Virus record (IMG/VR): IMGVR_UViG_3300009703_000011
Strand: one strand, 5' to 3'
Length of the DNA stretch: 20,000 bases
Origin: an uncultured virus (IMG/VR IMGVR_UViG_3300009703_000011)
Taxonomy: Duplodnaviria > Heunggongvirae > Uroviricota > Caudoviricetes
Part shown: positions 1 to 20,000 of the stretch, piece after piece
Layout: every line of letters begins with the position of its first letter
Numbering within the stretch: position 1 is the stretch's first letter
Made by a program: the position numbers and the translations under genes
The notes under the pieces: generated by a model
What the model was told of the DNA's origin: nothing
The model's input: the letters and a program-made list of their open reading frames with translations, nothing else
Databases searched by the model: none

Positions 1-114
1 TTAATCTATTGGTTGATAGATAAGAACGTTGTTGGAGCACTAGAAGCAGAGATATTAAAAATAAATAAACGTTATCCTAATATAAAAGACATTATATGTC
101 TTGAGTTAGACTAG
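1..114 (+). CDS. 3' end of an upstream gene (partial), hypothetical
   Basis: Frame 1 is open from base 1 (LIYWLIDKNVVGALEAEILKINKRYPNIKDIICLELD) to TAG at 112-114, on the same strand as all neighbours. Confidence 0.55.
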   Translation, partial: LIYWLIDKNVVGALEAEILKINKRYPNIKDIICLELD

Positions 115-136
115 CTCTACGTGTTATAGGTATAGC

Positions 137-466
137 ATGACTGAAGAATCCTTAATTTGTGAAGAAGAAGAGCAGGAGAATGCTAATCAAGCTCTCCAAG
201 AGTTACTGGATGTCCTGAGAAAAAGAAATCTACGAACACAAGATTTAGTAGTTGTCTATGGAAATTTAGGATATGCACTAGGAGCCTCAATTGAAGGAGT
301 TGACCAGAGTACTGGTGGTCCTTCAATGCAAGAGCTACAAGAACAGTATTACACAGAGCCAACCCTTGGAGTATCTCTTATGCTTCAAGGCTACTTAGTT
401 ACATCTTGGTATAGCCAAGTGAATGATATGATAGTTGATCTACCCAAGGAGAATAAAGATGACTAA
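137..466 (+). CDS. hypothetical protein, acidic
   Basis: 109-aa ORF overlapping the start of the next gene by 8 nt; no recognisable motif. Confidence 0.75.
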   Translation: MTEESLICEEEEQENANQALQELLDVLRKRNLRTQDLVVVYGNLGYALGASIEGVDQSTGGPSMQELQEQYYTEPTLGVSLMLQGYLVTSWYSQVNDMIVDLPKENKDD

Positions 467-989
467 ACGACCATTACAATACCCAATTTATAAAGGTGTC
501 AAAGGAAACTGGGGCGCACTTCAGTTTAACTTTCAAGCACCTCACTACTACAGAGACAGAGAGAAGGATTTTACAGGCAGGATAGCTCTGGATGCCTCTG
601 GAAAGATTGAAGATGGTTGGCGCCAGAGAGAAGGTGCTGTCTTTGTCGAAGCAGCTACTGCTACTGGACCTAATATTTATGATTGGGAAAACAAGATTAC
701 TTTTGCATGTTCAGTAACTGACATGGGTAAATTGATTCTTGGTCTTACCACTGGTGATAGTACAGACATCATGCATGACCCCGGAGCCAGAGGCCCAAAC
801 GAAGGGAAAGTTCGTAAGCACCTAAAGCTTTATTCTAGTAAGGGGATCACCAAGGGTGGTTGCATGATCACTGTTAGTCTTCAGGAAGGAGATAAGAACA
901 TGGAGCACAAGATTCCAATGAGTCCTGATGAATGCCTTGTCTTGAGACAACTCCTACTTACGGCTGTCTCTAAAGCTCTTGCATGGTGA
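459..989 (+). CDS. Whirly-family single-stranded DNA-binding protein
   Basis: Start moved to ATG 459 (SD AAGGAG 446-451). Motifs YPIYKG..GAL, REG, YDW..K..F..SVTDMG, HDP, EGKVRKHLK, IP...E..VL and a terminal W are colinear with plant WHY proteins as I recall them (YSIYKGKAAL, YDWSRKQVFSLSVTEIG, FHDP, EGRVRKVLK, LLGW). Confidence 0.85.
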   Translation: MTKRPLQYPIYKGVKGNWGALQFNFQAPHYYRDREKDFTGRIALDASGKIEDGWRQREGAVFVEAATATGPNIYDWENKITFACSVTDMGKLILGLTTGDSTDIMHDPGARGPNEGKVRKHLKLYSSKGITKGGCMITVSLQEGDKNMEHKIPMSPDECLVLRQLLLTAVSKALAW

Positions 990-992
990 TAC

Positions 993-1628
993 ATGACTGA
1001 TGAATATGAGTTAGATGAAAGACTTAGGCTCATCTATAACTTTGCATCTGATATCGTAGCCATAGAGAAGGATACCCTTTCAATAGGGATGAGAGACAAG
1101 CTGTCACTTCTTAAGGATATGGCAGATGTGGAACAGTTTACGCTGTCTGAGGTCCAAGATATATTTGAAACCAAAGAGGATGACTTATCTAAAAATAACA
1201 TAATAATTTCTTGTGATGCTTCCATAACAAAAAATCCAGGTGGCCAAGTTGCTGTTGGTTTTGTAATTAGATTTCCTAGTGAAGATAAGCTTCCTACTAT
1301 CAAGATGTCTAACTTTACAACCTCGAAGACTAATAACACAGGTGAATATGACGCTATCTATGAAGCGCTAGTCTTCTTGTTTAATCATCATAACAGACCC
1401 AAGCACGAGGTTGTTGTTTACAGTGACAGTAAGTTAGTTGTAGAACAACTGAAGGGTAACTGGGAAGTAAATGATAAGACCCTGAAAAGAAAATGTGAAT
1501 CAATTCATGAGCTAGTATCAGAAGGTCCCGTGCCCGTATCTATTCGTTGGGCACCAAGGAACTCAACACCAGACCTGGCAGAAGCCAACTTCCTAGCACA
1601 AGATAAGAATAAAGTCCCTAGACACTAG
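993..1628 (+). CDS. RNase HI-like protein with N-terminal extension
   Basis: CDAS..NPG, TNNTGEY, YSDSKLVVEQL.G.W.V and W.PR..N/S..A..LA motifs of the archaeal/actinobacterial-type RNase HI family; the fourth acidic residue appears as Asn (ANFLA). Confidence 0.85.
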   Translation: MTDEYELDERLRLIYNFASDIVAIEKDTLSIGMRDKLSLLKDMADVEQFTLSEVQDIFETKEDDLSKNNIIISCDASITKNPGGQVAVGFVIRFPSEDKLPTIKMSNFTTSKTNNTGEYDAIYEALVFLFNHHNRPKHEVVVYSDSKLVVEQLKGNWEVNDKTLKRKCESIHELVSEGPVPVSIRWAPRNSTPDLAEANFLAQDKNKVPRH

Positions 1629-1639
1629 AGGTAAATACA

Positions 1640-1981
1640 ATGTTCTCTATTACTGGAATGTTTGCCATTCCAAGAGATCCTCATGTTGAGGTCTCAGCAG
1701 TTAGTACTGGGTCCTATATTAACTTTAAAGCTGTCACTCAGGCAAAGAATAAGGGTGATAAGGCAGTCTGGCACCACTGGGATGTTGCCCTATGGGTTCC
1801 AGATGACAAAGTCGAATACTGGAAAGACCAACTTGTATCTGGGAATGTATTTATAGTTGAGCATGCAAGTGTTACAACCTATCCGGTTCAGGATGGTAAG
1901 TATCACAACACCAAGATCAGACTTGAACATAATAAAGTTAAAAGATTAACCACGCCCATGTGGGCAGAAAGCAAGGGATAG
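1640..1981 (+). CDS. divergent SSB-like OB-fold protein
   Basis: SD GAGGT. The pattern G....RDP, F..V......K..WH...V.LW, L..G..F.VE resembles bacterial SSB; no acidic C-terminal tail. Confidence 0.6.
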   Translation: MFSITGMFAIPRDPHVEVSAVSTGSYINFKAVTQAKNKGDKAVWHHWDVALWVPDDKVEYWKDQLVSGNVFIVEHASVTTYPVQDGKYHNTKIRLEHNKVKRLTTPMWAESKG

Positions 1982-1983
1982 AT

Positions 1984-2493
1984 ATGACTGAAGAACTTAA
2001 AGACTTTTTGGATGGCGAAGAGTTGGAACCTGAAGACTTTTTCGAGATGGTTACGATCATGCCCAAGCGTAAGATTAAAATCTCTGCTTACCTTGAGGAT
2101 AAAGATGGTGAGCGTATCAGTCTTACTACCGTATCTAAAAATCTAAATAAATATATCAATAAACACATGACAAACGGTGAGAATACTCCTGTTAACTCTC
2201 AATTGTTTCCACTTATTAATCAGATGATGATCTCTTCTGTTCCAAGAAGTGTAGGCGTTGCAGTCTCTGGCTTCTTGTTTACAGCTCAGAGCAGTAGATA
2301 TGCACTCTCCATGTTTGGTTTAAACATTGCACTCTTGATGCAGTACATTCATAAGCATGAGTTAAAGATCGTAACTGAAGAAACACCAATCTCAGAGAAA
2401 CAACTAGAAGAGTATCTGGCAAGAGAAGAAGAAGCTGGCATTAGATTGGCAGATGCTATTGGAAACTTTTCAGATGAAGAGTATGAAAACTAG
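1984..2493 (+). CDS. hypothetical protein
   Basis: Probable start ATG 1984, 2 nt after the previous stop, with upstream AAGGGA; no motif recognised. Confidence 0.7.
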   Translation: MTEELKDFLDGEELEPEDFFEMVTIMPKRKIKISAYLEDKDGERISLTTVSKNLNKYINKHMTNGENTPVNSQLFPLINQMMISSVPRSVGVAVSGFLFTAQSSRYALSMFGLNIALLMQYIHKHELKIVTEETPISEKQLEEYLAREEEAGIRLADAIGNFSDEEYEN

Positions 2494-3049
2494 ACATCTT
2501 CTTGAGGCAGAGTGGAGTCACTATAAGTTTCCAGTGAGGGGAATCCATATGAGACCTCAAGAAATGATATTACAAATCAGGCCAACCTACTCTACAAGAG
2601 GTTATTACGAAAAAGATTCTTCACGAATGGTTGATAGACTACATGTTCTACACTACCTATATAATAGACAGGCATACTTTTCTAGTTTAGAAGACTACTA
2701 TATTGAAGTAGTCGACAGGGGTTTTGGCAAAACTGGTCAACATAGTGTACAACTTGTAATAACTGATACTGCAGACTACTGGCTCAACTCTCTAGTTAAC
2801 TACTATAAAGTTAATAAATTTTGTTTAGGTTTAGTGCCGCACCATCTTCACAGTGCAACTCTCAAACATTTAAATCCCGGTAGGATAGATAAGATAGTTC
2901 CGATCGGCAAGGAGAAGTACCATGTCTATGTTGATATGCCATATATCAGACACATTCGTGACTCTGGTGCATCTCTACTCTTAGAGGATATGAACTCAGA
3001 TCATCTAAGCAATACGAGGCCTGACTTGCCACTGGATCTAGAAGAATGA
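2483..3049 (+). CDS. hypothetical protein
   Basis: Probable start ATG 2483 overlapping the previous stop; ATGA overlap with the next gene. Confidence 0.7.
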   Translation: MKTRHLLEAEWSHYKFPVRGIHMRPQEMILQIRPTYSTRGYYEKDSSRMVDRLHVLHYLYNRQAYFSSLEDYYIEVVDRGFGKTGQHSVQLVITDTADYWLNSLVNYYKVNKFCLGLVPHHLHSATLKHLNPGRIDKIVPIGKEKYHVYVDMPYIRHIRDSGASLLLEDMNSDHLSNTRPDLPLDLEE

Positions 3050-3633
3050 AATTAATTCAAGCATTTGTATGGAAGGCTAGTGATTCAGATAAGGAACTGG
3101 TAACAAGGCTTATTAGGGCTGTCTATCCTGAGGATCCAGTACTGGTTACAGATGTATTGTTAGACAATAAAGGTGACAGCTTCACTGGTGATGTCCTGCT
3201 TGCCTTTGGTACAAGAGCATACAATATAGTATCTACCGTTGTCGAACAGAATGTCTATCAATTCACGACTCCAGCAAAGCTAAGGTCCTTACCTGAAAAT
3301 AAGATTGCAAGATCTCAGACATTTGAAAAGCTAAAGAAGCTGGCAGAAGAAAAAGTTCAAGTAGAAGATGTAACTCTTACAGATAAAGAATTAGAAAAGT
3401 TCTTATCTAAACAGTTGGTTACTCTACAAAAGTCTTTGAAAGCTAAGGAGACTAAGTACTGGAAAGCTACAACAGCAACTGGGAAGTCTATTGCTATAAC
3501 ACTTTTACCAAATACAAAAGTCCCCAACTGTGAAATCATATTAACCTTTGAAGAGCTGTTCGCTGCCAAATATGCAGTAGAAGCTCTAGGCGTCGACTCT
3601 CTAACCCTTACAGGAAAACAAGAAAATGAGTAA
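3046..3633 (+). CDS. hypothetical protein (weak UDG/HolD-like N-terminal half)
   Basis: 195-aa ORF coupled to neighbours on both sides. VLLAFGTRA and TP.KL...P..K..R...F..L loosely recall the UDG-like alpha/beta fold. Confidence 0.7.
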   Translation: MKLIQAFVWKASDSDKELVTRLIRAVYPEDPVLVTDVLLDNKGDSFTGDVLLAFGTRAYNIVSTVVEQNVYQFTTPAKLRSLPENKIARSQTFEKLKKLAEEKVQVEDVTLTDKELEKFLSKQLVTLQKSLKAKETKYWKATTATGKSIAITLLPNTKVPNCEIILTFEELFAAKYAVEALGVDSLTLTGKQENE

Positions 3634-5365
3634 AGTACTTTATGAAAACTCTATGGAAGAGATTGGTGTAGCAGTTAGGTCACTAGCTCCTTACGTCTGG
3701 GTTCGTACACACGAAGAATCACGTTTCATTGGTGATTTTAATCAGCTAATGACACGTGCCAAGCGTAAGGTTTATGTGTGGTCAATCTGTCAAGGCATTA
3801 CATCTCCCGAAATCTCACTCACTGGTGAGAAGAGCACTGGGATGTTTGCTGGAACAGAAAATCCACAAAAAGCTTTAGATCTCATCTCCACCATGCAGAA
3901 AGATGAAAAAACCTGTCCTAACGGTATCGTTATTGTCATGAGAGATCCCATGATGATACTTCAGGGTCCCATAATTAGGCAGTTTAGAGATTACTACAAT
4001 CACCTGTCGGGTGGTCAGATTACTGTCCTATTCCTATCTTCTGAGCTAGGACATGGACCTGGTGGTAAGAATGCTGGTCTCCCAGCCTCTATACAGAAAC
4101 AGGTTACTGTTATAGATTATGGCTTGCCACTTCTTGATGGTATCGGTGAAGAACTACGTGGTTTAATTAGAAGTGCATCAAGAAGGAATGCTCCAGATGC
4201 TAAGATGCCGAAAGAGCAGCAAGAAAAATACAGGGCACAGCTAGAGAAGTTTAAGTTTACCAAGGAACAGTATTTTGAATTCTCACGTGCTCTTCAAGGT
4301 TTAACTATCGAAGAGGTCAGAGTCGCAGCTTCTAGCTGTTTGCACCACCTTAAAACACTTGATACAGCCTTTCTTCTCAGGTCTAAGAAGCAGATTATTT
4401 CTAGGTCAGATATTCTAGAGTACCTAGATCACTCTGTGAACATGGAAGATGTCGGAGGGATGGATCTTGTTAAGGATTTCTTTGAAGACTATACTGACTG
4501 TCACTCAGAAGAAGCACAAGCTTTCGGTGCAGAACCACTCAAGGCAGTTCTTACTGTAGGTATTCCTGGCTGTGGTAAGAGTTTGACCTGTAAGGCTGTT
4601 GCTAATCAGTGGAAGCTACCTCTTATTCGTATGGATATGGGTAAAGTAATGGCTGGTATCGTGGGTGCTAGTGAATCACGAATGCGTCAAGCTATCGCAC
4701 AAGTAGAAGCAGTTTCTCCATGTGTATTGTGGCTAGATGAGATTGAGAAGAGCATGTCAGGAACCAAATCATCTAACTTCAGTGATGGTGGTACCATGGC
4801 TCGTGTCTTCGGCACTCTCCTCACTGCTATGGAAGAGGGTATGACTGGTGTTACTATTATGGCTACGGCCAATGACATTAGTGCTCTTCCACCTGAGCTG
4901 ATTCGTCGGTTTGATGAGGTATTCTTTATTGACCTTCCTGGACCAGATGAGAGAAAGGAAATCTTTGCTATTCAGTTAAGGATGAAAAACTTTCAAGACT
5001 CTGACATCGATCTTGATCAGGTAGTAGAAGCTTCTGAAAACTATACTGGACATGAGATTGAAAAAGCTGTAAAACGAGGCATTACAAAAGCATTTAGATC
5101 AGAAGAGAAAGTTCTTACAACAGATCTAGTGGTAGAGTCCCTGAGAGACACGAAGCCTCTCTATGATACAGCACATGAGAATCTCAGTAAGATGAGAGAG
5201 AAGGCTCAGAATCGTTACAGGTTTGCATCTTCATGGGCAAAGATTCAAGGAGAAAAGTTAAAAGCAAAACAGAAGACAATGGATGTAAACGACATTGATC
5301 TGCCAGATATGAAAACAGAAAAGAGTAAATCATCTGATTTAGATAGTAATTTACTATTAGATTAA
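3626..5365 (+). CDS. Ycf46-like AAA+ ATPase (SpoVK/Ycf46/Vps4 family)
   Basis: N-terminal WVRTHEE.R, then VGGMD.VK, Walker A GIPGCGKS, Walker B VLWLDEIEK, SRH TAND...LPPELIRRFDE.FF.DLP. Confidence 0.92.
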   Translation: MSKVLYENSMEEIGVAVRSLAPYVWVRTHEESRFIGDFNQLMTRAKRKVYVWSICQGITSPEISLTGEKSTGMFAGTENPQKALDLISTMQKDEKTCPNGIVIVMRDPMMILQGPIIRQFRDYYNHLSGGQITVLFLSSELGHGPGGKNAGLPASIQKQVTVIDYGLPLLDGIGEELRGLIRSASRRNAPDAKMPKEQQEKYRAQLEKFKFTKEQYFEFSRALQGLTIEEVRVAASSCLHHLKTLDTAFLLRSKKQIISRSDILEYLDHSVNMEDVGGMDLVKDFFEDYTDCHSEEAQAFGAEPLKAVLTVGIPGCGKSLTCKAVANQWKLPLIRMDMGKVMAGIVGASESRMRQAIAQVEAVSPCVLWLDEIEKSMSGTKSSNFSDGGTMARVFGTLLTAMEEGMTGVTIMATANDISALPPELIRRFDEVFFIDLPGPDERKEIFAIQLRMKNFQDSDIDLDQVVEASENYTGHEIEKAVKRGITKAFRSEEKVLTTDLVVESLRDTKPLYDTAHENLSKMREKAQNRYRFASSWAKIQGEKLKAKQKTMDVNDIDLPDMKTEKSKSSDLDSNLLLD

Positions 5366-5417
5366 TAAATTAAATGACCCTATCGACAATTATTAAATGA
5401 TCAATTAAGTTGTTCTG

Positions 5418-6034
5418 ATGAGACTAGCCAAAAATACATCAAAACAATCTAATCATAACTTCTTTTCAACTTGGAATGAAAACTCAGCATACATGATGGG
5501 ACTCTTAGAAGCTGATGGCTGTATAGAAAATAATAAAAAAATAACATATTCAGCAGCGGAAAAAAAGATAAAGATCATGTATATAAAACACACCAATTAT
5601 TTAATTCAAACGTAAAAATTGGCGTGGCAACCTGGAAAGGATACAAGAAATATAGATATTCAATAACATCACCACAGATGGTTTCTGATCTAAAAGATGC
5701 AGGATTTCGTTCAGGGCAGCTTCCTTGTATTCCTGAAGGGTTAATGCACCACTGGTTAAGAGGCCTATTCGATGGTGATGGTAGTGTGTATATTGATAAA
5801 ACTAATAAAACTTATGTAAGTATAGTTTTTTCAACTAAAGAATTTGCTACTAGCGTTCTTGACTATATTGTTAGTCAAATTGGCTTTAGTTCAGGAATGA
5901 AAATTTATAAAAAAACAATGGCCGAGTGCTGGTATTTTAGAGTAGCAAAACAAAGTTTAGTAACAGCATTCGGTAATTTAATCTATGACAATTCAACAAT
6001 TAAACTGAATCGAAAATTTCACAAGTTTAACTAG
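5418..6034 (+). mobile_element. free-standing two-motif LAGLIDADG homing endonuclease gene split by a -1 frameshift (ORFs 5418-5615 and 5624-6034)
   Basis: Motif 1 AYMMGLLEADGC and motif 2 HWLRGLFDGDGS. A -1 shift at A_AAA_AAG (5561-5567) joins them into about 205 aa (..SAAEKKDKDHVYK..). More AT-rich than its flanks. Confidence 0.85.
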
Positions 6035-6050
6035 AAAGTAGGAGGATGCC

Positions 6051-6458
6051 ATCAGTCATTGGACAAAAATCAAAATGAAGATCACCAAGGGTGATATTCT
6101 AGAGAAAGCCCTGAAAAGAATGGGTTGTGAATCAGTACAAACTGGTAGTAAGGACATTACACAGTATAATACTACAGAGAAAGCTGACATCTGGGTTGAC
6201 AAGGGTGTTGGCTTTAAACGAGAACAGGATGGTACGTTCTCTATGGTTGGTGATTTTTATCACTCTACCAGTCTGAATAGATACTATAATAATACAGAAA
6301 ACTTTGAGAAGGATCTAAATGCTGCTTATGGTATTGAAGATACACTCGCTCAAGTTTCTGCTCTGAATCTAGGCTTTGACCTAACGGGAAACCTACAGTT
6401 CGAAGAGGATGAAGAGGGTCTTATTCGGCTTGAGTTTCAAAGCTATCAGGAGATGTGA
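6051..6458 (+). CDS. DUF1257 / Ycf35-like protein
   Basis: The in-frame upstream extension SHWTKIKMKI matches the family's MSH(F/W)..IK start; also L..AL..MG and VGFKR..DG.F..VGD.Y. Located between the Ycf46-like AAA and DUF2997. Start is probably ATC 6051 (SD AGGAGG 6040-6045); the ORF track starts at 6075. Confidence 0.8.
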   Translation: MSHWTKIKMKITKGDILEKALKRMGCESVQTGSKDITQYNTTEKADIWVDKGVGFKREQDGTFSMVGDFYHSTSLNRYYNNTENFEKDLNAAYGIEDTLAQVSALNLGFDLTGNLQFEEDEEGLIRLEFQSYQEM

Positions 6459-6646
6459 TGATTAAACTACATGCAATTATTGATCCCAAAACAGGTAGGA
6501 TTGAATTTGAAGTGGAGGGCCTCGTTGGTGGTAAGTGTACTGACATTACCAAGGCCTTACAAGCTGCTCATGAAGTAGAGGATGAAAGGTATACAGAGGA
6601 ATACTTTGTAGCTAGCGAGAATCCAGCATACGTTGAAGATCTTTAA
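6458..6646 (+). CDS. DUF2997 family small protein
   Basis: I.P..G.I..EVEG..G..C...T..L.......T.EYF pattern; SD AGGAG 6448-6452; TGATG overlap with the DUF1257 stop. Confidence 0.8.
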   Translation: MIKLHAIIDPKTGRIEFEVEGLVGGKCTDITKALQAAHEVEDERYTEEYFVASENPAYVEDL

Positions 6647-6661
6647 AAGAACTTCAAACAT

Positions 6662-6701
6662 AAAGCCTATTCATTATTCTTTTAATGGGTAGGCTTTTTT
6701 T
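6662..6701 (+). terminator. intrinsic (Rho-independent) terminator
   Basis: Stem AAAGCCTATTCATTA / TAATGGGTAGGCTTT (15 bp, 2 G-U), 6-nt loop, then a T run; sits right after the DUF2997 gene. Confidence 0.85.
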
Positions 6702-6719
6702 ATAGACAGGTTAGATAAA

Positions 6720-7754
6720 ATGAGAAATATAACAAGAATAAACGAAGAACATTTACAGATTAATGCATTATTTATTCAACCAACGAATGAATGTGTAAAG
6801 AAATGTCCTGGATGCTATGTAAAGAAATGGGGCGAGTCCAATAAAGGACATAATGTCTTAGAAATATTGACTTGGAGGCGATTATTTATACAAATGTCTG
6901 GGTTGTATAATGATAAGTACTATGCCAACCAACTAACATTTGCCATGGATGATCTGCCCTTTTTGTTTGATGGTCCTGACGCTTTTTCTGCACGATCTTA
7001 TATGAAGACCCTTTTGACTTCGTACTGTGATGTAGCCTCATTATCTTCAGATAATAATACCGGAACTGAATTTCATATAACAACAAGCTGTGTAACAAAC
7101 ATAGCATACTATGACGAGTTCTTAGACTTAACCAATATAAGCATGTTAACCATTAGTGAAATTCATCCTATGTCGATTAAGAGACTTCTTGAGTTGAAAA
7201 AAGAGTATCCAGATTTGCATATAAACTGGAATCTTCACGTACCCTATGAAAAGAAAAACCTAGATGCCTTTTTGAATTCCTTTATTAAGATTGCAAAGGT
7301 TGTAGATTCTATCTACATGGTAATCCACAAGCCTGACCTTGGTTTAAACCTAAACAAGAGCCTGACTGATCAATATTTTACTATGTATACTTCTATGAAG
7401 AAACTCTTAGTAAAAGAAAAGATGAACCCTGCAATGCTGACACTAGACGGGTGTGTTAAAGATGCTAAAGATTATGCAGATGATATAAAAAATGGATGCA
7501 GCAGTAACATATCTAGATTTCAGGTTTGGCCTGATGGATCTGTTTCGGGTTGTCCCTACAATACAAAGCCCCCAACTAAATCAGCAAGAACAGACTCATC
7601 TTCCTTTGCGGCGCTTGATGACGTTCTTGATAATATTAGGGCTGCTAATAAGGTATATGAATTTAGTAAATGTAAAATACCAGAGAATCTATATCCAAAT
7701 ACAGATCGTATGTTTATGAAAAAGAATAGATCCTTATTGATCTTGGAGGATTAA
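6720..7754 (+). CDS. radical SAM protein with SPASM/twitch-like C-terminus
   Basis: CxxxCxxC motif (TNECVKKCPGCY) and C-terminal GC....RFQVWPDGSVSGCPY. Confidence 0.85.
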   Translation: MRNITRINEEHLQINALFIQPTNECVKKCPGCYVKKWGESNKGHNVLEILTWRRLFIQMSGLYNDKYYANQLTFAMDDLPFLFDGPDAFSARSYMKTLLTSYCDVASLSSDNNTGTEFHITTSCVTNIAYYDEFLDLTNISMLTISEIHPMSIKRLLELKKEYPDLHINWNLHVPYEKKNLDAFLNSFIKIAKVVDSIYMVIHKPDLGLNLNKSLTDQYFTMYTSMKKLLVKEKMNPAMLTLDGCVKDAKDYADDIKNGCSSNISRFQVWPDGSVSGCPYNTKPPTKSARTDSSSFAALDDVLDNIRAANKVYEFSKCKIPENLYPNTDRMFMKKNRSLLILED

Positions 7755-8303
7755 ATGACAGAAACAACTGATACACAAAAACTTGCAAAACAAACAGTCG
7801 ACACTATGATTAGTGGCTTGCGAAAAGGTAAGGATATTCATGAGCAGTTTGCGAAAGCTGTCCAGGAGAGAATGATGATTCAGGGAAAGACTATGCCACA
7901 GTGGCGTAAGCATTTTTCTGTTAAGATCCCTGACAATCCTGACATCACAGCCTGTAAGGAGACCAGTATGAGACTGATGGAGTTGTTTCAGGAGGCTAGT
8001 TTCCTGAAGGCCATGGCAGATGCAGCTCACTCTCTACAAAAGAAGGGTTATGATACCCAGTATAGGGAGAAGTTTGAAGCAGCTGTCTCTGAGTATAAAA
8101 CTGAAGGTAAGAAGCTTCCGGCGAAGGATACACTTGAAACACTTGCGAAACTTGAGGTCGATGATATCGAATCAGGGTTAGCATATTCAGATCTGTCTGT
8201 ACGATTCTGGAAAGAGATTCTTGAGAATTTAAACTACTTGCGAAAAATAGTGGAAACGTCTACGATAAATAATTCAGTAGAAGCAAAGATGCTTGATAGA
8301 TAA
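7755..8303 (+). CDS. helical protein, possible UvsY-like recombination mediator
   Basis: C-terminal half (VDDIESGLAYSDLSVRFWKEILENL...VEAK) resembles the T4 UvsY C-terminus as recalled; recA lies nearby. The ORF is solid, the function tentative. Confidence 0.45.
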   Translation: MTETTDTQKLAKQTVDTMISGLRKGKDIHEQFAKAVQERMMIQGKTMPQWRKHFSVKIPDNPDITACKETSMRLMELFQEASFLKAMADAAHSLQKKGYDTQYREKFEAAVSEYKTEGKKLPAKDTLETLAKLEVDDIESGLAYSDLSVRFWKEILENLNYLRKIVETSTINNSVEAKMLDR

Positions 8304-8328
8304 TACTGAATTATTACAAGGAGTTTCA

Positions 8329-8631
8329 ATGTCAGAACAAGATGAACAAAAAGATCAAGGAACCGACAAGGATCGGGAAGAACTCACCCTCTCAGTAGGA
8401 TATAGTATTGGAGTCAGAACAGATGGCGGCCTATTCTTTCAACTTCATGGAGAGAAGCAAGGTGCAGTTGAGCTACTAGGCTTAAACAAGCTAGCAGAAA
8501 AGCAGATTAATACTATTGTTGATTCAAACCTAGAACAGGGTGAGCCTCAGATTATTCAGGGTCTCAACTCAATCTACAAGGAGCTACAGGGTCTTAAAGA
8601 GACTCTCACACCAGCTCCTCAAGATGGGTAA
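8329..8631 (+). CDS. hypothetical protein
   Basis: Start ATG 8329 with SD AAGGAG 8318-8323. Confidence 0.7.
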   Translation: MSEQDEQKDQGTDKDREELTLSVGYSIGVRTDGGLFFQLHGEKQGAVELLGLNKLAEKQINTIVDSNLEQGEPQIIQGLNSIYKELQGLKETLTPAPQDG

Positions 8632-8959
8632 GAGGATAACAGAAGTAGACATTTCAACTGTTGCTCCTGACTCACAAGAGTGTAAGATTATTATCTTGCA
8701 CGTTATACACCAGGCCATAAAAGACTATCAACACTTTAGGCACAAAATTAGACCGGAAGAAATAGAGGTGTACGAGAGTGCATCTAACTTCCTGTTTGAT
8801 GATGAGTATATGTTTGACTGGGGCACAGATGTTGTGAACCTTAGAATGCTATGTGAACATGTTCATATGGATATCGATTGGTTAAGAAATCAAGTAGTTA
8901 AAAAAATAGATTTAACATTCAATGACGACGGGACTATTGTTCCCGAAAGAAGATACTAA
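8624..8959 (+). CDS. hypothetical phage protein (I..QAIKDY...A..F...LC....D..WL pattern)
   Basis: Start ATG 8624 overlapping the previous stop; TAATG overlap with the next gene. Confidence 0.7.
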   Translation: MGKRITEVDISTVAPDSQECKIIILHVIHQAIKDYQHFRHKIRPEEIEVYESASNFLFDDEYMFDWGTDVVNLRMLCEHVHMDIDWLRNQVVKKIDLTFNDDGTIVPERRY

Positions 8960-9549
8960 TGAGATTTTTAATTGATGTTGATGGGGTCGTAGCGGATCTT
9001 ATAACAACGATGATTGATGATATTAATCAAGCACATCGTAAGTATAAAACGAGATTAAACCCTGAACACATAACTGATTTCTACTTTATGAATCCAGATC
9101 TAGGAATACTTTCCCCAGGAGAGTGTAAGTTTGCTATTAGAAACTTCGCTCGTCCTGGGCTTGCCTATGAGCTTCAACCTATTCCAAGTGCAGTCGAAGG
9201 TGTTCAGAAGCTGGAGAATGCAGGCCACGAAGTGGTGTTTGTTACTAGTGACTGGCAAGAATCTAGAACCTGGGTTAATGATAGGCGAGCCTGGATCTCT
9301 GAGCATTTTGGTGATCAAGAGGTTATATTCTGTCACAAGAAACATTATGTTATTGGTGATGTATTAATTGATGACAGAGCTAAGACATGTGAAACCTTTG
9401 CAACTGCACACCCAGAAGCACTTGTTCTTATGTATGATCAACCATGGAACAGAGATCATCTAATCCAGGCTGGAAATATACAACAGTTTAACTGGGGAGT
9501 CCTTGACTACATGCTTGAACATAATCTTTTCCCACACAGGAAAAAATAG
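8959..9549 (+). CDS. 5'(3')-deoxyribonucleotidase (HAD, NT5C family)
   Basis: HAD motif I DVDGVVAD, FVT, K...GDVLIDD, QPWN. Confidence 0.9.
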   Translation: MRFLIDVDGVVADLITTMIDDINQAHRKYKTRLNPEHITDFYFMNPDLGILSPGECKFAIRNFARPGLAYELQPIPSAVEGVQKLENAGHEVVFVTSDWQESRTWVNDRRAWISEHFGDQEVIFCHKKHYVIGDVLIDDRAKTCETFATAHPEALVLMYDQPWNRDHLIQAGNIQQFNWGVLDYMLEHNLFPHRKK

Positions 9550-10146
9550 ATGGGAATATTAATAGGTATCGGCCACAAGAAGCGCCGAGGAAAGGATGCA
9601 TCAGCTAATAGACTCGTAGATAAGCATGGCTTCGTTCGTGTCTCCTGGGCTGACAGTTTGAAAACAGCATGCAGGAATATATTCTTCTTTTCAGAAGAAC
9701 AACTGTATGGAAACAAGAAAGAAGTAGTAGACCCACGATGGGGGCGTACTCCACGCTGGATACTTCAGCAGTTTGGCACTGAGGCCTGCAGAGATAATAT
9801 AGATAAGGATATCTGGGTGAAATCTGCTTGGCTTAGAGTTCAAGAAATCTGGAAGGATGATCCAACAAGAGGAATCGTTATTCCAGATGTAAGATTTCCA
9901 AATGAAGCAGACTTCGTTAAAGAGAAAGGTGGTTTCCTTTGGAGAGTAGACAGGGATATTCCTGATGATGAAAACTCAGATCATCCCAGTGAAACAAGCC
10001 TGGACACTTATGAAAGATGGGATCAGATATTGAATAATAATAATGACTTAACGCATCTGTATGGAATAGTAGATGCGGCCTTAGCAGATAGCAAGGCACC
10101 TAAGCGCAGGAGGGGTGAACGTGGAGTTTACAAAGGAACAGTCTGA
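9550..10146 (+). CDS. deoxynucleoside monophosphate kinase (T4 gp1-like)
   Basis: [12 protein letters not shown]-loop variant, [29 protein letters not shown]. Confidence 0.9.
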
Positions 10147-11122
10147 TAATTTAGAGCTAATGCTAGCTGGGGTTAATAAGAAGTACGGAAAGAATACGCT
10201 AAGAACCCTTGGTGGAGATGAAGTTGTTGATATACCCAGACTTACTACAGGAGTCGCCTCTCTTGATGAGGGAAGCGGTGGAGGCTGGCCATGGGGTCGT
10301 ATTATAGAGATATATGGACCAGAAAGCTCAGGAAAGACTACTCTCACTCTGGAAGCTATTGCACAAGCCCAGAAACAGGGAAAGGTTTGTGCCTTTGTTG
10401 ACGTAGAACATGCTCTTGATGTAGTCTATGCTCAAAATCTTGGTGTTAACGTAGAAACACTTCTCATCTGTCAACCTGATACGGCAGAGGAGGCTCTTGA
10501 TATAGTAGAGATCATGTCCAACTCTGGAACCGTTGATCTTATTGTAGTTGACTCTGTTGCAGCACTCGTTCCAAAGAAAGAATTAGAAGGTGAGATGGGC
10601 GATCATGTTGTTGGCCTTCAGTCTAGGTTAATGTCTCAGGCCATGAGAAAACTAACTGGTGCTGTTTACAGAAACAATGTTCTTCTATTTTTTATCAATC
10701 AAATCAGACACAAAATAGGTGTTATGTTTGGTTCACCTGAGACTACTAGCGGAGGTAACGCTCTTAAGTTTTATGCGTCTATAAGGTGTGATATTCGTAG
10801 GCTTAAACAGGTTAAGGATGGAGACACATCGGTAGCGAATGAAACAAGGGTTAAGTTCGTTAAAAATAAGGTGGCGCCACCCTATGCTACTTCAGAATTT
10901 GTTATCAGATTTGGCACTGGCATAGATAAGATGACTGACCTCTTGCGAATTGCTGTTAAGCATAAGCATATTAAAAAGTCAGGCTCCTGGTTCTCCTACA
11001 AGGATGAGAACATTGGACAAGGCGAACCTAACGCTTCAAAGTTTCTAGAAGAAAATGAAGAAATTACAAATGAAATCAGAGAGTTGCTCAAGCCAAAAGT
11101 TATTGCAGAGGATGACTTCTGA
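10121..11122 (+). CDS. recA: recombinase RecA
   Basis: [73 protein letters not shown] 10121 fits SD GGAGG 10109-10113 better than GTG 10115. Confidence 0.97.
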
Positions 11123-11140
11123 TTCACACGAGGTTATAGA

Positions 11141-11428
11141 ATGGATATATGTGTAACTACACGAACAGGAACATTACGAGGTTTGGTAGTAACTGAGAAG
11201 ATAAAGCTTACCATTAGTGAGGGCAAACCTATTCCCAGTACCTTCCTGGGTGGTCTCACTATATCTGATTACATAATAGCTCCTGCTTTTGAGAGGCTTA
11301 TTGTTGTACGATATGGAATGGTAGGTGGATCAAAGATAATCAATAGAATAAAAGTTTTTCTAGATGGTGTAGTTGGAAGAGAAGCTCTTCAGCCTTCACG
11401 ACCCAGTGACCCACTACTCCTGGAGTAA
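11141..11428 (+). CDS. hypothetical protein
   Basis: 95-aa ORF with upstream GAGG, filling the gap between recA and dnaE-PHP. Confidence 0.6.
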   Translation: MDICVTTRTGTLRGLVVTEKIKLTISEGKPIPSTFLGGLTISDYIIAPAFERLIVVRYGMVGGSKIINRIKVFLDGVVGREALQPSRPSDPLLLE

Positions 11429-11451
11429 TTCAGATGACTTACAGAGGTGAT

Positions 11452-11481
11452 ATGCAGGTGACAGATTTTTGTCACTTGCAT
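11452..11481 (+). other. 13-bp RNA hairpin over the 5' end of the PHP gene
   Basis: ATGCAGGTGACAG-ATTT-TTGTCACTTGCAT: 11 Watson-Crick plus 2 G-U pairs; it ends on the His codon just before the TAG of the 8-nt insert. Confidence 0.8.
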
Positions 11482-12419
11482 TAGTTTAAGTACACAGTAT
11501 GTATTCTATTCTAGATGGAGAGAATAGGATAGAAGCTCTCGTTAAGAAGGTTAAAGAATTAGGCATGAAACATTGCGCCCTTACAGATCATGGTACAATG
11601 ATGGGCATACTTGAGTTTTATAAAACTTGTAAGAAGTATGACATTAAACCTATCATGGGTGTAGAGGCATATATAACTGATGATGAAGATGGGATTCCGA
11701 AAGAGGAGAGAACAAGAGATAACAACCACCTTGTCATGGTGGCAGAAACTAATGAAGGTCTTAAGAACCTTTTTTGGCTTACCTCTAAGGCGCAGACCGA
11801 GAACTTCTATTTCAAACCAAGAATATCAAAAAAGAATCTTACACCTGAGAGAACCAAAGGAATAATTGTTTCCTCTGCTTGTCTTGGTGGACAAATTAAT
11901 AGGTGTGGTGGTTACAATCCTGAAACCAATATCTATGAAGGTCAAGATGAGATGGAGCGGTTGGCGAAGTGGTATTCTAAAACCTTCAATGGAAACTACT
12001 ACCTAGAGATTCAAGATAATGATGATGCACAACAGATTGCATATAACTCAGTCTTAAAAACAATCTCAGAGAAGAATAATATTCCCCTTGTTATTACATC
12101 GGATGCTCACTATACAGAACTTGAGAGTAGTGAGACTCATTCCTTTTTAATGGCAATGCAGTTTAAGAAAACATTACAGCAGTATGAAGAAGATGGAATC
12201 ATGAAGTATGGACCATGGTTCTATGTTCGGAGTCCAGATCAGATGTTAGAAGCTGCTAAGAAATATCAAAGTGAATCAGCATTTTGGAATACATGTGACA
12301 TAGCAAAAAGATGCAATGTTGACATTGAAATTGGTGTCTATAAAAACCCAGAGTTTGATATTAAAACTCAACCAGACTATGAAGACTTTAAAAGGTCTCA
12401 AGGAGAAGATGATGTCTGA
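11452..12419 (+). CDS. dnaE: DNA polymerase III alpha subunit, stand-alone PHP domain (5' segment interrupted by an 8-nt insert at 11482-11489)
   Basis: MQVTDFCHLH* (11452-11484) is followed in another frame by VHSMYSILDG (from 11490), TDHG, GVEAY, NNHL, SACLGG, YLEIQ, TSDAHY. The main ORF in the track is 11499-12419. Confidence 0.9.
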
Positions 12420-12681
12420 ATTATCAGATCGAATTCCAGTACTTCAAGAACAAGTTGTTGTTATTGTTGAGGCTGTACAGAAACAAAAAGAAGAAAAGAA
12501 GACAATGGCAAAGTCTTATAATGAAACAATCAAAGCTCTTGAAGCTGAACGTGATACCCTACTCCTTGAGCTTAACGCTACTAAGGATCAGGTTAAACAA
12601 GAAGCCTTGGTAGAGAAGGCTGATGATATCATCAAGGCTAATGCATCACCAGGTGGTGAAACTCACGAATTAATCCTCTAG
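12412..12681 (+). CDS. small coiled-coil hypothetical protein between dnaE fragments
   Basis: SD AGGAG 12401-12405, ATG 12412, overlapping the PHP stop; E/K-rich heptad character. Confidence 0.7.
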   Translation: MSELSDRIPVLQEQVVVIVEAVQKQKEEKKTMAKSYNETIKALEAERDTLLLELNATKDQVKQEALVEKADDIIKANASPGGETHELIL

Positions 12682-12690
12682 GGGGTAACT

Positions 12691-13059
12691 GTGGCAAAAA
12701 GAACAAGGCGGAAGAAGGGACCTGACGGTAATTTATATACAAAAGAACAGTGGAATAAAAAGTGTGGACCTGGAAGTGCTTCGAGTAATAGTTCAACAAT
12801 AGATATTAAAACGCAAGAACAGGTACAGAGAAATACCAATAAGAAACCTGTCATAGAGGAGAAAGCTAGTAAAACTGAGAAGAATAACGCACCAACACTT
12901 ATAGTTAGTTACGTATCTTCTAATGGAAACAGAATTACTAAATCTTTTCAATGTGCTTGTATCCAAATGAACGAAGACAAAACTACAGAGATGATGCTAT
13001 CAGGTCCAAAAACTAAGCTCCACTTATCTGTGGAGGCTGATGTTATAGAGGTACTCTAA
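12691..13059 (+). CDS. basic hypothetical protein between dnaE fragments
   Basis: GTG start after GGGGGT; 122 aa; its stop abuts the dnaE core ATG. Confidence 0.7.
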   Translation: MAKRTRRKKGPDGNLYTKEQWNKKCGPGSASSNSSTIDIKTQEQVQRNTNKKPVIEEKASKTEKNNAPTLIVSYVSSNGNRITKSFQCACIQMNEDKTTEMMLSGPKTKLHLSVEADVIEVL

Positions 13060-15825
13060 ATGAGTGAGCTGGATGACTACTATGTTTACAAGACAGAAAG
13101 GGGTCTTGCAGATCGTATCTCTAAACTCGCCTATGAAGTAGACGAGAAGGCTTACAAGGAGAGATTGGAATATGAAAACAAGATCATCATACAGATGGGT
13201 TACCCCGGCTACTTCCTCGTTGTACAGGACTTCATCAACTGGGCTAAGTCACAAGGTATCCTCGTTGGGCCTGGACGGGGGTCTGGTGCTGGTGCTCTGG
13301 CTTGCTTTGCCACAGGTATTACTAACGTTGACCCTATTCCCTTTGGGCTCATTTTTGAACGGTTTCTTAATCCTGCTCGGGTTTCAATGCCTGATCTTGA
13401 CATTGATTTCCCGAAAGGGCGACGTGAAGAAGTCATTCAGTATGTGAGAGATAAGTATGGAGCAGACAAGGTTGCACAGATAGGAACCTTTGGAACTCTA
13501 AAAGCTAAGGCATCGATCAAGGCTGCTTGCAGAACTCTTGGACTTCCTATACCCATGGGTGAAGAGCTAACGAAAATGTGGCCGAAGCCAGAACATGGTA
13601 AGGAGGTTAGCTTTCAGAATGCTCTAACTACTGTGCCAGATCTTAATCGTACCTACCGCTCCGCAGGGGAGAGGGGTGAGATTTTAAGATGGGCAGAGAA
13701 GATCGAGAACAGGATTTCATCTTTTGGAATCCATGCTAGTGGTGTTGTTATAGCCAATGAACCACTGCACGAAACAGTTCCCCTGGCTCTTGGTAAGAGA
13801 GGGGAGATTGTAACCCAGTGGGACATGAACAGAGTTGAAGACGTTGGTCTTATCAAGTTTGACTTTCTTGGTTTGAAGAACTTAGATGTAGTTCAGTTAG
13901 CTGTAGATCTAATCAAGAAACAAAAGAAGATTGAAATTGATATAGAGAATATACCTCTAGATGATGAGAAGGTTTATTCTAATCTACGTAAGGGAGATAA
14001 CATTGGCGTCTTCCAGCTGGAGTCTTCTAGTGGTATGAAGGATCTGTTAGTTAAGATCAAACCATCATGCCTAGAAGATCTTACAGCACTTGTAGCAATC
14101 TATAGACCTGGACCACTTGGTTCAGATAAGCTTGAAGATTATTTAAGCTGGAGAGCTGGAACTTCAGAACCAGTTTATTACCACCCAGACTTAGAGCCTA
14201 TCCTGAAGTCAACTGGTGGGTGGATTATATATCAAGAACAAGTACTTAGAATAGCAAGAGACTTGGCAGGTTATGATCTTGCCCAGGCTGATCTTCTTCG
14301 TCGAGCTGTTGGTAAGAAGAAGGCTAGTGAGATGCTTAAGCATAGAGCTGGGTTCCTGAAGGGAATAAAAGCTAATGGTTATACAGAAAACCTAGGTATA
14401 ACTCTTTGGAATGCCATAGAGATTTTTAGTTCATATGGGTTCAACAAAACAGTTGACAAGGATACCTTAGTTGCTACCGTAAATGGAGACAAGAGAATAG
14501 AGGACTGCTCAGAGCTAGATACTGTTTTCACAGTTGCCAACTCTGGAGAGATTGTTCAGTCGCAAGTTGTTGCACTTCACGATCATGGAAACGTACCTCT
14601 TTGGGAGGTAGAGTTTGATGATGGAAGTATCGAAAGATGTACTCTTGACCACAAGTGGCTTACAATATTTGGACAGCAACCACTTTGGAGAATCCTCCAA
14701 GAAGATATCCAGACCTTCGGGAACAATTCCCAAGAGTCAGGCAACAAGTTTGCCGAGGTCGGGAAAAAGGTCTATCCGAGTCAGGACAACACACTGTGGA
14801 ATAACAAAAACACAAACAATCAAAGCTTTGAGGGACCATCAAAGGCAGTGCCTGGAATGTCAAAGGCTAAGGAAGTTGATTCGTCAAAAGACGAGGGCCA
14901 AGTCAAACAGGTCTTCCCATATGAGAAAGATAGCATCCGAAACAGCAAAGAAAACCTCAGCAAGACCAGAGATACAATTACAAAGAGCGAAGGTTCTAAA
15001 GAAGTGGAGAGATTCACACCCAGAACAGTTCGCTTTGATAAAAGAAAAAGCACACTCATCTCCAAAGCTCTCCAAGATGGAGATTTGGTTACAACCTATT
15101 CTCCAGAAGCTGGGGTTTGTTCGCTCAGTCCAACTGAGGTGTGGTATAGAAAGGAAGCAAGTAGATTTCGTAAATCACTCAATGCAAACAGCAATAGAAG
15201 TGGATGGACCTTGGCATTTTCTACCGGTGAATGGAGAAGAGAACCTAAAGAAAGTTCAAGACCGGGATCGAATGTTAGAACAAGAGATTATTCATCGAAA
15301 CTGGAGGCTGATTCGTCTTTCAATGGAGAACTTTCACTCCTCTGGGAGACTTACAAAAATAAGCTTGGAACACCTTTTCAGTTTAATAGAAAGCAAACAA
15401 TATCCTCCAATCTTACTGGTAGGAAAGTTATACGAATCAGTTATAAAGGAATCTGCCAAGGTTATGATCTTGAAGTAGATCATCCAGCACATAACTTCTT
15501 GCTTAGCTCTGGTCTTTGCTGCTCTAATAGCCATGCCGTTGCCTATGCTACAATCTCTTACTGGTGTGCCTATCTTAAAACGTACCATCCTGTTGAATTC
15601 ATGACTGCTGCTCTTACAATGGATAGTGGGAACATGGATCAGATGATTATCTATTTACAAGAGTGTAAGAGGATTGGTATCCAGGTTCTCCCTCCTGATA
15701 TTAATGAGTCTGATTTGAATTTTACTCCAGTTGCCAACACTGTTAGGTTTGGCTTCACTGCGATAAAGAACTTGCGTGAAGGACCAGGTAATCACATAAT
15801 TGAGAAACGAAATGAAGAAATTTAA
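13060..15825 (+). CDS. dnaE: DNA polymerase III alpha subunit catalytic core, intein-containing
   Basis: GPGRGSGAG, FERFLNP.R.SMPDLDIDF, GIHASGV, KFDFLGL, GVFQLES, YRPGP, IYQEQ, AD.LRRA.GKK; YGFNK/SHA.AY is rejoined after intein removal. Confidence 0.95.
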   Translation: MSELDDYYVYKTERGLADRISKLAYEVDEKAYKERLEYENKIIIQMGYPGYFLVVQDFINWAKSQGILVGPGRGSGAGALACFATGITNVDPIPFGLIFERFLNPARVSMPDLDIDFPKGRREEVIQYVRDKYGADKVAQIGTFGTLKAKASIKAACRTLGLPIPMGEELTKMWPKPEHGKEVSFQNALTTVPDLNRTYRSAGERGEILRWAEKIENRISSFGIHASGVVIANEPLHETVPLALGKRGEIVTQWDMNRVEDVGLIKFDFLGLKNLDVVQLAVDLIKKQKKIEIDIENIPLDDEKVYSNLRKGDNIGVFQLESSSGMKDLLVKIKPSCLEDLTALVAIYRPGPLGSDKLEDYLSWRAGTSEPVYYHPDLEPILKSTGGWIIYQEQVLRIARDLAGYDLAQADLLRRAVGKKKASEMLKHRAGFLKGIKANGYTENLGITLWNAIEIFSSYGFNKTVDKDTLVATVNGDKRIEDCSELDTVFTVANSGEIVQSQVVALHDHGNVPLWEVEFDDGSIERCTLDHKWLTIFGQQPLWRILQEDIQTFGNNSQESGNKFAEVGKKVYPSQDNTLWNNKNTNNQSFEGPSKAVPGMSKAKEVDSSKDEGQVKQVFPYEKDSIRNSKENLSKTRDTITKSEGSKEVERFTPRTVRFDKRKSTLISKALQDGDLVTTYSPEAGVCSLSPTEVWYRKEASRFRKSLNANSNRSGWTLAFSTGEWRREPKESSRPGSNVRTRDYSSKLEADSSFNGELSLLWETYKNKLGTPFQFNRKQTISSNLTGRKVIRISYKGICQGYDLEVDHPAHNFLLSSGLCCSNSHAVAYATISYWCAYLKTYHPVEFMTAALTMDSGNMDQMIIYLQECKRIGIQVLPPDINESDLNFTPVANTVRFGFTAIKNLREGPGNHIIEKRNEEI
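14449..15528 (+). mobile_element. intein (360 aa) in DnaE at YGFNK|SH
   Basis: Removing residues 464-823 restores YGFNKSHAVAY. Block A-like TVDKDTLV, block B CTLDHKW, block F GYDLEV..HNF, block G SGLCCSN|S. Confidence 0.9.
14618..15478 (+). CDS. DUF559/Vsr-like (EDxHD-type) endonuclease nested in the +1 frame inside the intein
   Basis: SKME..L...L..LGF, VDF......AIEVDG.WH, DRDR......NW.LIRL; N-terminal HCG...H...C..C; SD GGGAGGT 14603-14609, 8 nt before ATG 14618. Confidence 0.85.
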   Translation: MMEVSKDVLLTTSGLQYLDSNHFGESSKKISRPSGTIPKSQATSLPRSGKRSIRVRTTHCGITKTQTIKALRDHQRQCLECQRLRKLIRQKTRAKSNRSSHMRKIASETAKKTSARPEIQLQRAKVLKKWRDSHPEQFALIKEKAHSSPKLSKMEIWLQPILQKLGFVRSVQLRCGIERKQVDFVNHSMQTAIEVDGPWHFLPVNGEENLKKVQDRDRMLEQEIIHRNWRLIRLSMENFHSSGRLTKISLEHLFSLIESKQYPPILLVGKLYESVIKESAKVMILK

Positions 15826-16783
15826 GGACTTCTTTGATTTTTGTAAAAGAGTTGACACTGGGCTTATAAATAAGAAGAAGCTCGAATCCCTAATCTTATC
15901 AGGTGCTTTTGATTTTACACAGCAGACCAGAAGCACTCTGCTTCAGGCGCTAGAAGATGTTCTCGTTTTTAAATCAGAACGAAAGAAGTATGAAAAGAAA
16001 CTTGAGACCTTTCATAAAAAGACTGAGGCTTATCTAGAAAGACTTGAGGCTATAGAGAGGGACGAGAAGGGTGCTAATGGAAACAAGCTAAGACCTTTCA
16101 AGAAACCAGAAGAGCCTCTTGCTCCAGGTCAACCATCTTATGCACATGAAGAGGAGATGTCTCAGCAGCTCCTTCTGCAGAAAGAGAGAGAACTTACAGG
16201 GTTCTTTATTTCGGGTCATCCTCTTGACGGGTTTGGCTCTAGGATAAAGACTACTATAAGATCTTTAAGAGTTAATAAACCTGAGCAAATTGATTTTGTA
16301 TGTATAATTTCAGATACTACAATCAAAGAATCAAAGAAGAAACAAAGATATGCCTTTATCAGGTTTGAAGATTTAACTGGAACCATAGAAGGTGTAATCT
16401 GGCCATGGTTATATAAGAAGAACAAACATAATATTCTACCCAACATACCAGTCAGGGTTGCTGCGAAGGTTACTTATACTGAAGCAGAACCAGATGAAGA
16501 CTCTGTAGAGGATGAAGTAATTCCATATTTGGATATCAAACACATAGAACTATTGGAGAAGCCTGCACAGGAGAGTATGAATATTAGGATGGATGTTCCA
16601 CTAACAATGAAAAACATTTCTTCTGTAAAGAAAATTCTTGAAAAGAATGCTGGCCAATCAGGTGTTGCGTCTGTTAGGTTTTCATCTAACTCAGGCAGTA
16701 CGCTTGGTGTACCCAAGGTTTATGGGATTAATAAAAATGGAAGAACAATTAGAACAGAAGTCCTCAGAGTTACAAAACAGTGA
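15812..16783 (+). CDS. dnaE: DNA polymerase III alpha subunit C-terminal part (HhH + OB fold)
   Basis: FKDFFDFCKRV, NKKKLESLI.SGAFD, KERELTGFFISGHPL, AFIRFEDLTG.IE..IWP. It is in the +1 frame relative to the core; ATG 15812 (or TTG 15800). Confidence 0.9.
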   Translation: MKKFKDFFDFCKRVDTGLINKKKLESLILSGAFDFTQQTRSTLLQALEDVLVFKSERKKYEKKLETFHKKTEAYLERLEAIERDEKGANGNKLRPFKKPEEPLAPGQPSYAHEEEMSQQLLLQKERELTGFFISGHPLDGFGSRIKTTIRSLRVNKPEQIDFVCIISDTTIKESKKKQRYAFIRFEDLTGTIEGVIWPWLYKKNKHNILPNIPVRVAAKVTYTEAEPDEDSVEDEVIPYLDIKHIELLEKPAQESMNIRMDVPLTMKNISSVKKILEKNAGQSGVASVRFSSNSGSTLGVPKVYGINKNGRTIRTEVLRVTKQ

Positions 16784-16940
16784 GGTAGAAAACCCTAGTT
16801 ATATTGGTCTACTAGGGGGGCTAACATTAATAACCCTACCATTGATAGGGATTGCTGCTATTATAGGCCTAGTTAAGACTATTGAGTTTTTAGATGAATC
16901 AGATGAAGACTCAAATCAAGATGAGGTTGATAATATATGA
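16737..16940 (+). CDS. small membrane protein
   Basis: Probable ATG 16737; one hydrophobic stretch (IGLLGGLTLITLPLIGIAAIIGLV) and an acidic tail; ATGA overlap with the next gene. Confidence 0.55.
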   Translation: MEEQLEQKSSELQNSEVENPSYIGLLGGLTLITLPLIGIAAIIGLVKTIEFLDESDEDSNQDEVDNI

Positions 16941-18373
16941 AGTGGACAAATGAAGAACTGGATCTTTTATCTAAATATCGTTCAGATATAAAACCAATAA
17001 GAGTCTATGAAGGCTACGTCTCAGAGTTTGGAGCAATTCGTTCCTACGATTCTGTACAGAAGAAGTTTAGAACTCTACGAGAGGATCTGGAACCAACTGA
17101 ACCTGAACTCCATGATGAGGATGATGAACAAGAAGATCAAACACCCTATGTCTTTGAGAAGTATAAGTATATCAAGGAAGCTGATGAGTATTGGATCCCA
17201 ACGAAGAGGGGGTTCTTACAAATTAGTGGTTCAAGAATCAGACAGCTAGTTAGCGACTACTCGAACTTTGGCGCAAAGAAAACCAGGAATGTAGTAGCTC
17301 GTGAGTTTGGCTGGGCTAGAGATGCCGTAATCGATGTCCTAAAGGTTCTTGGAAAGACACATGATTCTGCACCCTTTACAGATGAAGTATTACTAGAGGA
17401 GCCAGTTGAAGAACTAGTAGCTTCTTTGGTAAGAAAGAAAGAAGGTCGTGTAATTGCTAAGGCTGAAAGGTTAGAGCAGGTAGCTCTTGAGAAGAATGCG
17501 CTCAAGTGGCAAGAAATTGAACGAACAATCAAGAACGTGTTCGCCGATAAAGATTATCAATCACTATCAAAACAACCGGTTCTTAAGTTGAAGAAACCAG
17601 AGGTAGATTTTGATTTAGTTCTGTATCACACAGATGCACACGTAGGAAAATTAGCTCATGGCTGGAACTATGATGAGACTCGTAGGATCATTCTAGAAAC
17701 TGCAGAACGTGCACTTGCACATGCAACTGCCTATGGACAACCGAATCGTATCATTACTGGAATCGGTGGTGACTGGGCTAACATTGATACACCAGGACAC
17801 ACAACGACTAGGGGAACCCCACAGAATAGTAGCGCTGAGTGGTATGACATATTAGATGGTGCTAACCAGATCACTCTAGACCTCCTTAGATTACTGAGAC
17901 AGGCAGCTCCAGTTGCAGCCTATACAGTTCCAGGTAACCATGATCGTATGTGGAGCATGTTAGCAGGTTCCTGGTTGAACAGACTGTTTGAAGAAGATGA
18001 CCGTGTCGAAGTACATACTCATCAACATCGTCATTATATTGAATCAGGTAAGAATTTAATTATGCTTACACATGGTGATGGATGCAAACCACGAGAGTAC
18101 CCATCTATAATGGCTGCTGAATCTGCAGAGATATGGGGAAGAACTAAACATAGATATGTATATCATGGTCATCTACATCATGAAGTAGTGAGAGAGAGTC
18201 GTGGAGTAATTGTTACACAGATGCCCAGTATTACACCCGATGACAACTGGCATTTACATAGTGGTTATGTGGGAAACCGAAGAGCACTTACGGCACATGT
18301 ACATAATTATGAAGCAGGGCGTGTAGCTCAATTCAATATAGCAGTTAGCGATGATGGTGAAATACTAGGCTAA
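16937..18373 (+). CDS. calcineurin-like metallophosphoesterase with N-terminal Myb/HTH-like region
   Basis: D.H.G (TDAHVG), GGD, PGNHD, THGD, GHLHH; N-terminus KWT.EE..LL...RS..SV..K. Confidence 0.85.
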   Translation: MKWTNEELDLLSKYRSDIKPIRVYEGYVSEFGAIRSYDSVQKKFRTLREDLEPTEPELHDEDDEQEDQTPYVFEKYKYIKEADEYWIPTKRGFLQISGSRIRQLVSDYSNFGAKKTRNVVAREFGWARDAVIDVLKVLGKTHDSAPFTDEVLLEEPVEELVASLVRKKEGRVIAKAERLEQVALEKNALKWQEIERTIKNVFADKDYQSLSKQPVLKLKKPEVDFDLVLYHTDAHVGKLAHGWNYDETRRIILETAERALAHATAYGQPNRIITGIGGDWANIDTPGHTTTRGTPQNSSAEWYDILDGANQITLDLLRLLRQAAPVAAYTVPGNHDRMWSMLAGSWLNRLFEEDDRVEVHTHQHRHYIESGKNLIMLTHGDGCKPREYPSIMAAESAEIWGRTKHRYVYHGHLHHEVVRESRGVIVTQMPSITPDDNWHLHSGYVGNRRALTAHVHNYEAGRVAQFNIAVSDDGEILG

Positions 18374-18389
18374 CCATAGGAAGAAATCT

Positions 18390-19292
18390 GTGAGTAAAGA
18401 TTACCCAGAAGAGAGAGTACTAGATCATGGTTTTGTTAGACTTGTTGACAGTATGGGGGACGATGGGCGCGTGGTTGACGCTGCGCGTGTATCTTATAAA
18501 AAGGGAACTAAGAAAGTTTCAACCGATAGAGGTTTAATTCGATACCTCTTGAGGAAACTTCATACAACTCCCTTCGAGAAAGTCAGGTTTGAATTTCATG
18601 TAAAACTTCCAGTGTTTGTTGCTAGGCAATATATGAGACACAGGATGGGCACCTTCAATGAAGTCTCTGCAAGATACTCAGAGATGCCCGACGAGTTTTA
18701 TATACCTAACCCACTAAGAAAACAATCAAAGAATAACAAACAAGGATCATCCTCTCTTTCTGTAGATAAGATACTCGTTACCTCAGAATTTTCTGATGGT
18801 CATCTAGACTCTGAAATAAATCCTCAAGAATTTCTAATGGATTACTTTGACGATTCCTATGCTGTATATCAGCAGCTACTGGAATCTCATACAGCTCGCG
18901 AGTTAGCTCGTGGAGTCTTACCAGTAAATATCTATACAGAGTTCTACTGGACTGTTGATCTTTGGAACCTTATGCATTTTCTTAGATTAAGATTAGACTC
19001 TCATGCTCAGTATGAAATAAGAGTATATGCAGAAGCTATATATAAACTAATAAAAGAACACTGTGATTTAAATATGTCACTAGAAGCTTTCCAGGATTAT
19101 ATCCTAGACAAGCCCAATCTTACGAAATATGAAGTAGGCATTCTTGTAGACTTAGTTAAAAAGTTAAGGGCAACCTCTCTCATAGGAGCAGATATTACAG
19201 AGATAATATCTGAACAGCTAGATTTGAATAAAGAAATGAGTGATAGAGAAAAGAAAGAGAGTAGTCTTCTATATTTATTAAAAGATGACTAA
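18390..19292 (+). CDS. thyX: FAD-dependent thymidylate synthase
   Basis: AARVSY, HTTPFE, P.FVARQ..RHR...NE.SARY, RELAR.VLP, LR....AQ.EIR. Confidence 0.96.
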   Translation: MSKDYPEERVLDHGFVRLVDSMGDDGRVVDAARVSYKKGTKKVSTDRGLIRYLLRKLHTTPFEKVRFEFHVKLPVFVARQYMRHRMGTFNEVSARYSEMPDEFYIPNPLRKQSKNNKQGSSSLSVDKILVTSEFSDGHLDSEINPQEFLMDYFDDSYAVYQQLLESHTARELARGVLPVNIYTEFYWTVDLWNLMHFLRLRLDSHAQYEIRVYAEAIYKLIKEHCDLNMSLEAFQDYILDKPNLTKYEVGILVDLVKKLRATSLIGADITEIISEQLDLNKEMSDREKKESSLLYLLKDD

Positions 19293-19306
19293 TACAGGAT
19301 TTTAAA

Positions 19307-19486
19307 ATGAGTAAGTATGAAAGAGAAATCGATGAAGCAGGTGACGAGCGCCTGAAAACGGAGTCAATCGAGGTTTGCACAGAGCCAGATGATGATCCTG
19401 GCTGGCGTAAGCAGTACGAGGCAGCATGTCTCACCATTGCCGCAAATGCTTCAACGATAGCTGCCAGTGCGGCGGCTACGACTTAA
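19307..19486 (+). CDS. small hypothetical protein (59 aa), possibly chimeric
   Basis: ATG 19307 after AGGA; MSKYEREIDEAGDERLKTES...AAATT*; not in the ORF track. Confidence 0.5.
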   Translation: MSKYEREIDEAGDERLKTESIEVCTEPDDDPGWRKQYEAACLTIAANASTIAASAAATT

Positions 19487-19496
19487 GGAGAGTGTG

Positions 19497-19916
19497 ATGC
19501 ACCCAAACAAATATGAGAAGCTCCCCCCCGGCACGTTGGCGAAAATGAGAACCGAGCGCGACGAAGCCCGCGCAGAGGTCGAGCGACTGAAGGAAGGATT
19601 AGATGCATGGGCAGCCGAGGCCGTAAAAATAGATAATGAGCGCAAAGTTCTAACCGCGCAGCTGGCGACGGTGGTTGAGGCACTAGAATCAGCGCGCAGG
19701 TGTTTGACAGCATCGCCCCGTGACTGGGCTGCAACGTCACGAGACGCTTGGTTATGGGGGTTGCTGGTTGGTTGGGGGCCCGAATCAATAAACGAGGATC
19801 TTAAATCCAGGTGCGGGTGGTCACCGGACGATATCGCCAGGCTTGGGCGGCTGCGTCTCGCAATAGACACCCTCGACGCCACCAATACCGAGGAGGATAC
19901 CGATGGCGAAGGATGA
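19497..19916 (+). CDS. hypothetical phage protein with coiled coil (ERDEARAEVERL)
   Basis: SD AAGGAG 19485-19490, ATG 19497; GC-rich codon usage unlike the rest of the window. Confidence 0.75.
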   Translation: MHPNKYEKLPPGTLAKMRTERDEARAEVERLKEGLDAWAAEAVKIDNERKVLTAQLATVVEALESARRCLTASPRDWAATSRDAWLWGLLVGWGPESINEDLKSRCGWSPDDIARLGRLRLAIDTLDATNTEEDTDGEG

Positions 19917-19983
19917 ACTTGAAGCAGTCAACGTGACATGGAGCGCGGCGTTTTTGAAGACACCGAGGAAAAGTGATGAATAA
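19903..19983 (+). CDS. 26-aa ORF, probable truncated gene remnant
   Basis: Strong SD GAGGAGG 19890-19896 and ATG 19903; stops early where the composition returns to AT-rich. Confidence 0.4.
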   Translation: MAKDELEAVNVTWSAAFLKTPRKSDE

Positions 19984-20000
19984 AAAAGAGTTTACAAGAA
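19976..20000 (+). CDS. 5' start of a downstream gene (partial)
   Basis: SD GAGGA 19965-19969, then ATG AAT AAA AAA GAG TTT ACA AGA open to the window end. Confidence 0.45.

Follow-up and report, generated by a model that had tools for sequence, protein, structure and literature searches.

A Whirly-family gene in the replication region of a large uncultured phage

The gene at positions 459..989 (+ strand) of a 20,000-nucleotide stretch of uncultured viral DNA, here called the window, is a real Whirly-family gene in a phage, and its product is a true member of the family. The protein belongs to the family both by sequence and by fold, its genomic context is that of a phage, and it co-occurs with RecA, DnaE and a fixed upstream gene. 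We propose, with a probability of roughly 0.6, that it works as a tetramer which binds ssDNA and aids the phage in RecA-driven recombination and replication, beside an OB-fold SSB-like protein. Plant papers as recent as October 2026 still term Whirly plant-specific or plant-unique, and one paper traces the origin of the family back to the Chloroplastida ancestor (PMC11135702). Folds of the Whirly/PUR-like type are, according to reviews, present in all domains of life. A literature search with poor coverage of subscription journals returned no publication on sequence-level Whirly (PF08536) proteins in phages.

The genes called in the window are all located on the + strand and are tightly packed. 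The features referred to below are as follows:

137..466, + strand: small conserved ORF of 109 aa with an acidic N-terminus, directly upstream of the Whirly gene
446..451, + strand: Shine-Dalgarno-like AAGGAG, read from the sequence, with a 7-nt spacer to the ATG at 459
459..989, + strand: Whirly-family gene, 176 aa plus stop, single open frame, pI 8.9
993..1628, + strand: RNase H-like protein (Pfam RVT_3 1.8e-8, RNase_H 2.8e-7; phrog_531 4.5e-13)
1640..1981, + strand: short predicted SSB-type OB-fold protein of 113 aa, without an acidic C-terminal tail, two genes past the Whirly gene
3626..5365, + strand: AAA+ ATPase, a conserved gene that serves as anchor of the module (Pfam AAA 1.3e-27; phrog_8638 4.2e-115)
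5418-6034, + strand: LAGLIDADG endonuclease in two pieces, ORFs of 65 and 136 aa on successive parts of phrog_4645
6455-6646, + strand: DUF2997 protein (Pfam/PHROGs)
7755..8303, + strand: conserved ORF that travels with the module (blastp matches in loci L001-L008, L011-L013 and L015-L019)
8959-9549, + strand: NT5C nucleotidase (Pfam/PHROGs)
9550-10146, + strand: dNMP kinase (Pfam/PHROGs)
10115..11122, + strand: RecA (Pfam RecA 5.3e-115)
11499..16783, + strand: DnaE in three pieces (PHP 11499-12419; core 13060-15825; C-terminal part 15800-16783, in another frame)
16937..18373, + strand: DNA repair exonuclease, a calcineurin-like phosphoesterase (phrog_704 1.3e-48; Metallophos_2 5.7e-6)
18390-19292, + strand: ThyX (Pfam/PHROGs)

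All of the strings quoted for the Whirly gene in a preliminary description of this DNA (YPIYKGVKGNWGAL, REGAVFV, YDWENKITFACSVTDMG, MHDPG, EGKVRKHLK and KIPMSPDECLVLRQLLLTAVSKALAW) were present in the translation of 459-989. An automatic ORF listing gave a TTG at 435 as an alternative start. The ATG at 459 reads as the better start, because AAGGAG lies 7 nt upstream of it and the homologues begin at the same point. This ATG overlaps the stop of ORF 137-466 by 8 nt, an arrangement that suggests coupled translation of the two genes. Comparison with four homologues gave 0.21-0.35 non-synonymous differences per site versus saturated synonymous differences of 0.67-0.89; the gene is under purifying selection. 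The pI of the product equals the median of its 91 close homologues (8.9), and the plant domains range from 9.1 to 9.8. The protein begins 7 residues ahead of the first strand, with no N-terminal targeting extension, and it lacks a C-terminal tail past the final LxW.

The product scored 72.3 bits against the Pfam Whirly profile PF08536 (E = 4.6e-20), with residues 56-164 covering positions 28-135 of the 136-position profile. The curated cut-off is 23 bits; the match greatly exceeds what chance would give, and the Whirly assignment of the preliminary description is thus borne out by the profile. A phmmer search of PDB sequences returned only plant Whirlies below E = 1e-8. StWhy1 was best (1l3a, 9.7e-12), followed by StWhy2 (3n1h, 4.7e-11) and by AtWHY2, AtWHY3 and AtWHY1 (2.5e-10 to 1e-8); the remaining hits were at E = 0.1 or worse. 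The plant Whirly entries in the PDB were 1l3a, 3n1h, 4koo, 4kop and 4koq. PHROGs held no family for the window protein. The AlphaFold2 model, built from a 126-row alignment, had a mean pLDDT of 97.6 and a pTM of 0.90, and contained the elements of the Whirly fold: two beta-sheet repeats, each with a helix after it, and a long C-terminal helix. Plant Whirly entries ranked first when this predicted model was compared by Foldseek (E 6e-13 to 6e-11, TM 0.70-0.84), and PUR-alpha and MRP1/2 ranked far lower (TM 0.36-0.59). Collinearity, as had been claimed, extended from the first strand through to the final residue. The protein had also been said to resemble plant Whirlies closely; membership in their family stands, but the closeness was overstated, as identity is 25-33% and a long tree branch lies between.

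Conservation across the 126 phage-side and plant-side rows was concentrated at a limited set of positions. H106 was invariant, and Y11, K12, G19, A20, G59, Y74, D75, W76, K79, D107, K120, E158 and W176 were kept in at least 90% of the rows; in the C-terminal helix, E158, L165, A169 and W176 were conserved. The KGKAAL motif of higher-plant Whirlies is not intact in the window protein, in which Y11-K-G-V-K-G-N-W-G-A-L21 stands against plant YKGK-AAL with four residues inserted. In the MAFFT alignment YKG and GAL line up with the plants, and no Lys lies opposite the second Lys of the plant motif. At least 90% of the close relatives have K as residue 17, and the window protein has N17 and K15. The second Lys (K67 of StWhy2) is needed for 24-mers and for cooperative binding (PMC3245945). 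In a plant review (PMC9070903), algal and liverwort Whirly-like proteins are likewise said to be without KGKAAL; the motif is therefore taken here to characterise higher-plant Whirlies rather than the whole family. A further feature of the window protein is an insert of ~20 residues after the second strand. By a simple pattern search, a CxxC...C(x0-4)C arrangement was found in this insert in 3/91 close homologues (P0083, P0084 and P0086) and in 15/148 cluster representatives (e.g. P0114 and P0164), and the window protein has no such cysteines. The pattern may form a zinc-binding knuckle in some of the phage-side Whirlies.

A word-indexed protein search with the window protein returned 91 proteins at E <=0.001 among 195 candidates. 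These close homologues were 149-198 aa long and 41-71% identical to the window protein; all were pre-annotated as PF08536, and all were metagenomic, on contigs of at most 205 kb. An exhaustive search of cluster representatives (50% identity clusters) gave 377 at E <=0.001, 113 of them at 1e-10 or better, and the best 150 of the 377 were taken forward. In IMG/VR, 18 loci were obtained on contigs of up to 198 kb, nine from the close clade and nine from a second clade that was reached with an 11-row alignment. The Whirly ORFs of second-clade loci L011-L015 and L017, and that of L009, passed PF08536 with 36.7-55.8 bits. The region 5294-7375 of L009 holds a different and smaller phage module, with a short and distant PF08536 protein of 143 aa. 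This protein is flanked by a PD-(D/E)XK nuclease on one side and a DUF7831 protein on the other, and DnaD-like and DnaB-like genes come next; a position beside such genes is the usual place of a recombination ssDNA binder.

The setting of the window gene is a large uncultured phage, from a clade of phages of 150-200 kb. The gene's own contig is 150,365 bp, and one related record (G007) is 197,730 bp long with direct terminal repeats and 100% CheckV completeness. The window itself shows replication genes only, and its assignment to the tailed phages comes through its relatives. Terminase_6N matched each of the two records with a completeness of 90% or more, in one case above the cut-off, and Terminase_6C was found in 0/5 related records. 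Genes near Whirly in the related loci include RIIA, a ClpP-type or prohead protease, an endolysin PHROG, RtcB, RNR and HNH. GenBank phages gave no match to the Whirly protein by tblastn or to the whole window by megablast. The window has no close relative among cultured phages, where the best matches had 29-30% identity for the AAA+ ATPase and 34-47% for DnaE, and they were scattered over phages of Mycobacterium, Rhodococcus, Streptomyces and Pseudomonas; because of this scatter over several host genera, no host can be named. The DNA was found in two DNA sequencing runs labelled subsurface metagenome, from two studies, and no RNA run was listed; one of the two studies may be where the window came from.

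A plant or algal contaminant was considered as the source of the gene and rejected, given the gene-dense phage block, the bacterial-type ribosome-binding site, the absent transit peptide and the synteny in 17 viral loci. The sole hit in GTDB was on a contig of a 'Pacearchaeota' MAG, and this contig is the same as that of IMG/VR locus L003. Whirly was present in 1/201 genomes of that MAG's DPANN phylum and in 0/14 control genomes. We therefore read the apparent archaeal Whirly as a viral contig that was mis-binned.

The neighbours of the Whirly gene form a phage replication and recombination block, as Pfam, PHROGs and the related loci confirmed, in agreement with the replication-module context proposed previously. 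The RNase H, RecA and DnaE named as neighbours in that proposal were all found. The claimed 'SSB' corresponds to ORF 1640-1981, which had no Pfam match even at E 1 and has an SSB-type OB fold in the predicted model. In the Atlas this ORF fell with SSB clusters by features (0.93) and by the Atlas model (TM 0.74). Its AF2 model reached pLDDT 84 from only 7 sequences, and the top Foldseek matches in the PDB were bacterial, mitochondrial and apicoplast SSBs (E ~1e-4, TM ~0.6), with further matches to trypanosome editosome OB proteins and PriB, all SSB-type OB folds. On these models, ORF 1640-1981 is taken to be an SSB-type OB-fold protein.

The AAA+ ATPase is present in L001-L008, and the ORF at 7755-8303 had no family match at E <=0.001 in Pfam or PHROGs. 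The LAGLIDADG-type homing endonuclease at 5418-6034 is free-standing and missing from the related loci, and is probably a decayed or frame-shifted copy. Within DnaE, the Pfam domains PHP, DNA_pol3_alpha, finger and HHH_6 were matched, with HHH_6 split over 13060-15825 and 15800-16783. Two small unknown ORFs lie between the PHP piece and the core, the core and C-terminal ORFs overlap by 26 nt in different frames, and core residues ~441-872 are without a Pfam match. A frameshift, a genuine split of the gene or an error in the assembly could explain the fragmentation. In related loci L003, L004, L006, L007 and L008, an RT-like 'polymerase' (phrog_2825) recurs 4-6 kb upstream of Whirly, and in L003, L004 and L006 an HNH endonuclease lies within ~1.3 kb of it; the phrog_2825 gene may belong to a group II intron or to a retroelement. 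Scans of the window with Rfam and for tRNAs returned nothing, and a promoter and terminator scan found sites that were fewer or no more than in shuffles.

A constant neighbour of Whirly was ORF 137-466. Its homologues lie directly upstream of Whirly in 17/17 full-length IMG/VR loci (L001-L008 and L011-L019), which represent ~14 different phages, as L015/L016 and L017-L019 have identical ORF maps. Blastp identified these homologues in L001-L008, L013 and L015-L019, and an HMM built from 12 upstream ORFs added L011, L012 and L014 (E 1.9e-21 to 1.8e-13). The pairing persists where the Whirlies are only ~29-36% identical to that of the window, and was not seen in L009. ORF 137-466 itself had no Pfam or PHROG match and the Atlas was uninformative. 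It is a candidate partner of Whirly, or no more than a gene conserved next to it. Both RecA and DnaE were present in 5/5 further Whirly-bearing viral records of the second clade, and RecA was also found in L001, L015 and L016. This co-occurrence may reflect only the common descent of one phage clade. In G006 and G010, the records of L011 and L012, RecA lies in open frames of 690-709 aa, and the match is split into positions 1-198 and 194-262, separated by ~1 kb, an intein-sized distance.

By analogy, we infer that the window protein would form a tetramer, bind ssDNA and stimulate RecA. A role in viral DNA metabolism appears most likely from homology, the basic pI and the context, and to that extent the earlier suggestion of a viral ssDNA-binding protein is upheld at the level of inference. 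In the proposed mechanism, the protein would assemble through its C-terminal helix, whose conserved residues lend the tetramer indirect support, into a homotetramer (whirligig) and would bind ssDNA on a basic beta-sheet face with little sequence preference, as in plant Whirlies. Its place would be the DNA metabolism of the phage itself, where it could shield resected or lagging-strand ssDNA and aid RecA loading and strand exchange in recombination-dependent replication and repair. It would do so alongside the separate OB-fold SSB-like protein and would not replace it. According to a 2026 preprint, strand exchange by AtRecA1 is enhanced by plant Whirlies, and strand exchange by AtRecA2 and AtRecA3 requires Whirlies jointly with OSB proteins. 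Taken with the RecA, exonuclease and separate OB-fold protein encoded by the phage, these plant results favour an accessory role over that of main SSB. Against the proposed role stand the interrupted KGKAAL motif, the missing aligned counterpart of StWhy2 K67, N17 in place of the K of close relatives, the RNA preference known among Whirly-fold proteins and the RNase H in the adjacent gene.

An alternative is that Whirly serves as the main replicative SSB of the phage at the fork, in place of a gp32-type or SSB-type protein. The Whirly gene is kept universally in the clade, and Pfam SSB (PF00436) was absent from 7/9 distinct related records, including the complete G007, and reached only 15.8 bits, under the cut-off, in G006 (91% complete). 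However, 7/9 of the records searched are fragments, 28-85% complete, and G008 (151 kb) has a canonical SSB (E = 1.5e-37), the one clear match, as well as Whirly. The window's own SSB-type OB-fold gene was missed by Pfam, and the Pfam-negative relatives may have one too; these absences therefore do not show that Whirly replaces SSB. Given an SSB-type OB-fold gene two genes away, Whirly would be an extra ssDNA binder and not the sole one, and we regard a main-SSB role as unlikely. It is similarly doubtful that the protein is mainly an RNA binder, acting either with the adjacent RNase H on primers and RNA:DNA hybrids or on phage mRNAs in the manner of ChmC. RNase H is the next gene after Whirly in the window, and the order is kept in 4/8 close loci (L001, L002, L004 and L005). 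RNA can be preferred by proteins of the Whirly fold, as in ChmC and MRP1/2, with plant WHY1 on RNA as a further case. ChmC and MRP1/2, both of the Whirly fold, bind RNA, and ChmC prefers ssRNA, with a Kd of 58 nM versus 184 nM for ssDNA (PMC11077065).

A host-directed function is the least probable of the alternatives considered, and we give it little credence. The protein could be a sequence-preferring transcription factor, a nucleoid compactor, or a ssDNA/RNA decoy against host defence. PBF-2 p24 was reportedly first described as a sequence-preferring transcription factor. A review describes plant Whirlies as transcription factors and nucleoid-compacting proteins (PMC9070903), and an early-gene-like position among small unknown ORFs is possible. 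The gene nevertheless lies inside the replication and recombination block, on one strand and tightly packed, the product has no DNA-sequence-reading domain besides the Whirly fold, and no PADLOC-type context was noticed. The role as a RecA helper remains our preferred reading of the gene.

The window protein was compared with several known systems. The plant and green-algal organellar Whirlies (StWhy1, which is PBF-2 p24, StWhy2 and AtWHY1/2/3; PF08536) are of the same family. Unlike them, the window protein is phage-encoded, lies across a branch with 100/100 support from all eukaryotic rows, lacks both a transit peptide and a C-terminal tail past the domain, and carries the 4-residue insert in KGKAAL and the ~20-residue insert after the second strand. 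ChmC of the Chimalliviridae jumbo phages (PhiPA3 gp61, PhiKZ gp67) is likewise a phage protein with a Whirly-type fold. According to its description, ChmC is a homotetramer by SEC-MALS, binds single-stranded nucleic acid, and was recognised by fold only, with no reported sequence similarity to known proteins (PMC11077065). It is set apart by its preference for RNA, its disordered tail and its action at the phage nucleus (PMC11077065); the window protein, in contrast, belongs to PF08536 at the sequence level, and its phage encodes RecA and DnaE. Trypanosome MRP1/MRP2 and PUR-alpha, which have Whirly-like/PC4-like folds, are 6-9% identical to the window protein with no sequence match. MRP1/MRP2 and PUR-alpha are RNA matchmakers or repeat proteins. 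T4 gp32/UvsY/UvsX and bacterial SSB/RecO/R/RecA are analogous to the proposed role, in that an ssDNA binder works with a recombinase in recombination-dependent replication, but the folds of T4 gp32/UvsY/UvsX and of bacterial SSB/RecO/R are unrelated to Whirly and the window phage has RecA, not UvsX.

Whirly-like proteins have also been listed in phage databases. The best BFVD fold match to the window protein was A0A6J5NR37 (E 1.4e-10, 29% identity), a shorter member of the same family (141 aa) that UniProt names 'Whirly transcription factor [uncultured Caudovirales phage]'. Two JGI homologues are likewise labelled 'Whirly transcription factor'; these labels, like that of A0A6J5NR37, are automatic only. 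The second-best BFVD match was A0A172Q074, an uncharacterised protein of 121 aa from the cultured Acinetobacter jumbo phage vB_AbaM_ME3 (E 3.7e-6, TM 0.79 by target, 24% identity). This protein may offer a culturable handle on a Whirly-like protein.

Phylogenetic analysis placed the window protein outside the eukaryotic Whirlies. The eukaryotic rows that carry names are Nothoceros, Psilotum, Sphagnum, Ostreobium, Tetraselmis, Partenskyella and Chlorochromonas, by source labels. Partenskyella is a chlorarachniophyte with a green plastid, and Chlorochromonas is a chrysophyte. Five more rows without names group with the eukaryotes and have N-terminal extensions, and were counted as eukaryotic on these grounds alone. 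In a quick tree with all 126 rows, 12 eukaryote-side rows separated from 114 others with an SH-aLRT of 99. A careful tree of 58 rows was built from 46/114 of the others, hand-picked for clades, and 12 eukaryote-side rows, with Partenskyella added and one near-identical Sphagnum dropped. It gave the same 12 versus 46 split with 100/100 support, and the branch between the two groups measured 0.83 + 0.33 changes per site. Deep on the phage/metagenomic side, P0002, P0012 and P0028 form a group with the window protein, which did not fall in the plant organellar Whirly clade, either by grouping with eukaryotes or by a targeting extension. The preliminary description had foreseen that the protein might nest far from plants, among ordinary bacterial Whirly-like proteins; far from plants it is, on a side whose rows are phage or metagenomic and may include bacterial ones.

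The trees were made without an outgroup and midpoint-rooted on the long branch, from a sample biased towards relatives of the query. Since there is no outgroup, they show that the two groups are distinct but give no age order or direction of transfer. The phage origin of plant Whirly raised in the preliminary description is, on these sequences, neither supported nor refuted. P0138 and P0164, the first branches on the phage side under midpoint rooting, had no match in single-protein IMG/VR scans, and P0138 had no relatives in the word-indexed search. P0211, on the eukaryotic side, carries the label of a chrysophyte, Chlorochromonas danica, which does not belong to the green lineage; the label hints at a eukaryotic range wider than Chloroplastida, or it reflects contamination. 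Phage-type proteins have been captured for organelles before, as with the phage-type RNA polymerase, Twinkle and the organellar DNA polymerases. Tentatively, a phage pool, or a phage and bacterial pool, might be Whirly's older home, where it was already accompanied by RecA and the ORF 137-466 partner, and from which one copy would have passed into the organelles of the ancestor of green algae and plants. We consider this scenario possible, and less probable than the RecA-helper role.

With at least 377 clusters (50% identity) matching the window protein, large phages hold a broad, deep-branching set of Whirlies, and the family is wider than thought. The phage Whirlies contradict the 'plant-specific' label, and the question of origin gains concrete sequences to root. 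For the uncultured clade of 150-200 kb phages, the protein would add a putative second class of ssDNA-binding protein to the replication toolkit. Together with RecA, the OB-fold SSB-like protein and the small candidate partner, Whirly makes up a small viral system for testing Whirly in recombination. If the older-home scenario is true, the RecA-helper activity of plant Whirlies would be ancestral, and the phages would provide a minimal system in which to dissect that activity.

Follow-up and report, generated by a model that had tools for sequence, protein, structure and literature searches.

Analysis of a 20,000-nt stretch of DNA from an uncultured phage (hereafter the window, meaning the whole stretch) showed that the PHP gene of its dnaE is broken after approximately 10 codons by 8 extra bases, TAGTTTAA, which open with a stop codon and separate HLH from VHS in the PHP metal-binding motif. 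The best reading of this arrangement is a short programmed bypass ("stop-hop"), in which tRNA-His would move from CAU at 11479 to CAC at 11493, and we put its probability at roughly 0.5.

The 5′ part of the locus reads ATG (11434) ACT TAC AGA GGT GAT ATG (11452) CAG GTG ACA GAT TTT TGT CAC TTG CAT (11479–81) and the 3′ part continues TAG (11482–84) TTTAA GTA (11490) CAC (11493) AGT ATG (11499) TAT TCT ATT CTA GAT GGA. Translation of the leader frame gives MTYRGDMQVTDFCHLH followed by the stop, and the downstream frame meets TAA at 11487–89, after which it reads VHSMYSILDGEN.... DNA alignment with four relatives placed an 8-column gap exactly at 11482–11489, where both sides are colinear with unbroken homologs and the tblastn alignment resumes at 11490. 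The HxH of PHP motif I is present only across this gap, and deletion of exactly 8 nt produces the canonical motif. The sequence and this alignment confirmed the stop-containing insert in motif I described in a first-pass annotation of the DNA, as well as its statements that both relevant frames are blocked (TAG 11482 in the leader frame, TAA 11487 in the downstream frame) and that the upstream segment has Shine-Dalgarno (SD)-like sequences (GGAG before ATG 11434, and GAGGTG), with none before ATG 11499. The features of the locus are collected in Table 1.

Table 1. Features of the split dnaE locus, in window coordinates.
Feature	Position	Strand	Remarks
SD-like GGAG	11421..11424	+	9 nt before ATG 11434; at end of upstream ORF 11141-11428
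Leader ORF	11434..11484	+	16 codons from ATG 11434 or 10 from ATG 11452; ends DFCHLH, then TAG
SD-like GAGGTG	11444..11449	+	just 5′ of ATG 11452
Hairpin 1	11452..11481	+	predicted fold; 13 pairs, -17.4 kcal/mol
CAT (His), candidate take-off codon	11479..11481	+	final sense codon ahead of the stop
Insert TAGTTTAA	11482..11489	+	TAG in leader frame; TAA (11487-89) in downstream frame
Stand-alone PHP (proofreading) part of dnaE	11490..12419	+	downstream frame; other ligand motifs all intact
CAC (His), candidate landing codon	11493..11495	+	downstream frame; decoding would resume at AGT 11496
ATG, alternative restart codon	11499..11501	+	without SD; in 20-nt AU-rich single-stranded stretch between hairpins
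Hairpin 2	11502..11531	+	11 pairs, -9.6 kcal/mol; starts 7 nt after candidate landing codon
Two small ORFs (12410-12681, 12691-13059)	12410..13059	+	separate PHP part from polymerase core; conserved in relative G001
dnaE polymerase core	13060..15825	+	921 aa; Pfam
DnaE-type intein within core	14452-15522	+	tblastn gap 14451/15523; PDB intein matches; first residue Thr, not Cys or Ser
Second dnaE frame break	15811..15825	+	HhH-domain loop; ancestral junction GAA|G|AAA 15814-15820; frame A stop TAA 15823
dnaE C-terminal part	15812..16783	+	+1 frame; possible restart ATG 15812

The insert is present in the DNA itself. Logan contigs of two runs, each covering 10500–17000 in one piece with 4 and 6 substitutions relative to the window, carry it with 0 gaps, although the two runs may be the source samples, in which case the same reads assemble alike again and the agreement is not an independent biological replication. 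All 8 nt were thus retained in contigs rebuilt from the two runs, and an assembly artefact was rejected. RNA-level removal of the 8 nt, as a micro-intron or by editing, or an assembly or sequencing artefact is accordingly considered very improbable. The one observation in its favour is that deletion of exactly 8 nt restores the canonical motif, and we know of no bacterial or phage mechanism that removes 8 nt from an mRNA, which leaves the precise excision suggested earlier unsupported. Among the runs listed as carrying this DNA, none was of RNA.

Simpler ways of reading across the insert were also rejected. If TAG were a sense codon, the leader frame would enter unrelated sequence and then TGA; a -1 or +2 frameshift has TAA 11487 in the way; and a +1 shift results in a frame with no route into dnaE. 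The insert does not behave as a repeated or mobile element, as its 8-mer occurs 3 times in the window versus 1.18 expected, and no second copy of the 16-mer junction or of the 5′ arm of hairpin 1 was found.

The gap is flanked by two predicted hairpins, which were the only two in the whole 20-kb window to pass a scan for stems of at least 11 bp that allowed a single G-U pair and loops of 3–10 nt (0 on the minus strand), in comparison to a mean of 0.17 such hairpins per 20 kb in 30 mononucleotide shuffles. The region around the gap folds at z = -3.75. Refolding reproduced the 13-bp hairpin reported earlier, whose 5′ arm consists of the start codon ATG 11452 and codons 2–4 and whose 3′ arm consists of the C-H-L-H codons, ending at the candidate take-off codon before TAG. 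In hairpin 2 the inner 5 bp come from conserved ILDGEN codons and the outer 6 bp are lineage-specific. None of nine relatives folded had a stem of at least 8 bp at the corresponding place.

From this layout we infer every ribosomal step of the preferred reading as follows. Ribosomes would start at ATG 11434 or 11452, translate the leader of 16 or 10 codons, melt hairpin 1 and stall with peptidyl-tRNA-His on CAU 11479–81 and UAG in the A site. The emerging 3′ arm would re-pair with the 5′ arm already outside the ribosome and pull the mRNA forward, upon which tRNA-His would unpair, slide across the AU-rich UAGUUUAAGUA and re-pair with the cognate CAC at 11493–95. On landing, hairpin 2 would stand at the mRNA entrance as a forward barrier, and decoding would restart at AGU 11496. 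The resulting product, ...DFCHLH-SMYSILDG..., would be two residues shorter than the ancestral HLHVHS and would keep every ligand and the HxH-S...D ligand spacing, as natural family members with only two His do. An exact 8-nt skip, by comparison, would place tRNA-His on UAA.

Several features of the window resemble a bypass, namely a stop directly after take-off, synonymous His codons and an AU-rich gap. Both CAT 11479 and CAC 11493, the latter in the downstream frame, encode His and are read by one tRNA-His, but because the motif is His-rich this match is not independent evidence. The landing codon starts 14 nt 3′ of the first base of the take-off codon, with 11 nt between the two codons, and this spacing is about the P-site-to-exit distance needed for stem closure. 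The geometry fits a model, as set out in the available part of a recent report, in which pairing of exiting mRNA drives forward bypassing (10.1101/2024.12.09.627546). The hop from CAT to CAC put forward in the first-pass annotation thus stands as the best-supported mechanism, strengthened by a second locus and by scattered broken gene calls described below, and is partly supported overall; its further idea that the insert gates production of the proofreading domain is speculation.

Other observations weigh against a hop. The gap has no SD-like sequence and no A-site stem-loop, as 11479–11492 showed no stable pairing in the fold, and the near-cognate UAC (11491–93) lies ahead of CAC in the wrong frame. 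The leader, at only 10–16 residues, is too short for a nascent-peptide signal like that of gene 60 to act, and short peptidyl-tRNAs are prone to drop-off. Additionally, AUG 11499 offers a simpler restart. By this alternative, which we regard as rather unlikely, the ribosome releases at UAG 11482 and, confined between the hairpins, reinitiates at AUG 11499, 15 nt 3′. The product would be a PHP part starting MYSILDG that lacks the first beta-strand and both His ligands, and so has lost proofreading, although it may keep a structural subunit role. AUG 11499 does lie unpaired between two stems, within 20 nt of AU-rich sequence, it is the start chosen by gene callers in three sources (P0001, and P0013 and P0022 in other lineages), and 70S ribosome sliding and re-initiation are documented in the available text of one study (PMC11194080). 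The second break in this gene, at approximately 15815, likewise has a restart codon, ATG 15812, so the lineage may simply live with its gene in pieces. However, AUG 11499 has no SD, and a product without two metal ligands and a barrel strand is difficult to reconcile with conservation of the remaining ligands both here and in other broken members. Activity could also be lost far more easily by point mutation of the His residues than by recurrent 7–11-nt inserts at one spot.

A second locus, L054, bears directly on the choice between restart and hop. Its PHP gene is 44% identical to that of the window and has a separate 8-nt stop-led insert, TGAAGGAT, placed at the next His codon, with CAC TGA as take-off codon and stop. 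A 10-codon leader lies in the sole hairpin of at least 10 bp in the 3.9-kb locus (1453–1484), and a 5-bp stem (ACUGA/UCAGU) pairs the take-off codon and stop with the resume site. Folding of this region gives z = -3.39 versus -0.37 in the unbroken sister L002. The L054 insert is independent of that of the window and has the same leader-hairpin layout. In L054 the first ATG, GTG or TTG comes only 14 codons after the resume codon, on the far side of the LDG ligand, and restart therefore cannot be a general solution. A DNA search with L054 matched only L054 itself.

Whether such inserts recur in homologs, a check proposed by the first-pass annotation, received a divided answer. The 15 distinct relatives checked at DNA level were all unbroken at the motif, and neither the insert of the window nor hairpin 1 was shared by any relative checked; recurrence is seen instead in the separate insert of L054 and in broken gene calls. 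Across the family, 10 of 120 gene calls were broken at the motif (that of the window included), and these were spread through the tree, the closer ones each having an intact sister alongside, with at least six changes forced by well-supported branches of a quick tree. Conserved residues were intact in the broken members, of which P0013–P0015, P0022, P0031, P0037 and P0080 are known from gene calls alone. Four N-terminal extensions fit HLHxH plus a stop in a shifted frame (4 of 20,000 windows in controls). L054 and four decoded gene calls all have NAY as the last triplet ahead of the resume codon, a pattern that could reflect a 2-nt microhomology of the insertion event instead of landing-site selection.

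Searches for further DNA examples were also performed. P0013 and P0014 were absent from IMG/VR, a genome-contig scan for the DNA of broken family members found one relative, which was intact, and no INPHARED phage matched the window at DNA level. IMG/VR scans for a His codon, a stop and at most 14 nt before HS.YS.LDG returned 25 matches (23 + 2) with 0 true splits, all being ordinary genes with the hexamer out of frame; because these patterns demanded both Tyr and a His codon 3′ of the gap, L054 was undetectable by them. Among cultured phages, for which 120 of 912 tblastn records were covered, the two candidate gaps inspected, in Gordonia phage NosilaM and Streptomyces phage Oliynyk, proved to be plain 1–4-nt gene overlaps.

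Outside the gap, the PHP gene is well preserved. The PHP part matches Pfam PF02811 at 8e-42 and is 72% identical to that of relative L007. The other ligand motifs (TDHG, GVEAY, NNHLV, SSACLGG and TSDAHY) are intact, as noted in the first pass, and identical to those of the closest relative. With its conserved columns and ligand motifs kept, the rest of the gene looks to be under selection. Measured as a pseudogene, the gene has two frame breaks, but it deviates at only 2 of 73 family-conserved columns, versus a mean of 3.5 in 91 intact members, and has no further stops.

These results bear on a further rival, a recently inactivated gene: the lineage would no longer need its dnaE, or would be losing it, and both the insert and the frameshift at 15815 would be plain lesions. 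The hairpin would then be older than the insert, for example a translational operator hiding the start codon, and the insert the outcome of palindrome-associated breakage and repair at the hairpin base. We consider this unlikely. The second break, which the first-pass annotation does not mention, is lineage-specific, with no conserved split in relatives and no recoding signals (no structure, z = 0.22; no matched codons), and ATG 15812 overlaps the upstream stop; the gene therefore either tolerates being in pieces or is decaying. That a single gene carries two independent frame breaks counts in favour of decay, and the signal-free second one weakens any claim that dnaE is certainly functional. 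Additionally, the genome is rich in DNA-cutting selfish elements (an intein that carries a nuclease ORF, and a LAGLIDADG gene that has decayed), and the insert occupies the exact base of an inverted repeat, a kind of site known to be fragile. The haplotypes with the lesions differ at no more than 6 positions in 6.5 kb, so the lesions could be young. In contrast, each of the three haplotypes is fixed for the lesions (two samples, with depths of 10x and 20x), approximately 4.7 kb of dnaE is free of further stops, the intein frame is open against expectation, and no family A or B polymerase was found in a 61.6-kb colinear relative (a record estimated to be 32% complete). The intact conserved columns and the independent occurrence of a like insert and hairpin layout in L054, and apparently in several other lineages, also argue against decay.

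The insert may exist as immunity to a homing nuclease, as a translational throttle or as a repair scar. A search for an intein at the HxH|S site as its source gave none; in P0131, the sole PHP protein seen to bear an intein, the element lies at SAC|LGG, and that of L056 lies at GVEAY. No homing nuclease was found adjoining the gap. The neighbouring ORFs 11141–11428, 12410–12681 and 12691–13059 had no nuclease match in Pfam or PHROGs, and all three are present in an insert-free relative.

A broader proposition, tentative and held at somewhat less than even odds, is that stand-alone PHP genes of a widespread uncultured phage group repeatedly gain 7–11-nt stop-led inserts at the His codons of motif I that are read by hairpin-driven tRNA-His stop-hops, the window being one of several. 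The driving hairpin would pair the start of a short leader with the take-off region, and the inserts would be kept by disruption of a homing site (nuclease or intein) or by throttling. A stop-hop is a rare way of reading a gene; to our knowledge, bench proof of natural bypassing is confined to T4 gene 60, its homologs and yeast mitochondria, with partial evidence for one Streptomyces phage terminase. Should ribosomes read through the gaps, annotation of essential phage genes as truncated or broken would be a systematic error of gene callers, affecting 10 of 120 calls in this family at motif I alone. At approximately 100 nt, the compact element, which runs from leader and hairpin through the stop and short gap to the landing codon and second hairpin, would make an easy reporter system for testing how ribosome sliding is driven by the pairing of exiting mRNA. 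If the rival explanations hold, the locus shows how far a phage replicase can be fragmented and yet persist in nature.

Among known systems, an ordinary insertion pseudogene shares with the window a frame-breaking insert near the 5′ end and a second frameshift in the same gene, but differs in that here the remainder shows no clear decay, the flanking structure is lineage-specific and the insert type recurs at the motif elsewhere. T4 gene 60, according to the available portions of two reports, contains a 50-nt bypass within a MobA homing-endonuclease cassette (10.1101/2022.08.31.505936; 10.1101/2024.12.09.627546). As far as that text describes it, the likeness extends to a stop at once after take-off, one tRNA for take-off and landing codons, a 5′ stem-loop able to form from exiting mRNA, an AU-rich gap, 3′ structure beyond landing and a genome rich in homing elements. 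The differences on the same footing are an inter-codon gap of 11 nt (insert 8 nt) versus 47 nt, and a hairpin 1 that abuts the take-off codon whereas the gene 60 stem-loop lies 9 nt upstream. The window also lacks the A-site stem-loop (present in L054) and the SD-like GAG, has a leader of 10–16 residues that makes a nascent-peptide signal impossible, and shows no nuclease gene adjoining the gap and no sequence homology to the gene 60 cassette.

A closer parallel in scale is the candidate short bypass in the large terminase of Streptomyces phage phiHau3 and two prophages (Antonov et al. 2023, PMC10732093), for which the accessible part of the paper gives 10-nt and 7-nt inserts and a junction peptide identified by mass spectrometry in E. 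coli. Within that account, both cases involve a 7–10-nt frame-breaking insert between sequences adjacent in relatives, an essential phage gene, few lineages with the insert, strong local RNA structure and, where the gap begins, an A-site codon that is slow to decode. They differ in the gene (terminase there, the PHP part of dnaE here), in the A-site codon (a rare UUA with a regulatory proposal there, the stop TAG here), in the SD-like element invoked for phiHau3 and absent from the gap in the window, and in the junction peptide found there, the hop in the window being proposed from sequence. The synthetic E. coli stop-hops (Weiss et al. 1987, as related in the available text of Atkins et al. 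2016, PMC5009743) are alike in that peptidyl-tRNA detaches from the codon preceding a stop and pairs again, a few nt downstream, with a matched codon, but differ in being artificial constructs of low efficiency with no stimulators. The same portion of that review knew of no natural in-frame stop hopping and described short counterparts as long expected (PMC5009743).

The 5' end of dnaE in the window reads exactly as the first-pass annotation had given it, with an 8-nt insert (11482-11489) in metal-binding motif I of the PHP domain. The leader frame encodes MTYRGDMQVTDFCHLH and then meets TAG, and in the downstream frame a TAA (11487) precedes VHSMYSILDGEN... Alignment with four relatives placed an 8-column gap at exactly these positions, and the closest relative (72% identity) carries an unbroken MNLNDFCHLHTHSVYSILDG. 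The reality of the insert was checked in Logan contigs rebuilt from a subsurface metagenome (two runs), each covering 10500-17000 unbroken and differing from the window by 4 and 6 substitutions with zero gaps; the runs may be the window's own source, and contigs conceal rare variants. The window and both contigs represent three slightly differing haplotypes and the insert occurs in 3/3, which excludes an assembler slip and indicates fixation in the majority population, and nothing beyond this. Presence of the insert in the DNA is thus confirmed.

The window is gene-dense (~40% G+C), belongs to a large uncultured phage and encodes RNase H, a clamp-loader-like ATPase, dNMP kinase, RecA, ThyX and a split DnaE. 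It is colinear over its full length with a 61.6-kb IMG/VR contig (G001), most proteins being 45-81% identical; no INPHARED phage matched it at the DNA level, and the record of its PHP protein in the protein collection places the gene on a 150-kb contig. Separation of PHP from the polymerase core by two small ORFs is common to the window and G001 and is therefore an old, functional arrangement.

Layout of the split dnaE in the window
Feature	Coordinates
Stand-alone PHP gene, dnaE	11490/11499-12419
Two small ORFs between PHP and core	12410-13059
dnaE polymerase core, intein inside	13060-15825
C-terminal piece, dnaE	15812-16783

The small ORFs (8211-8865 in L007, the G001 locus) encode ~90 and 122 aa of unassigned function, one a coiled coil, and in both phages they overlap or directly adjoin their neighbours at the start and stop codons. 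In the interval from recA to the gene preceding PHP, G001 additionally has ~3 kb with two ORFs of 312 and 667 aa (L007 3740-6710), both missing from the window. The 5'-nucleotidase gene NT5C is divided into two overlapping ORFs in different frames in G001 (L007 1740-2169) and is intact in the window (8959-9549), so frame breaks occur at other genes of this phage group too. At the window end (19450-19920) G+C rises to 0.47, with long open ORFs on both strands (19467-19916 plus, 19451-19885 minus).

The 13-bp hairpin described for 11452-11481 was reproduced by RNAfold (13 pairs, -17.4 kcal/mol), and the fold of the 106-nt region gave z = -3.75, with 0/200 shuffles equally stable. This hairpin pairs the least constrained codons of the leader (residues 1-4, variable among relatives) with the most constrained (C-H-L-H), a codon make-up that would be expected under selection for structure. 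Together with a second hairpin at 11502-11531 it brackets a 20-nt AU-rich single strand that contains the gap. The insert had been read as either a hop from CAT (11479) to CAC (11493) or a precise 8-nt skip or excision. We consider a hop of tRNA-His the best available explanation, with a probability of about 0.5; it is partly supported by the cognate CAC at P-site distance, the bracketing hairpins and an analogous locus in a relative, while a micro-intron is unsupported. The first stem would close only after its 3' end had left the ribosome, which would put the P site ~12-14 nt beyond the take-off codon, where CAC is situated, and the second hairpin would stand at the mRNA entrance once the P site reached CAC. 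The window matches this geometry to the current model of T4 gene 60, in which mRNA that pairs as it exits propels the ribosome as far as the landing site, overshoot being limited by a 3' barrier (10.1101/2024.12.09.627546). The predicted product, CHLH-SMYSILDG, would retain H-x-H-S and the H-to-D spacing and is a plausible protein, as natural members with only these two His exist (P0078, THLHSHFSLLDG; P0081, PLHLHSLYS). An exact 8-nt skip is less likely because tRNA-His would have to sit on UAA.

The suggested check for short inserts recurring after HLH with a hairpin in phage dnaE 5' ends turned up one analogous locus and was negative in the other relatives examined as DNA. In 15 distinct relatives (L001, L002/3, L004/5, L008, L009, L010/11, L012, L013, L014-20, L021, L053, L055, L056, L057 and L058) the HxH(S/T) motif was uninterrupted in the DNA (15/15), and none of nine that were folded had a stem of >= 8 bp spanning either leader or motif (L013 gave no anchor); insert and hairpin are therefore lineage-specific. 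Two IMG/VR pattern scans (His codon, TRR, up to 14 nt, HS.YS.LDG) returned 23 and 2 matches, every one of them in an ordinary gene with no split motif. Inteins were seen in other ligand motifs of the family, before EAY of GVEAY in L056 (~1350-1500, ending ...ILHN/C) and, of LAGLIDADG type, at SAC/LGG in P0131.

The exception is L054, an IMG/VR locus whose PHP is 44% identical to that of the window and is broken in the same motif, the insert and its stems lying within 1436-1560. Its DNA, GTG GAG TCT TTT ACG CAT CTC CAC CTT CAC TGA AGGAT ACT CAG TAT..., translates as (M)ESFTHLHLH, a stop, five bases and then TQYSLLDG, where its unbroken sister L002 has MNFTHLHLHSQYSLLDG. As in the window, the insert is 8 nt and stop-led directly after a His codon. 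Its different sequence and its position, one His codon further along, show that it arose independently. The leader is likewise 10 codons, with the start codon in the 5' arm and the take-off codon ending the 3' arm of a 10-bp hairpin (GAAGGTGGAG...CTCCACCTTC), the sole hairpin of >= 10 bp in the 3.9-kb locus (shuffles 0.27). A 5-bp stem (ACUGA/UCAGU) links take-off codon and stop to the resume site, and an outer stem pairs the SD region with codons past the gap, sequestering the SD; the 125-nt region folds with z = -3.39 versus -0.37 in L002. The first ATG, GTG or TTG in the downstream frame of L054 comes 14 codons after the resume codon, past the LDG ligand, and restart therefore cannot rescue this gene. 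For the window, restart at AUG 11499 is an unlikely alternative to the hop.

Among the best 120 family members in the protein collection, 29 lacked HxH at the called N-terminus. Seventeen of these begin later, at a conserved Met ahead of ALTDHG, many on short contigs and possibly truncated, and two (P0098, P0108) have residue substitutions in an otherwise contiguous motif. Ten of the 120 are broken at or just past the motif (the window's P0001, P0013, P0014, P0015, P0022, P0031, P0037, P0038, P0080 and P0120), six on 25-197 kb contigs (P0001, P0013, P0014, P0015, P0037, P0038). Broken members were scattered over a quick maximum-likelihood tree (three rows without the TDHG anchor omitted), well-supported branches forcing at least 6 changes, and every broken member of the closer clade had an intact sister (P0015/P0012, P0014/P0032, P0001/P0002). 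P0014, P0015, P0031 and P0080 each have an out-of-frame N-terminal extension that, once frame-shifted, is compatible with H-[LIV]-H-x-H plus a stop, against 4/20,000 control 16-mers of the same proteins; residue counts imply putative inserts of 11, 7, 7 and 10 nt. The triplet preceding the resume codon, decoded from protein, is TAY, TAY, CAY and GAY in these four, and GAT in L054. This is consistent with tRNA-His re-pairing at 2/3 positions and, to an equal degree, with microhomology of 2 nt (AY) where the insertion joins, as the aligner's placement suggests. At 73 family-conserved columns broken members are conserved like intact ones (0-4 deviations, P0080 9; mean of 91 intact members 3.5). 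That the window's gene is dying is judged improbable, slightly more so than restart.

A second lineage-specific break in dnaE (15811-15825) lies in the loop between two HhH motifs, splitting Pfam HHH_6 47/45; SEGGKFQ of G001, within a single unbroken 881-aa ORF, corresponds to NE/G/KFK in the window, a net +1 frame change. No RNA structure (z = 0.22) or matched codons were found near 15815, and no relative compared is split there. Restart is possible at this break because of the overlap between ATG 15812 and the upstream stop (TAA 15823); the lineage must therefore either live with a fragmented replicase or be losing it. The dnaE core intein starts with Thr rather than Cys/Ser, which leaves its splicing putative and counts against the hop, as does a leader too short for a nascent-peptide signal. 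The second break with its lack of signals, the Thr-first intein and the short leader hold the hop at its present probability; all readings other than hop, restart and decay are together very improbable.

The core intein (14452-15522) is DnaE-type, lying after GFNK and before SHAVAYA, and matches the Npu DnaE intein in the PDB (E 2e-8). Within it, a different frame holds ORF 14615-15478, whose product resembles homing endonucleases (phrog_559, 1.5e-11); both frames are stop-free over 287 codons, codon shuffles left the other frame open in 0/5000 and 2/5000 trials, and in haplotype X2, one of the metagenome contigs, a nonsense change interrupts the nuclease frame but not the intein frame. A LAGLIDADG homing endonuclease gene in two ORFs (5418-5615 and 5624-6034; phrog_4645, PF14528) is inserted between genes that adjoin in G001.

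By mechanism, the hop would place the window in the translational bypassing class. Membership in the gene 60/MobA cassette is ruled out: the window shows no homology to it, lacks both a neighbouring nuclease and an A-site stem-loop, and has a far shorter gap. Our literature search found no report of bypassing in dnaE or PHP genes; synthetic stop-hops are described in a review which states that none had been known to occur naturally in frame (PMC5009743). The window insert is of interest chiefly on two counts: it is apparently one of several inserts gained independently at a single motif, and an element of 100 nt lends itself to direct testing. The nearest published case is that of Streptomyces phage terminase genes, which carry a pair of 10-nt inserts (a 7-nt one in prophages) with the rare UUA first and strong flanking structure, and whose junction peptide was obtained in E. 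coli (PMC10732093).

Follow-up and report, generated by a model that had tools for sequence, protein, structure and literature searches.

A Vsr-like nuclease ORF in the +1 frame of a contiguous intein in a phage-like dnaE gene

Endonucleases outside the intein frame in described systems

Out-of-frame intein nucleases were first proposed by Gorbalenya in 1998, according to Phillips et al. (bioRxiv 10.64898/2026.09.14.751524). As presented in that preprint by Phillips, DeSimone and Gogarten, the layout is a contiguous intein, disordered by prediction in its in-frame middle, that harbours a full endonuclease ORF in a different frame of the same strand, together with a Shine-Dalgarno-like motif and purifying selection that tracks the endonuclease frame; its authors interpret it as a mini-intein that was secondarily invaded. 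The locus described here shares these features. It lies on a 20,000-nucleotide stretch of DNA from an uncultured virus of the Caudoviricetes (IMG/VR IMGVR_UViG_3300009703_000011), referred to below as the window, and all its features are on the + strand. The endonucleases in the account of Phillips et al. are LAGLIDADG enzymes in cyanobacterial dnaX, whereas that of the window is Vsr-like/EDxHD-type and is found in dnaE.

The non-canonical inteins of actinobacteriophages (Gosselin, Arsenault and Gogarten, bioRxiv 10.1101/2025.01.02.630785) likewise have the endonuclease apart from the splicing frame, include a VSR-like/EDxHD nuclease, and are proposed there to have taken their endonucleases from free-standing phage genes. 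The VSR-like genes they describe are antisense, however, whereas that of the window is read in the +1 frame of the sense strand, and the sole sense-strand out-of-frame type in their account is endonuclease VII-like; VSR-like nucleases are otherwise, by the same account, reported only with split inteins. The fractured genes of Dassa et al. (2009, PMC2677866) have the nuclease family and host gene type of the window, including three fractured dnaE loci where split inteins flank a free-standing Vsr-like endonuclease gene, and there too the nuclease ORF overlaps parts of the intein. In those genes, as described, stops interrupt the host frame and the product must be spliced in trans; the intein frame of the window is continuous, with 0 stops, so that splicing in cis would be possible.

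Two further systems resemble the window in part. I-Bth0305I, the EDxHD prototype (Taylor et al. 2011, PMC3239194), is described as bipartite, with an N-terminal DNA-binding region and a C-terminal Vsr-like catalytic domain with conserved Asp, Glu and His, but it belongs to a group I intron of phage recA and has NUMOD motifs, while the window protein, the product of an intein-borne ORF, carries Cys/His finger-like motifs. The hidden HNH ORFs of the ShiLan type (Arsenault et al. 2025, PMC11855218) are also out-of-frame endonuclease ORFs in an insertion that leaves the host frame open; by that account, in contrast, the insertion lacks splicing domains and is believed to remain part of the methylase protein, the nuclease is an HNH enzyme, and no ribosome-binding site was found.

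An earlier note on this DNA, made from its letters alone, had presented an endonuclease outside the intein frame as a departure from the normal arrangement. This overstated its novelty: out-of-frame intein endonucleases and fractured dnaE genes with this nuclease family had both been published. The locus adds a new member to a known type, one in which an EDxHD-type nuclease is read from the sense strand in the +1 frame of a contiguous DnaE intein. The locus provides a widely distributed example of a layout called rare in the literature, and its single insertion site links two published phenomena, out-of-frame intein nucleases and fractured genes.

The dnaE intein and the ORF within it

The host of the intein is the core ORF of a DNA polymerase III alpha gene (dnaE; 13060..15825), with no stop inside and with Pfam matches to DNA_pol3_alpha (1.8e-87), DNA_pol3_finger (4.1e-56) and HHH_6 (2.2e-11). 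The insertion is in frame, at the conserved GFNK|SHA motif of phage-like dnaE (flanks ...GFNK and SHAV...), which is continuous in intein-less homologues: FNKSH or FNRSH is unbroken in nine of the 11 closest DnaE relatives, suggesting that the intein is mobile. This dnaE also has a frame break at about 15800-15825, and the integrity of the gene itself is therefore not certain.

All the sequence features of the earlier note were found where it had placed them, including an intein frame without stops through 1080 nt (14449..15528; 360 codons, Thr1 to Asn360, between GFNK and SHA), with boundaries supported by an alignment of 14 intein loci (A2). The model of this frame is a HINT splicing fold, its two halves joined by a disordered stretch. 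The N-terminal splicing domain (14449..14733; blocks A, N2/N3 and B, including TLDH) has a pLDDT of at least 90 in most 10-residue blocks of model residues 1-98, and its columns are conserved in A2; the C-terminal domain (15412..15528; block F YDLEV..HNF and block G ..SN) has high pLDDT in model residues 325-365 and is directly followed by Ser+1 at 15529. Between them is a stop-free, poorly conserved and apparently unstructured read-through linker (14734..15411), with pLDDT below 50 for model residues 99-315 (about 217 disordered residues). Its description as motif-less held up, with no Pfam match at E<=1 and no PHROG match at E<=0.1.

The best structure match of the intein model is the NpuDnaB intein (4o1r_A; Z 20.0, rmsd 1.9, 137 aligned), followed by 8ubs_A (Z 19.4) and 6riz_A (Z 19.0), and the 31 chains with Z of at least 8 are inteins and other HINT domains (Hedgehog autoprocessing, bacterial intein-like, Vint). 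The window intein frame has no Pfam intein match at E<=1; Intein_splicing spans the element in six of 13 related long ORFs (E 1.9e-4 to 3.3e-10), with only two of the six matches above the Pfam cut-off (35.8 bits).

Its motifs, judged by the definitions of Mills et al. (2014), and its modelled fold suggest that the window intein splices by the class 1 route. Block B has its Thr and His (B:7 and B:10, CTLDHKW), the His invariant in the 14 loci and the Thr replaced by Ser in five (L008, L011, L015, L022, L028). Block F has its Asp and His (F:4 and F:13; YDLEVDHPAHNF): these are D343 and H351, invariant in A2 together with E345, V346, N352, S362, N363 and S364. The C-terminal Asn and first C-extein Ser form the junction ...CCSN|SHA, in which S-N-S is invariant in the 14 loci. 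The penultimate His (G:6) is absent, being Ser in all 14; this residue commonly assists the reaction but is not obligatory, and class 2 inteins as described by Mills et al. (2014) likewise have Ser at G:6. Position 1 is Thr in the window and Thr, Ser or Cys in relatives. Thr1 would be an unusual step-1 nucleophile: the text of Mills et al. (2014) names Cys1/Ser1, and the legend of their Fig. 3 lists Cys, Ser or Thr. Splicing domains with Thr/Ser-1 and Ser+1 that tolerate a junk linker of ~225 residues may interest engineers of cysteine-independent inteins.

The second ORF lies in the +1 frame (14618..15478; 286 aa plus TAG), overlaps block B (CTLDHKW) and block F (GYDLEVD), and contains all the motifs previously listed (HCG...HQRQCLEC, SKME, VDF, IEVDGPWH, DRDR, WRLIRL). 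The Shine-Dalgarno-like GGGAGGT reported 8 nt before its ATG is present at 14603..14609, formed by W-E-V codons of the intein; a TAG at 14609..14611 closes the +1 frame just upstream of the start, and the stop-to-stop span opens at 14612. These signals are consistent with independent translation from an internal start. Motif and spacing are identical in one relative (L001), with variants in two others (GGGAGAT in L012, AGGAGG in L002); about 10 of the 14 embedded loci examined have no clear Shine-Dalgarno-like motif, and nine of the 14 have a start codon among the first three codons that follow the upstream stop.

A search with the +1 product gave 43 homologues at E<=1e-3 (best E 3.7e-68), eight of them named very-short-patch-repair endonuclease by their source, and PHROG matches to phrog_559 (1.5e-11) and phrog_9084 ("homing endonuclease", 1.8e-5). 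Its model has an overall pLDDT of 79.9, exceeding 90 in the nuclease domain and below 50 in the first 50 residues, which appear disordered. The Vsr-like/EDxHD-type domain (residues 145-285; 15050..15472) is indicated by VIA-align matches of the model to 1cw0_A (Z 11.8, 120 aligned), 1vsr (Z 11.2) and the I-Bth0305I chain 3r3p_A (Z 9.1, 94 of 97 residues aligned), by a Foldseek match to 1cw0_A (E 6.9e-4, probability 1.00), and by invariant residues: E155, D183, E194, D196, H200 and D217 are invariant across 30 sequences and are candidates for the composite catalytic motif (E, D, x, H, D), and R233 is another family-invariant residue present in the window. A sequence profile of the nuclease matched no solved structure (best E 0.37), and no sequence-level match to the solved I-Bth0305I chain was found. 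The proposed DUF559/Vsr-like identity stands in part. The Vsr likeness is based on the predicted fold and the names given to homologues; neither the DUF559 nor the Vsr model of Pfam, on the other hand, matches the product at E<=1, and its best Pfam match is REase_MTES_1575 (E 0.054; 14 bits, where the cut-off is 38.2).

The N-terminal half of the nuclease comprises a Cys/His cluster and helices. C60, H74, C78 and C81 (14795..14860) are invariant among 19 close homologues (alignment A3), in a region modelled as a beta-hairpin plus helix: a putative zinc-finger DNA-binding element, whose CHCC arrangement may bind zinc. Most close homologues have another, first Cys/His finger, of which the window copy lacks the ligands, with an 11-residue gap.

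Selection on the two frames and their distribution

Double coding at this locus is confirmed as real and maintained by selection. Over the nuclease ORF the intein frame has 0 stops in 288 codons, against a mean of 15.2 in synonymous shuffles, none of which (0 of 2000) is stop-free; the third frame has 28 stops. The contention that two such open frames exceed chance is thus upheld, and it extends to relatives: 13 distinct viral loci have 0 intein-frame stops each and 0 of 2000 stop-free shuffles per locus (shuffled means 6.6-20.8, window included), and 13 of 13 close bacterial dnaE loci have 0 stops versus 6.7-16.2 expected. Seventeen non-embedded relatives have 22-71 stops in the corresponding frame. 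The code offers a simple reason for the fixed +1 offset: intein-frame stops would read T|AA, T|AG or T|GA across nuclease codons, and since NNT>NNC is always synonymous, they can be avoided at no cost to the nuclease. NNT before AA/AG/GA codons occurs in 0 of 89 cases in the window versus 54 of 198 elsewhere in the ORF.

Selection on both frames had been predicted, and it is found, yet it differs in kind. Over 91 pairs, nucleotide identity at nuclease codon positions 1, 2 and 3 is 0.49, 0.54 and 0.37, and amino-acid identity is 0.35 in the nuclease frame versus 0.21 in the intein frame; conservation is lowest at the nucleotide that serves as intein codon position 1 and nuclease position 3. In these alignments, substitutions follow the nuclease frame, with amino-acid-level selection there, and the intein frame between the splicing blocks is selected only for the absence of stops.

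The embedded layout was found in 26 further distinct loci (13 viral, 13 bacterial), with 27-52% nuclease identity and one frame offset, +1, throughout. Stops next to blocks B and F close the nuclease frame at every one of these loci, and the start and end points of homologues annotated as separate proteins agree. Hosts include phage contigs as well as dnaE in Thiomargarita, Beggiatoa, Thiothrix and methanotroph MAGs; elements of the window type have been seen in a phage-like contig, other viral contigs and gammaproteobacterial MAGs. Linker lengths lie between about 80 and about 290 residues, and A2 has many gaps in this part. One locus (L012) has lost about 140 linker residues with the frame still open, leaving a 145-codon nuclease remnant, and another (L049) has a truncated nuclease (193-codon span) within an intact intein frame.

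In the window and the relatives examined, this nuclease sits in dnaE inteins, contiguous or split. Fractured dnaE genes with both pieces seen number seven (L010, L013, L018, L021, L024, L027, L030), and the N piece alone was seen in two more (L017, L020); these relatives combine a split intein with the window's nuclease family at the same insertion site, GYGFNx|S/C...SN|SH. The window itself is not a fractured gene: its intein frame has no stop and its host is not broken into two ORFs.

Alternative readings and a possible link to fractured genes

The composite element that had been suggested is what the sequence contains: a contiguous intein, its linker an off-frame read-through, and an entire nuclease gene in the +1 frame. 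We consider it highly probable that a phage dnaE gene here carries a non-canonical, dual-coding intein that works as follows. In frame 0, ribosomes would read the whole insert to give a DnaE precursor with a ~95-aa N-terminal and a ~40-aa C-terminal HINT half, separated by an unstructured linker of ~225 aa that is the nuclease gene read out of frame. The halves would associate, and class 1 splicing (Thr1 acyl shift, then Ser+1 transesterification and Asn360 cyclisation) would restore GFNK-SHA in DnaE. In frame +1, the internal Shine-Dalgarno motif (14603) and ATG (14618) would direct synthesis of a free-standing 286-aa homing endonuclease, with a CHCC finger and a helical region in addition to its Vsr-like/EDxHD nuclease domain. 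The enzyme would be predicted to cleave dnaE alleles that lack the intein, at the insertion site or close to it, and repair would copy intein and nuclease in (homing). Selection would then retain the amino acids of the nuclease, and in the intein frame only the splicing blocks and freedom from stops.

Another possibility is that this nuclease copy is a decaying relic, not made or inactive, in an intein with a junk linker late in the homing cycle. The degenerate first finger, the low confidence of residues 1-50, a stop at codon 137 in one run with the intein frame open (below), and the truncated nucleases of L012 and L049 in intact intein frames would all fit; against this, the DNA (42% G+C) has 28 stops in its third frame but 286 open codons in the +1 frame, family-invariant D183, E194, D196, H200, D217 and R233 are all kept, the Shine-Dalgarno motif and ATG are intact, and the nuclease domain is confidently modelled, which together make decay unlikely. 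Programmed +1 ribosomal frameshifting, fusing the nuclease to the N-extein and N-intein, would exploit the presence of both frames on one mRNA and would suit the many relatives with no evident Shine-Dalgarno-like motif before the nuclease start. The shift would, however, need to come after the +1-frame TAG, 6 nt before the ATG, and no slippery or stimulatory element is seen; moreover, start codons lie no more than three codons past the upstream stop in most embedded loci (9 of 14), and family members are free-standing genes in fractured dnaE loci. Frameshifting is thus very improbable.

Two further readings have almost no probability. Canonical intein endonucleases are in frame, and an artefact of sequencing or assembly, or two recent frameshifts that compensate each other, could disguise such an ordinary domain; the unexplained frame break in the same dnaE gene is at least compatible with this. 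Contigs from two assemblies (k-mer depth 10.5 and 19.9) nevertheless cover 14300-16000 with no insertion, deletion or gap, a comparison of contigs rather than raw reads, from two DNA runs that may both be the window's own source, and the artefact is contradicted by the offset conserved in relatives, with its common stops beside blocks B and F and the matching ends of separately called proteins. Alternatively, the intein-frame middle might be a functional domain selected at the amino-acid level, as the ~225 stop-free codons in 27 loci (window, 13 viral, 13 bacterial) could suggest, and not tolerated read-through. This is about equally hard to credit: the middle has no family match and pLDDT below 50, its first codon position is the least conserved, its length is variable and its alignment has many gaps, and L012 has dispensed with about 140 residues of it while keeping the frame open.

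Contiguous overprinted inteins and fractured dnaE genes could be interconvertible states of one mobile-element lineage at the site GFNK|SH, a tentative proposal to which we would give slightly less than an even chance. A free-standing EDxHD nuclease gene would enter a mini-intein, and either the gene would be broken, giving a split intein, or a +1 overprint would be tolerated. What permits overprinting is that a synonymous NNT>NNC substitution in the nuclease gene can remove any stop from the intein frame, and this would explain the single offset in all 27 embedded loci. Were interconversion true, the family would preserve the path by which endonucleases enter inteins and split inteins originate, and would explain the "endonuclease-less" dnaE intein of giant sulfur bacteria. 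Gene callers will overlook one of the two, nuclease or intein, in such loci, and inteins labelled as endonuclease-less, as the Thiomargarita dnaE intein is in the account of Flood et al. (2016), may conceal one.

The contig comparison also revealed a natural variant: at position 15026 the run X2 contig has C>T, which changes nuclease codon 137 from CAG to TAG (stop) and Thr to Ile in the intein frame, which is still open. A nuclease carrying a nonsense codon thus occurs in a sister population.

The two reading frames and their products

The window region is a phage-like replication module with every gene on the + strand, the neighbours being RecA, a PHP-domain ORF, dNMP kinase, 5'-nucleotidase, ThyX and an AAA ATPase. 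The core of its DNA polymerase III alpha gene (dnaE) occupies an ORF at 13060..15825 (+ strand; Pfam DNA_pol3_alpha, 1.8e-87; finger domain, 4.1e-56), and the conserved GFNK-SHA motif of this gene is split by a 1080-nt insert (14449-15528) with no stop in the dnaE frame, here called the intein frame. Inside it, in the +1 frame, lies a 286-aa nuclease ORF (14618..15478). The overlapping ORFs, every motif named in the earlier note, and a GGGAGGT (14603-14609) 8 nt before the nuclease ATG were all found where that note had placed them; a TAG at 14609-14611 shuts the +1 frame just upstream of this ATG. GGGAGGT recurs with identical spacing in one related locus (L001), and Shine-Dalgarno (SD)-like motifs occur in two others (L012, L002); in the remaining loci with a nuclease embedded in a longer ORF the start signal is indistinct. 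The window nuclease would be initiated from its own SD and ATG.

The earlier description of a DUF559/Vsr-like nuclease holds for the fold and fails for the Pfam families: neither the Vsr nor the DUF559 model matches the +1 product, the best Pfam match being REase_MTES_1575 (E 0.054). The product does match PHROG 559 (1.5e-11) and PHROG 9084, “homing endonuclease” (1.8e-5), and has 43 homologues at E<=1e-3, none more than 53% identical, eight of which are named very-short-patch-repair endonuclease at their source. In its structural model (mean pLDDT 79.9, residues 1-50 disordered), residues 145-285 align with Vsr (1cw0_A, Z 11.8; 1vsr, Z 11.2) and with the catalytic domain of I-Bth0305I (3r3p_A, Z 9.1, 94/97 residues), the enzyme by which the EDxHD family was defined (PMC3239194). 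Foldseek also returns 1cw0_A (E 6.9e-4), and D183, E194, D196, H200 and D217 are invariant among 30 sequences. When a nuclease-family profile was compared with the sequences of proteins of known structure, the best hit, a zinc-finger protein, was not significant (E 0.37). Among 50,697 phage records neither distant blastn nor tblastn gave a match, and no relative was confirmed when viral contigs were scanned with a single protein.

For the intein-frame translation, neither Pfam (E<=1) nor PHROG (E<=0.1) gives a match, in keeping with the earlier reading of its middle as motif-less. A model built with 13 relatives is confident for residues 1-98 and 325-365, with pLDDT below 50 for residues 99-315. 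Its confident parts align with the NpuDnaB intein (Z 20.0, rmsd 1.9, 137 aligned), NrdJ-1 (Z 19.4) and gp41-1 (Z 19.0), and the 31 chains with Z>=8 are inteins and other HINT-fold domains. Across an intein-frame alignment of 14 loci, a domain at each end is conserved (~95 aa N-terminal, ~45 aa C-terminal): residue 1 is Thr, Ser or Cys, and the block B T..H, the block F D and H, and the C-terminal junction S-N|S are present. These residues fit the class 1 definitions taken from Mills et al. (2014), except that the penultimate residue is Ser, not His; the window-type inteins are a hydroxyl-nucleophile family. The dnaE precursor would splice in cis despite a junk linker of ~225 residues. At residue 1 (window 14449-14451; compared in L001-L012 and L042-L054), the window and the majority of dnaE copies have Thr, other inteins have Ser, and two of three inteins of non-dnaE hosts have Cys; both the +1 residue and the penultimate intein residue are Ser in these inteins.

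Double coding in viral and bacterial loci

Over the nuclease ORF the intein frame has no stop and the third frame has 28. When the nuclease was shuffled among synonymous codons, a mean of 15.2 intein-frame stops appeared, and none of 2000 shuffles was stop-free. When viral contigs were scanned with an alignment as query, 41 loci came back, and in 16 of them (13 distinct) the nuclease lies wholly within a 2-5 kb ORF at the identical frame offset; all 13 distinct loci have 0 intein-frame stops vs 6.6-20.8 expected (stop-free shuffles 0/2000 each), as compared with 22-71 stops in that frame in 17 tested non-embedded relatives. dnaE accounts for ten of the 13 long viral ORFs, and an Intein_splicing match is all that the remaining three show; matches to this Pfam model cover the element in six of the 13. 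An arrangement of intein and nuclease like that in the window is seen in long non-dnaE ORFs at L015, L022 and L028.

The layout extends to bacterial genomes. Species-representative genomes, scanned with an alignment of 19 close nuclease homologues as query, yielded 15 loci: two weak matches (E 1e-4), not embedded, and 13 close ones, all embedded in dnaE at the FNK|...SN|SH site shared with the window and all with 0 stops vs 6.7-16.2 expected. The search for alternate-frame nuclease ORFs in other inteins that had been proposed earlier thus gives 13 distinct viral and 13 bacterial embedded loci. The bacterial ones are in metagenome-assembled genomes labelled Thiotrichaceae, Thiomargarita, Beggiatoa, Ca. 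Parabeggiatoa, Ca. Venteria, Ca. Thiosymbion, Thiothrix, Methylococcaceae, Methyloprofundus, Competibacteraceae, Gammaproteobacteria, Pseudomonadota and uncultured proteobacterium. In the account of Flood et al. (2016), the Thiomargarita dnaE intein is the only one of theirs in which no endonuclease domain had been recognised.

The pattern of substitution is that of the nuclease frame. Across 91 pairwise comparisons, the first, second and third positions of nuclease codons show nucleotide identities of 0.49, 0.54 and 0.37, and the amino acids read from those columns are more alike in the nuclease frame (identity 0.35) than in the intein frame (0.21). Together with the missing stops, this bears out the earlier claim of selection on both frames. 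The genetic code itself offers a reason for the fixed offset. Intein-frame stops at this offset take the form T|AA, T|AG or T|GA, and a change from NNT to NNC is always synonymous; since every such stop needs a nuclease codon ending in T, an open intein frame costs the nuclease nothing, which may be why a single offset is found in every embedded locus. In the window, no nuclease codon that precedes an AA, AG or GA codon ends in T (0/89); 54 of the 198 other codons do.

A pair of compensating indels, which could have moved an in-frame nuclease out of frame, was rejected as an explanation: in each of two subsurface-metagenome runs, positions 14300-16000 lie in a single gap-free contig (k-mer depth 10.5 and 19.9), the evidence being contigs, not reads, and either run possibly being the source of the window. 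The dual coding is real and under selection, and no artefact. Two further possibilities, a functional in-frame middle domain for the intein-frame linker and a nuclease made as a frameshift fusion, were considered and rejected.

Fractured genes, empty sites and nuclease decay

Nine non-embedded relatives that were examined are fractured dnaE genes. Their N piece ends in an N-intein half, preceded by whichever of the PHP, polymerase and finger domains the locus reaches; it is the only piece seen in L017 and L020. In the other seven (L010, L013, L018, L021, L024, L027, L030) a C piece is also seen; its first part is a C-intein half with ...TSN|SH at its end. Between the pieces, and overlapping both, lies the nuclease gene, at the shared GYGFNx|S/C site. 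Dassa et al. (2009; PMC2677866) described this arrangement, a split intein with a nuclease gene between its halves; the intein halves of fractured L010 resemble those of contiguous L008 and L011. The embedded layout is thereby linked to fractured dnaE genes at a single site. In the dnaE of L009 (aa 389-744 of ORF 3-4913), L012 (aa 476-833 of ORF 3-4616) and L027 (aa 22-369 of ORF 2-2608), another intein, of the canonical kind and with its LAGLIDADG domain in frame, lies upstream of the overprinted or split one.

Among the 11 closest relatives of the window DnaE core (38-73% identity), nine have an uninterrupted FNKSH or FNRSH, that is, an empty target. In L057 (~3870 onward) the same FNK| site is occupied by another intein, one with Cys1, and in L062 (~2830 onward) the N half of a split intein lies four residues upstream, at ...FAKY|C; the short dnaE motif is therefore used by several distinct inteins. 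This sporadic distribution fits a mobile element, in which the nuclease would cut the empty dnaE allele and so drive homing.

One of the two metagenome contigs (X2) differs from the window at two sites. At 15026, C>T makes a stop of nuclease codon 137 (CAG to TAG) and replaces Thr by Ile in the intein frame; at 15042, A>G gives K142R in the nuclease and is synonymous in the intein frame. A sister population thus has a knocked-out nuclease and an intact intein frame, a natural null allele consistent with a homing cycle in its decay phase and with continued selection on dnaE. Decayed nucleases within intact intein frames are also found in L012, the closest viral relative of the window (52% identity; 2727-3377, a 145-codon remnant), and L049 (2819-3400, a 193-codon span). 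The window copy may itself be partly decayed: it is without the first-finger Cys/His ligands (KCG..H..C..C) kept by most close homologues, an 11-residue gap replacing the first finger-like repeat (14618-14790; columns ~190-250 of the nuclease-family alignment). Some relatives carry two or three such repeats.

Precedents, and other breaks in the host gene

Out-of-frame intein endonucleases have already been described, and the window case belongs among them. The cyanobacterial dnaX intein has a +2-frame LAGLIDADG endonuclease (bioRxiv 10.64898/2026.09.14.751524, which credits it to Gorbalenya 1998), and actinobacteriophage inteins contain antisense LAGLIDADG, antisense VSR-like and frame-3 endonuclease VII-like genes (bioRxiv 10.1101/2025.01.02.630785); a statement in the latter preprint has VSR-like nucleases otherwise known only with split inteins. 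The hidden HNH of ShiLan (PMC11855218) is a related case outside inteins. No earlier description of a contiguous DnaE intein that carries a Vsr-like nuclease on the sense strand and in the +1 frame was found among open PubMed Central papers and the main texts of bioRxiv preprints. To these precedents are added the wide distribution of the layout, its connection to the fractured genes, the code-based reason for its offset and the null allele.

The window dnaE is broken elsewhere. A +1 frame change at 15799-15825, in an A-rich run inside the HhH domain, separates ORFs 13060..15825 and 15800..16783; in an intact relative, positions 1-95 and 97-372 align colinearly with the end of the first ORF and residues 6-286 of the second. 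Both assemblies show the break, which is absent from the closest relative, L059; a frameshift mutation, a programmed +1 shift and a split gene could each account for it. The DnaE PHP domain is on its own ORF (11499..12419), separated from the polymerase core by two ORFs without Pfam match (12316..12681 and 12691..13059), so that the window dnaE is in at least three pieces, the intein aside.
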